Part shown: one piece after another, positions 1-64,000 of the stretch
Numbering within the stretch: the stretch's first letter is position 1
Layout: each line of letters begins with the position of its first letter
DNA from: Candidatus Thorarchaeota archaeon
GTDB taxonomy: Archaea; Asgardarchaeota; Thorarchaeia; Thorarchaeales; Thorarchaeaceae
Direction of reading: 5' to 3'
NCBI GenBank assembly: GCA_048882045.1
Contig: JBHLRZ010000003.1
Location: forward strand, 32,001 to 96,000
DNA: 64,000 nt
Notes under the pieces: model-generated
Databases searched by the model: none
What the model was told of the DNA's origin: nothing
Seen by the model: the letters and a program-made list of their open reading frames with translations, nothing else
Program-made: the position numbers and the translations under genes

Positions 1-704
1 TCATTGCAACATTTCTACAAGGATACAAGCGTAGGGACGGCAAAATTGAAACTGGTCCGAAGCACGACCTGCCCACCTTTGAAAACATCGGGCTGACGGG
101 GGACACTAATGGAAGTGTAAGTAAAACCTCCCCCATATTCATAGCATCATATCTTTCAGTCATGCTTTGGGGAGTAGTTTCAACAATCGTTCTAGGTCTG
201 TTTCCGTCCTATATTATCATTCTCAGTAATCTAGGATACCCCTTTGGCTCGGAGGACTTTGGTAATCTCCTATTGATCTGGAATCTAGTTAGAACAATGA
301 CTTTCATCGTAATCGCCAGGATATCTGGAGAACACATTAAACAAGCAATAGTCCTGGGAAGCCTGCTTTCAGTCATCTCAGGGTTTATGCTCTTCCTATT
401 CATTGACATCTGGATCTTTGCGATAGCCATGGTAATAGCTGGGATGGCAGTAGGTCTCAACTATCTGGGTGCATTGTATCTCGTTGTGTCAGCCACCAAC
501 ATTGAGAAAGGAGCTCATGCTGGTCTCGTGGAGAGTATGGGTGGTGTAGGACTCTTCCTTGGTCCTATTGTAGGAGGATGGATCATGGAAATTGGCTTGA
601 CTCTTCCATATCTGATGTGGGCAATGCTTGGAATCGTCGTGCTAATATTGATTGCATTCTTCATCATGAGAGATAGCAAAATAGAGCAAGTCACTATTCT
701 TTGA
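1..704 (+). CDS. MFS transporter, 5'-truncated by the window edge
   Basis: The frame of ORF 162..704 stays open back to position 3. Several hydrophobic TM helices and an MFS-like C-terminal half (KGAHAGLVESMGGVGLFLGPIVGG). Confidence 0.75.
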   Translation, partial: IATFLQGYKRRDGKIETGPKHDLPTFENIGLTGDTNGSVSKTSPIFIASYLSVMLWGVVSTIVLGLFPSYIIILSNLGYPFGSEDFGNLLLIWNLVRTMTFIVIARISGEHIKQAIVLGSLLSVISGFMLFLFIDIWIFAIAMVIAGMAVGLNYLGALYLVVSATNIEKGAHAGLVESMGGVGLFLGPIVGGWIMEIGLTLPYLMWAMLGIVVLILIAFFIMRDSKIEQVTIL

Positions 705-1455
705 ATACATCATCAAAGGAACCCTTAATGCAGGGAGCTTCATTGACGTCCTTCTTTGGTGGAGAGGGATACGCAACCTTACTGTGAGACAATCCTGCTT
801 CAACCAGCATGAATGCATTCTTTACTGCAATCACCCATGGATCGATAATGGGTACTCCTAGCTCCTCCATGATTGGTTTTAGATCAACCTCATGTGATAA
901 GGCTGTACATCCAAGAACAATTACATCAGCTCCACTTTCAATGAGATCTTTACTCTCTTTCAAAATAGCATTCTGTGCCGCTTCTGGGTTCTTTGAGATA
1001 TCGAGAACGGGTAATTGGAGATACCGTACACCAGTACAGAAGGACTCTAAACCTTCTTTTCGAACTCCATGCTCTATGCACTTTTTCAAGGATTCACCTT
1101 GGACTGTGATGACACCAAAACGTGTCCCAAGCGTGAGTGCAAAATGAAGGGCGGAATTTCGCGGACCAACAACTGGAATTGAAGAAATCTCACGCGCGGC
1201 TTCTAGGACCGGGTCACATGCACAGTCTATTACAATGACATCATACCCCTCTTTGTTGGCTCGGATAATCTGTTCAAGAATAAAGGGAGCGTTGTACGCC
1301 TCATCAGTCATAGATTCAACACTGTAAGTTCCGTGTCGAGGAGTAAAGTTACCTATCTCGCAACCTGGAGGAGTATGCTTGTCAACAAACGCCTTCTTTT
1401 TTGGATCAGTCCACCAGTCTATGCCAGTAGCTCCAATTAGGGCCAATCTAGTCAT
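694..1455 (-). CDS. Asp/Glu/hydantoin racemase family protein
   Basis: Two candidate catalytic Cys motifs IDCACDP and GADVIVLGCT, plus the C-terminal GLSHSKVAYPSP typical of hydantoin/allantoin racemases. Confidence 0.85.
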   Translation of the reverse strand: MTRLALIGATGIDWWTDPKKKAFVDKHTPPGCEIGNFTPRHGTYSVESMTDEAYNAPFILEQIIRANKEGYDVIVIDCACDPVLEAAREISSIPVVGPRNSALHFALTLGTRFGVITVQGESLKKCIEHGVRKEGLESFCTGVRYLQLPVLDISKNPEAAQNAILKESKDLIESGADVIVLGCTALSHEVDLKPIMEELGVPIIDPWVIAVKNAFMLVEAGLSHSKVAYPSPPKKDVNEAPCIKGSFDDVFKE

Positions 1456-1496
1456 GTTATACCTACTCCTATCGCTGGAATAACCGACTCCTAAAG

Positions 1497-2624
1497 CTAG
1501 TGAAGTCTTCCTATTATCTCTTCCATAGGCTTGTATTCGAGTTCTGGATGTCCATACCTTTCAGGAGAGAATGCTTTCTTTCCAATTTCAGTACTTCCAG
1601 CAAAACGTAATCTTTCATGAGCCTGGACAGCTGTGACCACCACCTTTAGCCCTTCCTTTAGGTCTGCACTCATGATACCATGTCCAGTGTCAGGATTATG
1701 CATACAGATCAAGTCCGGAAACATTACTACAGGTTTTCCATCACTCATAGCCATCATATACTCGTTCTTGACGACTACTTCGAATCGACCCTTGAGGTTC
1801 TCAGTCTTAATTCGAACCAGAACATGCCAATGACCCATTCGATCTTCACCCGTAACCTCTTCAACAACTCCTTTGGCAAGAATCTGACCACCCATGATAT
1901 CCAAGAAAGCATCGATTGGATCTTTCTTGTTCTCGTTCGCATCACGAACCGCAGATCCCAGTGCAATGGATTTTGAGATGCTGTTTGGTATTACTGCTTT
2001 CTTGAGTTGTGCACCTGTCTGATAGTAGTGATTGTTGGCTCCAGCTCCTCCGTCTTGAACGACAGCAAATCTACCAATCTCATCTGCAAGTGCAGGAGAT
2101 GTGGTCCTATCAACAATGATTACACTCCCATTCTTGGAGACTACAGGCATTGGACATAGTTCGATTCCATATCCAACAAAGGAGATCATCTGAGATTCCG
2201 GAGCAGATCTTCCTAGTCCATCACCATCAACACATGTGATACCAGTTCGAGCAGCCAAAGAGAGCATGACCGTTGTGTTAGTTCCACCAAGCTCGAACGG
2301 AACTAGGTGGTCTACTTTCTTTCCAGTTATTCTCTGGGATATCTTCATAGCTTCATGGAGTTCATATCGAGTTTCCCAAGACTCCAGCATATCTCCTATC
2401 GAAGTGAACGCCTTTACAGAACCCATGTAACCTCCACAAACAACGAATGCGTTATCCTTGATTTCGTCTGGAGGTGTGATCTCATAAACACGGTCCCTTT
2501 GATAATCCCAGTCAACCATGGGTTTACCAAAGGAAACAGGATCTCCTCCTCCACCAGTACCTAGAATCCCCACACCAGTAAGCATGTCATAGGCATTCTC
2601 TCTTGACAGCTTCATTCTATGCAA
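1497..2624 (-). CDS. DUF917 family protein (S-methyl-thiohydantoin desulfurase-like), paralogue 1
   Basis: LGTGGGGD, PFELGGTN, VDGDGLGRSAPE, KNEY and PDLI motifs. Confidence 0.85.
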   Translation of the reverse strand: MHRMKLSRENAYDMLTGVGILGTGGGGDPVSFGKPMVDWDYQRDRVYEITPPDEIKDNAFVVCGGYMGSVKAFTSIGDMLESWETRYELHEAMKISQRITGKKVDHLVPFELGGTNTTVMLSLAARTGITCVDGDGLGRSAPESQMISFVGYGIELCPMPVVSKNGSVIIVDRTTSPALADEIGRFAVVQDGGAGANNHYYQTGAQLKKAVIPNSISKSIALGSAVRDANENKKDPIDAFLDIMGGQILAKGVVEEVTGEDRMGHWHVLVRIKTENLKGRFEVVVKNEYMMAMSDGKPVVMFPDLICMHNPDTGHGIMSADLKEGLKVVVTAVQAHERLRFAGSTEIGKKAFSPERYGHPELEYKPMEEIIGRLH

Positions 2625-2644
2625 CCTCTACCAGTCTTCAGACT

Positions 2645-3445
2645 CTAATCTGCGTTTCTTGTTCCTTCCATTGAATGTACAAATTTGTACCAGCGCTGCT
2701 TGGTTCCAACCTTGGCTCTTCGGTTCCATCCACGGGATTTCGGTTCATCCTCTATCATTTGATGGAGTTTCTTAGCTTGATTGATTACCCGCTCCTTCTG
2801 GTCGTTGGTAATCTCATCAACCGTAGGAACAAAGTCGATGAATTTCTTGATGTTCTCCGTGACTGTATAGTAAAATCCCCAATCATCAGAGAGCATCTTT
2901 GCAATGTATGCACCATTGATCTTTGTGTCGTCTTCAACATCAGATACATCATGAGCGAGGAATGTAATGATCAAATCCTTCAGGTCTTTTGCATTGATTT
3001 CAACAATCTGTGTCTTTTCGAGGAATAATTCAGCAAGAGGAATTGTAGGTGCATCCACGTCCAAGCGTTTCTTCTCCTTGAAGTCAATCTTGTGACAGAA
3101 TTCTAAATGATCATAAAAGACATCGATCTTTCTACCAGTGTCTTTGTCTATGAATAGGTCTCTCAATGTGCTTGCTCTTGCAAAGCTTGGAGGCACCCAG
3201 TGATATCCGAGGTCATCCCTGAATAGGTTGATGATCTTTTGCTGGTATTTGTAGTAAGACACGTAGTCAATGTCAGTCACTTCTCGGCCCATTTTAATAT
3301 GAAGGTCAGTGTACTCGGGGCTTTTCAGTCTAAAGGCCAAGCAACCGATAATTCTCAAGGGAATTCCCAAGTCGGATGCAGCCTTCTCAATCCTGAGAGC
3401 CTCCTTCATGAAATCTTCCAAGATCGGACCATATTTTCCTGTCAC
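2645..3445 (-). CDS. Uncharacterised Pol-beta-type nucleotidyltransferase superfamily protein
   Basis: hG[C]LA...DIDY...KIDVF pattern (G, DxD and a third Asp), plus EKTQIVEINAKDLKD. Confidence 0.6.
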   Translation of the reverse strand: MTGKYGPILEDFMKEALRIEKAASDLGIPLRIIGCLAFRLKSPEYTDLHIKMGREVTDIDYVSYYKYQQKIINLFRDDLGYHWVPPSFARASTLRDLFIDKDTGRKIDVFYDHLEFCHKIDFKEKKRLDVDAPTIPLAELFLEKTQIVEINAKDLKDLIITFLAHDVSDVEDDTKINGAYIAKMLSDDWGFYYTVTENIKKFIDFVPTVDEITNDQKERVINQAKKLHQMIEDEPKSRGWNRRAKVGTKQRWYKFVHSMEGTRNAD

Positions 3446-3637
3446 TCACGTTACACCTCTAGGTTGGACGTCTGAATACTCGATGTGCCATTAATATGTT
3501 GTGTCGAACAGACGTTTTTCTGGTATTTTTCTAATCTATATTAAAGTGCTCGGATAAGGTTGTATCGTTAAACTTTAAACTAGGCAGAACTGTCGAATTG
3601 ACAGATGGTGTAGTCACACCGAACCTGAGGTAATCAA

Positions 3638-4579
3638 ATGAGAATATTTCTTGCTGCTGATCCACACGGAAGTCAACAGACTTGGGAGAAGATGTGTAGA
3701 GCTCCTAAAGTCTTCAAGGCGGACGTAGCTATGATGTGTGGGGATCTTACAGGTAAGGCAATTATGCCAATCATCCAAGAGAAGGAAGACAGATGGTATG
3801 CACAACCACATGGAAGTAAGAAGACTTTCAAGAAACAGAAGGATCTTGACAAGTTCGTTAAATTCACTGAGGATGAAGGATACTATCCAAAGATTCTAAC
3901 ACCTGACGAATTAGATGAGCTCAGAAACACTCCAGGATCCATCACGAAGCTGTTCCAAGAGCTCATGGTTGAGAGAATTAAACTCTGGATGGACATGGCA
4001 AACGAGAGAATTCCAGAGGACATAATGGTTGTCGTAAATCCTGGAAATGATGATGACTACAGTATCGATGAGGTCATCAAGAACGACCCTCGTGTCATCT
4101 ATCCCCTTGAAAAGGTTGTAGATGTCAAAGGTTATCCAATGATAAGCTTGGAATGGGTAAACTCTACTCCTTGGGACACACACAGAGAATGCCCTGATGA
4201 AGAATTGTTAGACAAGTTAGAAGCAGAGTTTGCTCGAATCGATACAGACGACTACTCCAACGTACTCTGCAATTTCCATGATCCTCCACACAACTCTGGT
4301 CTGGACACAGCTCCAATGCTTGATGAAGAGCACAAAGTTGTGAAGGCTGGAGCACATGAGATTTTGGGTCCAGTTGGTAGTAAGTCCGTCAGAGCTGTGA
4401 TTGAAAAGTACCAACCTCTACTTGGAATGCACGGTCACATTCACGAATCAGTCGGGTATCGACAGATTGGTCGTACTCTCTGTGTCAATCCAGGTTCAGA
4501 ATACAGAGAAGGCATTTTGAAAGGCTTTCTAATAACAATTGAAGATGGCAAGGTTCAAGCCGGTAGGGTTGAACTCTAG
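3638..4579 (+). CDS. Calcineurin-like metallophosphoesterase (Icc-related)
   Basis: DPHG, GDLTG, PGNDD, HDPP, HGHIHE and NPGS motifs. Confidence 0.9.
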   Translation: MRIFLAADPHGSQQTWEKMCRAPKVFKADVAMMCGDLTGKAIMPIIQEKEDRWYAQPHGSKKTFKKQKDLDKFVKFTEDEGYYPKILTPDELDELRNTPGSITKLFQELMVERIKLWMDMANERIPEDIMVVVNPGNDDDYSIDEVIKNDPRVIYPLEKVVDVKGYPMISLEWVNSTPWDTHRECPDEELLDKLEAEFARIDTDDYSNVLCNFHDPPHNSGLDTAPMLDEEHKVVKAGAHEILGPVGSKSVRAVIEKYQPLLGMHGHIHESVGYRQIGRTLCVNPGSEYREGILKGFLITIEDGKVQAGRVEL

Positions 4580-4596
4580 TTTTCATCATATCGTGA

Positions 4597-4628
4597 GGAG
4601 TGCTGAAGCACTCCCCTACTGTTTTTCT
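4597..4628 (+). terminator. Hairpin plus U-tract terminator candidate
   Basis: GGAGTGC-TGAA-GCACTCC followed by a TTTTT run, about 17 nt after the metallophosphoesterase stop. Confidence 0.55.
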
Positions 4629-4699
4629 GCAACTCCATCGAAAATATATAGCAGCGAGCTTAAACTGAGTTTAATAAAATCAATCTGGAATGGGATTCA

Positions 4700-5815
4700 A
4701 TGACGCTTTTATTAAAGACCAGAACAGATGTTGAAGATCTTGCTACAGGTTGCACCTTCTTTGGGACAGGTGGGGGTGGTGACAAAAGGCTAGGTCTTGA
4801 CATGCTTTATCCGCATGTTGATGCGGGTAAAACAATAGAGATTGTTGATGTTAGTACTGTGAAAGATGATGATTGGGTAGCGTGTGCATACTACTCAGGT
4901 ACGATAGCTCCTCCAACACCAGAGATTGAAGCATTGAGAACTCGATTTCCTTGGGACTATTTCGAGAAAGAGCTAGCTCTAGGTCTCCAGACACTTGAGG
5001 ATCACATGGGAGTCAAGTTTGCGGTGGTAGCACCTTTTGAACTCGGAGGTGTTAATACCCCTGCACCGATTGATGCTGCTGTGAAACATGGAATACCATG
5101 CGTCGATGGGGACTATTCAGGAAGAGCCGTCCCAGAGATTTGCCAGAATACAGTGTGTGTTTTGGGATTCTCAATGGCCCCAATGGCTCTGATAGATTGG
5201 TATGGGAACAAGAGTATTGTCGAACATGTCATCAATTATGAGATGGGAGAACGTCTTTCGAAGGCTCTGAGTGAAGTTGCATGGGGACGTCTTGGTAATG
5301 TTGCATTTCCAGTTCAAGGGAAAGATTTCCACAAGGCAATCATTCCAGACACTTTGACCAAGAGTTACAACGTAGGAAGAATCATTCGAGAGAGTAGAGA
5401 ATCTGGGGATGATCCCGCTGAGAAAATAGTGGAGGAAGTCGGTGGGTGGATTCTGTTCCGTGGAGAAGTCATCGACAAATGGTGGGAGAACAGAGAAGGA
5501 TACATGTGGGGTGAGACCACTATCAAGGGGACTGGAATCAAACCCGGAGAGAAATTCAAGGTCTGGTTCAAGAACGAAAACCATGTCACTTGGTTGGACG
5601 GCAAGCCTTGGATAATGAGTCCTGACATAATTGAAATCATAGATGAAAAAACAGGGGAACCAATCACTAATACTGACATCAAGAAAGGAGACAAAGTCAG
5701 TGTTATCGGAATGGAAGGCGGTTCAATCTTCAGAGAACCAGAAGGACTGAAGGTCTTAGGACCTCATCACTTTGGATTTGATATTGACTACAAACCTATT
5801 GAGAAGATGGTATAA
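4700..5815 (+). CDS. DUF917 family protein, paralogue 2
   Basis: FGTGGGGD, PFELGGVN, VDGDYSGRAVPE, KNEN and SPDII motifs; clearly homologous to 1497..2624. Confidence 0.85.
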   Translation: MTLLLKTRTDVEDLATGCTFFGTGGGGDKRLGLDMLYPHVDAGKTIEIVDVSTVKDDDWVACAYYSGTIAPPTPEIEALRTRFPWDYFEKELALGLQTLEDHMGVKFAVVAPFELGGVNTPAPIDAAVKHGIPCVDGDYSGRAVPEICQNTVCVLGFSMAPMALIDWYGNKSIVEHVINYEMGERLSKALSEVAWGRLGNVAFPVQGKDFHKAIIPDTLTKSYNVGRIIRESRESGDDPAEKIVEEVGGWILFRGEVIDKWWENREGYMWGETTIKGTGIKPGEKFKVWFKNENHVTWLDGKPWIMSPDIIEIIDEKTGEPITNTDIKKGDKVSVIGMEGGSIFREPEGLKVLGPHHFGFDIDYKPIEKMV

Positions 5816-5864
5816 ACGTGGGAGGGCTGACTGAAATGAAGCAGTTGGCCTTCTAACCTCTTTA

Positions 5865-6566
5865 TTATTCAGTTGGATACCGTAGAATGACTGTATAGTG
5901 TTTTCTAAAACCGCCAGGTTCTTGTTGAACATCGATTCCTGTGTAATCAATAGTGAAGAACTTGATCAGATTCTTCTCAGGATCTTCGCTAGCTTTCCGC
6001 ATTATTCGGGAAGTATGGTTGATGAGAATTTGTACCCACTTCTGAAGGTACTTTCGTTCCCTCGAAACAAGAGCAGGATTGGCTTCTATATAATTGTGAA
6101 TAGCCCAGGCAATCCTACGATTGTAGATACCTCCAGCTAAGAAATTGATCATCACTAGTGCAATTGCGAGCAATGCAAGAGGAACCAAGAAATCCTGTAG
6201 AAAAGCCAGCTGAAACACCCAGGTCAGGAGGAGGATAGGAACGATGATGGTAATCAATGCCATTGAAGCGAATGAGAAGTATTGTTTCCTGTTTAGCATG
6301 GACTCAACACCCTCGATTTTAGGACCAATGGCTGCAAGTTTGTGCAGTACCGTACGAATTGTTCCCCATTGTCTGACGAATTTCTGGGGAGCCTTACCCT
6401 CATTGATTGACTTGTCAATGAAGCCGAGGTCATAGCATCGGTTTATTCGATAGCCGTCTAATACTGTAATCAAGTTCTTGCTGAACTTCAGATCCAACTC
6501 AGACGGATCGAATTCAAATTCTTCCAAGCTGAGTTTTCTTTTTTCACGTTTTGACCGATGACTCAT
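5865..6566 (-). CDS. Hypothetical protein with two central TM helices
   Basis: 233-aa ORF with two adjacent hydrophobic stretches; no motif recognised. Confidence 0.6.
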   Translation of the reverse strand: MSHRSKREKRKLSLEEFEFDPSELDLKFSKNLITVLDGYRINRCYDLGFIDKSINEGKAPQKFVRQWGTIRTVLHKLAAIGPKIEGVESMLNRKQYFSFASMALITIIVPILLLTWVFQLAFLQDFLVPLALLAIALVMINFLAGGIYNRRIAWAIHNYIEANPALVSRERKYLQKWVQILINHTSRIMRKASEDPEKNLIKFFTIDYTGIDVQQEPGGFRKHYTVILRYPTE

Positions 6567-6707
6567 ATTGTTTTGGCCTCTCTTTGGTCACACATGGGAA
6601 CCGCTAATTAATAGTATCGATTTCTAAAGGTACTCAGTAGTATTGAATTAAGAATGTTTAAGAACCTGACAGTTTGCACCTGCTATATCAAGGGTGATAC
6701 TTTCACT

Positions 6708-7640
6708 ATGACTGACGACGATAGGTTGCCAGATGTCGAGTATACTGGCATTTGTCCACACAGCGAGAAGAAGCATGAATTGCAAATCAATAAGGACATG
6801 GCGAGATTCATACTCCCTCGTGAGAAGAAGAGGAAAGAGTATTCTGCATTGTACGATGCTGAGTGGGAAGAGGTTGTGTCATTCGAAGTCAGTGGAGTTC
6901 ACTTTGCAAAAGGTGGCGAAACCTGGCCCATTGATGAGGACTTTCCAGAAGGATTCGACCCAATTGGCGTGGCAGGGATTGTATTTCTGTTTATGATGCC
7001 TTTGGGCAAGGCTGTATTTCCGATTTGGACAACAATTCCCTTTGAGGATGTTCCAACTGTGAGATCCTGGATTGAAGATCGTCTTGAGCGTCCATCACTT
7101 CCCGGACTGGCACATCATGGTACATCTGCAGCAGTCAAGTATATTCTCAATCATTGTGAAGTCTTTTCTAGAATATCGGCTGAGTGGAATGATTGGACAA
7201 GAAAGGGACGTCAGGATAAACCGAATCCAAAATTTAGGGAGATACCTCCTGACTATGTTTATTGCAAAGAAGGTATGGCAATTGATTTCTATGGTGCGGG
7301 AGAGCAGTTAGAGCAGATGTCCACTTTTTGGCCTTGGAGAAGAATTAAGCGTGTTTTTGCAGATGACCAAGAGTATGTCGTACGATACCAATGGTACGAG
7401 GATGCTTATGTTTTCAATCAACAAGTGCTGGATGATGATTCACGTCATCAGTTTGCTCAGGCAGCTGAAGAGGCTCTTGAGGTCTACAACGCATCTGATG
7501 ATGTTGCTGAATACTTGCTGATCAGACCCTGGTCATTTCCAGCCAGGTTCCATAGAACTTGGGACAAGTTAGAACCGTTCTCAAGCAAGGCCAGTAGAAA
7601 CAGATTCCCACCAATCTATGATTTCAAAGAGGATTATTGA
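6708..7640 (+). CDS. Hypothetical protein
   Basis: Long ORF (track 6654..7640); the ATG at 6708 follows a GGTGA ribosome-binding-like motif. No family recognised. Confidence 0.55.
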   Translation: MTDDDRLPDVEYTGICPHSEKKHELQINKDMARFILPREKKRKEYSALYDAEWEEVVSFEVSGVHFAKGGETWPIDEDFPEGFDPIGVAGIVFLFMMPLGKAVFPIWTTIPFEDVPTVRSWIEDRLERPSLPGLAHHGTSAAVKYILNHCEVFSRISAEWNDWTRKGRQDKPNPKFREIPPDYVYCKEGMAIDFYGAGEQLEQMSTFWPWRRIKRVFADDQEYVVRYQWYEDAYVFNQQVLDDDSRHQFAQAAEEALEVYNASDDVAEYLLIRPWSFPARFHRTWDKLEPFSSKASRNRFPPIYDFKEDY

Positions 7641-7677
7641 GTATCACTTGTTACGTGTGGATTTTCAAAGTGAATTG

Positions 7678-7715
7678 AAAAAGAAAAGGGAAGAAGAGAG
7701 CTTGCTGCTCTCTTC
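7678..7715 (-). terminator. Hairpin plus U-rich tract terminator of the APC permease
   Basis: 9-bp inverted repeat GAAGAGAGC/GCTCTCTTC followed on the minus strand by TTCCCTTTTCTTTTT. Confidence 0.6.
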
Positions 7716-7727
7716 AACTTGTACTGA

Positions 7728-9260
7728 TTACTCTGGTGGTAGTTGTCCAAAGATGGCTGACATCTCGATGCCTTTCGCCTTGTTCTTGGCTCCGTAGTAC
7801 ATGTAGGCTAACTGACCTATGACATACACGGCAACCGTGAAGGCTACTTCGAAGGGCAATCCTGGGACATATGCGATGATAGCCCAGAAGAACATCATAC
7901 CAGATATTAGACCTCCAATTGAGATCAATGGTATGCCTAGTAACTTCCATGCACCGCTTCTCTCCCATAACGTTGGTCGATAGTATGGTAGCGATACCGC
8001 TGCCAGTGCCATCTGCCATCGAATGAAGACATAGGTGTATGCTACACCTATCAGCGACGCAAGTGCAGTGCCAAAGTAGAATTCTAGGGCTGTAGCGTAT
8101 GCAACTGTACCAACTGAAAGAATCAGCCAGAACCACAGTGTAATGTGTGGTACGTGATACTTCGGATGGACCCTTGCAAATGCCTCCGGACAGAATCTGT
8201 CCATAGCCATCGAGTGCATTGGCCTCGTCACCCACAGAGCATTGCTTGGTGAGTCTAACACGCTCGCGAAGACCGGACACAAGATCACGAACCAAGCGAG
8301 TGGATTAGCGCCAAGAATGACTGCTGCGTAGTTACCGAAACCTGGGAACACACCACCAACTATGTTGATACCGTATAGGTATGGACCCATGCAGCTCTCG
8401 ACTGCGAATGCTGACAATAGGAAGAAGCCGGCAATTCCAGCCCATCCACCAAGGTTGCTCAGTGGGATGTTCCTACTCGGTTGTGAAACTTCACCAGCTA
8501 CGGGCATGATCAGGTATGGCCACATACCTCCTACTGTCAGGAGGAGTGCACCGCCGACTGCCCCTACGTTGAAGTTCACGAAGCCTGAGTTGTCAAATGC
8601 AGCAATTGCTGCCCAAGAACCAGCACCCATACTGTTTTCCCAGACTGTCTGCGTAATCGGGGTCATTATCATGACCAGGTCTGCAACTAACAACGCTATG
8701 ATATTGATGAGACCCAAAATAATCGTGAACCATCCTAACCACTTGACAGACAAATAGCTAAAGATGAACCCGACAAGAATCATCAATACCGCAGCGGTGA
8801 ACAACACTATAATGTCGCCTCCAAGAGAGGTTGCAAACGCCAACAGAGCGGTGTTGCTTGTGGCAGTACCGATAACGGTCAGACCGCCTGCGAAGATTTG
8901 TACAGCGAAAAAGCTTCCAGTTCCTCTGAAGACAGGATTAGTGATTACACTTCGCCAGCCTTCCATTACACCAAATATGGGGCTCAGACCTCTTCCAGTG
9001 AAGTGGTATGAAGCACCCGATCTTGGCATCGCAAGCATCAGACACATGAGTGCAATAGCTTCAAAGAATACAATTCCTGAACCCAATGCGTACATCGGTA
9101 AGAGATGTGCACCTGGATACCAAGTGGAGACCTGTGGTCCGAAGTAGTGGAACCATGGTCCTAGTGTTAGTGCAATGGGGAGTAGAAGGGCAAATCCAGT
9201 CCCGACTTCTTTGACAAGACCGGAGCTCTCTCGCACGAAGAGGAGTTTTTCCTCACCCAA
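7728..9260 (-). CDS. APC family amino acid/amine permease
   Basis: FVRESSGLVKE N-terminus, AMPRSGASY, AGEVSQPSRNIP, about 12 TM helices and a GQLPPE C-terminus. Confidence 0.9.
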   Translation of the reverse strand: MGEEKLLFVRESSGLVKEVGTGFALLLPIALTLGPWFHYFGPQVSTWYPGAHLLPMYALGSGIVFFEAIALMCLMLAMPRSGASYHFTGRGLSPIFGVMEGWRSVITNPVFRGTGSFFAVQIFAGGLTVIGTATSNTALLAFATSLGGDIIVLFTAAVLMILVGFIFSYLSVKWLGWFTIILGLINIIALLVADLVMIMTPITQTVWENSMGAGSWAAIAAFDNSGFVNFNVGAVGGALLLTVGGMWPYLIMPVAGEVSQPSRNIPLSNLGGWAGIAGFFLLSAFAVESCMGPYLYGINIVGGVFPGFGNYAAVILGANPLAWFVILCPVFASVLDSPSNALWVTRPMHSMAMDRFCPEAFARVHPKYHVPHITLWFWLILSVGTVAYATALEFYFGTALASLIGVAYTYVFIRWQMALAAVSLPYYRPTLWERSGAWKLLGIPLISIGGLISGMMFFWAIIAYVPGLPFEVAFTVAVYVIGQLAYMYYGAKNKAKGIEMSAIFGQLPPE

Positions 9261-9527
9261 TTTGCGTGTTCTCCTTTATTTCTCTCTCACGACAGAATAC
9301 TAAATTGTATCGTGATAGTTGACTACAGAGTGATTTCTGATATTTAACCAGTACGGTCGTTTTTGTCAAATTCATATTTAATGAAAAAGCACCATAGTCT
9401 CAGCTTGGTCTGGAAGCTCGGCAATCGACGTTGAAAAATTGTTATACACCCACTGATACTTTAACTTCCACTTTAAGAATATGACTTGTGTTAAAGACGC
9501 ATGAAGTAGGCATCCATGAAGGCAAAA

Positions 9528-10346
9528 TCACGACTTTCGAAGGCGTTTGAAGAACTCGGTGTCGAGCAATAGGACTTTGACCTGTTTTTCTCTGACTCCA
9601 GTACGACTCTCTACAAGTACATTCAGCATGATCTCTAGGTCCATGATATGTACAGGTTGGACTTGCACCTTCTGGTCCTTTCCTCTGTATCCAAGAGCTT
9701 CTTGCTTTCCAGCTTCTGTTACAATGCCGTTGGAAAGCAGGACACCCTGGTTTGCATTGTAGTTCTGCAGGGTTCCTCGGATCTCTCGGATGAATTCGAA
9801 ACCAATCTTCTCATCATATGCGCACTTTCTGGCAAAGACCACGACCGGAGAACGACCACCATCGTCCCTCCATGATGTGACCATAACGATGTTTCCGTTA
9901 TATCTGTCAACAACTGTGGCTTCCTCTTGTCGTGCACGGATGTTTGTAAGAACGATTTCAGCCAAACGTTCGAACTCTTCGATGCTGAGCTTTGAGATTT
10001 CGTGTCGCATTTCTCTTCTTGTGGCACGTTCGAAATCCTTGGCCTTTTCTGTGACCTCTTTGATGAGCTCTTCGTCAACGGCTCCTTCACAAAGGTCGTT
10101 GTACTGATAGAGTCCCGGACCAGTCCTTACGAAGTAGGCGGGTCTGTTGTCCTCTTTGGCTTGCTTCATCTCGATTGAGAGTGAGGCTGAAACAGAAGCT
10201 GGGTCTCGTTCTAATGCCTCTGCGATTTCCTTGTAGTGGACTGGTTCATTTCGTCCATGTTGAGCCAGCCATTCTCTCAATGTTGGTTTTGCCGCTTTTC
10301 CTGCCAATTCAATCTCAACCGATGTCCTAGTTTGGGTCTTTACCAT
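9528..10346 (-). CDS. HARE-HTH/winged-helix + Mrr-like restriction endonuclease-fold protein with a degenerate active site
   Basis: N-terminal PVHYKEIAE...FVRTGPGLY (HARE-HTH-like). C-terminal LSIEEFERL...IREIRGTL...QGVLLS...A (Mrr_cat-like). Start placed at Met30 of the track ORF. Confidence 0.7.
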   Translation of the reverse strand: MVKTQTRTSVEIELAGKAAKPTLREWLAQHGRNEPVHYKEIAEALERDPASVSASLSIEMKQAKEDNRPAYFVRTGPGLYQYNDLCEGAVDEELIKEVTEKAKDFERATRREMRHEISKLSIEEFERLAEIVLTNIRARQEEATVVDRYNGNIVMVTSWRDDGGRSPVVVFARKCAYDEKIGFEFIREIRGTLQNYNANQGVLLSNGIVTEAGKQEALGYRGKDQKVQVQPVHIMDLEIMLNVLVESRTGVREKQVKVLLLDTEFFKRLRKS

Positions 10347-10523
10347 ATCTTGTAAATGTCCTTGCTTGAGTACGTACGATTTCGAGATTGAAATCGCCTT
10401 ATGTTTCTTGCCCCTACCCTCGCTAAGCTTCATTATGGTGGGCTATAGGACTATAACCACCTTCGACATACTTAATTTAAACTTTAACCATATATTAATT
10501 CCAGGCAGTGGTGAAAGGTCAAG

Positions 10524-10814
10524 TTGACAGAAGTGAAAGTGAAATTGATGAACAAGGGTCTCAAATACGATGAGCACAACATGTTCACTTTCGAAATTAA
10601 GGATAATGCAACCGTTCGAGACCTCATGGAAGACCTCCACAAAGAGTATGGAGAGAGGTTTGAAGTCTACTTAGAAGATGTCGAAGAGAAGAAACTCAGA
10701 AGAGACGCAATCGTAGTTGTCAATGGAATGAACATGGTTGCTAAGAAAGGGGTAAAGACCAAGCTGTCAAAGGGAGACCTAGTTGTCTTCATGATAGCTG
10801 CTGTTGGTGGATAA
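10524..10814 (+). CDS. MoaD/ThiS/SAMP ubiquitin-like protein
   Basis: 96 aa beta-grasp pattern (ATVRDL...IVVVNG...LSKGDLV) ending in VGG. Confidence 0.9.
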   Translation: MTEVKVKLMNKGLKYDEHNMFTFEIKDNATVRDLMEDLHKEYGERFEVYLEDVEEKKLRRDAIVVVNGMNMVAKKGVKTKLSKGDLVVFMIAAVGG

Positions 10815-10821
10815 AGCCCTG

Positions 10822-12018
10822 TCAATCTTCTGGGAAGTAGTCCGATTCAAGTATCTCTGGATCAACCAATCCTGCTGAAACAGCCATTATCTCAGCCACA
10901 TCAAGAACTCTAGTCTCTAGATTAGCCATATATGTCCCTGTTGTCAGATTCATCTCACAGGCAGGGCAAATAGTTGAAATCAGCTCTGCACCACTCTCAA
11001 CAAAGTCACTCATTCTCTCAGCAGCCACACTGTCGGAATAGTCAGGGTACATGATTTTGCATCCTCCACCTCCACCACAACAGAATGCATGTTCCCTGTT
11101 TCTAGACATCTCTACGAACTCGACTCCAGGGATGGCTTCAAGCACTTTCCGTGGCGGGTCATAGATATCCTTGTAGCGACCGATCTCACACGGATCATGG
11201 TAAGAGACTTTTTTATTTACAGGAGTCTTGAGCTTCAGTTTCTTCTTCTCAACTATCTCAAGAAGGACCTCACTTGTGTGACGCACCTTGATAGGTAATG
11301 CTTCAATTTCCAAGAGATGAGGATACTCCTCGTCAAAGGCTCTATAGCAGCTAGGACAGGGGGTGATAATCTCCTTCACACCACGGTCCTGTAGTTTCTT
11401 TAGGTAGGACTTTGCGTACTCTTGCGCATTCTCCATCTTTCCTGTAACCCAATAAGGCGTCCCACAACAGGTCTGTTCATCTCCTAGAAAGTCTAGATCA
11501 TATCCTGCTGCCTGAAGGAGTCGTACAAGGATGTTGGTCTTCTCTTTGAATCTATGACTGGCCAAGCATCCCGGATAGAATAGAGTTCCAGATCCCTCAT
11601 TGAACTCAAGACCATCAGCCCATTTGGTATGATCTTTGGGAGGATCAGCAAAGATGTTTCCAGCGGAGGTCACTGTATCAGCCATTTTTTTCCCACCCTC
11701 AGGAATATTGATACCCTTGTCAACAAAGTCCTGACGCATCGCCTTGGTTATCGCAATCACATCTATCTGAGCTGCTTTCTTGCACTCTTCTCTACATCTA
11801 CCGCACATGAAACATCCAAAGATACGTTCCGCTAGGTCCTCAGAGTATTCCAACTTCCCTTCAAGAATGGCTCTTGCAATGGCCATACGACCTCTTGCTG
11901 TCGAGGATTCCCAATGCTGAGTGAAGATCTCAGGGCATCTGTCATTGTAGTCAAAACCCCTGCAGAACTCACATCGTCCACAGGCATAGATCATATCCTT
12001 GTATTGCTCAATCTTCAT
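10822..12018 (-). CDS. Fe-S oxidoreductase, GlpC/GlcF/HdrD-like (4Fe-4S + two CCG domains)
   Basis: CGRCEFC, CFMCGRC, TCCG, YHDPC, FCCGGGGG and CPAC motifs. Confidence 0.9.
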   Translation of the reverse strand: MKIEQYKDMIYACGRCEFCRGFDYNDRCPEIFTQHWESSTARGRMAIARAILEGKLEYSEDLAERIFGCFMCGRCREECKKAAQIDVIAITKAMRQDFVDKGINIPEGGKKMADTVTSAGNIFADPPKDHTKWADGLEFNEGSGTLFYPGCLASHRFKEKTNILVRLLQAAGYDLDFLGDEQTCCGTPYWVTGKMENAQEYAKSYLKKLQDRGVKEIITPCPSCYRAFDEEYPHLLEIEALPIKVRHTSEVLLEIVEKKKLKLKTPVNKKVSYHDPCEIGRYKDIYDPPRKVLEAIPGVEFVEMSRNREHAFCCGGGGGCKIMYPDYSDSVAAERMSDFVESGAELISTICPACEMNLTTGTYMANLETRVLDVAEIMAVSAGLVDPEILESDYFPED

Positions 12019-13406
12019 TTCAGTTCCTCCTCTGGAATGAATATTCCACGTTGCAGTATGTTCTTGGGATCTAGTGTCTTCTTGAGAGTCTTGAGAAGTC
12101 GGTAGTAGCCTGTGTCATGTTCTGCGACAAATCTTCTGAGACCGTCACGTCCACCAATACCATAGGGAACCACTGGTCCCCTAAGTGTGATCTCGTCAAT
12201 CTCATCGGCCATCTTCACTAACTCTTTCCACTCATCCGGTTCATTGTAGTTAGTGACCATGAAAGCAAGCCAGTCTCTTGGAAGGATCTGTCCTCCAAAT
12301 CCAGCTTTAGTGTAACCCCTCTTCTCGATGACCTCTTCTTTCCAAATCTTGTAGAGGAATTTTATGTCGTCAATTCGAAGAGACCCTGCACCAAAGAAAT
12401 GCCAGACTCCTGTATTGAACAGGTCTGTAAGTCCTGTAAGGATTCTACCAAAATAGTCATCAGCAGGAGCGCGGTCTCCTATCTCGCCGCCCAACTCGCT
12501 AATCTTCTCGACTATCTTCTTCTTTCTATGGTCGACAATCTCTCTCTCATAACCAAATATGTCCATCATCAGGAAGAAAACGTCGGGAGCGGACGGGTCA
12601 CACCACAAATAGATTCCCTGCATGTATTCGTCACCAACGTGTTTATTGATAAAGTGACCAAACTCAATTACATCATCAAGTGTCTTCATCGTCGCTGTGA
12701 GTCGCTCTGAGATATCAGTCACAGGGCGAATTCTGACAGATAGCTCTGTACAGACTCCTAGGATTCCTTCTGCCCCTATGAACATTCCAGCCAGATCAGG
12801 TCCAAGACACTGTCGTTTGAATTTACCAGCACTCGGCCAAGCAGCTGATCCGGTTTCTACAATGTCCCCATTTGGAAGAACCATCTCAAGTGTTACAATG
12901 TCATCCTTGCCATGAAAACCAAACTTAGCTGTGGAGTGTGGTCCTCCACCCGCTTTCATGACTGAGCCACCAACTGTCATAGCAGGGCCTCCAGCTTCAC
13001 TACAGAGGTATGTAAGACCTTTATTTCTCAGTTCCCGGTCTAACTTGGCCCAAGTACAATTCGGTTGAACGGTAGCAACAAGGTCTCGCTCGTTAATCTC
13101 AACAATCTTGTTCATCCGACCAAGATCAAGCATGATTCCTGGTTCTTGCGGGAGGTAGGCATCCCAATGGGAAGTTCCTCCACCTCGAATATAGACAGGA
13201 ACGTTCTGCTCATTAGCAATCTTGAGAATCGCTTGTATCTCCTCTCGGGATTCCGGCAAGACAACATGAGTAGGCATCTTCTGATCTGCTGGACTAAGGT
13301 CACGGCTGTAAGGGATCATGTCGAAGTCCCTGTCAGTGACTCGACTTGGGGATACAGCCTCTTGCAGAAGAGCAGTGACCTTCTTGATATCGACCATGGT
13401 TTTCAC
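12015..13406 (-). CDS. FAD-linked oxidoreductase (GlcD/D-lactate dehydrogenase family)
   Basis: RGGGTS FAD loop, GAEGILGV and LKKTLDPKNIL; overlaps the Fe-S gene by 4 nt. Confidence 0.85.
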   Translation of the reverse strand: MKTMVDIKKVTALLQEAVSPSRVTDRDFDMIPYSRDLSPADQKMPTHVVLPESREEIQAILKIANEQNVPVYIRGGGTSHWDAYLPQEPGIMLDLGRMNKIVEINERDLVATVQPNCTWAKLDRELRNKGLTYLCSEAGGPAMTVGGSVMKAGGGPHSTAKFGFHGKDDIVTLEMVLPNGDIVETGSAAWPSAGKFKRQCLGPDLAGMFIGAEGILGVCTELSVRIRPVTDISERLTATMKTLDDVIEFGHFINKHVGDEYMQGIYLWCDPSAPDVFFLMMDIFGYEREIVDHRKKKIVEKISELGGEIGDRAPADDYFGRILTGLTDLFNTGVWHFFGAGSLRIDDIKFLYKIWKEEVIEKRGYTKAGFGGQILPRDWLAFMVTNYNEPDEWKELVKMADEIDEITLRGPVVPYGIGGRDGLRRFVAEHDTGYYRLLKTLKKTLDPKNILQRGIFIPEEELK

Positions 13407-13504
13407 TCCTCAGAGTACTGGAAAGGAGGAATGACCTACCGATTTATTAAAGACTGCGGTCTTTGTCCAATTTAACATCCATTAATGAGATTGGTGAAAC
13501 TCAG

Positions 13505-14632
13505 ATGAAGTCACGAGAGCGATTTCATGCTACAGTCAATCACGAAGAACCAGACAGGGTTCCGCTTGATTATTGGACAACTCCACAAGCATATGAGAAC
13601 CTCAGGGACTATCTTGGTATTACAGCACCAGAAACCCAAGAGTGGGGAATTATGTCTGAGTGGAAGACATCTGAGCAGTTGCTGCAAAGACTGGATATTG
13701 ATTTCAGAAGAGTGTATATGAAGACCTCATCGAGTTTCAAACCAGGCCCTCTTCCTGATGGATCCATCGAAACCGAGTTCAAATGTGGTGTGAAGCTAAT
13801 TGGGGGATATCATGAGGTAACGTATTATCCATGGGCTGAATTCACGGAGGTGGAGCAGGTTGAGGAATTTGACTGGATAGATCCCGATGATTCCTCAAAG
13901 ATGGATGGTGTGTTGGAATGGGCTAAGTACCTACATGAGGAAACTGACTATGCAGTGGTTGGAATGGTGGGGGGTCCATGGGGTGTGTTTGAGGTTGTTG
14001 CACATTATATGAGAGGATTTGACAAGTTTCTCATTGACCTCCTCAAGAGGCCAGACCTTGCAGAGGCAATGATGGATAAGAGTATGGAACTTGCACTGGA
14101 GTTGAATCGAGTTCTCTTAGATGAGGTCGGAGATTTTCTTGACATTGTGCAGGTGGGTGATGACTTGGGCCATCAGGATGGACTTCTGATCAGCCCGAGA
14201 ATATATCGAAAATTGATCAAACACAGACACAAGAAGCTCTACTCTGACATTCACCGGCGGGCTCCACATGTGAAAATTCTCTATCACTCATGCGGTGCAA
14301 TAGAACCAATGATTGAAGATCTGATCGAGGTTGATGTAGATATTCTTAATCCGATTCAACCTCTGGCCAAAGGGATGGATTCTATAGGTCTAAAAGAGAA
14401 ATATGGTGAGAGGCTTACGTTCCATGGGGGTATCGACCTACAAAGGGCAATGTCATCACAAGGAACTATAGAAGATGTACGTCGAGAGGTCGAAACCAGA
14501 CTCAAAGCTCTTGCTCCAGGAGGGGGATATATTCTCGCTCCTGCACACAACATTCAGCCAGAATCTACTCCTGAAAAGATACTAACTCTCTATGACTACG
14601 CAAAGGAGAAGGGGATCTATCCCATCTCCTGA
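13505..14632 (+). CDS. Uroporphyrinogen decarboxylase / MtaA-CmuA family protein
   Basis: EPDRVP, GDDLG, YHSCG, FHGGID and GGGYILAPAHNIQ motifs. The ATG at 13505 follows GGTGA. Confidence 0.85.
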   Translation: MKSRERFHATVNHEEPDRVPLDYWTTPQAYENLRDYLGITAPETQEWGIMSEWKTSEQLLQRLDIDFRRVYMKTSSSFKPGPLPDGSIETEFKCGVKLIGGYHEVTYYPWAEFTEVEQVEEFDWIDPDDSSKMDGVLEWAKYLHEETDYAVVGMVGGPWGVFEVVAHYMRGFDKFLIDLLKRPDLAEAMMDKSMELALELNRVLLDEVGDFLDIVQVGDDLGHQDGLLISPRIYRKLIKHRHKKLYSDIHRRAPHVKILYHSCGAIEPMIEDLIEVDVDILNPIQPLAKGMDSIGLKEKYGERLTFHGGIDLQRAMSSQGTIEDVRREVETRLKALAPGGGYILAPAHNIQPESTPEKILTLYDYAKEKGIYPIS

Positions 14633-15319
14633 TCAAGGAATAGGTTTCTCTTTGTGAAGGTCATAGGGATCATCACCTTCATCCAATTTCTCAGCCCACC
14701 ATTCGTCAGTCCTTACGACCTTTTCAGCATGTTTGAGTACATCTTCGATTTTATCATGAGGAATGGCTACGACTCCATCTCCATCACCAAATATGAGATC
14801 TCCTGGATGAACAGTAACTCCACCGCAGACGATGGGTTTCTGAACTGACTCCATATCCAAGCGACCACGCATAGTTCCTGGATGACGACCTCGGGCAAAC
14901 ACAGCGAAGTCCATCTTGTCTATATCATAGATGTCTCTGGATGTACCATCAACCACTGCTCCTCTGACTCCCTTTGACTTTCCAATCTTGGTCAAGATCT
15001 GACCCCAAGTAGAACAGTCAGTTGCGCCAGCTTGGTCTATAACAATGACATCGCCTTCGGTCGCGTCAGTTCCAAGGCTCATGAAGGTCTCAAGTTGTTT
15101 TTCATCGTATGGTTTCGTTGATGAGGATCGAACCATTTTTCCTGTCCTGGCAAATCCAGCTATCCTGTTGCTCTTAGTGAGAGGTTTGATCTCTCTGTCC
15201 ATGCAAACTCTGCCTAGTCCAATCTCATCTGCGGCATCTGATAATGCCGCCACATAGAGATTCAATGTTCGTGTGATTATTGCAATTCTCTCTTCTCGCA
15301 TCATCAATCTCTCTCCCAT
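14633..15319 (-). CDS. RraA family / 4-hydroxy-4-methyl-2-oxoglutarate aldolase-like protein
   Basis: LSDA, WGQIL, GAVVDGTSRD and VHPGDLIFGDGDGVV motifs. Confidence 0.85.
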   Translation of the reverse strand: MGERLMMREERIAIITRTLNLYVAALSDAADEIGLGRVCMDREIKPLTKSNRIAGFARTGKMVRSSSTKPYDEKQLETFMSLGTDATEGDVIVIDQAGATDCSTWGQILTKIGKSKGVRGAVVDGTSRDIYDIDKMDFAVFARGRHPGTMRGRLDMESVQKPIVCGGVTVHPGDLIFGDGDGVVAIPHDKIEDVLKHAEKVVRTDEWWAEKLDEGDDPYDLHKEKPIP

Positions 15320-15777
15320 CTGTAGATACAGTAATCATCCCCACGCATCATGCATTTTGGAATTGTCATCCGAAATTCAGGGTCAACAGCCTGTCCTATG
15401 CCTTCGTCAATCTTAGTGACCCATTCACATATGTCAGACCCCGCACCTTTTCCCTTGAATCCTTCCAACCATGGGCAGTAGGTGACCTTTAGGTCGAACC
15501 TCTTGTCAGTCATATCACTAATCGAGAGTTCGAAACCAAAGTAGGGATGAGCACCATCGAAAAACTCAAAGATTGACCCATAGTCCCCAACTCTTAGTCC
15601 CCCTTGTTCGACAGCTGCTTTGCCAAGTTCCAAACCATGCAATCGATTGGCTTCACCTATCTCTTTGAGACCAGCCTCTCCATAGCGTCTGCGAACAGAT
15701 TCCACATAGATTGTATGCGTTTCTGCAAGTGTGGTCATACTTGCTCTTCGAACGTCATCAGCACTAGGACCGGGCAT
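15304..15777 (-). CDS. ATC-hydrolase/V4R-like small-ligand-binding protein
   Basis: VTYCPW...IC...D...CMMRGDDYC cysteine pattern. Confidence 0.65.
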   Translation of the reverse strand: MPGPSADDVRRASMTTLAETHTIYVESVRRRYGEAGLKEIGEANRLHGLELGKAAVEQGGLRVGDYGSIFEFFDGAHPYFGFELSISDMTDKRFDLKVTYCPWLEGFKGKGAGSDICEWVTKIDEGIGQAVDPEFRMTIPKCMMRGDDYCIYRWERD

Positions 15778-15902
15778 AAACGACTGAATTATACAAGTCT
15801 CTTAAAACTCCTCTTAATTCTAGTCGGAGTTTGTTAAAGTAATAGGTCCTTTCGAGAGATTATTAACGGGGTCTGACTCCGACACATTTGCAGGTGGTAT
15901 AG

Positions 15903-17060
15903 TTGCTCGCAGAGAGAAACATTGATGTTCCCGCTAGCGAAATCCGAAAGATCTTCAACAAGATCATCGGAAGGACAGATGTCTTTGACATGACTGTTGG
16001 AATTCCTGATTTTGATACTCCTCAGCACATCAAAGATGCAGCAAAACAAGCCATTGATGAGGGCTATACAACCTACACACACAATGCTGGATACATAGAA
16101 ACTAGAGAGGCTATTGCTAAGAAGCTCGAGCGTGACAACGAAATCACGGCAGATCCAGAAACGGAGCTCATTCTGACAGCAGGAGGGATGGGTGCGCTAG
16201 TCCTAGCAAACCTGGTCTTGGTGAATCCCGGAGACGAAGTAATCTACCCAGATCCAGGGTTTGTAAGTCATTTTGCGCATATCAAACTGGCAGGAGGAGA
16301 ACCGGTTCCAATCCAATTGAAGAGAGAGAATGGGTTTGGAATCACTGCAGAGGACGTAGAGTCCCTAATCACTCCTAAGACCAAGATGCTAGTCATGAAC
16401 TTTCCAAATAACCCAACTGGAGGTGTAATATCCAATGGGGAACTTAGAAAGATTGCTGAGCTGTGCATTGAGAAAGATATCTATGTAATAGCTGATGAGG
16501 CATATGAGAAGTTCAGATATGGTGATGATAAACCGTTATTCATAGGATCACTATCAGGTATGAAAGAGCGAACTTTGTCTGTCTTTTCTCTTTCGAAGAC
16601 ATATGCAATGACAGGTTGGAGAATTGCGGCAGCTACAGGTTCAAGTGAACTGATTGGAGCCATGACAAAGCTTCAGGAACATGTTATTGCAATGCCAACT
16701 ACGATTGCTCAGAAAGCCGCTGAAGCAGCAGCCACAGGACCACAAGATTGCGTAGCTGATATGCTTAGGACCTTCAAGAAGCGAAGAGACCTCATCACCA
16801 AGGGACTCAATGACATTGAGGGGGTAGAGCTAGATCCCCCTGGTGGAGCTTTCTATGCATTTCCAGATGTGTCATCATATGGTATCAAATCATTCGACTT
16901 GGTCCATCAAATCCTCAAAGAAACCAATGTCGTCACTGTTCATGGTACAGCATTTGGTCATTTCGGGGAGGGATTCCTCCGGTTGTGCTACGCTGTTTCT
17001 ACTGAAAGAATCAATGAGGCACTTAGTAGACTCGATTCATACTTACCTAAGTTACTCTGA
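15903..17060 (+). CDS. PLP-dependent class I/II aminotransferase (AspC-like)
   Basis: GIPDFDTP, NFPNNPTG, DEAY, SLSKTYAMTGWRI (PLP Lys) and GEGFLRL motifs. Confidence 0.95.
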   Translation: MLAERNIDVPASEIRKIFNKIIGRTDVFDMTVGIPDFDTPQHIKDAAKQAIDEGYTTYTHNAGYIETREAIAKKLERDNEITADPETELILTAGGMGALVLANLVLVNPGDEVIYPDPGFVSHFAHIKLAGGEPVPIQLKRENGFGITAEDVESLITPKTKMLVMNFPNNPTGGVISNGELRKIAELCIEKDIYVIADEAYEKFRYGDDKPLFIGSLSGMKERTLSVFSLSKTYAMTGWRIAAATGSSELIGAMTKLQEHVIAMPTTIAQKAAEAAATGPQDCVADMLRTFKKRRDLITKGLNDIEGVELDPPGGAFYAFPDVSSYGIKSFDLVHQILKETNVVTVHGTAFGHFGEGFLRLCYAVSTERINEALSRLDSYLPKLL

Positions 17061-17069
17061 TTTTGCTCT

Positions 17070-19433
17070 ATGGGAAAAGTAAAGAATACAGAAGTGAATG
17101 TGTTTAGAATGACTTCCCGCAGTCAGCGAATAAAACAACGGATGCTTGATTCCGAACCTACGATATCAGCGGAAAGAGCAGTCCTATTCACAGAGTATGT
17201 TAAGCAGCACTGGTCAGAACCTACAATGACCCGTCTTGCGGGAGGATTTGCCCACGTCCTTGATAACATGACAATTCGCATCTTACCGGATGAATTGATT
17301 GTTGGCAACATGGGACCTACACCTAGGTCCTGTCAGATTTTCCCCGAGTACAGTTGGAAATGGATCGAGGAGGAGTTAGACCGATTTGAGAGTAGGAGGA
17401 CCGAGAAGTTCGTTATCAGTGAAGAGGATAAGTCTAAACTTAGGGAAGTCTTTGGTTTCTGGGAAGGAAAGAGCACCTCAGAAATTGCGTACCAACGAAT
17501 ACCAGACAGGCCTGTAAAAGCATCAAAGGCGGGTCTATTTACGATAGGAGCACCCGGAACTGGAATAGGTCATGTAATCGTAGATTACGAGAAAGTCATT
17601 ACGAGGGGTCTCAATAGCATTCTCAAACAGATAATGGCAAAAGACTCCGAATTCTACAATGCAGTTAGGGTAGAGATAGAAGCTGTAATAAGATTCTCAG
17701 AGAGATTCTCCTCGTTAGCTGCTAAAGAAGCTGAGAGGGAAGAGGAACCAAAGAGGAAAGCTGAACTTGAGGAAATCTCTCGAATCTGCGCGAAGGTTCC
17801 TGCTGAACCAGCTGAGTCATTCCATGAAGCGCTCCAGTCTTTCTGGTTCATTCACCTTCTGATTCAGACCGAATCAAATGGTCATTCGATGTCAACAGGA
17901 CGATTCGATCAGTATCTATTCCCATATTATAATGAAGACATCAAGTCTGGAAAATTGAAACGAGAGGAGGCAGTTGAACTCCTCGAACTTCTATGGGTGA
18001 AGTTTACTTCATTGATTAAATTGCGCAATGAATACTATAGCATTGCTTTTGCTGGCCACCCGATGTTTCAGAACCTCACCATTGGAGGTCAAGATGAAAA
18101 CGGAAAAGACGCTTCGAATGAACTAACGAAATTAATTCTTGAAGTAACTGGGAACATCAGAGTCACACAACCCAGTGTTTCATATAGATGGCACAAGAAA
18201 ACACCTGAAGACATCAGATTCATGATAGTCGATGTTATTTCCAAAGGTCTTGGGATGCCAGGTCTCTTCAATGACGATGCAATCATACCTATGATGCTGG
18301 AAAAGAAGAGCGAGTCCACAGATGCAATGGATTACTCAATACTTGGGTGTGTTGAACCCATAGTTGGCGGGAAATCAGACCCGCGTCAGAACATTGGATA
18401 TGTGAATCTACCCAAAATCTTGGAGATCACGTTGAACAATGGAAGAGACCCAAAAAATGGCGAACTTGTAGGAAGAGAAACTGGTGATCCAAGAGAGTTT
18501 AAGTCATTTAATGAGTTGTGGATAGCTTTCACAGAGCAGGTCGACTATACAATCGAACTTCTTACTACAGCTGACAAAATTACTGCAGGAGTCCACGTCG
18601 ATCACACTCCCACACCATTCATATCTTCTCTACTCGAAGGAAGTCTGGATTCTGGAAAATCCATGCAAGAAGGTGGTGTGAAATACAACTCAGGCGGAAT
18701 TATGGGAGTTGGAATTGCTATCGTCGCAGATTCATTAGAGGTCCTCAGAAAATATGTCTTTGAAAAGCAAGAGATCACAATGGATGAGTTAATTCAGGTT
18801 ATGGCAGATGACTGGAACGGACACGAGGAACTCAGAGTCAAGTTTGAAAACGATCCTGCAAAGTATGGAAATGACATAGAACGTGTTGACTACCTCGCAA
18901 GAGATACAGGGAAGACATTCTGCGAATCAATTCAGAGTCGGATGACAACACGTGGTGGTCCATACCATGGAGCGTTGTTCTCAGTATCTATGTATATCCC
19001 TCAAGGAGAGGTGCTTGGAGCAACACCGGATGGTCGTAAAGCTGGTTACATGCTCTCCGACGGTGTTTCACCAACACAGAATAGGGATGTTAATGGACCC
19101 ACTGCTGCAATGAAGTCTGTTGCACGACTCGACCATTCCAAATGCTACAATGGAACGTTGTACAACATGAAGTTTTCACCTGACTTCTTTAGCAATGAGT
19201 CCCATCGGCGTAAATTCATCGGAATGATTGATGCATACTTTGAGATGGGAGGATTACATCTCCAATTCAATGTGGTTTCAAAGGAGACCCTTGAGGATGC
19301 AAAGGTCAATCCATTGCAACACAGAGACCTCATTGTAAGAGTTGCTGGATATAGTGCATACTTCATCGAATTGGATCCCTTCGTCCAGGATGAAGTTATT
19401 GCTAGGACAGAGTTTTCGAGTTCACATGTTTAA
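17070..19433 (+). CDS. Glycyl radical enzyme, dehydratase/eliminase-type (single-Cys PFL2-like)
   Basis: Cys loop GCVEP, glycyl radical loop IVRVAGYSAYF, GRFDQY and ATPDGR. Confidence 0.95.
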   Translation: MGKVKNTEVNVFRMTSRSQRIKQRMLDSEPTISAERAVLFTEYVKQHWSEPTMTRLAGGFAHVLDNMTIRILPDELIVGNMGPTPRSCQIFPEYSWKWIEEELDRFESRRTEKFVISEEDKSKLREVFGFWEGKSTSEIAYQRIPDRPVKASKAGLFTIGAPGTGIGHVIVDYEKVITRGLNSILKQIMAKDSEFYNAVRVEIEAVIRFSERFSSLAAKEAEREEEPKRKAELEEISRICAKVPAEPAESFHEALQSFWFIHLLIQTESNGHSMSTGRFDQYLFPYYNEDIKSGKLKREEAVELLELLWVKFTSLIKLRNEYYSIAFAGHPMFQNLTIGGQDENGKDASNELTKLILEVTGNIRVTQPSVSYRWHKKTPEDIRFMIVDVISKGLGMPGLFNDDAIIPMMLEKKSESTDAMDYSILGCVEPIVGGKSDPRQNIGYVNLPKILEITLNNGRDPKNGELVGRETGDPREFKSFNELWIAFTEQVDYTIELLTTADKITAGVHVDHTPTPFISSLLEGSLDSGKSMQEGGVKYNSGGIMGVGIAIVADSLEVLRKYVFEKQEITMDELIQVMADDWNGHEELRVKFENDPAKYGNDIERVDYLARDTGKTFCESIQSRMTTRGGPYHGALFSVSMYIPQGEVLGATPDGRKAGYMLSDGVSPTQNRDVNGPTAAMKSVARLDHSKCYNGTLYNMKFSPDFFSNESHRRKFIGMIDAYFEMGGLHLQFNVVSKETLEDAKVNPLQHRDLIVRVAGYSAYFIELDPFVQDEVIARTEFSSSHV

Positions 19434-19515
19434 GCTCGATCATTGAGTCAACGGCAGATTTAACATTTCCAGAGGACGTTCTATTGATTGTTGAACAGAG
19501 AGTGAGTTGTGACAG

Positions 19516-20511
19516 ATGGGTTACGACGTGGTCACCTTTGGAGAAGTGATGCTTCGACTCTCTCCACCTGACTTTATGCGCTTCGAACAGACACACAGCT
19601 TCAACGCTCATGCTGGAGGAGCTGAGATGAATGTAGCCGTTGCATGTGCTCGATTGGAACTCAGCTCGGCTTATGTCACTAAACTTGGAGACAATTCAAT
19701 TGGTCACTTCATTAGAAACAAAGCAAGAGAACATGGTGTTGATACATCGCACATCTTGTGGGACCCAGATAGTAGATGCGGGGTCTATTTTGTAGAGTTT
19801 GGAGCGGCTCCTAGAACCAACCGTGTCATCTATGATCGCAAGGAGTCTGCAATAAGCAAGATTAAACCAGGAGAGGTTGATTGGAAGAAAATCCTGAAGG
19901 GCACCAAACTCTTCCATACAAGCGGAATCACACCAGCGCTCAGCAAAAGCTGTGCAGAGGTTACCAGTGAGGCTCTTACTATTGCCCAAGAACAAGGAGC
20001 CAAAGTGTCGTATGATGTCAACTATCGAGGGAAACTTTGGACTCCCAAACAGGCACAGAAGTTCACTGAACCTGCGTCTGAAAGTATTGACATTCTGATT
20101 ACTACTGAAGAAGACACCAAGGTAGTCTATGGGATAGAAGGAAAAGACTACGAAGATGTAGCCGCCAAGCTCATCGACAAGTTCGGATTCGAGGTAGTAG
20201 TCATAACAATAAGAGAAACTCCTACTGTACTGCAAAACAAATGGTCTGTCTTTGCCTATTCCGATGGGAAAGTATACAGAAGTCCAACCTATGACGTAGA
20301 AGTTATCGACCGTCTTGGCGGAGGTGACTCATGTAGTGCTGGTTTCATCTATGGTTATCTAGAGCTAAAAGACTTGCAGAAAGCAGTTGATTTTGGTTCA
20401 GCATTCTCAGCATTGAAACACTCAGTTCCCGGAGACCTGGCATTTGTATACAAGTCAGAAGTCGAGAAACTAATCAAAGGTCGCGAACGAGGCCTTCGCA
20501 TTGATAGGTGA
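19516..20511 (+). CDS. kdgK: 2-keto-3-deoxygluconate kinase (PfkB family)
   Basis: FGEVMLRLSPP, GGAEMNVA, YDVNYRGKLW, DRLGGGD and ALKHSVPGD motifs. Confidence 0.85.
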   Translation: MGYDVVTFGEVMLRLSPPDFMRFEQTHSFNAHAGGAEMNVAVACARLELSSAYVTKLGDNSIGHFIRNKAREHGVDTSHILWDPDSRCGVYFVEFGAAPRTNRVIYDRKESAISKIKPGEVDWKKILKGTKLFHTSGITPALSKSCAEVTSEALTIAQEQGAKVSYDVNYRGKLWTPKQAQKFTEPASESIDILITTEEDTKVVYGIEGKDYEDVAAKLIDKFGFEVVVITIRETPTVLQNKWSVFAYSDGKVYRSPTYDVEVIDRLGGGDSCSAGFIYGYLELKDLQKAVDFGSAFSALKHSVPGDLAFVYKSEVEKLIKGRERGLRIDR

Positions 20512-21167
20512 TTGAAATGTGGACAAAAGATAGAGCAATGAAGCTGATCCATGACACCGGTCTGATCCCAATTATCCGTGTTGAATCTGCGGAAATTGCA
20601 TTCAAAGTAGCGGAGGCATTTCTTGATGGGGGAATCAATATCATTGAGGTGACAATGAGTGTTCCAGGAGCAGTTGATGTTGTCAAGAAACTTGTTGAAC
20701 AGTTCGGTGACAAAGTGTTGATTGGTACTGGGACAGTTGTGAACGCAAAGATGATTGACAAGGTCGTCAAAGCAGGAAGCGAGTTCATTGTGAGCCCGAA
20801 TTACCACCTTTCCATGGTCAAAGTTGCTCATAGTTTGAAGAAACCTATCATTCCTGGAGCTCTAACTCCTTCTGAGATCTATAATGCGTACGCGAATGGA
20901 GCAGACGCAGTGAAGGTCTTTCCTGTTGGAAATGTGGGTGGTGCAGCCTACTTGAAGGCGATCAGAGGACCATTACCTCAAATCCCACTTGTTCCGACAG
21001 GTGGAGTGAACCTAGAAACCGCAGGACCGATGCTTGACGCTGGAGCCTATGCTCTTGGAGTTGGTAGTGCCATTACCGACAAGAAGGCAATCAAAGACGG
21101 GCGTTTTGAGGTCATAACAGAGAATGTCAGGAAGTTTCTTGAAATTGTGAAGACACACCGAAGCTAA
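20508..21167 (+). CDS. eda: KDPG/KHG aldolase
   Basis: IEVT (catalytic Glu), GTGTV, FIVSP, VKVFP (Schiff-base Lys) and PTGGV motifs. Confidence 0.92.
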   Translation: MIEMWTKDRAMKLIHDTGLIPIIRVESAEIAFKVAEAFLDGGINIIEVTMSVPGAVDVVKKLVEQFGDKVLIGTGTVVNAKMIDKVVKAGSEFIVSPNYHLSMVKVAHSLKKPIIPGALTPSEIYNAYANGADAVKVFPVGNVGGAAYLKAIRGPLPQIPLVPTGGVNLETAGPMLDAGAYALGVGSAITDKKAIKDGRFEVITENVRKFLEIVKTHRS

Positions 21168-22009
21168 GTGAGCTTCTGCAAAATGGCAATCATGTGAGTT
21201 CCTCCATCAATTGCACTTAGCTCTCGACAAAAATCGAGCTCCCACTTGAGGAACATCTTCCATTTCATGGTATCTTTTGTGAGCTCGATTAGGTATTCCT
21301 CATTGAACAGACCATTTGACAGATAGTTTGCAGCAGATACGTCCAAAATATCCACGGGATGTTTGGAAAGGACCGCACTATATTCACTCCATCGATACAT
21401 ATGGCATTGATGAGTTCCTTCCCCAGCCAAATCGCCAACTACATCGCCAGTACGGGTAAGCTCGTCAAACTTCTCTAATCCGATGTTTTCAAACTCCTCG
21501 AAGACATTCCTAATGAGGTGATGATATGTGCCAAGACAAGACATTACACTTGTGAAGATGATTCCTCGAGGTTTTGTAACTCGGATAACTTCATCTAGAG
21601 CATCATCGACGAATTCTAGGACATAACTAAGAGGGCCACCATATAAGACAGTTGCATCATACTCGTTGTCCGGAATTCCCTCTAGATTTAGAATATCCAA
21701 CTTCCTTCTCCATTCGACGCTATCATCGAAACCAGCATCTTTGACCTTTTCCTTGTTCAAACGGAGTTGTTCGTTGGAAATATCTACTACAGATATACGA
21801 GCACCAAGTTTGGCCAACTCGATTGTGAAGCGTCCCGGTCCAGAACCAATCTCAAGTACTCGGTCACCCTTCTTGAGGTGCTTTCGAAGGAAGTGTTGAT
21901 GAATGTGAAACTGAACCTTTCCCTTTGGAGTCCTGTCAAGTCGTTCCCATTCATCATCAGTGAATTTGTCAAAATACCCCTCAATCATTTTTGGATCATA
22001 CATTGGCAA
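21164..22009 (-). CDS. Class I SAM-dependent methyltransferase
   Basis: VLEIGSGPGRF motif I, VVDIS and GGPLSY. Confidence 0.9.
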   Translation of the reverse strand: MPMYDPKMIEGYFDKFTDDEWERLDRTPKGKVQFHIHQHFLRKHLKKGDRVLEIGSGPGRFTIELAKLGARISVVDISNEQLRLNKEKVKDAGFDDSVEWRRKLDILNLEGIPDNEYDATVLYGGPLSYVLEFVDDALDEVIRVTKPRGIIFTSVMSCLGTYHHLIRNVFEEFENIGLEKFDELTRTGDVVGDLAGEGTHQCHMYRWSEYSAVLSKHPVDILDVSAANYLSNGLFNEEYLIELTKDTMKWKMFLKWELDFCRELSAIDGGTHMIAILQKLT

Positions 22010-22148
22010 TTATATCGACTCCTGACCACTCTTCTTTGTTTAGTCATGTAGTACTAAAAGACTGTGGTCAAATCGGATTATCCTTGGTCAAAAAGGAAAC
22101 AACTAAATCTAGGCCGGAATCAGCACGAGGGCATTGGAGTGCTAAGAG

Positions 22149-22475
22149 ATGACTCAGGACTTACTTGAACTCATGCGGGAAAGACTCGCAATTGGACTTG
22201 AACGAGAGAAAACAATTGAAGCCATCGAAGGATGGGAACGCACAGCACAACTAACCTTGAAGGAAGGATCGGTTTTTCATTTCATTGTGAAAGACAACAC
22301 TATCACTCTGCATGAAGGACCACTAGACAATGCAGACATGAAAATTGAGAGTGATGAAGATACAATTCGCAAGCTTTTCCTTGAAGAGATGAGTGCAGCA
22401 TCAGCACTCTTCAAGCGAAAGCTGAAAGTAAAAGGATCCACTAGGGATCTGATGAAACTAAAACATATCTTCTGA
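22149..22475 (+). CDS. SCP2 sterol/lipid-binding domain protein
   Basis: ADMKIESDEDTIRKLF...ALFKRKLKVKGS...MKL matches the SCP2 C-terminal signature. Confidence 0.85.
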   Translation: MTQDLLELMRERLAIGLEREKTIEAIEGWERTAQLTLKEGSVFHFIVKDNTITLHEGPLDNADMKIESDEDTIRKLFLEEMSAASALFKRKLKVKGSTRDLMKLKHIF

Positions 22476-22498
22476 ATCTGGGTCGAGAGTGAGTAGCA

Positions 22499-23905
22499 AT
22501 GGATAAGATTGTGATCAAGAAGTTAGAGGAGATAGTAGGTGAAGAATATGTATCAACAAGGCCAGACGTATTGTTGACATATTCACAGACCGCTTCTATG
22601 GCTGTGGAGCCAGTGAAACCTGCAGCTGTTGTTCGTCCTGCAAATACAGCTGAAGTTTCGCAGATATTAGCACTTGCGAACGAGCACAAAATACCCGTGA
22701 CTCCCAGATCAGGAGGATCTAGTCTACAAGGGGAGGCAATTCCTAAACCTGGAGGAATTGTCGTTGAAGTGCTTCGGTTAGAATCGATAGAGCTCTATGA
22801 AGACCTTCGATCCGTGACAGTTGGAGCAGGAGTCACATATGGTGCATTGGACAAGTTCCTTGATAGACACGGTCTCTTTGTTCCAGTCTATCCAGAATCT
22901 TCACTAATCTGCACAGTAGCTGGAAACGTTGCAGTTAATGGTGCTGGACCGGGTTCGAGTCTGTATGGTAGTACTGGTGAGATGGTTCTCGGATTAGAAG
23001 TAGTGCTACCGGACGGCACAATAATTCAGACAGGGTCTGAAGCTAATCCCAATGCTCCTGGACCATTCATCCGCTATGCTTTTGGGCCAGACCTTACTGG
23101 TATTTTCATAGGGTCGTGCGGAAGTTTCGGGATAATCACGAAAGTATCTGTGAAGACATACAAGAGAGTGAAATACTTCGATTACAACATGTACGGTTTT
23201 GATGAGGTAGCACAGGCTGAACAGTTTATGGTCGAGATAAAGCAAAACGAGATCAATGGTCTCTTCACATCACTCTACTCTGGAGAAGTCCTTGACCTTT
23301 TCATGGACATGCTCGCCGAAGAGCTTGGATTTCCACCTTTTGAACACGCCCCTCGTACAATCTCAATGACAATAGGAGGTATACGAGAGGACATTGTGGA
23401 AAGTGATGCCAAACTCGCCCGAGAAATCTGTGAGAGCTTGGGAGGTAGAGTATTGAATGTTCCAGAAATGCCACAACAGGAGTGGGAGGGACGCCTCTGG
23501 AATTTCGCACGTGCTTCATATGCTCACGGATGGCATTGGCGGACACTCTATCATCATCAGACACCAACAAACTCCCACAGGTCTGTAGAAATAATAGAGG
23601 ACATGATGGACAAATACAAGTTCTTGGGTCATACTGCGGGCTTCCACACAGGGCACAGCTCCATGAATCTGTACCCTCATATGTATTTTGATCCTCAGGA
23701 TAAAGAGGAGGAACTGAAAGTTGTAAAGGCTCACGGAGAGATTGCAAAGAATCTCTTTAGGTCTGGAGCAGTACCTTTCAAACTCGCAGAGTATTGGAAG
23801 GATGCTATCGAAGGCATGGACAGCTACATGACCTTCTTGAGGTTGATAAAGAACACGATTGACCCCAACAACATTATGAACCCAAGAGTCTTAGGAGGAG
23901 TCTAA
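22499..23905 (+). CDS. FAD-linked oxidoreductase (GlcD/alkyl-DHAP synthase superfamily)
   Basis: PRSGGSSL, TVAGNVA, GSFGIITK and IDPNNIMNP motifs. Confidence 0.85.
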   Translation: MDKIVIKKLEEIVGEEYVSTRPDVLLTYSQTASMAVEPVKPAAVVRPANTAEVSQILALANEHKIPVTPRSGGSSLQGEAIPKPGGIVVEVLRLESIELYEDLRSVTVGAGVTYGALDKFLDRHGLFVPVYPESSLICTVAGNVAVNGAGPGSSLYGSTGEMVLGLEVVLPDGTIIQTGSEANPNAPGPFIRYAFGPDLTGIFIGSCGSFGIITKVSVKTYKRVKYFDYNMYGFDEVAQAEQFMVEIKQNEINGLFTSLYSGEVLDLFMDMLAEELGFPPFEHAPRTISMTIGGIREDIVESDAKLAREICESLGGRVLNVPEMPQQEWEGRLWNFARASYAHGWHWRTLYHHQTPTNSHRSVEIIEDMMDKYKFLGHTAGFHTGHSSMNLYPHMYFDPQDKEEELKVVKAHGEIAKNLFRSGAVPFKLAEYWKDAIEGMDSYMTFLRLIKNTIDPNNIMNPRVLGGV

Positions 23906-25071
23906 TGATGTCAGAGATAGATCTCGAAGACCTCGTTGAGAACCTGATGCAATGCCGCAGATGCGGACTCTGTAGAAATGCTGTCTACGATAATAGAGGC
24001 TTTGATGGAGTATGTCCCGTATGGAAAAACACAGCAGGTTTTGAAACCAGTTTCATGCGTGGTCGAATACAGGTTGCCTTAGCCCTTCTCGATGGAACAC
24101 TTGAGAAGACTCCAGAGAATGCAGAGGCTCTCTTCACATGCACACTATGTGGTAATTGTACTGAGATCTGTGCATCAGAGTTCGACCCATCGGAATGCTT
24201 AGAAAAGATGAGAGCGGTCCTTAACGACATACCAAATGATGTTCGTGATTCGATCGCGAAGAAGATCATGCAGTTTGACAATCCCTATGAAGAAAATATC
24301 CAGATCAAACGTGAATGGATCAAAGAGGTTGGTTTCGAAGTTCCAACTTCGGGAGATGTACTCTACTATACTGGTTGCACCGCAGGAATTCGACTACCCA
24401 ACATTGCTAAATCAACCGTTATGGTTCTCAAGGCCGCTGACATCGATTTTGCGGTGCTCGAGGATGAGCCATGCTGCGGCAGTGTGATGCTCAGAACAGG
24501 AAGAGCAGATGATGCCAGAAAGAATGCTGAGAAGCTTTCAGAGGTCATCAAGAATTCAGGCGCAAAGAAGATCATTGTAACCTGTGCGGGTTGTCTGAAG
24601 ACTCTCCGAGATGACTACCCGGAACTCGATGTCGAACTTCCTGAGGTTCTACATGTGACTGAGGTGCTCCAAGAGATTGTCAAGGATAGGAAACTCAAAT
24701 TGAAATCATTGGGTAAAGATGTCAAGGTGACATATCATGACCCGTGTCACCTCTCAAGAGCTGCTGGAGTCTATGATGAACCTAGAGAGATCATCAGAGC
24801 TATTCCTGGTGTAGAGTTAGTTGAAATGGAAACAAACCGAGAAGCAGCAATGTGCTGTGGAGCAGGAGGAGGACTCCGTTCCTACGACCCTGCACTTTCA
24901 AAGAAGATAGCAGCAGAACGTGTGAGAAATGCAGTTGAAACTGGAGCGGAAATCATTGTTACTGCCTGTCCATTCTGCGAAAACAACCTCCAAGCTGGTA
25001 TTGAGGTTGAGGGCAGTAAAACAAAGGTTGTAGATGTTGTAGACTTGCTGTTCGAGAGTCTTGAAAAATAA
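23905..25071 (+). CDS. Fe-S oxidoreductase, GlpC/GlcF/HdrD-like
   Basis: CRRCGLC, CTLCGNC, PCCG, YHDPCH, MCCGAGGG and ACPFC motifs. Confidence 0.9.
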   Translation: MMSEIDLEDLVENLMQCRRCGLCRNAVYDNRGFDGVCPVWKNTAGFETSFMRGRIQVALALLDGTLEKTPENAEALFTCTLCGNCTEICASEFDPSECLEKMRAVLNDIPNDVRDSIAKKIMQFDNPYEENIQIKREWIKEVGFEVPTSGDVLYYTGCTAGIRLPNIAKSTVMVLKAADIDFAVLEDEPCCGSVMLRTGRADDARKNAEKLSEVIKNSGAKKIIVTCAGCLKTLRDDYPELDVELPEVLHVTEVLQEIVKDRKLKLKSLGKDVKVTYHDPCHLSRAAGVYDEPREIIRAIPGVELVEMETNREAAMCCGAGGGLRSYDPALSKKIAAERVRNAVETGAEIIVTACPFCENNLQAGIEVEGSKTKVVDVVDLLFESLEK

Positions 25072-25077
25072 TAGGTG

Positions 25078-25107
25078 GGGTGACCATCACCTTTGGCGAT
25101 GGCACCC
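25078..25107. terminator. Hairpin between convergent genes
   Basis: GGGTG-A-CCATC...GATGG-CACCC; pairing is better on the minus (SSB) strand through a G-U pair. Confidence 0.5.
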
Positions 25108-25127
25108 AAAAATATTCAGAACTATGA

Positions 25128-25622
25128 CTAGTATCCACGGCTGAAGTCTCGACCACCACGGCGATCGCCACGGTCTCGGTCTCTGTATCCTCCGCCACCA
25201 CGGCGGTCACGACCATAGCCCCCTCCACCTCTGTAGCGGGGTCTACTCTCGTGTTCTTCTTCAGACATATCGACCTCATCGTTGATTTCTGTGATTTCTT
25301 CCTCAGCTGGCTTTAGTGTGCCATAGCGACCAATGTTGAGTCGGAGATGTCCCTGGAACAGGGTTGTATAACCGTTCTCAAGTCGGTATGTCTTGTCAGC
25401 TTCGACTTCTTCGACCGAAGCATCCCATAGGGGGACAACCACCTTACCTGAACTGTCACCAACGACAGTGTCACACACACGGTGCTGCTCTCCATCTGCG
25501 CGGGATGTCACCTCTCTGACCTCGCCCTTTTCGATGACTTTGAACGAAATGTTCACACTCTTCATCCTTGGTTTGAGTTCAGAAATAACTGCTTCAATCG
25601 GTTCTCGCTCTTGGTAACCCAT
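25128..25622 (-). CDS. Single-OB-fold ssDNA-binding protein (crenarchaeal SSB/RPA-like) with an RG/RGG-rich tail
   Basis: VGDSSGKVVVPLWD, ENGYTTLFQGHLRLNIGRYG and the tail RGGGGYGRDRRGGGGYRDRDRGDRRGGR. Confidence 0.88.
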   Translation of the reverse strand: MGYQEREPIEAVISELKPRMKSVNISFKVIEKGEVREVTSRADGEQHRVCDTVVGDSSGKVVVPLWDASVEEVEADKTYRLENGYTTLFQGHLRLNIGRYGTLKPAEEEITEINDEVDMSEEEHESRPRYRGGGGYGRDRRGGGGYRDRDRGDRRGGRDFSRGY

Positions 25623-25795
25623 GATAACTCACGTTCACTGTGTTCTGCAGGCGTTCAAAAGTAGAATCTTCTTCAGTGATCGCAAAGCTGTGCCTGGAAC
25701 TCTGGAGCTATTGATTCAATTTGAGGGCACTGCTGTTTTTTGGATTGTCTGATTCGCCTATAAAGTCATGCACTGCCAATTTTTCCAGAACAAGG

Positions 25796-26034
25796 TGGAC
25801 GATGGCTAACGCCAAAGACTTGGTGCCCGTTTTTGGGCTCGAGGTCCACCTCGTTTTGTTTTAAACATGAGTGGTGCTCCGATGCACATCGTTGCTTCAG
25901 CATCTCCCTGAACCCAGTTGGGTGAGAGCCGAATCTCCCTGCAGACGGACATTCGTATTGCTTCTTCAACGAGCTTGCTTCATGTCCACGACTTTCAATG
26001 AAGCGGGAGCGACTTCGCGCAAGCCAATCGTCCA
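25796..26034. ncRNA. Candidate structured non-coding RNA of unknown class
   Basis: Terminal pairing TGGACGAT-GGCT (25796-25807) with AGCC-A-ATCGTCCA (26022-26034) encloses several short hairpins in a gene-free gap. Confidence 0.45.
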
Positions 26035-26160
26035 GGTTTGGTATGGAGTTTTCCTTACATAAGTGTTCTGAGTATTCCATTGATGAACTCCCCCAACTAT
26101 TCTATACTCATAGAATAACTTATAAGAAATTTCCCGGAATCCGCAGGACTGGAACCAAAG

Positions 26161-27237
26161 GTGGACCCATTGAACGGAATAAAGGTTGCAATAGTCGGCA
26201 TTGGTAATTGTGCAAGTGCACTTATACAGGGTGTAGAGTTCTATAAGGATGCCAGAGCAAACGGAGAGAACATAGGACTGGGGTATCCAGATTTTGCAGG
26301 ATATCATGTCAAAGATATTCAGTTCGTTGCAGCATTCGATGTAGCTGACACAAAGGTGGGATTTGATCTTGCAGAGGCAATCTTCGCCAAGCCAAACAAT
26401 GTGATGGCTTTTGCCAAAGTTCCTAAGACAGGTATTGAGGTCATGAAAGGTCCAGCACTTGATGGTCTGGACGAGATGCTCAAAGCACTTGTGACCGAAT
26501 CCAAGGCAAAAGATGCTGATGTTGTGAAGGTCCTCAAAGACTCAGGAGCGGAGATACTTATCAACCTCATTCCGGGTTCTGCTGAAGAAGCAACCAAGTT
26601 TTATGCAAATGCAGCCCTCGAAGCCGGATGTGCATACATCAATGGTACTCCCATCCCTATTGCCTCAGACCTTGAGTGGAGTAAGAAGTTTGAGGAAAAA
26701 GGACTTCCTCTAGTCGGAGATGATATTCAAGACCAGTTAGGTTCAACAGTTCTCCACCGGAGCATTCTACAGCTTCTTGTTTCAAGAGGAGTTAAAGTAG
26801 ATGAGAGTTACCAGCTCGACATCGGTGGTGGTGCGGAGTCAATCGATTCGCACTACAGAGGCAGGCTGAGAAAGAGGGGTGTAAAAAGCGAAGCAGTTGG
26901 ACAAGATCTACCATATGATGCCCCGATAGTTGCAGGTTCATCCGATTGGGTATCCTTCATGGATAACGCTCGTGATTCATACTTCTATATTAACGGTCGC
27001 CAGTTTGGTGGCGCACCAATCAAGATCGATATCCGCATGGAGGTCACAGATGGACCTAATGCAGGTCCCATCCTGTTGGATGCTATTAGAGGAACCAAAC
27101 TTGCGCTAAAGAGAGGTCTCAGTGGATCTTTGGAAGCAATCTCTGCCTATGGATTCAAGATGCCACCTACTCCAACCACAATGTATCGTGCTGAGAGATG
27201 GGTGGAAGAGTTCCTGCTCGGAAAACGAAAGCTATAG
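26161..27237 (+). CDS. ino1: myo-inositol-1-phosphate synthase family protein (divergent active site)
   Basis: VAIVGIGNCASALIQG, GLPLVGDDI, FGGAP, DGPNAG and DAIR motifs. Confidence 0.8.
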   Translation: MDPLNGIKVAIVGIGNCASALIQGVEFYKDARANGENIGLGYPDFAGYHVKDIQFVAAFDVADTKVGFDLAEAIFAKPNNVMAFAKVPKTGIEVMKGPALDGLDEMLKALVTESKAKDADVVKVLKDSGAEILINLIPGSAEEATKFYANAALEAGCAYINGTPIPIASDLEWSKKFEEKGLPLVGDDIQDQLGSTVLHRSILQLLVSRGVKVDESYQLDIGGGAESIDSHYRGRLRKRGVKSEAVGQDLPYDAPIVAGSSDWVSFMDNARDSYFYINGRQFGGAPIKIDIRMEVTDGPNAGPILLDAIRGTKLALKRGLSGSLEAISAYGFKMPPTPTTMYRAERWVEEFLLGKRKL

Positions 27238-27266
27238 ACATTCTTGCATGTAGAATGATTCCCAAT

Positions 27267-27965
27267 TCAGTAAGGACCACTGTAGATCAAGTTCAATACC
27301 AGGGTATATTGGTATGTGCAAGATGGATATACCTCAGTATATTGTGCTTCAAAGGGAATACCAGAATCGAAATCAGACCAGCCCTCCCACTTCTCACTGG
27401 CAACATTTGGCCAGATAGAGTACAATTCTCGTGATGCAAAATAGAAACGTTCCTCCGTCCTTGAACCTACATAATGTCTCGATGTGTCAAGTTCACTCCA
27501 ATCTACAGATGGGAATACATCAAGAAATAATGTATCCATGAGTTCCCAACCGCCAATCGGCAAAAGAGATTGAGATATTGGATTTTTCAGAGCTTGAATG
27601 AAGATTTGTGGAATCGCGGATCCATTTGAGAAGCGGCAAGTAATCTTTTGATCTAGAATTACATTTGAGAGGAAAGTTTCTTCCGTGATAGGACCAGTCA
27701 CATTTGGCAATTCAGTTATAGTAACAATGATCTGTTCTCCATCAAGACCAAGAAATTGCCTACAGGTGTCACCATATGGGTATCCACTCTCAGTTACAGA
27801 CACTTCTATTGAATAAAGTAATTCTTCACCCACCTCAACACCCCACTGAAATGGGGATTCATATGTATTCCAAGGAATAAGGTTCACTACCCCAGCTGAT
27901 CCAAATAGAACTACTAGAATGACAATAGCAAGTGTTCTACGTTGACTCACACCTCTCAATGACAC
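27267..27965 (-). CDS. Hypothetical membrane-anchored/secreted protein
   Basis: Basic N-terminus followed by one hydrophobic helix and a beta-rich-looking domain. Confidence 0.6.
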   Translation of the reverse strand: MSLRGVSQRRTLAIVILVVLFGSAGVVNLIPWNTYESPFQWGVEVGEELLYSIEVSVTESGYPYGDTCRQFLGLDGEQIIVTITELPNVTGPITEETFLSNVILDQKITCRFSNGSAIPQIFIQALKNPISQSLLPIGGWELMDTLFLDVFPSVDWSELDTSRHYVGSRTEERFYFASRELYSIWPNVASEKWEGWSDFDSGIPFEAQYTEVYPSCTYQYTLVLNLIYSGPY

Positions 27966-28027
27966 ACCACTCCAATGTATAGTGTGTTTGGTATTGATTC
28001 TAATCCTAGAACACTAGAAAGAACAGA

Positions 28028-28432
28028 TTACTTGTGAGCCTTCTGATATTCAACAAGTAGAGTCTTGAGTCTGTCAAGCTTAGTTATTATTTCAAACTCT
28101 GTTTCTTCTCCAACTTCATTTAGAATCTCGTTGAAAGCTATCACATTGCGAAAGTCTTCCATCAGGGCGTCCTTTGCCGCCTTGGTTCTGGCTTTCTTAT
28201 CGTAGACGACAATTCGGTTTTCTGGTTCAAAATTAATGACTATGCTTCTATCCAAATACATGACCTTCTTGCACTTTGGACATTGCACCCGATTAGCTTT
28301 TCCTGATTTTAGTGGCTTGATCAAATCTCGGTCTTCAGATAGGTCGATGTGTTCTATCACATCCGATTCATACACGTTCTTGCATTTCGAACATTTGACT
28401 TCTGCAACACTTGTACTAGCCACTATTTTCAC
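28028..28432 (-). CDS. CpXC domain protein
   Basis: CSKC...IDLSEDRDL...CPKC pattern; the true start may be the GTG at about 28423. Confidence 0.75.
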   Translation of the reverse strand: MKIVASTSVAEVKCSKCKNVYESDVIEHIDLSEDRDLIKPLKSGKANRVQCPKCKKVMYLDRSIVINFEPENRIVVYDKKARTKAAKDALMEDFRNVIAFNEILNEVGEETEFEIITKLDRLKTLLVEYQKAHK

Positions 28433-28477
28433 CGGTTTACTAGTGGAACGTTTTAGTATGCACTTAAGAATTCCGAA

Positions 28478-29143
28478 CTACGATGGTTTGGTCTCGCGAT
28501 GTTCAGTCGAATCAACTTCCGAATCTTCGACACCATCATCATCGCCTGTGATTTCATCCTCAATAATGTCCTGCAGCATATCAGACTCCTTTCCTTCAGA
28601 CCTGCGTTTGAAGAGAATACCAGTAATGATTGCTGTGAGAGCTATTGATGCAATTACGATAGGAGCAGACTCAAAGTAGGTGGCGGTTTCAACACCAATA
28701 AGCGCTCCAGCAAGTGTCACAGCAACTTTTCCGATAAAGTAACTAATGAGGAATTTTGCAGAGTTGTATTTTGTCAGTCCTACGTACACAATGAGGGGAT
28801 CATCTGGAACTGGAGACGCAGCTGCAATGAAGAGGGCAAGTGCACCCCACTTTTCAACTCTTTTCTTCTCATTCTCCAACATGTCTAGTCTTTCCTCGGA
28901 TAGAACCACCCTCGAACCTCTCACGACAAGATAATGTATGTACTTTGCCAGAGTAGCTGTGATGGCAACAATGAGACCAATCTGAACCCAACCGAGTTCC
29001 GGAACTAGCAATGCTGCAGCACCTGCAAGGACCATGTTACTCGGACTGAGGAATGGAATCATGTTGATGGCAAAGCAGATGATGAAGAGCCCTACATACC
29101 CCTGCTCAATCATCTGAGTGATGATTAGGAATATGTCTTGCAT
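28478..29143 (-). CDS. DedA/VTT (SNARE-associated) family membrane protein
   Basis: GYVGLF...NMIPF, LFIAAASPVPDD and FIGK motifs. Confidence 0.8.
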   Translation of the reverse strand: MQDIFLIITQMIEQGYVGLFIICFAINMIPFLSPSNMVLAGAAALLVPELGWVQIGLIVAITATLAKYIHYLVVRGSRVVLSEERLDMLENEKKRVEKWGALALFIAAASPVPDDPLIVYVGLTKYNSAKFLISYFIGKVAVTLAGALIGVETATYFESAPIVIASIALTAIITGILFKRRSEGKESDMLQDIIEDEITGDDDGVEDSEVDSTEHRETKPS

Positions 29144-29185
29144 GTGATATGCACCATTGTACTGGATTGGATAATTTGGTTCAGA

Positions 29186-29608
29186 TCAAACAGACACCTG
29201 ATTGATGACTACTCTCTGAACTCCATCTAGAACCTTCAACGAGTCTTCAAGCTCCGACAGATCTGAGCTGAGCTGAGATGGATTGAAGTAGCACTCATAG
29301 AAGCATCTGGTCCCTCGCAGACAAACTCCTGTCGAGAAAAGTAGGTCAACAAGCCCTGACTTCTTGAAGATTTGAGAGAGTTTTGTCAGGAAGTCGTTTG
29401 TCAACTTTCCAATCTCAAGGCTTAGGAAAAGTACCTCATCACTTTCGAGAGGAAATATCTTGATGAGTCGGTCCTTGTGAACAAGAACCATCAAACCTTG
29501 ACCGGTTCCCATAGCGTTCTTGAAGGCAGTTGGGAATTTCACGGTTTCACTGGAATCAAACACAAGTACTCGACCAGCAGTTGCTCCATCATAAGATTCG
29601 TCAGACAT
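29186..29608 (-). CDS. Putative AbrB-like + ACT-domain protein
   Basis: N-terminal FDSSETVKFPTAFKNAMG; C-terminal ACT-like FLTKLSQIF...LKVLDGVQRV. Confidence 0.45.
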   Translation of the reverse strand: MSDESYDGATAGRVLVFDSSETVKFPTAFKNAMGTGQGLMVLVHKDRLIKIFPLESDEVLFLSLEIGKLTNDFLTKLSQIFKKSGLVDLLFSTGVCLRGTRCFYECYFNPSQLSSDLSELEDSLKVLDGVQRVVINQVSV

Positions 29609-29747
29609 CAGCCCTTTGTCTCCTTAGCGAAATCCTGTTTAAGAAAACTCTTCAGACTTCGAATATAAGTGAATCTCTACTGTTTCCCCTGCTTGAAAGA
29701 AGTGTGCTCCTTTTGAAGGATGGACCGTAACTTGGAAACGAGAGAGA

Positions 29748-30014
29748 ATGAAACCGAAAGCAATTGAGAGAAAGCCACAAACTCGCTTGAGAGAGGTGTC
29801 AGATCTCAGAACTCAGTTCCAGTGTGAGTACAGATTGTACTTGAAACAGAAATGTGAGGAGTCCTCATCAGAAGCAAGCCTCATGGGATCAATACTCCAT
29901 ACGAGAATAGGAGACACTTCGCGATTGCAGAAGGTCCAAGAAGGTAGAGGAATCCTGCCTTTGTTGATTATCATAATGACATTGGTGATAGGTTTACTCT
30001 GGATAATCTGGTGA
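29748..30014 (+). CDS. Cas4-like nuclease N-terminal fragment with a C-terminal TM helix
   Basis: VSDL...QCEYRLYL...GSILH (Cas4/AddB N-terminal Cys and G..H motif) followed by a hydrophobic tail. Confidence 0.65.
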   Translation: MKPKAIERKPQTRLREVSDLRTQFQCEYRLYLKQKCEESSSEASLMGSILHTRIGDTSRLQKVQEGRGILPLLIIIMTLVIGLLWIIW

Positions 30015-30018
30015 TACT

Positions 30019-30678
30019 ATGAATGCGTTCTTGGGCCTGATTCTGTTTATCGTCTTCTTAGGAGGTATTCTGCTTCTCCTGAATATGCATGCTCGGACAG
30101 GATTCTCCACAACAGGAATGAAGATACATAGAGCAGTTCCAGCACCTTGGAATCTAACAGAGTTCCTCAGGCTCAAGCCTAGTCGTTGGAAGATTGGGGA
30201 GTATTATTTGTTTTGTGAAGAAACCGTTCGGTCACTTGGTCACAGGTTTGTCGGGAGGTTTGATAGTGCAATACTTCACTGGGAAGAAGCTCCAGTGCTG
30301 GATATTGTTATGGAGTACAAGTTTCCAGTCAATCATCTACCTGAGCAGAGGCGACAAGAGGATATCTTTCAAGCTGGGCTTTACGCCCTTGCCTTAATGG
30401 AAACCGGGGTCTCATGTTCCAGTACTCGACTTGTGACAATATATTGTCTCCAAGACAAAGCAAGCAGATGTGTTGAAGGAAAATCAAGCACATCATGTTG
30501 GAATTGTGGAGATAGCAAGATTTTCACAAACCGCTTCAATCCACATTATGCAATCAAGACTTTGAAGAGGTTGGATGAAGTCTGGTACAAAGGGAGAAAA
30601 CCAAAACCGACGCTTGAACGTCAGAGATGCAGGGTATGTCCCTATAGCAGGGATAAATGTAATTACTCCACAGTCTGA
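30019..30678 (+). CDS. Cas4-like PD-(D/E)XK nuclease, C-terminal part, with an N-terminal TM helix
   Basis: GRFD, MEYK, QAGLY and C-terminal CRVCPYSRDKC; own GGTGAT ribosome-binding motif. Confidence 0.8.
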   Translation: MNAFLGLILFIVFLGGILLLLNMHARTGFSTTGMKIHRAVPAPWNLTEFLRLKPSRWKIGEYYLFCEETVRSLGHRFVGRFDSAILHWEEAPVLDIVMEYKFPVNHLPEQRRQEDIFQAGLYALALMETGVSCSSTRLVTIYCLQDKASRCVEGKSSTSCWNCGDSKIFTNRFNPHYAIKTLKRLDEVWYKGRKPKPTLERQRCRVCPYSRDKCNYSTV

Positions 30679-30718
30679 ATACATTAACACAGACCTTTTT
30701 ACGTTAACAAATGAAGAA

Positions 30719-31144
30719 ATGAGTACCATGGTTCATTCATTGACTCGCCTACTCACATATGTCATGAGTGCAAAGAGAGACCTCAAGCGTGTTTACTACA
30801 CTAGTCGAAATCAAGAGGGAAAGCTTGATGCCAAGGAACTCGTTGCAGCCACAATCACACTTCAGAAACTACTGGAGGATCTCATAACAAAGAATAGAAC
30901 AATCCGAATGGCGAAAAAAGTACTTGAAGACCGAAAAGCTGAGCTCATGCTACGGAGATGGTTAATCGGTTTTCCAAAAAGGGTCAAAGATTTCATATCG
31001 AAATCGAAAAAGCTTGATCAGTTGCACCTTCGAAAATATCAACAGTCATTTCTTGCCTTCATCACTGAAATTAGTGAAGAGCTTGCAAAATGGATTGAGG
31101 ACATCGAAACCCTCAGAGAGATTCCCCGACCTCCAAAGCCATGA
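30719..31144 (+). CDS. Hypothetical basic alpha-helical protein
   Basis: Track ORF 30575..31144; start moved to avoid overlap with the upstream gene. Confidence 0.55.
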   Translation: MSTMVHSLTRLLTYVMSAKRDLKRVYYTSRNQEGKLDAKELVAATITLQKLLEDLITKNRTIRMAKKVLEDRKAELMLRRWLIGFPKRVKDFISKSKKLDQLHLRKYQQSFLAFITEISEELAKWIEDIETLREIPRPPKP

Positions 31145-32224
31145 TTACCAGCGAAGACGCGCAGCCATTCCACCAAATGACTTTAGCTGTGCACCTGATT
31201 CAGTCTGATTGGAGAATACAAGAAGGTTTGACCCATAGGTCCCTACTTCATCGTAGAGTTCGTCCATCTGTTCTGCTATGTCCTCAAGGACCATCACCGT
31301 ATCAACTCGTCCCTCATGGAGCGCATCCATGACTTCTTTCTTTCCGTACGTGACTGTATTTAGGCCCTTCATCAAGTCCTCTATGAATTGATCCCAAGTC
31401 TGACGTTCGACATAGATCTCAGTTTCACGGAGGATACGAGATGCTTCTTTCATAGCTTGGTAAAGACCAGTCTCATCTATTATACTGACAGGAATAATAG
31501 TTTCTGCAATCTTTTCCCTGATTCGATAGTCAAGATCACCTTTTTCGAGGAACTCTTGGCACCTGATTGTGTTTCCGCCTAGAACGATAGCATCGACGTT
31601 GTCTAGGTCCTCTAGGAGCAGATCGCTAAGCATACGACCAACATACTTGAAGAATTCTTGCATTTTCTCCTCTCGTATCCGAAGATAGCGTTTTGCGCTC
31701 TGACCTCCAGCTCGCGTCTTCCCTATGATATAGAAGTCTTCGTCACGTACCAATTCCATGTGTTTCCCACGGAGATAGCCTATAGTGACCTTTCCACCTT
31801 CAAGCAGAACAATGACAACCAAGCTCTTTGGCTTGGTCATGTTCTCAAGTTCCTCTGTAACAAATTCTCTACCACATAGATAGATGAACTGTGATATCGG
31901 AGTTGGGGGAACAATAATTTCTCGAATCTCGTTCCCGGTACCACCTTCTTCCTCAACACCGAAGAAGAATGCTAAGCCATTATCTGGAATCTGACCGACC
32001 TTTGACAGCTCGCTAAGAATTGCTGTGAGATTGTCTGATACATTCTTTCGATTTGCCTTACTTTTTATGTTATCAGCACCAGCAAGTTCAGTCCTCACAA
32101 AGCTGATGACATCAGTGAGGTTCTTTGATGGAGGCACGTAGAGTGTGGTGAACGAACTGTGGCGTCCTTGGTAGGCCTTGAGCTGCTCAACTTTTCGCTT
32201 GAGCTTGTGTCTCTCCACAGACAT
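31145..32224 (-). CDS. prf1: Peptide chain release factor aRF1
   Basis: NIKS, YLCGREF (YxCxxxF), AGGQSAKRY and FGGMAARLRW motifs. The ATG at 32224 follows AAGGTGA. Confidence 0.92.
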   Translation of the reverse strand: MSVERHKLKRKVEQLKAYQGRHSSFTTLYVPPSKNLTDVISFVRTELAGADNIKSKANRKNVSDNLTAILSELSKVGQIPDNGLAFFFGVEEEGGTGNEIREIIVPPTPISQFIYLCGREFVTEELENMTKPKSLVVIVLLEGGKVTIGYLRGKHMELVRDEDFYIIGKTRAGGQSAKRYLRIREEKMQEFFKYVGRMLSDLLLEDLDNVDAIVLGGNTIRCQEFLEKGDLDYRIREKIAETIIPVSIIDETGLYQAMKEASRILRETEIYVERQTWDQFIEDLMKGLNTVTYGKKEVMDALHEGRVDTVMVLEDIAEQMDELYDEVGTYGSNLLVFSNQTESGAQLKSFGGMAARLRW

Positions 32225-32409
32225 GTTCTTCACCTTCGATTCTTTGTGATTCACTGATTTCTTCAAAATCAGAGGCAGAGGGTTCCTGCCAGTTGGGTCA
32301 CCTGAGTGAGCGTATTTTAACATTGTCGTCTGGTTATATATCGAGAGTTGCAATCTGGGACTTCTGGCGACAGATTAAAAAGGTGAACTCATTGTTGCAG
32401 GTAATAGGA

Positions 32410-32510
32410 TTGATTTGGATGGATTGCTGCCAATTTCCACATTGATACATTGGTTGTATCGAATCAGAGGGTATGCGGCATGTCTTTCCCAAGCGATTCC
32501 GAATAGTCAA
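32410..32510 (+). promoter_or_regulatory. Candidate structured 5' leader of pheS
   Basis: Nested complementarity TTGATT/AGTCAA, GGATTGCT/AGCGATTC and GATACA/TGTATC, downstream of an AT-rich TATA-like box near 32374. Confidence 0.35.
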
Positions 32511-32527
32511 GGAGTTTTGAACATATA

Positions 32528-34030
32528 ATGAGCGAACAGTTGACAGAAGGAGAGAGAATCGTACTAGAAGAACTACTCAATCTGAATCAACGTGTCCCCA
32601 CATCAGATCTCGCCAGTCACCTAAACCAAGGAGAGGAACGAGTGATCTCAATTCTCAACTCTCTTGCCAGTCGGGGACTGGTCGAGATTCACACAAAAGA
32701 GAGAGTTACATATTCGCTAACTGATGAGGGTGCAGAATACGTGGATTCGGGACTTCCTGAGGTCCGACTCTTCACTGGAGTAAAGGAGCTCGGTGGGAAG
32801 GCAACCTTCGATGATGCTGTCGCTAAGGCGGGGTTGGATCCCAAGGAGAAGGGATTCGCTATGAATTGGGCTAGGAAGACCGGATGGCTTCAAATTTCGA
32901 AAGAAGAAGGAGTCACCGTCCTAAAGGCATTGGTACAGAATCCAGAGTCTGAAGTCACGGATGTGATCAATCAGATCTCTCAGGGTAGAGAAACCCTTCA
33001 GGATTCAGAATCTTTGAATCAGGCACTTGAGAGGAAGCTTGTCGTCGAGAAAGTGACCAAGTCCTATGAAACCGAAATCATAGGTGCAAAAACCAGTGAA
33101 ATTGAGAAGTTTCTATCAGCTGGAATCACTGGTATTGGCAACATCACACCAGAGATACTTACGAGTGGTGCGTGGAAGGACAAGTCGTTCAGACCATACA
33201 ATGTTGAAATTCAGCCCGTTTATAGCAACTATGGAAAGAAGCATCCATATGCTGAATTCAACGACTGGTTGAGAGAGATCATGATAGGTCTCGGTTTCGC
33301 GGAGTGGTTCGGTCCGTACGTTGAAACTGAGTTCTGGGGACACGACACATTATTCGTGCCTCAGGACCATGTTGCTCGAGAGGTTCAGGACCAGTTCAGA
33401 GTTGCTTCACCATACGACCACGGACAAATCGTGGATAGAAAGTACTACAAAGCTGTCAAGGCGGTACATGAAGACGGTGGGAACACAGGTTCAAAAGGTT
33501 GGGACTGGCCCTACAGCGAAGAAGTTGCCACACGACTTTGTTTGAGACCGCATACTACTCCGGTTTCAATGAGGTACCTCTATGAGCACCGAGAGAGTCC
33601 GCAAAAGATGTTCATTATTGATAGGAACTTCAGATCAGAAACCCTGAGTGCAACGCATGCACAAGAGTTCAATCAGTGTGAGGGTATTATCATGGACAAG
33701 GGATTGACTCTGCGAGATCTTCTAGGATATTTAACTTCAATTTGTAAAGGGGTTGGAATTGAGAAGCTCAAATTCAAACCAGGACAGTTCCCGTTCACCG
33801 AACCTAGTGTAGAAACCTTCGGAAAGCATGAGAAACTAGGATGGATTGAGCTTGGTGGCTCAGGCATTTTCAGACCGGAGGTCACACGTCCATTAGGTAT
33901 CACCGATACTGTGCTGGCATGGGGTCTTGGTTCAGGAAGATTGTACATGGCCGCTATGGGAATCAACGACATCAGAAACCTCTACTCAAGAGATCTGAAT
34001 TGGCTTAGGAGGAGCCACTTTGTGAGGTGA
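32528..34030 (+). CDS. pheS: Phenylalanine-tRNA ligase alpha subunit (archaeal/eukaryotic type)
   Basis: GLPE, LFVPQDHVARE, LRPHTT, FPFTEPS and GSGIFRPEV motifs. Confidence 0.97.
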   Translation: MSEQLTEGERIVLEELLNLNQRVPTSDLASHLNQGEERVISILNSLASRGLVEIHTKERVTYSLTDEGAEYVDSGLPEVRLFTGVKELGGKATFDDAVAKAGLDPKEKGFAMNWARKTGWLQISKEEGVTVLKALVQNPESEVTDVINQISQGRETLQDSESLNQALERKLVVEKVTKSYETEIIGAKTSEIEKFLSAGITGIGNITPEILTSGAWKDKSFRPYNVEIQPVYSNYGKKHPYAEFNDWLREIMIGLGFAEWFGPYVETEFWGHDTLFVPQDHVAREVQDQFRVASPYDHGQIVDRKYYKAVKAVHEDGGNTGSKGWDWPYSEEVATRLCLRPHTTPVSMRYLYEHRESPQKMFIIDRNFRSETLSATHAQEFNQCEGIIMDKGLTLRDLLGYLTSICKGVGIEKLKFKPGQFPFTEPSVETFGKHEKLGWIELGGSGIFRPEVTRPLGITDTVLAWGLGSGRLYMAAMGINDIRNLYSRDLNWLRRSHFVR

Positions 34031-35697
34031 TTACTATGATTGTAGAATGCAGAATAGATGATCTACTATCACTGATTGGGAAGAAACTCACCCTTGAGAA
34101 ATTAGAAGACACACTCTTTCTCATCAAGGCGGAAGTCGAGAAAGTCGATGGTAACATCATTGAGATTGAGGTAAATCCAGATCGACAGGACCAGCTTTCA
34201 ACGGAGGGAATAGCTCGATCAGTGAGGTCATTCCTCCAACTGGACACTGGGTTGAAGAAATATCCAGTGAAGAAATCTGGAAATCAAATCATCGTCAAGC
34301 CAGGTCTATCAAAGGTAAGACCGTTCATCTGTGGTTCAATCCTTAAGGGCGTGAAAGCAGATGACGATCTGATCAAAGAATACATGCACCTTCAGGACGC
34401 ACTTACCTCGACACATGGAAGAAACAGAAGCAAGGCAAGCATTGGACTCTATGTCTATGATGAGATTGAGTTCCCAATCATCTACGGACCGAAGAAACCG
34501 GAATCAATCCGTTTCAAACCTCTCGGGTATGAATATGAGATGGACGGACCAACCATCATGACTGATCATGAGAAGGGAGTAGAGTTTGGATATATCATCA
34601 AATCCCATAAGAAATGGCCACTATTATATGACTCCAATGATGAGGTACTCAGTCTACCTCCCATCATCAACAGCAATGACCTAGGGAGGATGACCACTGA
34701 TACAAAGAACCTCTTTGTTGAAGTCACTGGAACTCATCTTCCAACTGTTCATCAAGCATTGAACATCATCACAGCATCTTTAGCGGAGCGTGATGGCAGT
34801 ATAGAGTCGGTCACCGTTGTATACCCTGATGATACCAAAGATGAAACCCCCGATTTTTCACCTGAGAAGATGACGATATCGGTTGAAGAGATCAATAAAA
34901 TTACAGGACTGGACATGAGTGGTCCTAATATTGTAAAGGCGTTAGAGAGGATGGGATTTGGTGCAACAGCAAAGGCGAAGGTTGTGGATGTGCTTGTTCC
35001 TGCATACAGAATGGACATCCTTCATGCAGTGGACGTAATAGAGGACATAGCTATCGGATATGGATTCAACAATCTGACACCTGCGTTTCCCCAGACCATG
35101 ACTATGGGCAAACTGACCCCAGCTACTAGGTTGAAGAAGAAGGTTAGAGACCTCATGGTGGGACTGGGCTATCAAGAGATCATGAACTACATCATGACCT
35201 CACCAGAAATATTGAATGATAAAATGCTCCGAGACGAGTCCATCGTCACGACCGAGAATCCGAAGAGCCGCAACTATTCAGTTCTGAGAAACTCGCTCCT
35301 CCCTGTTCTTCTAGACTTTGCGTCGCAGAATCAGCATGCTGACTATCCGCAGAAGATCTTCGAGGTAGGAGACATCATAATTCCTTCAGAAGAAATGGAA
35401 ACAAGAATAAAACAGATTCCGTCTGTGAGCTGCTTGATGTCAGATGTTAAGGTGAACATTACAACAATGATGACTGAGATTGGGTTCCTACTAAGGAATC
35501 TTGGTCTGGATAAGAAGTTCAAGTTCATTTCAATAGACAATCCAGCGTTCATAGAAGGACGCGCTGCTCATATCTCAGTGAACAACATACAAGTCGGATA
35601 TCTAGGAGAAATTTCCCCTCAAGTTCTTACCAACTTCGGAATTGGGTATCCTGTGGTAGCATTTGAGATACATTTACCCAGAGGTCTTGAATGGTAG
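34027..35697 (+). CDS. pheT: Phenylalanine-tRNA ligase beta subunit
   Basis: NPDRQD, SLPPIINS, RMDILHAVDVIEDIAIGYG and LRNSLLP motifs. Confidence 0.97.
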   Translation: MITMIVECRIDDLLSLIGKKLTLEKLEDTLFLIKAEVEKVDGNIIEIEVNPDRQDQLSTEGIARSVRSFLQLDTGLKKYPVKKSGNQIIVKPGLSKVRPFICGSILKGVKADDDLIKEYMHLQDALTSTHGRNRSKASIGLYVYDEIEFPIIYGPKKPESIRFKPLGYEYEMDGPTIMTDHEKGVEFGYIIKSHKKWPLLYDSNDEVLSLPPIINSNDLGRMTTDTKNLFVEVTGTHLPTVHQALNIITASLAERDGSIESVTVVYPDDTKDETPDFSPEKMTISVEEINKITGLDMSGPNIVKALERMGFGATAKAKVVDVLVPAYRMDILHAVDVIEDIAIGYGFNNLTPAFPQTMTMGKLTPATRLKKKVRDLMVGLGYQEIMNYIMTSPEILNDKMLRDESIVTTENPKSRNYSVLRNSLLPVLLDFASQNQHADYPQKIFEVGDIIIPSEEMETRIKQIPSVSCLMSDVKVNITTMMTEIGFLLRNLGLDKKFKFISIDNPAFIEGRAAHISVNNIQVGYLGEISPQVLTNFGIGYPVVAFEIHLPRGLEW

Positions 35698-35769
35698 TAC
35701 AATCCGCAGAAAAGATATAAGATAAAGTCCAGGAGCATTCAGAGAAGGTTCCACTCGGGGTGCTCTCAA

Positions 35770-36366
35770 GTGACTGAAAGAAACGAAACTGCAGATACCT
35801 CAACAGACGATGGATTTGAGGGATACAAGTTTCGCATAGTTTTGCTTGGGGAAGCAGCCGTAGGAAAGACATCTTTGTTACGTCGGTACACTGAGAACCT
35901 CTTCGACGAGGAGTATAAACAGACCATTGGCACAACATTTGCCACCAAAGACGTAGATGTTAAAGATTCAGAAGGAGAGGTCCGCCGAGTCAGGCTAAAT
36001 GTATGGGACATGGGCGGACAGTCCACATACCGAGAATTGAGACGTCAGTTCATGAAAGGGGCGTCTGCAGCAATCATCGTATATGATGTTACTCGCCCAG
36101 AAACCTTCATGGCAATGAACAACTGGTTTGAGTCATTCAAAGAGGTGTGCCCTGATTCACCTGTTCTGATCAGCGCAAATAAAATCGACCTCACAGACCA
36201 GCGAATGGTGCCTCAAGAACCAGGGAGAATGTTGAGAGACTGGTTCCAGGCAGAGTATTTCGAAACTTCAGCAAAGACTGGTGATGAAGTTACCAATGTA
36301 TTTTCACGTACGGCCGCGGTCGTACTAGACAAAGCACTGTCAGAGAGCAAAAGCCCTCTGATGTGA
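35770..36366 (+). CDS. Rab-like small GTPase
   Basis: G1 GEAAVGKTS, G2 TIG, G3 WDMGGQ, G4 NKID, G5 ETSAK. Confidence 0.93.
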   Translation: MTERNETADTSTDDGFEGYKFRIVLLGEAAVGKTSLLRRYTENLFDEEYKQTIGTTFATKDVDVKDSEGEVRRVRLNVWDMGGQSTYRELRRQFMKGASAAIIVYDVTRPETFMAMNNWFESFKEVCPDSPVLISANKIDLTDQRMVPQEPGRMLRDWFQAEYFETSAKTGDEVTNVFSRTAAVVLDKALSESKSPLM

Positions 36367-36379
36367 ATTACTTAACAAG

Positions 36380-36802
36380 GTGAGCATAGGTTTGAAAGTA
36401 CGAGACTTCATGACTGCTTTAATTATCACTGCAGAGGCTGATACTTCCGTAAAGGAAGCAGCTAGACTCATGGCTGCGGAGGACGTTGGAAGTCTTCTCG
36501 TCACCAAGGGAGATGTACTAGTGGGAATGGTCACTCGCCGCGAAATGATAGGTGCACATTTACTTTCTGAAGAGTCATATCAATCTCTTACTGTTGAGGA
36601 CATAATGACCACTCCTGTGATTACAATAGGTCCGGAAGCAGACCTAGGACAGACAATTACCTTGATGAATCAAACCGGAAGCAGACGAATCCCTGTCATC
36701 GAAGGTACTGATATCATTGGTCTAGTATGTTCTAGCGATGTAATTAGAGTTTTAGCAACTATGAAAATGATAGCTGACGGAGGACCACTAACAGAGGATT
36801 AA
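36380..36802 (+). CDS. CBS-pair domain protein
   Basis: VRDFMT...VGSLLV...VEDIMTTPVITI...RRIPV. Confidence 0.9.
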   Translation: MSIGLKVRDFMTALIITAEADTSVKEAARLMAAEDVGSLLVTKGDVLVGMVTRREMIGAHLLSEESYQSLTVEDIMTTPVITIGPEADLGQTITLMNQTGSRRIPVIEGTDIIGLVCSSDVIRVLATMKMIADGGPLTED

Positions 36803-37578
36803 GCCGGTTTATACTTTGGAATTTCAGCCTTGATTTCTTTCTTCAGTTTCAAGATGTCTCGAGCTTGAAGCTCTTTCCGTTTCTCATATCCACCGACGAC
36901 ACCCAACCACTTATCGATGTGAACCATGATTGGATCACTTGGGACTATCTTCATTATTGACTCCTTCGCCTCTCCCATTGTTTCCATGACATCCCCAGCC
37001 TTGCATCCCATCTTCAATGATTTTACAATTGAGTTTAGTTGACTAGCAATCGCCATAGCTCTGTCAGCAGGCAACGAAGCAGCCATAGCTGCTGCAGCTG
37101 GTTCTGGCGTTGGTGCTGGTGCTGGTGCGGGTGTTGGTTCTGGTGTTGGCGCTGCCGTTGGTGCTGGTGCCTCAGCTTTTGCAAGTTTTGGTTCGGGGAC
37201 TGGTTTAGGTGCAGGGGGAGGAGCAGCAGCTGGAGCTGTTGTGGATATGTTAGCGATGGCTTTTGTTATTTCATCGCGATGATTTGCAATGAGCTGCATC
37301 ATCTCATTCCTAAGGTTTTCGATTGACTCTTGAACGAACACACGAATGGCTCCAACCTCTTGAACGACCATTGATGCTAGTGCTTCAGAGTTATCAGCTG
37401 CAGGAGCAGCCGCGGGTTGGTTTGCAAGGGCTGCGATAACCTCTTCTTTGGACACTCTAACCTCAGACTTGATCTCAGTTACTGTTCCAAGTATGGTGAT
37501 CATTCGCTTGAGGGTTTCACCCAGTTGGTTGATACTCTCCTCAATCTTGGTTAGTTTACTCAGGAATTGTTCTGCCAT
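36799..37578 (-). CDS. Hypothetical coiled-coil protein with a Pro/Ala-rich linker
   Basis: Heptad-like N-terminus, PAPAPAPTPEP linker and a helical C-terminal domain. Confidence 0.65.
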   Translation of the reverse strand: MAEQFLSKLTKIEESINQLGETLKRMITILGTVTEIKSEVRVSKEEVIAALANQPAAAPAADNSEALASMVVQEVGAIRVFVQESIENLRNEMMQLIANHRDEITKAIANISTTAPAAAPPPAPKPVPEPKLAKAEAPAPTAAPTPEPTPAPAPAPTPEPAAAAMAASLPADRAMAIASQLNSIVKSLKMGCKAGDVMETMGEAKESIMKIVPSDPIMVHIDKWLGVVGGYEKRKELQARDILKLKKEIKAEIPKYKPA

Positions 37579-37763
37579 GGTCCATCACCTGGTCTGAATT
37601 TCACGCGAATATGGAAAATGTAGGGTATAAGGGTTATTTGTCCAGACCCACCTTCGATATTTCAGAGTAGAAGAAATTTGCCTTGTGCGGATGATATCGT
37701 CACTTATTTTATATTTAGAGAGTTCGGCAGAATACTTGGTAGTGAAACTTAGGACGTCCAACA

Positions 37764-38366
37764 ATGGCTGTACCACATGATGTATCGCACATGTTCAAAC
37801 TTGTGGCTCTTGGAGACGGAGCTGTAGGAAAGACAAGTTGCATTAAGAGATACACAGAGGACAGTTTTAGTGAACGCTACATAGCTACCATAGGAACTAC
37901 TTTTGCACTGAAGACACTGGACGTTGTCCTGCCCAGTGGGAGCACTGTAAAAGCCCGCGTTGTGCTTTGGGATCTTGCAGGTCAACCGACCTATAATGAA
38001 CTTAGGCGCAGGTATATGGCGGGAGCATCTATGGCAATCATAGTCTATGATGTGACCAGACCACAGACGTTCTTGGACATTGGCGAGTGGTACACTAAAT
38101 TCATAACTGTCTGTCCAAATGCTGTCGTTGCAGTGGTGGCAAACAAAATAGATCGTGAGGATCGATTAGTACCACCAGAAGCAGCCAAGATGGTAACGGA
38201 ATGGTTGGATGTGATTCACTGGGAAACATCAGCCAAGACCGGGGAGAACGTGACACCTCTGTTTACAGACCTAGTCACAAAGGCGATATTGAAGCAACAA
38301 GAATTTGGTCCCCTCGACCAAACATCGGGAACACAACCTCCAAAACCATTCAAACTTGGTGTATAG
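37764..38366 (+). CDS. Rab-like small GTPase
   Basis: GDGAVGKTS, TIGTTF, WDLAGQ, NKID and ETSAK motifs. Confidence 0.93.
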   Translation: MAVPHDVSHMFKLVALGDGAVGKTSCIKRYTEDSFSERYIATIGTTFALKTLDVVLPSGSTVKARVVLWDLAGQPTYNELRRRYMAGASMAIIVYDVTRPQTFLDIGEWYTKFITVCPNAVVAVVANKIDREDRLVPPEAAKMVTEWLDVIHWETSAKTGENVTPLFTDLVTKAILKQQEFGPLDQTSGTQPPKPFKLGV

Positions 38367-38389
38367 CAGAACCACAGGAACGGAATCGA

Positions 38390-38929
38390 ATGGTATCAAG
38401 CTGGAGTTATGTGAAGGGACTGATTGGACATGGGATTCTTTTCTTTGTAAACTTCTCAGTACTTGTGGGAATCATAGAGAGCCTTCAGCTTTTTACTAAT
38501 CCCGATCTACCGTTTCTGAACGTATTGCTACTGGGATATATGGTAATTCATACCTTCGTCTTTCTGAGTATTCAACTTGGAGTTCAAATACTGGAAGTGA
38601 TCAAACTTCGTTTTCCGACCTTCTTACCTCTCTATTATTTCCAAGTTAGTGACCAAGAAACAATACCTGTTCCACTCTTTGACCCGACAGAAAGTCGTTT
38701 GGCTGTTATCATACTTCTATTGGTAATTTCGGGAGGTCCAATCCTCTATCCAATCTTCTTGATATATGGAGGTCTCTTAGTCTGGGGACATTTGACAATA
38801 ATCGCCCTGGATCCTTCCACAATCCTAAGATACTTCCAGATATTTCTGAATTACGTACCCCCACTCATGATACTCATAGCAGGACTCATCATTCTATCTA
38901 TCATGATGATTGAGCGGAGACACGCTTAG
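38390..38929 (+). CDS. Hypothetical integral membrane protein (about 4 TM)
   Basis: Hydrophobic part of track ORF 38201..38929; start moved to the ATG at 38390. Confidence 0.6.
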   Translation: MVSSWSYVKGLIGHGILFFVNFSVLVGIIESLQLFTNPDLPFLNVLLLGYMVIHTFVFLSIQLGVQILEVIKLRFPTFLPLYYFQVSDQETIPVPLFDPTESRLAVIILLLVISGGPILYPIFLIYGGLLVWGHLTIIALDPSTILRYFQIFLNYVPPLMILIAGLIILSIMMIERRHA

Positions 38930-39000
38930 TCCCAATACAATGGGCGTAGTAATCATGCAGGGATTTAAATCACCCATCTTCATTAGAACCTCGATAGACT

Positions 39001-40350
39001 TTGAAGAAGCTAGACGTTATTGTTGTCGGAGCAGGCTCAGCTGGTTGTGTAACTGCAAGAAGGTGTACAGAGCTTGGTCTGAAGACACTTCTAGTGGATA
39101 GAAAAAGAAAGGAACTGGTGGGAAAGAAAGTCTGTGGAGATGAAGTAAGCAAGATTCATTTCGACGATACAGGTATTGAATATCCAATGGGAGATGAGAT
39201 CTCCACCGTGATTCAGGGGGCGGATGTGTATCCTCCAAATATGCGTAATGAACTGAAAGTGAGAGGATGGGCAGAGTTTGATGGTTGGACCGTGGACAGA
39301 CTCAGTTTTGGTCAACGATTGCTACAAGAAGCAATCGATGCAGGAGTGCATTTTCAACCTGAAACTCATGTAGGAGGACCAACAGTCAGAGGAGACCAAG
39401 TTACAGGGATAGAGGTCAAGGACAAAGATGGAGAAGAGAAGGTCTATTATGGCAGCGTCGTCGTTGATGCAAGTGGATTTGCAGCAACCATTCGGAACAA
39501 GATCGATAGCGAGCTTATAGAGAACAATATTGACAAGGGAGACATCGCACTATGCTATCGAGAGATACTGAAATTGAAGATGCCCCTTGCGGAGCCGGAG
39601 GTTGCACGGGTGTTTCTCGGAGGAAATGTAGCACCCCAGGGATATGCGTGGATCTTCCCAAAGGGAGTACAGGAAATCAATGCAGGTGTAGGAATAACTG
39701 GCGGAAAAGGCAAAGGGTCTCCAAAGTCACACTTTGAGAAGTTCAAGAAGACCTACCCTCTCCTGTTTAAGAGTTCAGTAATTGATGGGCAAGGTGGAGC
39801 TGTGCCTGTTAGGAGACCTCTCAAGAGTCTTGTTGGAAATGGAGTTGCTTTTGTTGGTGATGCAGCACTTCAGGTGAACCCGATTCATGGAGGAGGTATA
39901 GGGGCTGGAATGCGAGCAGGCATCATACTTGGAGAGGTTATCAAAGGTGCTATTGCACGCAGAAATTTAGAAGCCACTGGGCTTTGGCCTTACAACACAC
40001 GGTATCTCTCAAGCTTTGGGAGTAGATTGGCGTCTCTAGAGATATTCCGTCGTCTACTCCAATCGGTTTCTGATGATGATATGAATTACGGTTTTGAGAG
40101 ACGACTTCTTGAGGCTGAGGACCTCATGGCTGCAAATCGTGGTGATGGAATATCACTGAGTACAATGGAAAAGATGAAACGGATTCGACGTGGAGCAGGG
40201 AGGATATCATTACTTCTCAAGCTTCAGAAGGCCTCAGGTCTTATGAAGAAGATCAGCAAGCTCTATCATGACTATCCTAGAGATCCGAGTGAGCTTGATG
40301 TGTGGGAAAAATCAGTACTAAACATAATCATGTCTGCTAACTTTGAATAA
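39001..40350 (+). CDS. Geranylgeranyl reductase (DGGGPL reductase family)
   Basis: GAGSAG, PQGYAWIFPKG (YxWxFP) and VGDAA...NPIHGGGI motifs. Confidence 0.9.
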   Translation: MKKLDVIVVGAGSAGCVTARRCTELGLKTLLVDRKRKELVGKKVCGDEVSKIHFDDTGIEYPMGDEISTVIQGADVYPPNMRNELKVRGWAEFDGWTVDRLSFGQRLLQEAIDAGVHFQPETHVGGPTVRGDQVTGIEVKDKDGEEKVYYGSVVVDASGFAATIRNKIDSELIENNIDKGDIALCYREILKLKMPLAEPEVARVFLGGNVAPQGYAWIFPKGVQEINAGVGITGGKGKGSPKSHFEKFKKTYPLLFKSSVIDGQGGAVPVRRPLKSLVGNGVAFVGDAALQVNPIHGGGIGAGMRAGIILGEVIKGAIARRNLEATGLWPYNTRYLSSFGSRLASLEIFRRLLQSVSDDDMNYGFERRLLEAEDLMAANRGDGISLSTMEKMKRIRRGAGRISLLLKLQKASGLMKKISKLYHDYPRDPSELDVWEKSVLNIIMSANFE

Positions 40351-40354
40351 TAGA

Positions 40355-40379
40355 GAAGATGGCCAATCAGACCATCTTC
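40355..40379. terminator. Hairpin between convergent GGR and radA
   Basis: 8-bp inverted repeat GAAGATGG/CCATCTTC. Confidence 0.5.
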
Positions 40380-40391
40380 AGTATCACTCAT

Positions 40392-41444
40392 CTATGCAAC
40401 GTCACGTATACCTTCCTTCAAGACAGTGAAGACTGCTTCACCTTCGGGGAGGTTAGGTGAGTCGACAAGACGACAGATTCGTCGTTCTCCCTTTGACTTT
40501 CGCAGATAGCATCGAGTCTGAGGTACGTGTGCCAAGACATGTCCACCAACTGGAGCCGTTGGATCTCCGAAGAATGCGTCGGGTCTAGACATTACCTGGT
40601 TTGTGATGTACACAGCTAGATTGTTTATCTCAGCACCTCTCTGCAGATGGTGAAGATGCTTGTTGAGCTTCTGCTGTCTGGCAGCTAGAGTACCTCTGCC
40701 AGTATACTCTGCCCTAAAGTGACTCGTTACTGAGTCCACGATGAGAAGCTTGGCATTGGCTTCAGTAGCCATCTCCATTGCTTGATCACACAGAAGGATT
40801 TGGTGATCGGAGTTGTATGCACGTGCCCAGACTACATTCTTTAGGACCTTGGATGTGTCCATACCAAGTGCTTCAGCCATGTCCACTAGACGTTCGGGTC
40901 TAAATGTTCCTTCGGTATCAACATAGATAGCGGTTGCATTCAAGCCACCCTCCTCAGGTGGTCTTTGTACATTGACAGCTAGTTGATGAGCCATCTGAGT
41001 CTTTCCAGACCTGAATGACCCGTACATCTCAGTAATGCTCTGAGTTTCGAGTCCACCACCGAACATCTCGTCTAGTGCCTTTGATCCTGTAGAGATCCGA
41101 CCGGCTGTCTTTCGTCGTTCGAGAAGAATGTCAGCGGTTTCGAAACCAATTTCCAACATTTCACGAGCAGCCTTGATGATTTTCGTGGCGGTGGTTTCAC
41201 CAATAGAACCTGCAGCGGCAAGCTCACCAGGTGTTGCAACAGCGATTGCCTCTACACTCTTGTAACCATTCTCAGCCAGCCGTTTTCCAATTGCTGGTCC
41301 GACGCCTGGAAGATCAGTGACCTCTAGTCCTGAGATTCCTTCATCGCCACTATAATCGTCTAAGGATGCTGATTCTTCCGAATCCCCTTCGAAATCTTCG
41401 TAATCCAATTCCTCGTCTGCTTCATCTGCTTTTTTCTTTGACAT
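40392..41444 (-). CDS. radA: DNA repair and recombination protein RadA
   Basis: HhH N-terminal domain, GFETA polymerisation motif, [19 protein letters not shown] and YITNQV. Confidence 0.97.
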
Positions 41445-41463
41445 CCAGAAGACCTCCCAATAT

Positions 41464-41494
41464 CACTCAATCCTGCGATCACATGGATTGAGTG
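41464..41494 (-). promoter_or_regulatory. Inverted repeat just upstream of the radA ribosome-binding site
   Basis: CACTCAATCC-N11-GGATTGAGTG, a perfect 10-bp inverted repeat. Confidence 0.45.
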
Positions 41495-41592
41495 TGGATG
41501 TAGACATCATAGAATCGATTGACTCAGTATAAAAATGGCACTAGTGAACAAACCGAGTGATGTGGATATATCGTGCGAGAACGAGTCTTCAG

Positions 41593-41901
41593 CTAGCTTC
41601 GTGTCAGAGTTACTAGAATGAACTCTTCTTGGGGTGCAATTCGGATGCCGCCCATGTTTGTCTGAATCTGAATGAAGGCTAGTTCGCCGCCTTCCTTTAC
41701 GCCCTTGACGATTTCCCAAGTCTTACCAATCAAAGCGCTGAGAAGAGCAGAGATCTCTTCGGCTCGTTCCAGGGTGACTCCCCAAGTATTGATTGGAAAC
41801 CCTTCTGGACTGATGAAGAGAGCGGCATAAACATCAGGAAACTTGCTGGTAATATTCTGAATGATTCGCTCGAAAATCTCACGCTTTGGCATCGCTGTCA
41901 T
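41593..41901 (-). CDS. Roadblock/LC7 domain protein
   Basis: AALFISPEGFPI...ISALLSAL...GELAFIQIQT..G.I...FILVTL. Confidence 0.85.
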   Translation of the reverse strand: MTAMPKREIFERIIQNITSKFPDVYAALFISPEGFPINTWGVTLERAEEISALLSALIGKTWEIVKGVKEGGELAFIQIQTNMGGIRIAPQEEFILVTLTRS

Positions 41902-42153
41902 GTGTTTAGTACACTCCGTAGCAGTTTCGCGGTGTTCTAGTATCTCAAAGATGTTAAATGGACAAAGAAAAAGCTTGTTGTCATAAACTTGAATCTTTCC
42001 TCAAGTGGTCGGATGTACTGGAGAGGATACAATTGGATGATGCGCTCACGTTTCAACTTGTCTTCGTGGTTCTTTTTTGATGTTTCATATTATTCTGAGG
42101 ATTTCCGTCCTGGGGTTAGAAGAAACACTGAATAAAGTGTGTAGAAGCTCTGA

Positions 42154-42795
42154 TTGCAAACGGTGAATCAAGTGAAATACCATGATGAAAGTCTTGACTT
42201 GACAGGAAGGAGTGTAACAGCTTCTCGCATCATCTCCAGACTAACTCCAGCTCCTTTGATCAATCTCTATGTTGGGATCATCCTTTCTCTTTTCTCTCCT
42301 ATCGGATTAGGACCAGTCCTAGATCCCCCCTCATCCATACTGATTTGTTTGGCAATCATGGTCATTCTCCCGATTGTACCAATTGTCTATGAAGCATGGA
42401 AAGGGAACGTGGATCTAGACGTATCAAAGCGTGAGAGCAGAACAAGATTCTTCATTTTCTCTATGATGTGCGATGTCCTCGCATATTCGGTGTATTCGAT
42501 ACTAGGTTGTCTTATCATGAGTACACTAGCAGCTGCTTATTTTTCTGTAACCTTAGGAATCACTATTGTAAGTCAAAGATGGAAAATCTCTGTCCATGCT
42601 GCGGGAGTTGGAGGACCTGGCACAGCCCTGATCTATGTATATGGACCAACTGCGCTACTTGTGATTCTAGTTTGGGCTGCTGTAGTTTGGTCAAGAGTGA
42701 CTCTCAAACAACACAATACCGAACAGACTCTAGCTGGAGTTATTCTCTCAACTGCAATCACAGTTGTCACTTATTTGGTACTATATCACCCATGA
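42154..42795 (+). CDS. PAP2-like membrane protein
   Basis: WKISVHAAG and WSRVTLKQH motifs; about 6 TM helices. Confidence 0.7.
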   Translation: MQTVNQVKYHDESLDLTGRSVTASRIISRLTPAPLINLYVGIILSLFSPIGLGPVLDPPSSILICLAIMVILPIVPIVYEAWKGNVDLDVSKRESRTRFFIFSMMCDVLAYSVYSILGCLIMSTLAAAYFSVTLGITIVSQRWKISVHAAGVGGPGTALIYVYGPTALLVILVWAAVVWSRVTLKQHNTEQTLAGVILSTAITVVTYLVLYHP

Positions 42796-42901
42796 TATCT
42801 CGAATGCGCAATTACTGATTTTGTACCAAGTTTCTTCATATGTATAGCATCTGAGTTTAAAATGCAGGTCAAACTGTAAATTATGGAAACGCGGTTTCAA
42901 A

Positions 42902-44158
42902 ATGCAAGACCAGATACTATGCCCAGAGTGTGGAAAACGGATTAGAAGAGGTTCCACATTTTGTATTGGCTGCGGGAAGAAGATTCCTGAGAACACGCCA
43001 CTTGCACCCCCAGAACCGGATCTTGGAGAAACCACTATGAACGAACCTAGTGAATCAAATGATGAACTCCCGAGCCTGGAAGAATCAGGCCTTGAGGCTA
43101 TTGAAGAAGAGGCCGCTCATACTACAACTGATAGTCTATCAGCTGATGATGAGTTGACTTGGGAAGAACCACCTGCTTCTCCAGCTCCAGAACCCGCAAC
43201 GGAAGACCTGAGTTGGGACGATAATACGCTACCAGTCACTGAAGATACTCCAGCTGAGGACTTGTCTCTAATTGAAGCAAGTGAACCTGAGATTGAAGCA
43301 AAAGCTGAAGACTCTGGAGGTCGAAGTACTGATCTTGTTTGGGAGGATGATGAGATTAAAGTGGGCATGCCCTTCAAAGAAGTAGCTCCACCAAGGATCT
43401 ATGATGAGGAGGTCTCGATAACTACAGAAGAAGCGCTTGAACACCTCTTTCCAGATGGTGTGCCTACAGAAGTTCGTGAGGAAACAAAGGAAGCTGTAGA
43501 ACACCTATTTCCCGAGGGAAGAGGTAGCACAACTACAACCTTCATTGATGTTGTAGTTGGAAAGCCTTCAAAGATTGGTCCTTCGTCAATGAAGGAACTT
43601 CAGATACCTGCATGCCCAAACTGTGGAATAGATCTCACTTCTGATGATTTTGAATACCCAGACTATGTCTTTGATGCGATGGGAAGAGCCAGACTTGAAC
43701 ATGGAGAACATCACCTCAAGGAGAACGAACATGAAAAAGCCATTGAATCATTTGAGATGGCGAAGATGCTCTTTGAGAAGGCTGGAAATGAGAAGGGAGT
43801 CCAGGAAAGTGTGAAGCGAGTGGATCTTGGCTACGATGCTATGGCTCGATTCCACTTTGACCAAGGCGAGAACCATCTAAAGGTCCAGGAATATGAATGG
43901 GCAATTGTCCAATTCAGGAAGGCAAGGGAACTCTATATGTTCAGCACTGATGCTAAGAAAAGAGCCCGATGTACAGAGAAGGTCCGAGAATCATATATCG
44001 AGTGGGGTAAGACACTTGAATCTGATGGCGATGGACTATCAAAGGATGGTCATTCAAGAGATGCACTGTCTAAGTACCAAGAAGCAGCTGACAAGTATCG
44101 TCATGGCGAGGATAAAAAACGCCTCCGAGGTCTCGAGAAGAAAATTCGCAAAGCCTAG
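42902..44158 (+). CDS. Zinc-ribbon + acidic disordered linker + TPR/SNAP-like repeat protein
   Basis: CPECG...FCIGCG N-terminus and C-terminal helical repeats (AIESFEMA, AIVQFRKA, ALSKYQEA). Confidence 0.7.
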   Translation: MQDQILCPECGKRIRRGSTFCIGCGKKIPENTPLAPPEPDLGETTMNEPSESNDELPSLEESGLEAIEEEAAHTTTDSLSADDELTWEEPPASPAPEPATEDLSWDDNTLPVTEDTPAEDLSLIEASEPEIEAKAEDSGGRSTDLVWEDDEIKVGMPFKEVAPPRIYDEEVSITTEEALEHLFPDGVPTEVREETKEAVEHLFPEGRGSTTTTFIDVVVGKPSKIGPSSMKELQIPACPNCGIDLTSDDFEYPDYVFDAMGRARLEHGEHHLKENEHEKAIESFEMAKMLFEKAGNEKGVQESVKRVDLGYDAMARFHFDQGENHLKVQEYEWAIVQFRKARELYMFSTDAKKRARCTEKVRESYIEWGKTLESDGDGLSKDGHSRDALSKYQEAADKYRHGEDKKRLRGLEKKIRKA

Positions 44159-44160
44159 AT

Positions 44161-45084
44161 TCATAATGTAGTTCTTGGTTTGAACCCAGTAAGTCTGAGT
44201 ATATTGTCTTTGAATATTAGATCGATGTCCTCTTGTGTATAATCAAATTTGGGCAAGAGTGATTTCACAGCATTGTATTGTTCCTCAAGAATGTTGTATC
44301 TGAAACCTCTTGGGAAAAATGAAGAGTCCGTCCCGAACACCACTCTGCAAGAAGCACCTGCTGTGAGTGCTCTATCAAAGATTTTAGTGATATCAAGATC
44401 GACATCAAGATAATTCCTCCAGTTGTTTGATCCACTAGTATCCATGACAACGTTGTGCGTCTGATACATCAACATCAATACTTCACGGAAGAATCCAGCC
44501 CCGAAGTGAGCAATCATGAAGTTCAACTCTGGATAATCTTGTGCAGGCTTCTGAATATCGAGAGGATTTCCATACCGTAGGTTCGCTTGTGTTCCAATTG
44601 TGATTCCAAAGTGGAGAATCACGAGTAGGTTTTGGTTCTTCGCCTCTTCATAGATTGGATAGACTCGCTCATCATAGACATGAAAATCCCATGAACTTGG
44701 ATATAGCTTGATACCCTGGAATCCGTCTCTACCTGCGCGTTTCACCATGTCCACAGCATTATCTTCTGCAGGATTGATATTTGCATATCCTAGAAATCGT
44801 CCAGGGAATCTCTTCCTTGTTTCATTGAATTCATCCCAGACCTCTTCTCCAATCATCATCCCTATTGCTGTGATACCGTACTTGTCTAACTCATCAGCCC
44901 ACATCTGTCCTGCATCCCAATTCTCATCAGGTATGGTCAATTGGGGCATGTCTGTCTGAAAGGAAACACGATTCTGCATCCGCTCCATAGATGCTCCGCT
45001 TTCAAGCCATCGCTTTATCGTGTCGTAAGTGAAGAAATGAGCGTGGCTGTCTATGACCTCTGTTCCAACCTTTGAAACTATCAT
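44161..45084 (-). CDS. Amidohydrolase_2 family metal-dependent hydrolase
   Basis: IDSHAH, GIKLYP, ILHFG, IAHFG and FGTDS motifs. Confidence 0.9.
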   Translation of the reverse strand: MIVSKVGTEVIDSHAHFFTYDTIKRWLESGASMERMQNRVSFQTDMPQLTIPDENWDAGQMWADELDKYGITAIGMMIGEEVWDEFNETRKRFPGRFLGYANINPAEDNAVDMVKRAGRDGFQGIKLYPSSWDFHVYDERVYPIYEEAKNQNLLVILHFGITIGTQANLRYGNPLDIQKPAQDYPELNFMIAHFGAGFFREVLMLMYQTHNVVMDTSGSNNWRNYLDVDLDITKIFDRALTAGASCRVVFGTDSSFFPRGFRYNILEEQYNAVKSLLPKFDYTQEDIDLIFKDNILRLTGFKPRTTL

Positions 45085-45172
45085 CTATATCCCACACAAA
45101 ATTGTCTATTGTTATCCTGATTGTCACTCTATCAGTAATAAGAGCTCTCTTGTGGCATAGAAAGGATGTCTC

Positions 45173-47344
45173 TTAGATCCAGTCGCCAGTTTCAAGTTTG
45201 CGTGGAAGATATACATCCGTCAGATACTCAAAGCTGTGACTGGCAAATGCCTGGATCTCAGCTTTCTCCTTGAGTTGTAACATAAGACGGAGATCCTTGA
45301 CCCACTCTTTGTTTTGTTGGACGAATGGCTCTTTCAGCATATCCTTCACTCGTTTCATGTCGGTCGGTTGCATGGGGATTCTGACTGATTTTGGAATATT
45401 ATATTCATCTAGATCTCGGCTTAATACTCCCAAGAGTTTGAGTTCAGGAGTTGCGATGAATGGTGACTCATAGCTAAGACGTTTACTACCTCTCAAGAAT
45501 ACAGAGTAGATATAGTGCCCATATGGATCAGAGTCGACCAAAGCAAAAGCGGGAATTTCTAGCTCCTTTACTAGCATCTTCAAAAATGCTCGCGTGGCAA
45601 TATCTCCAGAACCTTTTCCTGTCAGTACAATGCAGGGCTGACGATTCCAATACTTAGCCTCTGCAAGCCGCATCACTGCAGCATCTTTCTCTGAGAGGAT
45701 GATAAACTCAGCATCGCTTTCGACAATCTCGAGTTGATCCAGGAAGGGGGTCACAGCCCAACCGCCTGTACCCATTTTGGTAAGGTCGATGAGGTCCCCA
45801 CCATCTCTAATTGTGACTCGGCCCATTGCTGATCCTCGAGCTGATGCAACGACATGGATACTATCTCGAGTAGTCTGGATCATGGATGCGACATCTTCGA
45901 TTATTTTGTCACTGTATTTTTGCTCTCGAAAGAGATTGACATCACTATAGTAGACCTCTCGTTTCGTAGCATGAAGTTTAGACTTGAGCAAGTTGAATAC
46001 GATTTCCATGACCCTGGCCGTACGGGTCGCATCTACAACGGATGCAAGTGAATGGTACGGTCTAGAAATTGTCTTCATTCCTAATAGCAAAAGATCACGA
46101 ATCTCATCCCAAACGATATTGTCACCACTTCTGCTCGGGATATCAAAGGCAGGTCTGCCTGTCATCATTGTTTCATTCAGGATATCGAGTGCAGTATCAA
46201 CGATTCTTTCGGTAGTGTCATCAGCTGTGAGATTTACAACCTCGACTGTTTCGAGAAGGGGTGTAGCATCTTCAGGTAGTGGCGATTTCACTTTCTCCTC
46301 AGCAGTTGCCCATTTCTCCTTCATTTCCACAGCGAACTCAGCCACAGCTTTTGGAACGGGTAAACCTGATTCCTTCTTGATAGGTTTAGCCTTCTTTCTC
46401 TTAGGGGTAGGTTTTGCTTTCTTCACTGGTTTCTTTGGCGTAGGTGCCTTCTTCGGAGCTGCTTTCTTCTTTGACTTTTTGGCCGCAGGTTCCATAGGAA
46501 TCTCTTCCTCAACTGGTTGTTCCTTCTCTGGTGCTTCAACAGTCTTGGCAGATGCAACAACTTTGAGTGTTTCAGGTTCTCCAGTAATTCGTGCAACTTC
46601 CTGAGAATGAATTAGTTCCTTAGCTGCAACAACTATCTGCTCAGCTTTTGTAGAACTCAAACCGTCCACCTTATTTGCGATATTACTTGGACTTGCCCTA
46701 GCGATTCTTGCTACAGAATCATATCCTGCCCTCTCCATAGAGAGAGCGAGCTTTGAACCCAACCCAGGAACATCAGTAAGTGCAATCTTAGGAGGCAAAA
46801 CTTCTTCAGCTTCTTCAGAACCCTCCACTGGTGGTTCAGCTGTGGGGAGAGCCTTACTCTTATTCACCAAGTCCTTCGCAGCATCCACAAGGTTCTTTGC
46901 CCCTGTCGCGCTGAGACCCTCAACCTTCTTAGCGATTGAGGAAGACCTAGCACGGGATATCTTCTCCACCGTTTCGTATTTAGCTTTGATTAGCCTCTCC
47001 TCTAGCTTCGACCCTACGCCAGGGAGCTGCTTGAGACTGAATTCACTCTCTGGAACAGGAGGTTGTGCAATTTTCTTTTTAGCTTGTTTCTTCTTTGCTG
47101 GGGCTTTTTTCTGCGTGGCTGGCTTTTTCTTCTTGGGAGGTTCTTTCTTTTCTGGAGTCTTCTTGGTTGTCTTCTTCTTTGGTTTTGCTGAGGACTTCTT
47201 CTTGCTCGAATCTTTCTTCGGTGTTTTTTTAGCAGTCTTCTTGGTTGTCTTCTTGGTTGTCTTCTTCTTTTTGTCCTCGCCAAGTACCTCTCCAAGTGTT
47301 GCCTGAACAGTTTCAGGCTTCTTCTTCGACTTCTTGCGGCTCAT
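45173..47344 (-). CDS. top6A: DNA topoisomerase VI subunit A (Spo11 homologue) with a long Lys-rich/HhH N-terminal extension
   Basis: TKREVYY (catalytic Tyr), EKDA, TGKG, DSDPYG and KAEIQA motifs. Confidence 0.93.
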   Translation of the reverse strand: MSRKKSKKKPETVQATLGEVLGEDKKKKTTKKTTKKTAKKTPKKDSSKKKSSAKPKKKTTKKTPEKKEPPKKKKPATQKKAPAKKKQAKKKIAQPPVPESEFSLKQLPGVGSKLEERLIKAKYETVEKISRARSSSIAKKVEGLSATGAKNLVDAAKDLVNKSKALPTAEPPVEGSEEAEEVLPPKIALTDVPGLGSKLALSMERAGYDSVARIARASPSNIANKVDGLSSTKAEQIVVAAKELIHSQEVARITGEPETLKVVASAKTVEAPEKEQPVEEEIPMEPAAKKSKKKAAPKKAPTPKKPVKKAKPTPKRKKAKPIKKESGLPVPKAVAEFAVEMKEKWATAEEKVKSPLPEDATPLLETVEVVNLTADDTTERIVDTALDILNETMMTGRPAFDIPSRSGDNIVWDEIRDLLLLGMKTISRPYHSLASVVDATRTARVMEIVFNLLKSKLHATKREVYYSDVNLFREQKYSDKIIEDVASMIQTTRDSIHVVASARGSAMGRVTIRDGGDLIDLTKMGTGGWAVTPFLDQLEIVESDAEFIILSEKDAAVMRLAEAKYWNRQPCIVLTGKGSGDIATRAFLKMLVKELEIPAFALVDSDPYGHYIYSVFLRGSKRLSYESPFIATPELKLLGVLSRDLDEYNIPKSVRIPMQPTDMKRVKDMLKEPFVQQNKEWVKDLRLMLQLKEKAEIQAFASHSFEYLTDVYLPRKLETGDWI

Positions 47345-49365
47345 TCGCTCTCGCCTCCTTCTGCTGCAACTTCTTCTTCATCATCAAGGGAGATATCAGC
47401 CACAAGATCAGAACCGACTGTATCTCTCTCAGTTTCTTCTTGGTCTGCTTGAGTTTCAAACCCAGTTATCGAATCTCTCAGTCTGCTAGCGATTGTTTCA
47501 GCATCGAACTTGGGTTTTTTATGACCATCATTGACAATCGCAACAAGACTCTGAGCGAATTGATCTGCGTACATGGCGAGAATTCCTGCTCGTTTTGCCT
47601 TTCTCTGAGCAGTTTCACGTCTTGTGATGAATCGTCTGAATCGTCTTCCAGCATCTTCAAGTGCTAGTTTGATTTCACGGAGTAAGACTTCGTCTTCAGC
47701 AAGGGCTTGCTTACTCTGTCCTTTGAACATGACGTGGACATAGGCTCCTGCAACATGAATGAAGACCATTATTGGTCCACGTGGAATTCCATTGTCGAAA
47801 GTTGCTACCTTGTAGTTTTTCCAGTTGACAGATGCAGTTGCTTTCCAAGTTGCACAGTCACTGTTATCTCTCAATTTTGGTACACGATTAACAAAACGCC
47901 AGAGAACCATTGGAGCAGAGCTTGCAGGTTTGATCTCTCCTCCATAAGCGATACAGACCTCGACTGCAAACGAGAGACCCTTTCCTGATGTTGGTTTTCG
48001 AGTCACAGCTGTTGCAAAGTCGGGTTTGTAAGCCATTTTGATTGTCTGCTCGAAGACCTCCTCACCAACAGGGACCACTGTGTCTGTAGGTGGAGCGATA
48101 TAGTCCTCATTTGAGAATGAGCGATATAACAGTTCGACTTCTGTCTTGGAAAGTGAATCAGTCGGTGTACTCATTTTTAGATCATCGAGATGACGTCTTC
48201 TGAGATCTTTGCTAGCATTCGAAACAATTGTCTTTGCCTTATTAGAACTCAATCTGCAGAATGCCTTTGTAAGGAATCCTCTCAGATCAGACTCTCGAGT
48301 TTCACGAAGCAAGTCTTGGAACTCACCAATTCTGATGCTTGCAGGATGAGGTTGCGCGTACTTTGGTTCCTCAGGGAACTGATTCACCTTTCTTGGGAAG
48401 ATGTTGACTTGTCCATATGGATCGATGAATATGATGGTGACATGGGAATTTAGAAGGGAGGCCATCTCACAATAGATATCAGCATACCCCCTTCTGTATT
48501 GAATATTGAGATAATAGAGCTTAATGAATGTACCATGATGGAACGGGAGATCCATGTCAACTGGACCACCAACATGGTCCTTTGTGTTTGCTGTGGTTGT
48601 GTAGAAGTTAGTAACAGTAGCCGCGTCTGAGTTGAATCGTTTTGAAATAGTGAATATCGGTTTACCAGTTGTGTTCTGAGCGTCGCTGAATGCAGATGGC
48701 GCTCCAAATCCCTGGCTACCTCTAGTTTGTCGAAGTTTCTCGGATTTACTTGAGGCGAGATAAATCCCAAATTTCTCTAGGTCTCTGGCAATCATTCCAA
48801 CTCCAGTATCGAAGCATGAGAACTCATACACCTTGAAGCCTTCTTCATCATCTATCGGGACTAGGTCCGGCATCTGGACCTCCTTCAGTTCAATGACCAC
48901 TAAGGGTTCACGCTTGGTCAATAGAGGACGAAGCGGAGCAACAAACTTCCGGAACTCAGTTATTCCGTCATCTATCGTTTCTTTGCGTCGTGGAGGAATT
49001 TCAACCTCTTTACCAGCCTTGACATCCCGTTCTAGTTGCTTACTTAGTGCTATAGTATCGATCTGACCCTCTTGGAGTTTTGCGCGTACTTCTTCGACGA
49101 CTGCAGGATCAAGTTGGTCCTGTAGACGAGGTCGTCTGCTAGCCTTCCACCACCAGCTCTCCAAGGCATCAATAGCATTGTCAAGAAACTCGATTGCATA
49201 TTGCGTATGTTTATTCAGTCCAGTTTCAAAACCCACTAGTTGAGTTCTCTTTCTCATGAATTTGGCTATCGTACCCTGCTTGATGTCTCCTGTATCTGTT
49301 CTAGTGGGAGTCGGTGCAGGTTGCGCCTTCTTGGGTGGTTTCTTCGATTTCTTCTTTGAGCTCAA
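47341..49365 (-). CDS. top6B: DNA topoisomerase VI subunit B
   Basis: GHKL motifs EFLDNAIDA, DTGVGM and RGSQGFG, plus PHP, RFVNRVP and GQSKQA. Confidence 0.93.
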   Translation of the reverse strand: MSSKKKSKKPPKKAQPAPTPTRTDTGDIKQGTIAKFMRKRTQLVGFETGLNKHTQYAIEFLDNAIDALESWWWKASRRPRLQDQLDPAVVEEVRAKLQEGQIDTIALSKQLERDVKAGKEVEIPPRRKETIDDGITEFRKFVAPLRPLLTKREPLVVIELKEVQMPDLVPIDDEEGFKVYEFSCFDTGVGMIARDLEKFGIYLASSKSEKLRQTRGSQGFGAPSAFSDAQNTTGKPIFTISKRFNSDAATVTNFYTTTANTKDHVGGPVDMDLPFHHGTFIKLYYLNIQYRRGYADIYCEMASLLNSHVTIIFIDPYGQVNIFPRKVNQFPEEPKYAQPHPASIRIGEFQDLLRETRESDLRGFLTKAFCRLSSNKAKTIVSNASKDLRRRHLDDLKMSTPTDSLSKTEVELLYRSFSNEDYIAPPTDTVVPVGEEVFEQTIKMAYKPDFATAVTRKPTSGKGLSFAVEVCIAYGGEIKPASSAPMVLWRFVNRVPKLRDNSDCATWKATASVNWKNYKVATFDNGIPRGPIMVFIHVAGAYVHVMFKGQSKQALAEDEVLLREIKLALEDAGRRFRRFITRRETAQRKAKRAGILAMYADQFAQSLVAIVNDGHKKPKFDAETIASRLRDSITGFETQADQEETERDTVGSDLVADISLDDEEEVAAEGGESE

Positions 49366-49659
49366 TATTGATCTCTCCAGTGGGTGTTAACGTCAAGAGG
49401 TCGTTTCCTGGTAGACAATGTATAACTCTGGCTCTAGGGACTTTAACAGTCGCATGTAATCTCAGTGATATATTAGCCTTTTCCGTGACTAGCCTCTCAA
49501 AATGCTGGTTTCTGCTATTTTGTACCATCTGGACCGCTTTTAGGCTTATATGGCACAAATGAAACAGAAGTTGAGGTTGTTTTTAGAAGGTGTGTTTGAG
49601 AATAATTTAAGATAAACACCTTTTTTGGGTGATGAAAACTAGCCAGTATGTGAATCACC

Positions 49660-50400
49660 TTGAAACCAGGACCAGTGGAAGCATTTGCAGTTGAATATAT
49701 CCCATTGGTTCAGGAAGGACACGACATTGCAAGCATGATCCTTGATAGGACGAGTCTATCGGAGGGAGATATCATCGTCGTTGCATCCAAGATTGTATCC
49801 AAGTCTGAAGGAAGAATAGCAAAGGCAAAGGATGTCATTGTATCAGAAAAAGCCCAAGAAATAGCAGACATGAATGGTTTCAACCCTGTACATGTCGAAC
49901 TAGCTCTTCGAGAGGCTGTGGGAATAATTAGAAATCGGGGAGTTCTCATTACTCAAACTAAAACAGGACTGGTCTGTAACTTCAGCGGAGTTGACAAATC
50001 TAATGCGCCAGATGAAGAATATGTATTACTACCCGAAGATCCTGATGCTTCCGCTGCAAGAATCAGAAAAAGAATGGTCGAAATGACTGGATCAAAAATT
50101 GCAGTAATCGTTTCAGATACTCATGGCCGTCCCTGGAGGAGAGGTTCAATCAATATTGCAATCGGGTGTTCAGGAATCAATGCTTTCAAGTTCAACGTCG
50201 GAAAGAGAGACCTTTACGGAAGAATCCTGAAGAGATCAACAGTTTGCCAAATTGATGAGATTGCTGCATATGTGGAACCTCTTATGGGACAGGCCAATGA
50301 AGGAGTTCCAGTTGTGATAGTACGAGGATATGACTATACAACGGGAAATGAAAAAGCATCAGATATCAACAGGTCTAGAGAAGAAGATTTGTTTCGTTGA
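49660..50400 (+). CDS. cofE: Coenzyme F420-0:L-glutamate ligase
   Basis: KIVSKSEGR, GVDKSN, LLPEDPDASA, DTHGRPWRRG and GVPVVIVRG motifs. Confidence 0.93.
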   Translation: MKPGPVEAFAVEYIPLVQEGHDIASMILDRTSLSEGDIIVVASKIVSKSEGRIAKAKDVIVSEKAQEIADMNGFNPVHVELALREAVGIIRNRGVLITQTKTGLVCNFSGVDKSNAPDEEYVLLPEDPDASAARIRKRMVEMTGSKIAVIVSDTHGRPWRRGSINIAIGCSGINAFKFNVGKRDLYGRILKRSTVCQIDEIAAYVEPLMGQANEGVPVVIVRGYDYTTGNEKASDINRSREEDLFR

Positions 50401-50405
50401 TTCTA

Positions 50406-50440
50406 GAAAAGAAGAAGGCGGGCTTCGAACAATGAAGCCC
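50406..50440 (-). terminator. Hairpin plus pyrimidine tract terminator candidate
   Basis: GGGCTTC/GAAGCCC stem followed on the minus strand by CCTTCTTCTTTTC. Confidence 0.5.
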
Positions 50441-50452
50441 AACTAGTTGAGA

Positions 50453-51157
50453 TTATCCTACAGGTTGTCCACAGCCACCACAGAATCGAGCTCCAGCTGG
50501 GTAAGCCTTGCCGCAATTATGACAATAGCCTGCGGCATTCGATGGTCCCCGATCAGAAACGTGAATGGTCATGGAATCACCACCACTTGGTGCTGCCTCG
50601 CCAGAACCACCCTCAATAACCCCGCCACAGTTGGGGCAGGATGGTACGTTTCCAGCATTCGCTCCGCAGTAGGGACATTTTCCCGCCTCTTGAGCGGAAG
50701 TTAGATTGGCAATTACCGAGGGGATGACCTTCTTTTGTTTGAAATCGAATTGCATGTCACCGCCTGACTTTAGTGAAATTATCAGTCTGTTGCCACTCTG
50801 GGTCGCTTGGCTGATTGCGATTACCGGAATAGCAAGGCTCTCGGTGTTGCCTTTATCATCCTTGTTGAAATAAGAATCTCGACTCCAAGACGAGATTGCA
50901 GTACCAACTGCAGCGTAGGTTATTCCTCTAGCAAGACCGCGTGTGATACTTCGACCCAGTCCACCCATCTGTCTTCCTGCACCTTCGAGTAATGCAGCTC
51001 CTGCAACTGCTCCTGCGATGGCCCCCCACTTCTTTGCACCACCCCATTTGCTTGGATTCTTGTACCAGACAATTCGAACATCCGTTACTTCTACTGATCC
51101 ATCTTCACCGTCAAACTTGACATCCTTCTCCCTCACCATTTTCCTCTCATGCTTCAT
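50453..51157 (-). CDS. PH-like domain protein with a Gly-rich insertion and two zinc ribbons
   Basis: GSVEVTDVRIVW and LAIPVIAIS (PH-like strands), CPYCG..CPNCG and CHNCG..FCGGCG. Confidence 0.6.
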   Translation of the reverse strand: MKHERKMVREKDVKFDGEDGSVEVTDVRIVWYKNPSKWGGAKKWGAIAGAVAGAALLEGAGRQMGGLGRSITRGLARGITYAAVGTAISSWSRDSYFNKDDKGNTESLAIPVIAISQATQSGNRLIISLKSGGDMQFDFKQKKVIPSVIANLTSAQEAGKCPYCGANAGNVPSCPNCGGVIEGGSGEAAPSGGDSMTIHVSDRGPSNAAGYCHNCGKAYPAGARFCGGCGQPVG

Positions 51158-51311
51158 AGTGTCTAATCCAGAACCAGAATAGGAAACGGTAAGAAACTGT
51201 GGTCTATCACTCAATTGTAAGCACCGAAGCTCAATCAACGAAAGTGAGTATTAACTTTGTGCTGGCAGACAAAATGGAGAATGGCTGTCCCAAGGTACAG
51301 CCATCACTAGA

Positions 51312-52793
51312 TTACTCTTCAATAGCTACCTCTTCAGCAATCTCAGGAGATGCTTGTGATGCAGCTCCATTGCCCCAGGTTTCCTCTTCAAGGACAGGAC
51401 GCTCTTGGTGGAGACCGTTCCTTATCAGAAAAACTCCACCCAATGATACTAGACCACATAGGGCAAGGGTCAGGGGAAAGCCGATGACAGGGATAGCTAC
51501 AATCCAACCGAATAGTGCAATCTGAGGAATTGCGAACAAGGTGGCAATTGTTGGAGATAGTGAATACATCGAATTCCTGATACGATTCGGAATGACATCG
51601 AGTAACACACGCTGCGTCAAAATCTCTGCGAACCCTCCAAAGAAACTCGTTGCCACAAAGGTGGAGAAGATGATAATTATCGGGAGTAAGTTCTCAATAG
51701 GTAGTGTCAGAATAGCAATTTCTGTGAAGGGCCAATAGACCACAAGGGTGTTTCCATCAGGGGGTGCCGGTGGAAGAATCCACATTATCAGTGCAAAGAC
51801 CCAGAAGAACACAAATCCACAGGTCTGAAGCAAGCGAAACCGTGGAATCCACTTCTTTGGCTCAAATCGACGACTCCACACTCCAGATCGTTCCTGTGCT
51901 ATAACTCCGGGCAGAAATAGTGTTGTTCTGAAACTTGCTACTGCAACATCTGTTATTAGGTAGAGGAAATACATTGGGAACAGAATTAGATTGCCCCAGA
52001 CCAAGATGCTGCTTGTGGCGAGCATTCCACCGACAACGATATTCCTTACAAATCTGTGCTTGAATAGGAAACTCACTCCACCCTTCAATATGGATACGTA
52101 CTCACTCATCTCAGGACGCCCGGTACGCTGCTCCTCGACTTCTGGAAAGTCCCTGACTAACCTGAATACGAGTATTGCAAGAAACAGTGCGAGAATGGCC
52201 TGCAATTGAAACACCCATGGTCTTGAGAATACCACTGCTAAGATCCCGCCAGGAATCAGACTGGCTGTCGCAAAGATCTGCATCATCATTCCCATTCGAC
52301 CCCAGAAGACACCATACTGCTTGCGGTCAGTGTCGCCCGGCATAGCAACGCGATAATTGTTGTCGAACCATGCTCCCCAGGCTCCACTCTGCTGAGACTG
52401 CGCAAAGCCCTGAATGGCATAGACAGCCATGAGATAGAAGAATGGAGTTTCTGTTGTGACAAAAGAAACCATGAAGAAAGAAATGGCATAGGAAACAGAG
52501 GCAGATGCCACGATGTATCTCTGTCCAATCCAATCACCGACTGCCCCTGTCGGATAGTCCAAAAGAATCTGGACCACCATCTGGACCACGACAAGGGTGC
52601 CTACAAGACCCATCCCTTGAAGGTACATTCCTGGTCCACCTCCCAATGCCTCAGCAACAAAGATGACATAGAAAGTGGTCGATAGCACAAAGGTAACATT
52701 AGCCAGCGGTCCGAGCATCGCCATTATAGTTGCCAGACGGAGAACCTTTTCATTGGCGTCTGGCAGACCAAGAAAGGCTTTCATTCTACTCAT
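51312..52793 (-). CDS. MFS transporter (exporter-like)
   Basis: DYPTGAVGDWIGQR (motif A) and IPNRIRNSMYSL; about 12 TM helices. Confidence 0.85.
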   Translation of the reverse strand: MSRMKAFLGLPDANEKVLRLATIMAMLGPLANVTFVLSTTFYVIFVAEALGGGPGMYLQGMGLVGTLVVVQMVVQILLDYPTGAVGDWIGQRYIVASASVSYAISFFMVSFVTTETPFFYLMAVYAIQGFAQSQQSGAWGAWFDNNYRVAMPGDTDRKQYGVFWGRMGMMMQIFATASLIPGGILAVVFSRPWVFQLQAILALFLAILVFRLVRDFPEVEEQRTGRPEMSEYVSILKGGVSFLFKHRFVRNIVVGGMLATSSILVWGNLILFPMYFLYLITDVAVASFRTTLFLPGVIAQERSGVWSRRFEPKKWIPRFRLLQTCGFVFFWVFALIMWILPPAPPDGNTLVVYWPFTEIAILTLPIENLLPIIIIFSTFVATSFFGGFAEILTQRVLLDVIPNRIRNSMYSLSPTIATLFAIPQIALFGWIVAIPVIGFPLTLALCGLVSLGGVFLIRNGLHQERPVLEEETWGNGAASQASPEIAEEVAIEE

Positions 52794-52841
52794 TTGCGTT
52801 TCCTCACTTTATTGGGGCGTGAAGCGTTTTGGGAATTGATT

Positions 52842-52877
52842 GCAGTGACCCCCGGATCACACATCGAGGGCCACTGC
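52842..52877 (-). promoter_or_regulatory. Strong hairpin in the MFS 5' leader
   Basis: Minus-strand GCAGUGGCCCUCGAU pairs with AUCCGGGGGUCACUGC (about 15 bp, two G-U pairs, one bulge). Confidence 0.55.
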
Positions 52878-52926
52878 GGAGATAGGAGATTTGTCCGGTT
52901 AACTTTGATATGAAAGCATCAATGTT

Positions 52927-53046
52927 CTATCGTGGCAATGTGGTCCCTGCGTTGCAGAGCGCTCCGAATGACTGGACCATTACAGACCTGTTCTCAACTG
53001 TCAAGCAGGGCTTGTTCGTTGCAGGTGTTGATAAAGCAGTCATCAT
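52927..53046 (-). CDS. Small peptide P3 / possible leader uORF, 39 aa: MMTALSTPATNKPCLTVENRSVMVQSFGALCNAGTTLPR
   Basis: Preceded by GGTGAAACA-ATG and a TTTATA box about 65 nt upstream; start context shared with P1 and P2. Confidence 0.5.
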   Translation of the reverse strand: MMTALSTPATNKPCLTVENRSVMVQSFGALCNAGTTLPR

Positions 53047-53199
53047 TGTTTCACCACACTTCCATTTTTTGGTTTGTAGAACACACCATTATATCATTTT
53101 GGTTTCATATAAACATTTACAACAGCGTAATAATTTGTCGAATGTACTATTTTGCTTGTAATTCGGACCAATTACATTGCCCAAGTACATTGAACAAGA

Positions 53200-53304
53200 T
53201 TACCTCCTGTAGATGTATGCATGAGTCAGCGCATCTGTACGCGGGAAGTCGTGGATACGCTTGATTCTTAGAGCAGACCAGTTGTTGTTCTTTGATAGAG
53301 CCAT
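53200..53304 (-). CDS. Small basic peptide P2, 34 aa: MALSKNNNWSALRIKRIHDFPRTDALTHAYIYRR
   Basis: Hand-translated; paralogous to P1; start context TTGTGAAACATT-ATG. Confidence 0.7.
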   Translation of the reverse strand: MALSKNNNWSALRIKRIHDFPRTDALTHAYIYRR

Positions 53305-53454
53305 AATGTTTCACAACCTTCTATAGGTTGGTCACATGATATGCTGTTTCTGAGACAAACTGACCATTTCTGTGACCACTTGGTGACCAGTCCTCGATCA
53401 CTCCAGGAGTGGCAGAGAGCCAGTTTATCAGTCGTTCAGTCTTATGCATTCTAT

Positions 53455-53556
53455 TCACCTACGGTACTGATAGGCATATGTGAGGGCTTCAGTCGAGACC
53501 TTAACCTTCTCGTTCTTCAGTACAGATGTGTTTCGTGAGTTCTTACTTAGAGCCAT
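53455..53556 (-). CDS. Small basic peptide P1, 33 aa: MALSKNSRNTSVLKNEKVKVSTEALTYAYQYRR
   Basis: Hand-translated; paralogous to P2; start context TTGTGAAACATC-ATG with a TATATA box near 53590. Confidence 0.7.
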   Translation of the reverse strand: MALSKNSRNTSVLKNEKVKVSTEALTYAYQYRR

Positions 53557-53706
53557 GATGTTTCACAAGAAATACTGTCCATTTTTACTATATATAGCGG
53601 AGCCACTTGTCAGGGTCACAGAAGGGAGTCACATATTGTTACTACTCCATGTCGACATAGACAAGCATATCAAGGGTAGGCAGGGTGCCAAAAAGCGTGA
53701 TTAGAC

Positions 53707-54333
53707 ATGTCTGATGGCGATTCCACTCAGCAACTGATAGAACACTTTTCAGCTTTTACAGAGCAGGAACTAGTGAGGAAGTTTGGTGAGAGAGGGATGC
53801 CCATGTTCAGGCTGTTTCAACGACAGTTCAAGATTCACTACAACAACTATGAGCATATGCTACCAAACCAACTAGCAAAGAAACACGGGATGAACTCGTT
53901 GTTTGTTATGGCCATGGACGATGTCATGTGTGAGGTAAGGGCCTCCTTCTCAGAGCTCAAGGAAACAGTCGTATCGATCTATATAGCAATGATGAGGGAC
54001 TATTTCTCAACAGAATCGGAAAAACTCAAACAGAGTGAGGACCCGTGGACGGCTTTCGTTGACTGGGCTCGGAAAGGAAACGAAGCCAACTACATTAATG
54101 ACTACTTTCAACTCAAGGAAGTAGACCAAGAAACTGGATGTTATGGATTTGACATTAACAGATGTCTATATTTTGACATTCTGAAGGAGGCTGGGAAACC
54201 TGAGTTAGGACCTATCCTCTGTGAATACGATCAAATCTTCATGGACTACGTAGGGGACTGGATTAATTTTACTCGTCGTGAAACCATCGCCACAGGTGAC
54301 TCTCGGTGCAATTTTAGGTATTGTAAGGTTTAG
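53707..54333 (+). CDS. L-2-amino-thiazoline-4-carboxylic acid hydrolase-like (V4R-fold) protein
   Basis: FDINRCLY...PELGPILCEYD...FTRRETIATGDSRCNFRY. Confidence 0.8.
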   Translation: MSDGDSTQQLIEHFSAFTEQELVRKFGERGMPMFRLFQRQFKIHYNNYEHMLPNQLAKKHGMNSLFVMAMDDVMCEVRASFSELKETVVSIYIAMMRDYFSTESEKLKQSEDPWTAFVDWARKGNEANYINDYFQLKEVDQETGCYGFDINRCLYFDILKEAGKPELGPILCEYDQIFMDYVGDWINFTRRETIATGDSRCNFRYCKV

Positions 54334-54340
54334 AGACCAA

Positions 54341-55996
54341 TTACCTTCTTCGTTTCAACATAAAGGCTGCGAGTACCACAAACAATATTGTGACAGGTAT
54401 TCCAACCACGATCAATGTTGGGTCGAAAGTTGCTGAAGTTGTGGGAGTAGGGGGAGGACCAGTACCTGACAATGTCTGTACGAAGACATTCATCTCTGCT
54501 GTATCCATGGTTGCTCGATACCCTGCATCTACCAGGACTTGTCTAGACCTATTCAGATAGTTATGGAATGATTCATCCATTGGAGTTGCTCCAAAGAACT
54601 GGTCACTCAATGGAGCATAATCAGGATCTAGCGAGGAACACTCATCGTATCCTAAATATTCTGCAGTCGGAACGAGGATGTTCTTTGATGCCCAATAGTC
54701 CAAAGCTACTGGATCTTGACTCATTCCTATTATGTCTGTAAAACTTGCTGTGGTGTAGTAAGACCAAGGACCGCGTGTTGATGAGCTTTCCAGCGGATTA
54801 GCATTGACCCAAATCATGTCAAGGATGTTGACTATGGGCATTCGCGTTTCGACCATGAGAGTTGCCATACCTCCCAAGGCAATGGAGAAGTGTTCGTGAG
54901 GAATAAAACGATCGACAGACGGGACAATGTAGCCCTGCGGCACACCCATGTAATGTTTGATGCAGCCTGATACACCATAGCGGAAATGGGTCTTTAGCAC
55001 AGGCATGTTGATGACTTTGAGTCGGTTGGAATCAAATCCTGATTCATTAGTCCAGATTCCGTTCTTGAAGCTCACATAGAGACCTGAATCGGTCACGAAT
55101 TTGGCGTAGGAAGGATAGATCTCTGTGTCACTGTCCCACACACTGCTTCTTACATATCCTTCATTGAAATCGCCTGAATCATAGTCTTCGACAGTAGAGG
55201 AACGATAGTCGTCCCAGAGGATAGTTGACACTGTATGACCTGGGAACATCTGAGCGACATCCTCCATTGCTTGACTGGTATTGAATGCATTTGACTCGGA
55301 TCTATCCAGGCTCCCTAGATCCTGTCCATTGTCTGCAATTATTATCTCGCCAGTGAACCCTTCGGGATGGGATGTTATGATTTCTATGACCGCTTTTAAT
55401 AGGTCAGTATTTGTGCCACCCCTGTAAGCCCATTGACCATTGACTTTGAGAAGAACTACATCATCAGCCTCTATAAGACCATCAGGAGTCGATGTAGTAT
55501 TGTAGAAATACAACTCTTCACTTTCCATCATATCGAGGAGTGTGGAGATAGCAAGAGAAACATTACCTTCTGCTCCAGTGACATTCTGAACCAGGAAGAT
55601 GTCTGATGCTTCTTCGCTTGTTGCAACATTCTCTTCCAAATCAATGGGGATCCAGTCATAGTCTACATTGTCTTGTGCTAGTGTGAAACCGAGTGCCTGC
55701 ATTCCTGTGTCGCTAGTGACGAAAACAGAACCCACGAAAAGAACTGCAAGGATGCCTACCGGTTTTAATGGACTTAATGTTGAACGTATAGAGGCGAGGG
55801 AAGGAACTGACGCTAGAAATGCAATTTTAAAGACCTCAATATTGGTCAAAGCGGCCTGCTGACAAGGATAGTAGATCCTCGATGGTTTCTTACCAGTTCG
55901 GAAGAGGAACCAGATTGCACTTCCAATAGCCAAAAGACCAAGCACCCAGAGTCGTCTCTTTGATTTGCAAGATTTTGTGGATCCATTATGAGGCAT
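54341..55996 (-). CDS. DUF362 family protein, membrane-anchored at both ends
   Basis: VLLKVN, INMPVLKTH, GCIKHYMG and SQDPVALD motifs; N-terminal TMs and a C-terminal TM followed by KRRR. Confidence 0.75.
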   Translation of the reverse strand: MPHNGSTKSCKSKRRLWVLGLLAIGSAIWFLFRTGKKPSRIYYPCQQAALTNIEVFKIAFLASVPSLASIRSTLSPLKPVGILAVLFVGSVFVTSDTGMQALGFTLAQDNVDYDWIPIDLEENVATSEEASDIFLVQNVTGAEGNVSLAISTLLDMMESEELYFYNTTSTPDGLIEADDVVLLKVNGQWAYRGGTNTDLLKAVIEIITSHPEGFTGEIIIADNGQDLGSLDRSESNAFNTSQAMEDVAQMFPGHTVSTILWDDYRSSTVEDYDSGDFNEGYVRSSVWDSDTEIYPSYAKFVTDSGLYVSFKNGIWTNESGFDSNRLKVINMPVLKTHFRYGVSGCIKHYMGVPQGYIVPSVDRFIPHEHFSIALGGMATLMVETRMPIVNILDMIWVNANPLESSSTRGPWSYYTTASFTDIIGMSQDPVALDYWASKNILVPTAEYLGYDECSSLDPDYAPLSDQFFGATPMDESFHNYLNRSRQVLVDAGYRATMDTAEMNVFVQTLSGTGPPPTPTTSATFDPTLIVVGIPVTILFVVLAAFMLKRRR

Positions 55997-56129
55997 TGAT
56001 TTGCAACTCCACAGCGCGCCAGAAGTACAAAATGTAACTAATAATAATGATGCTCTCAGCACAAGATTGGACAGTCAGACATATTTAGTAGCTAACAAGA
56101 GCCCAGGGTAGATTAAATCAAATCAGAGG

Positions 56130-57020
56130 ATGTATACAATGGAGATCAAGAAAATTGCAGTATTAGGTGCAGGTCTCATGGGAAATGGGATCGCCCATGT
56201 CTGTGCACAAGCTGGATATGACGTGATGATGCGTGACATTGACCAGAAGTTCATTGACAACGGGATGGCAACCATCAAGAAGAACCTTGAACGCAGCGTC
56301 AAGAAAGAGAGGATAAATCAGGATGAAATGGACGCTATTGTTGGCCGAATCACCGGTGTCCTTGACCTGAAGGAAGCTGTAAAGGATGCCGACCTTGTCA
56401 TCGAAGCTATCCCAGAGATTGTTTCGCTCAAACTGGATACTTGGAAAGAGGTTGACAATTTGGCTCCTGAACACACAATCCTGGCATCAAACACCTCAAG
56501 CATCAGCATAACTCAGATGGCGGCTGTGACCAAAAGACCAGAGAAGTTCATAGGTATGCACTTCTTCAACCCAGTGCCAGTGATGGGTCTGGTTGAGATT
56601 ATCAGAGGGCAAGCCACTGATGAAGAAACAGTTAAAGTCATTGTGGAAGTATCGAATAAAGTTGGAAAGGAAACTGTGCTGGTAAATGAGGCTCCAGGTT
56701 TTGCTGTGAATCGCATTCTTGTTCCAGCCTTGCTAGAGGCCGTGTTCGCAATTCAGGAAGGAGTGGCTACAGTGGAGGATATGGATACGTCGATTCGACT
56801 CGGATTGAATTGGCCAATGGGTCCTCTGACACTCCTAGATTTCGTGGGGCTTGATACAGCTCTACACATATCGGATTATTTCGTTGATGAGTTCAAAGAC
56901 AGCAAGTATAGAGCACCTACGCTGCTGAGGAAGATGGTTCGTGCAGGTTGGCTTGGAAGAAAATCTGGTATGGGATTCTACGACTACTCAGGTGAGAAAC
57001 CAAAACCAAACAGGTTCTGA
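56130..57020 (+). CDS. hbd: 3-hydroxybutyryl/3-hydroxyacyl-CoA dehydrogenase
   Basis: GAGLMGNGIA, ASNTSS, GMHFFNP, PMGPL and LGRKSGMGFY motifs. Confidence 0.95.
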   Translation: MYTMEIKKIAVLGAGLMGNGIAHVCAQAGYDVMMRDIDQKFIDNGMATIKKNLERSVKKERINQDEMDAIVGRITGVLDLKEAVKDADLVIEAIPEIVSLKLDTWKEVDNLAPEHTILASNTSSISITQMAAVTKRPEKFIGMHFFNPVPVMGLVEIIRGQATDEETVKVIVEVSNKVGKETVLVNEAPGFAVNRILVPALLEAVFAIQEGVATVEDMDTSIRLGLNWPMGPLTLLDFVGLDTALHISDYFVDEFKDSKYRAPTLLRKMVRAGWLGRKSGMGFYDYSGEKPKPNRF

Positions 57021-57105
57021 TTCTAATGTATGACTGGCCTAAACAGGTCAGGCATCCACATGTTTTCACACGAAGATAAATAGCGGTAGGGTATGAAGCC
57101 ATGTT

Positions 57106-57957
57106 GTGGTCCTGTTGAAGTATGAAGAAAGTAAGTACATAGGTTTTGATGGTACGCGGATGTTCATGGCTGTCTATCGTCCTGATGATGACAAACCACG
57201 GGCACTCATGATCCTACTTCATGGACTTGGTAGTCACGCTGGAGATTTCGCAGAAATGGGAGAATTCCTAGCAGAGAGAGGAATTGCAGCATTCATTCCG
57301 GATCAACGGGGATTCGGACATTATTCCGGATTGAAAGGACATGTGATGAGTTTTGACGAATACATTGAAGACATTGAAAATCTTGTGATGCAGGTCAAGG
57401 ACCGATATCTGAACAAGATAACCTACCTGTTTGGATCGTCAATGGGTGCGATCAACGCGATTCGATATGTTATCAGATATCCTAGGACAGTAGATGGTCT
57501 GTTGCTCCAATGTCCAGGTGTCAGTCATAAGCAACAAGTCAGAATTGGCTTACTCACAGCTGCGAGATTCCTATCAATCTTGAATGTGAAGCGATACTTC
57601 GAGCTGAACCCAGACTATTCTGAAATGAGTCGCAATCCAGAAGCAATAGAACGTCATGAAAAGGACCCACTGAGATTTGAGAGAGTAACAGCTCGGTTTA
57701 GCAGCGAAGTGCTCTCAGCCTCAAAGGACGCTTTTTACTCTGCTTCACGAATTATACTTCCAGTACTCATACAACAGTCTGGTGAGGACAAAGCTGTGAG
57801 TTCAGAGAAGAACAAGGAGTTCTTTGAGAACATAGCATCAGCTGACAAAACTTGGAAACTCTATGATGGACTCTATCATGAGATTCACGAGGAACCAGAG
57901 AGAGAACGTGTCCTTTCAGACCTCTATGATTGGGTCAATAAACGACTTCCTTCCTAG
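57106..57957 (+). CDS. Lysophospholipase/monoacylglycerol lipase (alpha/beta hydrolase)
   Basis: HGLGSH, DQRGFG, GSSMG nucleophile elbow and YHEIHEE. Confidence 0.9.
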   Translation: MVLLKYEESKYIGFDGTRMFMAVYRPDDDKPRALMILLHGLGSHAGDFAEMGEFLAERGIAAFIPDQRGFGHYSGLKGHVMSFDEYIEDIENLVMQVKDRYLNKITYLFGSSMGAINAIRYVIRYPRTVDGLLLQCPGVSHKQQVRIGLLTAARFLSILNVKRYFELNPDYSEMSRNPEAIERHEKDPLRFERVTARFSSEVLSASKDAFYSASRIILPVLIQQSGEDKAVSSEKNKEFFENIASADKTWKLYDGLYHEIHEEPERERVLSDLYDWVNKRLPS

Positions 57958-60775
57958 CATCCGCTTCATTCTGTTCCTTTCGATGATGACCGAAGATTAT
58001 ATGCGGCGGAATGAGCAGAGCCGGGATACAAGTAAGGAGAATCACAACCCAGTCGAGTGCATTAAGGGGCATAGTCTCAAACAGAGTCATTATTGGCGGG
58101 AAGTAAATCGTCAGTAGAGTGAGAGCAATAGAGAGCACAACAGCACCCATCAAGACCTTTGAGCCTCGGACCTCGGTCTTCCAGACTGGATGATATTCAT
58201 CCCTGCAGTTCCATACGAACAACAGTTCGAAACAGACAACACTGGCAAAGACTGCTGTCCTACCATGAGCCAGAACATTTTGCCAGCTCCAGCTGGTGAC
58301 CGGGGAAATGTCAGTTTGCCAATCAACAAGAGGTCCATTAATACCAGGAATCCATCCTCCATAAACCTGCAGGGACCACATGAACATGATTAGTGATGAC
58401 AGGAATGCAATGAATCCAGCAATAATGATGAATGTCGCCATTCCACGGTCCATCATTTTAGCACCTGGTTTACGAGGTGGTCTGTCCATCACTCCTGTTT
58501 CAGGTGGGTCGACACCCAGCGCTAAAGCTGGGAATCCGTCAGTTGCTAGGTTAAGCCAGAGAATCTGTATAGCTGTGATTGGGAGTGGGAGTCCAAGCAT
58601 GATTACTGTGAAGATGAGAAACACCTCATCGAAGTTCGCTGCAAGCAGAAATCGAACGAACTTTCTGATGTTCGAATAGATCTCTCTACCCTTCTCCACT
58701 GCTGACACAATCGTCGCAAAGTTATCATCCGTGAGTATGACGTCAGAGGCTTCCTTCGTGACATCTGCTCCCCTGATACCCATCGAGATACCTACATCAG
58801 CCGTTTTTATCGCAGGAGCATCGTTCACACCGTCACCAGTCATGGCCAGTACTTCGTTGTTAGCCCTAAGAGCAGTGACAATCTGGAGTTTGTGTTCTGG
58901 TGCAACACGAGCGAATACATTACATCGCATTACTGCTTCATTGTACTCTTCAGGAGAGAGATTGTCCAGGTCTGCGCCACTAAGCACCTCTCCCTCTGTG
59001 TCGATGAGACCAACATCAACAGCGACAGCTCGTGCGGTCAGCTGGTGGTCTCCAGTGATCATGATGGGGCGAATCCCAGCCATCCTGCAAATACGCATTG
59101 CATCGCGAACTTCGTCTCTTGGAGGATCAATCATTCCCACCAGACCCACAAAAATTAGATTCTTCTCAACTTGCTCAGGTTCCCAACCGGGTATTTCTCC
59201 ATCAAGAGGACGATAGGCAAAAGCGAGAACTCTGAGTGCATTCTCTGCAAAACCTGCATTTATTTCAACAATGGATTCTCGCTCCTTATCCGAAAGTACC
59301 CGGACTTCTTTCCCTTCATAGATATGGGTACAGAGTGGCAAGAGCACCTCAGGAGCCCCCTTTGAACAAGCAGTCAATTCGCCCGATTTGTCCTGAACAA
59401 TTGAAGTCATCCGTTTTCTTGCTGAATCAAACGAGATTTCTGTTACTTCGTGAAACTTGTCCAGAGTTGCATCATGCGACTTGCAGGCTTTCTCTGCAAG
59501 GACAAGTATAGCCCCCTCTGTCGGGTCCCCTACAACACTGAAGTCAGCTTTTCCAGAAACATCCGGTTGTAGGACTGAATTGCTACACAGCTGACCAATC
59601 TCAAGGAGTTTGTCAACATGAGGGTCTGTCAGTGGATCTAACGCCTCACTTGCACGCGTGAACCGACCAGCTCTATTGTAACCAACACCCCCAACCGAAA
59701 CCGTCATTCCATTGACAAACATGGTTGTAGCGGTCATCTCATTTTTCGTAATTGTTCCAGTTTTATCTGAGCAGATTATTGTAGTTGAGCCAAGTGTTTC
59801 AACAGAAGGAAGTCTTCTCACAATGGCATTACGTTGGACCATTCGTTGAACACCAATTGCTAAGGTGATTGTGACGACTGCTGGAAGACCTTCAGGGATT
59901 GCTGAAACTGCTAAAGCAATTGCAGCTAAAAGGGCTTCCATTGTACTTGGGGCAGCGTTCTCTATAACTTCAGCGGCAAAAACGATTATACAGAGTGCGA
60001 TAATGAGTAATCCCAATTTCTTACCGAGATCATCTAAGTCCAGTTGAAGCGGAGTCATGGCCTTCTCACTTTCTTGGACCAGTTCAGCAATTCGACCAAA
60101 CTGAGTCTTCATTCCAGTGGAGGTCACTATAGCATTCCCTTTTCCTGCAGTGACAGTGGTTCCTTGGAAGATCATGTTCTTCATGTCACCAACAACAGGA
60201 TTTGGAAGATGAATTGGATCAGTCATCTTACGAACAGCTATCGATTCGCCAGTAAGAGGAGATTCATCGACTGAGAACCCGACTGAATAGATAACTCGAC
60301 CATCCGCAGCGATCCTATCCCCTGTTTCAAAACCAATGAGATCTCCAGGAACAATGTTCTTAGATTCAATAACGGTCCAGAGACCATCCCTCATTACTCT
60401 GGCTTTGGGAGCGGCCATGTCTTTGAGTGCTTCAAGAGCCTGCTCTGACTTGTACTCCTGAACAAAACCAAATATTGCATTAAAGATGACAATTGCGAAA
60501 ATGACAATCGCATCAATGATGCCACTCTCTCCATGAATGGGATCTAGGGCTGCTGTCGCCAATGAGATACCAATGGCTATGATAAGTATGATGACCATTG
60601 GATCTGTGAATTCGCTGAGAAACATTCGTAATGGGCTAATTCCTCCTGTTTCTACAAGCTCATTGGGGCCGTATTTTGAAAGCCTGATTTCAGCCTCGGT
60701 GCTGGAGAGACCCTCCATAGATGACTCTAGCTGTGTCAAGACGTGCTCAGTGTCGTTACTATACCACTCACTCAT
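57935..60775 (-). CDS. P-type IIA Ca2+-transporting ATPase
   Basis: TGES, IPEGLP, DKTGT, KGAPE, TGDGVNDAP and ILWLNLATD motifs. Start placed at Met9 of the track ORF. Confidence 0.95.
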   Translation of the reverse strand: MSEWYSNDTEHVLTQLESSMEGLSSTEAEIRLSKYGPNELVETGGISPLRMFLSEFTDPMVIILIIAIGISLATAALDPIHGESGIIDAIVIFAIVIFNAIFGFVQEYKSEQALEALKDMAAPKARVMRDGLWTVIESKNIVPGDLIGFETGDRIAADGRVIYSVGFSVDESPLTGESIAVRKMTDPIHLPNPVVGDMKNMIFQGTTVTAGKGNAIVTSTGMKTQFGRIAELVQESEKAMTPLQLDLDDLGKKLGLLIIALCIIVFAAEVIENAAPSTMEALLAAIALAVSAIPEGLPAVVTITLAIGVQRMVQRNAIVRRLPSVETLGSTTIICSDKTGTITKNEMTATTMFVNGMTVSVGGVGYNRAGRFTRASEALDPLTDPHVDKLLEIGQLCSNSVLQPDVSGKADFSVVGDPTEGAILVLAEKACKSHDATLDKFHEVTEISFDSARKRMTSIVQDKSGELTACSKGAPEVLLPLCTHIYEGKEVRVLSDKERESIVEINAGFAENALRVLAFAYRPLDGEIPGWEPEQVEKNLIFVGLVGMIDPPRDEVRDAMRICRMAGIRPIMITGDHQLTARAVAVDVGLIDTEGEVLSGADLDNLSPEEYNEAVMRCNVFARVAPEHKLQIVTALRANNEVLAMTGDGVNDAPAIKTADVGISMGIRGADVTKEASDVILTDDNFATIVSAVEKGREIYSNIRKFVRFLLAANFDEVFLIFTVIMLGLPLPITAIQILWLNLATDGFPALALGVDPPETGVMDRPPRKPGAKMMDRGMATFIIIAGFIAFLSSLIMFMWSLQVYGGWIPGINGPLVDWQTDISPVTSWSWQNVLAHGRTAVFASVVCFELLFVWNCRDEYHPVWKTEVRGSKVLMGAVVLSIALTLLTIYFPPIMTLFETMPLNALDWVVILLTCIPALLIPPHIIFGHHRKEQNEADARKEVVY

Positions 60776-60935
60776 TTTGAATGCTCCGAGTGCTAACAAA
60801 AGCCTACTCCGGAGAGTTGATTATTTCCAATTGGGACTGAATAAAAACCTGACGTCATAGGTATTTTCGTAGTTTCGAAAACGTTAAAGAGTGGTCGAAT
60901 TAGAAAACCGCCGAGTCACATCCTAAGGTGAAGAC

Positions 60936-61562
60936 ATGACAGAAACGGAGAAGACGAAGTATAGTTTCAAGTGTTTGGAGAGCAAGTGCGATACAAAAAC
61001 ATGTCACATCAGGCCAAATATCAATGTCACACACGGAGATATCGCACGGTGGACAAAGCAGGGGTATCTCATGAATATTCTACCCGGTCTTATACTTAGG
61101 CTACCTCAGTCAGATCAGGACCTCATCAGTATAGAGATGTTGCGGAAGTCCCTTGAGAACGATTCTGAAACAACAGCTTGTATCTTCTACAACGAGAGTG
61201 CAAACGCATGCGAGATCAGATACTCTCGACCAATCTCATGTAGATCATTTCCTCTGGAATACAACGGAGAGAAATATGTCCTAAGTTCTAAGGACTGCCC
61301 AGGTGTCGGGCAAGGAGAGGTCAGTAAGGAGGCACTTCAAGAGGCTCGAGCACTGGCTGAGCAAGAATTCAATGAGAGAATAGAAACCATTTCATCACTA
61401 CCTGTAGTCTATACAATCATAATGAATCAAATGCTGCGACAGTCAGCTGAAGCAATGCAGAACCTCTCTGAAGAAGACAGAAAGAAGATGGATGAGATTC
61501 TGGGACGTTCTTCAGAACAAGAAGAAACTTCAGATGACGAATCTACAGATCCATCTGAATGA
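60936..61562 (+). CDS. YkgJ/CxxCxxCC family Cys-cluster protein
   Basis: FKC...C...C, CIFY...CEI...RPISCRSFP and CPGVG motifs. Confidence 0.8.
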   Translation: MTETEKTKYSFKCLESKCDTKTCHIRPNINVTHGDIARWTKQGYLMNILPGLILRLPQSDQDLISIEMLRKSLENDSETTACIFYNESANACEIRYSRPISCRSFPLEYNGEKYVLSSKDCPGVGQGEVSKEALQEARALAEQEFNERIETISSLPVVYTIIMNQMLRQSAEAMQNLSEEDRKKMDEILGRSSEQEETSDDESTDPSE

Positions 61563-62643
61563 GATCCCGAATTGTGAATGTGAGTAGCTCTGGACCATCC
61601 TCCCGTATACAGACTAGGTCTTCAATTCGGACTCCGAACTTACCTTCCAAGTAGACACCGGGTTCAACACTGTGACACATTCCAGACTTCAGAATCTCAG
61701 AACTTCCTCTGACCACGTAGGGAGATTCATGGACTTCAAGCCCAACTCCATGCCCAAGTCGATGAGTGAAGAAATCGCCATATCCTGCATCGTCGATGAC
61801 ACGTCGAGCTACACCATCGGCAGCTCCGCATGCCATGCCAGCTTTGATCTTATCCATGGCAGTTTCCAGAGCCTGTAATACTGTGGAATGGACAGCCTGA
61901 ATCTCCTCAGTTGGATCACCGACCACTCCAACACGAGTCATGTCGGTATTATATCCGTCAATTGAACACCCACAGTCCATCAACACCACATCACCTTTCT
62001 TCAGCTCTCTTGATCCAGGGGATGCATGGGGAAGAGCGCTGTGCTCACCAAACTGGACTATAGCGAATGTAGCGACAGCTCCCTGTCGTCTAATTTCCTT
62101 CTGCACGATATCTTGTACATCAATCTCAGTCATTCCAAGCTGTGCTTCAGCAAATGCTTTCGATACCGCATCGTCAATGACAAGGCCAGCCTTCTTCATC
62201 AGCTCAATCTCGGTTTCCGACTTTGATATTCGCATCTTGTCAATCACTGGAGTAACAGATGCGGTGTCCTTGAACCCTCCCATCTCTCTCTCTAGCGACC
62301 AAAAAACACCAAGTGGTATTGATTCATCAAAGAGAACCACTTTGTTCCTACCGATTATCTCCACGACTTTTCTATACGGATTTTCATCCTCAGCCCAAGA
62401 TGTGAATTCCTTTATCCAGGTGTGCGATTGATGATCAGACATCTCAAAAGCAGGTGAGATGATAATCGGATCTCCCTCCTTTCTGACAATGAGGGCGAGT
62501 AGACGTTCATGCATTTGATACGCGAAACCAACCAAGTATTGGAAGCTGGGTGAAGGAGTCAGAAATGCTACATCAGCACCTGAGCTCTCAATGTGTTTTT
62601 GAACACGAACCATTCTTTCCCTGTAAACAGATTCATCGAGCAA
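61543..62643 (-). CDS. pepQ: Xaa-Pro dipeptidase (M24 family)
   Basis: ALPHA, DMTR, HRLGHGVGLEVHE, EPGVY and GVRIED motifs. Confidence 0.92.
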   Translation of the reverse strand: MLDESVYRERMVRVQKHIESSGADVAFLTPSPSFQYLVGFAYQMHERLLALIVRKEGDPIIISPAFEMSDHQSHTWIKEFTSWAEDENPYRKVVEIIGRNKVVLFDESIPLGVFWSLEREMGGFKDTASVTPVIDKMRISKSETEIELMKKAGLVIDDAVSKAFAEAQLGMTEIDVQDIVQKEIRRQGAVATFAIVQFGEHSALPHASPGSRELKKGDVVLMDCGCSIDGYNTDMTRVGVVGDPTEEIQAVHSTVLQALETAMDKIKAGMACGAADGVARRVIDDAGYGDFFTHRLGHGVGLEVHESPYVVRGSSEILKSGMCHSVEPGVYLEGKFGVRIEDLVCIREDGPELLTFTIRDLIQMDL

Positions 62644-62755
62644 TTCCAGCTCTCACAACCAACGGTTGTATACGATGCTTTGCAATTAACCATGACGGTT
62701 CTCACATTAGGGAAGAATTACAGTTAATAGGAGGTCCGAGAGCCGCTGTCAAAGA

Positions 62756-64000
62756 ATGGTCGATACTGTGGAAGAAGTCAAGGGAGTGAAATATGAGCTG
62801 CAAAAGCTCCCTCCCAGTGCATATCTTGTAGGTGCATTGACTCAGTTTGCAGTGGGCCTTCATTCACCTTTCCTGTCTGCTTACCTGATTGATATGCAAG
62901 AGCACCTCTATGGAGCTCAAAACTTCATTGAGCAGGGAGCTTTTAGAAGTGTGGGCAATATAGGAAACACGTTGCTACAACCTCTATGGGGAGGTGCTTC
63001 AGACAGGGTTGGGCATACCAAGGCATTCGTGGCATTTGGAACGCTTACTGGACTACTAATTGTCTATATGTTCCTCTTCGCGTCCACACCAGTCGAGTTG
63101 ATCTTTCTATATACTATTCAATCAGTATTGTTCAGTATCCAGATTCCTACATGGCTTTCACTCATTGGAGGATTGATGGACGAAGAAAACCGAGGAACTG
63201 AGCTTGGAAAATTAGGACTTGTGACGAATATTGCTTCCCTTTCAGCCACACTGATCTCTGGATTCATCGCAGTCTTGCCCAGTCTGGTTCTATTACTCCG
63301 CAATTTTCTTGGTGAAGTACTGATTCCAATCCAGACACCAGCTGAATTATGGCGAGAAGCATATTACGGTGCATTCTTTTTTACAGCTTCTGTGGGGATA
63401 GTTTCCTCAATACTTACAATAAGGATACAGGAGAAACCAAAGAAGGATGACGGTCCACGAAAATTCCCGCCAATGCTTCGTCTTCTCTCCCAACCTGGTG
63501 ATTTTCGAAGGTTCTGTTTCGTGGCAGTCTTCTTCTCATTTGCTATGTCAATGGCGTGGCCATACTTCATTGTGGTCCAAAAAGTCTGGCTCAACAATTC
63601 AAATCTCGAGATCGCAATAGCTTCAGCAGTAATGACGTTGGCAATTGTACTGTTCACAGTCCCCTTTGGGAAACTGAGTGACCGCGTTGGGAGGCGACCG
63701 TTGATTCTTCTCGGAAGAGGTCTCCTGTTCCTAGTTCCACTCATGTACGCATTTGCCACTCATGTTTTCATGGTATACGCGGCAAACATTCTTGCAGGCT
63801 TTTGTGTTGCATCGGGGATGAACGCAATTACTGCTTACATATACGACATCTCCCCGGAAGAAGAGAGGGGTTCACATCTGGCAGTATTCAACACATTTAC
63901 AGGGATAGTCTACCTCTTTGGTTCATTGCTAGCAGGGTTTTTCGGAGAGGTGATTAGATTGTCACTTGGGAGTGAGTATTTGTCAGTCTTCATAATGCTC
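62756..64000 (+). CDS. MFS transporter, 3'-truncated (absent from the ORF track)
   Basis: ATG at 62756 (MVDTVEEVKG...) with MFS motif A twice (WGGASDRVG, FGKLSDRVGRRP); appears to run off the window end. Confidence 0.85.
   Translation, partial: MVDTVEEVKGVKYELQKLPPSAYLVGALTQFAVGLHSPFLSAYLIDMQEHLYGAQNFIEQGAFRSVGNIGNTLLQPLWGGASDRVGHTKAFVAFGTLTGLLIVYMFLFASTPVELIFLYTIQSVLFSIQIPTWLSLIGGLMDEENRGTELGKLGLVTNIASLSATLISGFIAVLPSLVLLLRNFLGEVLIPIQTPAELWREAYYGAFFFTASVGIVSSILTIRIQEKPKKDDGPRKFPPMLRLLSQPGDFRRFCFVAVFFSFAMSMAWPYFIVVQKVWLNNSNLEIAIASAVMTLAIVLFTVPFGKLSDRVGRRPLILLGRGLLFLVPLMYAFATHVFMVYAANILAGFCVASGMNAITAYIYDISPEEERGSHLAVFNTFTGIVYLFGSLLAGFFGEVIRLSLGSEYLSVFIML

Follow-up and report, generated by a model that had tools for sequence, protein, structure and literature searches.

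A candidate gene for an undescribed structured RNA, placed beside ino1 in Thorarchaeia and folded under compensatory change

A stretch of roughly 250 nt in the genome of a Candidatus Thorarchaeota archaeon very probably constitutes a free-standing, minus-strand gene for a structured non-coding RNA (running from about 26035 down to about 25785 of the window, by which we mean the whole 64,000-nt piece of contig JBHLRZ010000003.1 that was analysed). The RNA matches no catalogued RNA family and is, as far as sequence comparison tells, undescribed. Its fold is maintained across the class Thorarchaeia through compensatory changes, as read from alignments of its homologues. The RNA occurs in single copy across almost the whole of this Asgard class and has no relative in Rfam 15. 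It may quite plausibly act in trans as the core of a ribonucleoprotein, and the arguments for and against this reading are set out below.

Conserved RNAs of such size and fold complexity are rare, and those found in the past have mostly been ribozymes, ribonucleoprotein cores or ligand sensors. Asgard archaea are the closest archaeal relatives of eukaryotes. The initial annotation of the window had drawn attention to an end-paired, multi-hairpin element and had proposed that it was either an undescribed structured RNA or a long leader, possibly bound by the product of the adjacent gene. In this study, we examine the extent, strand, fold and distribution of the element, its relation to neighbouring genes, and the functions that it might have.

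The gap that holds the RNA gene measures 538 nt (25623 to 26160), in agreement with the ~540 nt estimated at the outset. It is flanked by a minus-strand gene for an OB-fold protein with an RGG tail (25128..25622) and by ino1 on the plus strand (26161..27237), which encodes myo-inositol-1-phosphate synthase. A covariance model matched the minus strand at window positions 25785-26041 (G000:C3:57785-58041) with a score of 210.9 bits, and searches of the same genome by BLAST and nhmmer found a single copy and no partial paralogues. The element forms a GC island in which GC reaches 52.9%, whereas the spacers have 38-43% and the genome as a whole has 44.2%. When the 239-nt stretch 25796-26034 was folded and compared with 200 dinucleotide shuffles, the minus strand gave -91.6 kcal/mol (z -4.61) and the plus strand -89 kcal/mol (z -3.89); on either strand, 0 of the 200 shuffled sequences folded as well. 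Flanking stretches of 257 nt folded at chance level, with z-scores of about 0 and -0.7. Judging from the promoter box and the T tract described below, the 5' end of the RNA would lie at or near 26034 and the 3' end inside the pyrimidine tract that follows the terminal helix (Table 1).

Table 1. Features of the RNA gene, in window coordinates and in the order in which the RNA would be read
Feature	Position	Strand	Basis or partner
RNA gene, ~250 nt (very probable)	25785..26035	minus	covariance-model match; single nhmmer copy
TATA-like promoter box CTTATGTA, purine-rich stretch before it	26056..26063	minus	conserved spacing
P1, 5' strand, UGGACGA then GGCUUGCGC	26017..26034	minus	pairs with 25796-25812
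P2, 5' strand, GCUCC, long-range helix	26006..26010	minus	pairs with 25876-25880
P3 hairpin, GCUUCA/UGAAGC stem	25977..26004	minus	5 of 6 pairs compensatory
P4-P5-P6 three-way junction, most conserved part	25899..25962	minus	covariation and identity
P4, AGCA/UGCU	within 25899..25962	minus	4 of 4 pairs compensatory
P5 (GAAU-G-UCC ... GGA-G-AUUC)	25929-25956	minus	95.7% paired
P6 (CUCUC-ACC ... GGU-UCA-GGGAG)	25904-25928	minus	92% paired
P2, 3' strand, GGAGC	25876..25880	minus	pairs with 26006-26010
Single-stranded joiner ACCAC-UCAYGUUCA, then A-rich linker	25854..25875	minus	conserved in the 43-homologue alignment
P8 hairpin, carries GGUGGAC	25840..25853	minus	G(A/G)GGGUGGACCUC kept in nearly all genera
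P9 hairpin, GCCC...GGGC	25825..25838	minus	3 of 4 pairs compensatory
P1, 3' strand, GCGUUAGCC then UCGUCCA	25796..25812	minus	pairs with P1 5' strand
Pyrimidine/T-rich tail CCUUGUUCUGG, terminator-like	25785..25795	minus	directly after P1

The fold is closed by P1, which pairs the two ends of the RNA, and contains in order P2, P3, a short junction helix, the P4-P5-P6 unit, the joiner, P8 and P9. Pairing and covariation were measured on a MAFFT alignment of 26 homologues that was blind to structure. In this alignment the 58 modelled pairs had 87.2% of their cells paired, as compared to 35-48% when the partners were slid by 1-3 columns. Compensatory changes, that is, changes on both sides of a pair, were found in 33 of the 58, and the covariation score of 0.300 exceeded the 0.06-0.10 of slid partners and was reached by none of 500 shuffles. 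The minimum-energy fold of this genome's single sequence agrees with P1-P6 and P9. Thus the covariation among homologues, together with the folding z-scores, bears out the proposal of a structured RNA.

The individual helices differ in how they are conserved. The terminal helix seen in the initial annotation exists, formed by UGGACGA (26034-26028) and UCGUCCA (25802-25796) and extended by the pairing of GGCUUGCGC with GCGUUAGCC. The outer GGACG/CGUCC of this helix hardly varies in sequence; covariation is seen in the inner part, and 11 of the 16 pairs in P1 have compensatory changes. P2 is paired in 99% of cells and varies by G-U only. The apical part of P3 differs among genera, and P9 is variable and is deleted in some homologues and genera. 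In the P4-P5-P6 unit, a 34-nt core shows 94% identity across genera by blastn, identity in the GUUCAG and GAAU blocks is 86% or more over 43 sequences, and one P4 pair occurs as CG (9 sequences), GC (9), UG (4) and AU (2). Three of the five inner hairpins first listed correspond to conserved helices, namely GCCC/GGGC (P9), CGAGG/CCTCG (P8) and GCTTCAT/ATGAAGC (P3); of the remaining two, GTGC/GCAC and GAGA/TCTC, neither is a conserved pairing, and their bases belong to P2, P5 and P6. The direct repeat ATCTCCCTG is present as described and corresponds to the 3' strands of P5 and P6.

No pseudoknot or long-range tertiary pair was supported among the homologues, and no supported partner for the joiner ACCAC-UCAYGUUCA was found in their alignment. 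Several candidate contacts were tried and rejected. Pairing of the P3 loop or of the P8 GUGG with the CCAC of the joiner is complementary in several genera, not in all, and the regions are unalignable. Two isolated covarying column pairs lack stacked neighbours, and pairing of the CCACC in the 3' tail with the GGUGG of P8 is uncompensated where the tail changes.

The initial annotation had left the strand undecided, and the homologues now assign it. Scored in the minus orientation, G-U pairs outnumbered A-C pairs by 128 to 43 in the structure-blind alignment of 26 sequences and by 236 to 51 among 43 homologues, and A-C pairs were no commoner than other mismatches. The RNA is accordingly a minus-strand product, and gene signals accompany it on that strand. 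In 41 of 43 homologues, a CTTATGT / CTTAATTG-type box, scored by the pattern YT[TG]AW, starts 29-31 nt upstream of the first G in P1. T-rich boxes stand at a similar upstream distance in this genome's genes for SRP RNA (TTTTTAGG) and RNase P RNA (TTTTTATTC). At the other end, the 20 nt after CGUCC average 71% pyrimidine, and a T-run-like motif is present in 39 of the 43 homologues. The element thus combines a TATA-type box at a fixed distance, a T/pyrimidine end and a covarying fold, as expected of a free-standing archaeal stable RNA gene. The SRP RNA, RNase P RNA and present RNA genes all end in (C)ACC followed by a TT.TTCT-type pyrimidine run, an ending that may serve stable RNAs of Thorarchaeia as a terminator or 3'-end signal. 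Given that this CACC...TT.TTCT ending recurs in the other two genes, terminator context is the best reading of the conserved CCACCU that follows P1.

Known identities were sought with Infernal and Rfam 15. A cmscan of the whole window with its 4227 models gave no match at the gathering score, and the gap gave none at E values up to 10. Among 20 diverse homologues, the same models returned nothing recurrent, only two unrelated chance matches with E values of 2.7 and 7.9, and the Rfam snoRNA and sRNA families matched neither the gap nor these homologues. As regards a box C/D or H/ACA guide RNA, a UGAUGA...CUGA pair noted by eye lies on the plus strand only, opposite to the RNA, and is not kept in this genus. 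Full-text searching of the literature turned up no description of this Thorarchaeia RNA. The TROVE/Ro60 domain PF05731 was not found in the genome, which is 93% complete, and control genomes gave the expected matches; a Y RNA of a Ro ribonucleoprotein was rejected on this ground.

That the element could be a familiar RNA in disguise, a mobile element or a small protein gene has some appeal: its size is SRP-like, its ends are paired, its terminal inverted repeat resembles the ends of a MITE, and it overlaps a 104-codon frame, ORF 25766..26080. Each of these identities is nevertheless most improbable. The element matches neither the SRP RNA model (RF01857) nor any RNase P/MRP model, including RF00373, and both true RNAs sit elsewhere in the genome, the SRP RNA on contig 11 (G000:C11:46113-46423) and the RNase P RNA on contig 1 (G000:C1:75143-75483, 167.4 bits); the initial annotation had likewise seen no signature of either. 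A MITE is rejected because the element is single-copy by BLAST and profile search, and it occupies the same syntenic site in nearly all loci. For the open frame, element lengths modulo 3 are spread 18/13/12 and the longest open frame shrinks to only 48-60 codons in many homologues, and the element is not coding. As an observation on the SRP RNA itself, the genome's copy is a full-length match to the archaeal model and scores 80.5 bits against a gathering threshold of 96.5, so that SRP RNA would escape standard annotation in Thorarchaeia.

The distribution of the RNA was followed with covariance models. The first model, R1, found the RNA at full length, and exactly once, in 69 of the family's 86 genomes, in 22 of the 23 high-quality genomes and in 15 of the 16 genera, while blastn alone found the core in 8 of the 16 genera. 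The sole further genome of the class, which belongs to a sister family, had no match. A second model, R2, rebuilt from 43 diverse members, gave no credible match among the 119 genomes searched from 24 other Asgard families, its one match of 20 bits being noise. Within the family, the genus g10 had the RNA in 0 of 4 genomes (83-93% complete); ino1 is present in three of these, and searches of its loci with filters off found no RNA beside it. Since the RNA is found neither in g10 nor in the sister-family genome, it is not indispensable. An exact-pattern scan of one genome per prokaryote species gave 26 records, 24 of them labelled Thorarchaeota, Promethearchaeota or other Asgard or archaeal lineages. 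The two bacterial records are chance matches, one with a partial 18.5-bit model match and the other with none, and a pattern match on a viral contig had no covariance-model match. A full-length copy of the RNA (177 bits) was observed in JBHLLF010000002.1 (L119 224-468), from a metagenome-assembled genome labelled 'Candidatus Hermodarchaeota', which suggests that the label is out of date and that the genome belongs to Thorarchaeia.

The genes around the RNA bear on whether it could be a leader, and on whether it is tied to the protein encoded next to it. In nearly all loci the RNA adjoins ino1 in divergent orientation. The distance between the two is 690-937 nt in some genera, and one such locus has an intervening ORF. 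The 3' neighbour of the RNA is an OB/RGG gene in some genera; in most, it is a CCG-domain gene whose end converges on the RNA. The initial annotation had suggested that the adjacent OB-fold/RGG protein might bind the RNA, and this is not supported. The protein belongs to a family with 4-13 copies per genome in all 87 Thorarchaeia genomes searched, some of them arranged in tandem; in the present genome, it is one of 8 matches, which extend to contig 7 (95823-97048). The 162-nt spacer upstream of the copy in the window showed no blastn similarity to any other part of the genome. A copy stands beside the RNA in some genera only, and the family is also present in g10 and in the sister family, where the RNA was not found. 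Because the family is multi-copy and occurs without the RNA too, adjacency says nothing on binding.

A cis-acting leader or riboswitch could belong to ino1, if on the plus strand, or to the OB/RGG ssb gene downstream, if on the minus strand. Such a role would suit the location of the RNA, which neighbours ino1 at nearly every locus and in some genera precedes an ssb paralogue. As an explanation it is very improbable, and the long leader proposed at first is not supported. The G-U to A-C ratio of 236:51 excludes the plus strand. The RNA gene is divergent from ino1, lies up to 937 nt away with an ORF between in places, and is separated from it by the TATA-like box and putative operator of ino1, the latter of which follows ino1 when the two genes are apart. 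As for the ssb gene, most genera have a convergent gene after the 3' end of the RNA and no ssb there, and the T/pyrimidine tract comes directly after P1.

Some further observations were made on ino1. Just upstream of its TATA-like CTTATAAG box lies a perfect palindrome, TTCTAT-N4-ATAGAA (window 26100-26115), which occurs once in the 3.6-Mb genome and recurs at 20 of the 30 representative loci. Where the RNA gene lies apart from ino1 (L072), the palindrome accompanies ino1, and it is probably the operator of a dedicated ino1 regulator. At that locus (L072 800-1500, G007:C116), the ~690 nt between ino1 and the RNA gene hold no ORF of at least 70 codons and may be decayed DNA or another non-coding element. 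In addition, ino1 homologues align from residue 4 of the GTG-start ORF (window 26158-26172), and a GAGGTG-type Shine-Dalgarno sequence stands 6-8 nt upstream of a TTG or ATG at the residue-4 position in all genera. From the alignment and this spacing, the true start of ino1 is therefore probably the TTG at 26170, not the GTG at 26161.

With these identities set aside, the size of the RNA, its multi-junction fold, its invariant nucleotides, its housekeeping-style gene layout and its near-universal single copy fit a trans-acting ribonucleoprotein core best. On this reading, the RNA would be the stable, elaborately folded product of a single-copy minus-strand gene, and its sequence-invariant parts would serve as surfaces for protein or tertiary contacts. 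Candidate surfaces are the outer GGACG/CGUCC of P1, the internal loops of P5 and P6, the GGUGGAC hairpin and the UCAYGUUCA joiner. We infer that the sequence-invariant helical blocks resemble those of protein-bound RNAs, but they could equally serve RNA-RNA contacts or catalysis. Counted against a ribonucleoprotein are the metabolic character of the genes near the RNA (ino1 and the CCG-domain/FAD oxidase pair) and the failure to find it in g10 and the sister family. The broader proposal, that the RNA is the core of a new, Thorarchaeia-specific ribonucleoprotein or ribozyme, and so a new class of RNA machine in place of a simple regulator, is advanced here as a tentative one.

Two other trans-acting roles would use the same gene differently. 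As a regulator, the RNA would base-pair with targets through one of its conserved unpaired stretches, for instance the P8 loop, UCAYGUUCA or the CCACCU tail. Both the gene's own promoter and terminator and the conserved single-stranded blocks of the RNA are compatible with this, and, in the genome studied here, the 3' tail GUCCACCUU complements the ribosome-binding region of ino1, AAGGTGGAC, over 9 nt without a mismatch. That complementarity, however, covers only a generic Shine-Dalgarno core; the GAGGTG of ino1 is constant in other genera even where the RNA tail changes (e.g. to CCCCAUC), with no covariation, and the CACC...TTCT tail also ends the SRP RNA and RNase P RNA genes. An anti-Shine-Dalgarno mimic aimed at ino1 was rejected on these grounds. 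Base-pairing sRNAs, moreover, usually need far less structure than a conserved fold of 58 pairs, and a regulator of this kind is accordingly considered unlikely. Large conserved RNAs of complex fold are often catalytic or ribonucleoprotein cores, and the RNA could instead perform chemistry of its own, with the invariant P5/P6 junction as the active site. The complex multi-junction fold would suit a ribozyme, as would the location of most invariant nucleotides in internal loops and bulges, but no Rfam ribozyme family matches, no pseudoknot or long-range tertiary pair is supported, and no substrate is evident; we regard catalysis by the RNA as improbable, and more so than regulation by base pairing.

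If the ribonucleoprotein or ribozyme proposal holds, it would add a new class of RNA machine to the cells of the archaea nearest to eukaryotes. Because the strand, approximate ends, promoter and covarying fold are in hand together with a covariance model, the RNA can be annotated in all Thorarchaeia genomes. Genes lost along with it might be sought by comparison with the genus g10, where the RNA was not found.

Among known RNAs, the archaeal SRP (7S) RNA, RF01857, is like this RNA in being single-copy, GC-rich, stand-alone, 250-300 nt long, paired at its ends and built of many helices, and the genes of both RNAs in the present genome have promoter boxes and 3' tails of one style. SRP RNA is universal, whereas this RNA is restricted to one archaeal class and has no Rfam match. 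The archaeal RNase P RNA (RF00373) shares with it a terminal helix, long-range helices, invariant junction nucleotides and the gene layout, but is encoded elsewhere, and its models do not match. Y RNA (RF00019) has a similar invariant terminal stem of both ends followed by a pyrimidine/U-rich 3' tail; this RNA is about 2.5 times larger and matches no Rfam family. A last comparison is with OLE, the raiA motif, ROOL and GOLLD, orphan large structured ncRNAs of bacteria that are all in Rfam. Unlike these, the present RNA is archaeal (Asgard), is smaller than most of them, stands in single copy beside ino1 at nearly all loci and matches none of their models. Like it, each of them was of unknown function at discovery, is restricted to particular lineages, and was defined by comparative genomics through a complex, covarying fold.

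Follow-up and report, generated by a model that had tools for sequence, protein, structure and literature searches.

The question raised by this locus is what is encoded in the 913 nt that separate, in a Candidatus Thorarchaeota archaeon, the start of an MFS_1 transporter gene (51312..52793, minus strand, 493 aa, start at 52793) from a plus-strand V4R/ATC-hydrolase-like gene (53707..54333). The window is the whole 64,000-nt stretch of DNA that was analysed, and all positions refer to it. An earlier note, made from the letters alone, had placed three short minus-strand ORFs in this gap, and all of them were found again: P1, or peptide A (53455..53556, 33 aa), P2, or peptide C (53200..53304, 34 aa), and P3, or ORF F (52927..53046, 39 aa, with two conserved Cys). 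Their start context had also been given correctly, as GTGAAACA followed by 2, 2 and 0 nt and ATG for P1, P2 and P3, respectively.

The local alignment of P1 with P2 scores 66, which ranks third among the 20,659 pairs of neighbouring small ORFs in the genome, and their paralogy is therefore far beyond chance. As for P3, its alignment with P1 scores 20, a value reached by 19% of these pairs, and that with P2 scores 12, hence a direct likeness of P3 is not beyond chance. The top of this ranking is held by two other near-identical tandem pairs on contig 5 of the genome; one Cys-containing 36-aa pair scores 166.

On sequence grounds, P1 and P2 are real genes of a microprotein family confined to Thorarchaeota. 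A profile HMM found nine clear copies in six loci of this genome and nothing else below E 0.4, and at least two further diverged ORFs lie within the same trains. A search in Asgard genomes, which had been proposed as a check, returned homologues in 64/65 genomes of the Thorarchaeota family (all 16 genera, 1-14 matches per genome) and no match among 185 other Asgard genomes searched with the profile; in the single profile-negative Thorarchaeota genome, a diverged member adjoins the linked regulator described below. In a set of 1.84 billion proteins the matches were small members only, and a 1,927-aa top match was rejected as a repeat artefact. Pfam, NCBIfam, PHROGs, PADLOC, the PDB and the ESM Atlas gave no family match, and a literature search found no description of the family. 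What escapes standard annotation here is a near-universal, multi-copy gene family of an Asgard class. One more subfamily, Y, is also diverged and is marked by its tail of Tyr-Tyr-x-Tyr (L006:4887-4994; upstream ORFs of L020 and L035; L135); it precedes stand-alone members and, in one genus, the MFS gene. Another basic ORF of 33 aa (L006:5271-5372, minus strand), which the family profile misses, is convergent with the member on contig 52 and downstream of a radical SAM gene.

What stays constant in 158 distinct members is S-T-x-A-[ILV]-x-x-A-Y, then Arg, and not the aromatic-x-aromatic-x-aromatic C-terminus that had been taken as the conserved part. The invariant Ala and the invariant Thr each use all four of their codons among these members. 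Over this core, dN/dS is 0.145 for P1 (20 orthologues), 0.176 for P2 and 0.163 for the third positional class at the locus, against 0.45-0.65 in the middle of the peptides and 0.048 in the MFS gene, all values being pooled pairwise estimates from related sequences with synonymous sites near saturation. The class that has no coupled ORF and carries a terminator-like hairpin gives 0.147 over the core and 0.158 over the N-terminus. Selection at the protein level, proposed earlier from synonymous codon differences between P1 and P2, is thus upheld by the core values of P1 and P2 (0.15-0.18); the differences cited for it are correct, but five of the first six codons are identical in the two ORFs.

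The peptides are 22-38 aa long, with a charge of +2 to +9 (typically +5) and almost no Cys or Trp, and they are hydrophilic (median GRAVY -0.73, best 15-residue hydropathy 0.11, mean helical moment 0.21). For P1, AlphaFold predicts a helix over residues 22-31 with pLDDT of about 90, and the remaining basic arm is unstructured. The reading that we prefer, at a probability of roughly 0.45, is that P1 and P2 are intracellular microproteins that act in trans, docking by their helix within an efflux/acetylation stress regulon in the manner of ArmR. Precisely, in each peptide a disordered Lys/Arg-rich N-terminal arm would lead into a single short helix, which is conserved and by which the peptide would dock on a partner protein. 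The single predicted helix, the hydrophilic +5 composition with hardly any Cys or Trp, and the strength of core selection in the three positional classes (0.145-0.176) and in the uncoupled one all speak for it. Among the readings offered by the earlier note, that of regulatory peptides, given there as an alternative, fits best.

The surroundings of the ORFs were defined from 23 orthologous MFS loci, at which the order is Box1 promoter, peptide A (P1), Box3, peptide C (P2), peptide D, element E, ORF F (P3), a pyrimidine tract with a hairpin, and the MFS gene. Three family peptides are present in 19/23 of these loci; in this genome peptide D, which follows P2, has been lost, and P2 still ends in AGGAGG-stop with its coupled partner deleted. 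The Box1 promoter (53588..53645, minus strand) is made of a GTCACA-N3-TGTGAC palindrome, GTGAC repeats at a 13-bp period and a TATA box at 53588-53596; its pattern has eight matches in the genome versus none in a shuffled genome, and none in viral contigs. The V4R/ATC-hydrolase-like gene diverges from Box1 and is kept as a neighbour in 18 loci (17 of this genus and one of another), while conservation of the DUF362 neighbour at family loci was not borne out.

Box3, or element B (53329..53389, minus strand), carries TGNNCA units at offsets 0, 11, 23, (33) and 55. Since the orientation of the units flips between genera, the 11-bp phasing is kept and no significant covariation supports an RNA stem, we read it as DNA and infer a helically phased operator array. 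Element E (53071..53169, minus strand) looks like a second promoter, with a degenerate palindrome at 53154-53169, a TATA-like sequence at 53106-53115 and Box2 at 53071-53087, the last being a GGTTTG-N5-CAAACC-type palindrome that ranks second among such sites genome-wide (24.8 bits). By a strict pattern, element E is found in 18/23 orthologues. Because it holds both a second TATA and the Box2 palindrome, P3 and the MFS gene are probably on a transcript of their own: Box1 would drive P1 and P2 from a start near 53565, and Box2 a second transcript, beginning near 53085, with P3, the hairpin and the MFS gene. A sigma-70 promoter scan was uninformative, the host being an archaeon.

In the MFS leader (52842..52888, minus strand) the pyrimidine tract occupies 52878-52888 and the RNA hairpin 52842-52877. 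The hairpin has 13 bp, 97.6% paired, and a conserved GUGUGAU loop; five of its pairs show two-sided changes (0/500 shuffles), the folding z is -3.9, and no credible Rfam match was obtained. A 5′ stem that would mask the peptide A start was rejected, since RNAalifold, given 31 sequences, predicted no pair.

With these elements in place, it can be asked whether the ORFs arise as a side effect of conserved regulatory DNA or RNA and encode no functional protein. This does hold for two other ORFs of the gap (dN/dS 0.75-0.93). The first, of 42 codons (53321..53449, minus strand), is coupled to the stop of P1 and overlies Box3; its dN/dS is 0.75, and 1.24 over Box3, three orthologues carry a 1-nt deletion in it, and it is probably a passenger because the constraint sits at the nucleotide level. 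The second overlies element E and has a dN/dS of 0.93. Codons 2-6 of peptide A are also conserved as nucleotides (pS 0.06). For P1, P2 and P3, however, the reading is largely refuted, and we consider it extremely improbable, given that the invariant Ala and Thr of the family run through every available codon and that the core dN/dS is 0.15.

P3 needs separate treatment. It was found in 14/28 genomes of this genus and in none of the other genera, always at the MFS locus, where it is the first ORF behind the second promoter, and it is missing from 8/23 of the orthologous cassettes. Its dN/dS over 14 orthologues is 0.245. The earlier note had seen in it a diverged member of the family. Compared directly, the two are alike only at the level of chance (at most 2 HMM bits against the family model, hhalign probability 4-6%), and the Tyr/Arg tail is gone and two Cys have been gained; a relationship becomes plausible through intermediates, three of which score 18, 14 and 7 bits with the P3 model and 9, 1 and 21 bits with the family model. 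The ORFs in the slot after Box3 in other Thorarchaeota grade, in the same register, from clear members to P3-like ones, and in another genus the slot behind Box2 holds a true family peptide. On balance we lean towards a descent of P3 from the P1/P2 family. At loci L139 and L263 of another genus, a 39-aa CxxC ORF overlaps the MFS start in the same position as P3.

Both within and beyond this locus, the peptides come in trains. In 128/156 members the last codons and the stop form a ribosome-binding site, with a start codon 4-9 nt further on, and the terminal codon is AGG in 118/156, versus 51/326 of internal Arg codons. Since the stop doubles as the next ribosome-binding site, the conservation of the RR-stop end is partly of nucleotide level; in members without this overlap, Arg is still present in the last two positions in 17/20. 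A train ends in an MFS gene, in a small family that we call Z, or in a hairpin. An unbiased census covered 81 Box1 promoters from GTDB, and 74 of them are followed by a family peptide at no more than 200 nt. An MFS gene comes at the end of 24 of these 74 arrays and Z at the end of 28, and behind 24 there is no long gene on the same strand. The arrays that end without a long gene, together with the equally strong selection on the uncoupled hairpin class, indicate that at many loci the peptides are themselves the end products. As for the link to the MFS gene that had been drawn from their adjacency, co-regulation is retained, and pairing is not: fewer than a third of the main-promoter arrays (24/74) reach an MFS gene, and where two other genera have orthologues of the MFS gene, Box2 and Box3 are retained and family peptides are missing.

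The same architecture might instead belong to leader peptides that act in cis, whose nascent core, while in the exit tunnel, would sense either translation stress or a small molecule and would gate re-initiation on the next ORF, be it a peptide, Z or the MFS gene. The stop/ribosome-binding-site overlap fits such a role too, conservation is C-terminal (the invariant Ala precedes the stop by 9-11 residues in 152/158 members), and one type of MFS gene starts only 5 nt behind the last peptide; short intergenic distances permit coupling in archaea (PMC10666635). P3, followed by an anti-SD-like tract and the covarying hairpin, has the look of an attenuator, and may be the most attenuator-like part of the cassette. 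In these respects (small ORFs ahead of an efflux gene, a conserved C-terminus, coupling through ribosome-binding sites, a pre-pump hairpin in the P3 region) the locus resembles ErmCL and the TnaC leader. Termination-arrest peptides such as TnaC have a fixed spacing, whereas here the distance from core to stop varies from 9 to 11, the peptides are in tandem, and they are selected as strongly where uncoupled and hairpin-terminated. Moreover, many trains lead to no large gene at all, the MFS orthologues without peptides stand under the same boxes, and in this genome P2 has lost its coupled partner and the MFS gene has its own promoter. We therefore hold a cis role to be unlikely. Leader peptides can also act in trans, as peTrpL does (PMC7298713).

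Family Z consists of 29-40-aa ORFs with an acidic C-terminal motif that ends in E-A-T (e.g. L005:6671-6781 and L007:7226-7339, on contigs 34 and 12). It is last in many trains, followed by a U-rich tract, occurs in at least six genera and has a dN/dS of 0.20 over its last 11 codons. At 17/22 junctions, 12 of them through TAG, Z is in frame with the preceding peptide (e.g. L007:7216-7226), versus 8/51 of the peptide-peptide junctions. The stops at the peptide-Z junctions vary, five junctions are out of frame and no tRNA-Pyl is among the 17 tRNAs called; the in-frame excess is possibly inherited spacing only. Peptide-Z fusion proteins that appeared in the 1.84-billion set were rejected as gene-caller read-throughs with TAG=Q.

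If the peptides are end products, they could also leave the cell. Bioactive peptides that are exported without a leader, whether as antimicrobials or as signals, and for which the MFS protein would be the exporter and the GNAT proteins of the regulon (see below) the self-protection, would account for cationic, multi-copy ORFs of this length with a variable middle and no leader, for the operators that MFS and GNAT genes share with the peptides, and for a second MFS type that resembles the DHA3/Mef/EntS exporters. Tandem paralogous, cationic, leaderless ORFs of about 30 aa are known from the aureocin A70 type, and together with microcin C this type also offers parallels for a transporter and an acetyltransferase in the regulon. 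The family differs from both in that it is not hydrophobic and that its cassette has no ABC exporter, immunity gene or ThiF enzyme. Its members have neither a membrane-spanning nor a strongly amphipathic stretch, two-thirds of the arrays have no transporter, no ABC exporter recurs, and the large GNAT is also present in peptide-less Asgards and in bacteria. Bacteriocin loci have a patchy distribution, whereas this family is inherited vertically and is near-universal throughout one taxonomic family, and its Box1 promoter is not in viral contigs. In our judgement export is an improbable role, about on a par with the cis role.

Much less probable still is the RiPP-precursor reading of the earlier note, considered here in the form of peptides modified in trans, for instance by Tyr cross-linking through an unlinked PqqD-radical SAM/SPASM enzyme. 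The core is rich in Ser/Thr and Tyr, and such an enzyme is present in 28/37 Thorarchaeota genomes. It was not found in the other 9/37 genomes, all of them peptide-bearing and some 97-98% complete, it has relatives in Asgards in which the peptides were not found, and in 20 loci its gene has neither boxes nor peptides nearby. No maturase recurs among the neighbours of about 90 family loci, YcaO was not found in this genome (93% complete), and it is this missing linkage that makes the reading unlikely. The peptides show no clear leader/core split; their conserved C-terminal helix might serve as a follower to the variable middle, but this middle is poly-basic and has no modifiable residue that is conserved. 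Two individual candidates for a maturase were rejected: the radical SAM protein beside the contig-52 copy, present at one locus only, and the large GNAT, whose model (GNAT plus beta-sandwich) has only generic beta-sandwich fold matches with TM of at most 0.15 and no known maturase match. The PqqD-radical SAM/SPASM fusion itself (L145:1381-2808, contig 3:143816-145246) is 67-89% identical across most Thorarchaeota; with no precursor found nearby, it is a candidate orphan maturase.

The preferred reading, docking microproteins that act in trans, requires a partner, and the most conserved family locus points to a candidate. At this locus the peptides are divergent from a single-copy PadR/ArsR-like wHTH regulator (250 aa, contig 12:57947-58696 in this genome), which is present in 35/37 Thorarchaeota and in 2/113 other Asgards, a distribution that goes with that of the family. 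Divergent family peptides adjoin the regulator in 28/30 loci and Box2 is present in 27/30, and the two homologues outside Thorarchaeota have neither peptides nor Box2. Because Box2 and the peptides flank the regulator across loci and are absent at the outside homologues, it is likely the factor that binds Box2. Its profile has a weak full-length match to PH1932 of Pyrococcus horikoshii (PDB 1ULY; E 0.007, below curated cut-offs), which likewise combines an ArsR/PadR-like wHTH with a helical C-terminal domain. To our knowledge, PH1932 has no known ligand. A complex prediction for the regulator dimer with two copies of P1 scored 0.01 and was counted neither for nor against binding. Just past the linked regulator, two profilin-like genes are found in several genera (L007:5110-5939).

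The operators extend beyond the peptides. Further Box1 sites of this genome lie in front of a 1,106-aa GNAT, a paralogous MFS gene, a bactofilin-like protein and a membrane protein, and further Box2 sites in front of a paralogue of this GNAT (1,110 aa) and of two paired 312-aa genes that match no family. The links of boxes to MFS, bactofilin, membrane protein and GNAT genes recur in relatives, those to GNATs mainly within this genus (Box2 at the GNAT: 4/6 orthologues in this genus, 0/4 in others). MFS genes of four genera stand behind Boxes 1-3, as do, mainly in this genus, the two paralogous GNATs of about 1,100 aa, and Box3 fronts MFS and 1,100-aa GNAT genes that have no peptides. These GNATs (L106:2084-5401 and L104:1293-4622) have GNAT, Ig-like and beta-sandwich domains and are widespread in Asgards, including peptide-less ones, and in some bacteria; the Atlas gave CylE as a weak lead (0.86). 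A gene that, judged by eye, looks like a TldD/PmbA peptidase (L134:1536-2933, G042) has a Box2 palindrome upstream, as a single instance. Three operators can be defined, a regulator can be proposed, and pumps and acetyltransferases share the control, which makes this one of very few Asgard regulons that can be reconstructed.

In the proposed mechanism, two or three Thorarchaeota transcription factors would run the promoters of the trains and also those of MFS pumps and GNAT acetyltransferases, presumably under stress, and the peptides would be translated in series through the overlap of each stop with the next ribosome-binding site. Their likeliest docking partner would be the wHTH regulator, with feedback like that of ArmR on MexR; the MFS pump is a second candidate. 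The boxes common to MFS genes and large GNATs, the arrays with no long gene behind them or with Z at their end, and the regulator's linkage to peptides and Box2 are consistent with this. On the other side, gene neighbourhood is a sign of co-regulation and not of binding, a single regulator would not need as many as 14 copies per genome that vary in their middle, and the co-regulation of GNATs is mostly limited to this genus. A more elaborate form, which we regard as rather doubtful, is a control circuit in which the paralogous basic microproteins and the acidic-tailed Z, made in fixed ratios, would be interchangeable ligands or antagonists of the wHTH protein and so set the output of efflux and acetylation. 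Should the peptides be ligands of the regulator, they would be an archaeal example of signalling by short linear motifs of microproteins.

Two further kinds of known small proteins are close to this. AcrZ on AcrB, SgrT and MgtS are small-protein modulators co-regulated with transporters, AcrZ and MgtS being membrane helices. Like them, the family peptides are below 50 aa and would share a stress regulon with a transporter; unlike AcrZ and MgtS, they are hydrophilic and most of their arrays have no adjoining transporter. The nearer precedent is ArmR of Pseudomonas aeruginosa, a 53-aa peptide whose C-terminal part binds a MarR-type repressor of an efflux operon (PMC6018408). Both systems have a small protein with a functional C-terminal part, which is associated with efflux genes and a regulator of the winged-helix type. 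ArmR is a single gene, whereas the present family has 1-14 paralogues, each 22-38 aa long, in coupled trains that they share with Z; the two have no sequence likeness, and the link to the regulator is genetic in our case, with binding only proposed. Elsewhere in the window (45173-49365), genes resembling topoisomerase VI subunits A and B were noted; the A-like subunit has, as read by eye, a long Lys-rich N-terminal extension with helix-hairpin-helix-like repeats.
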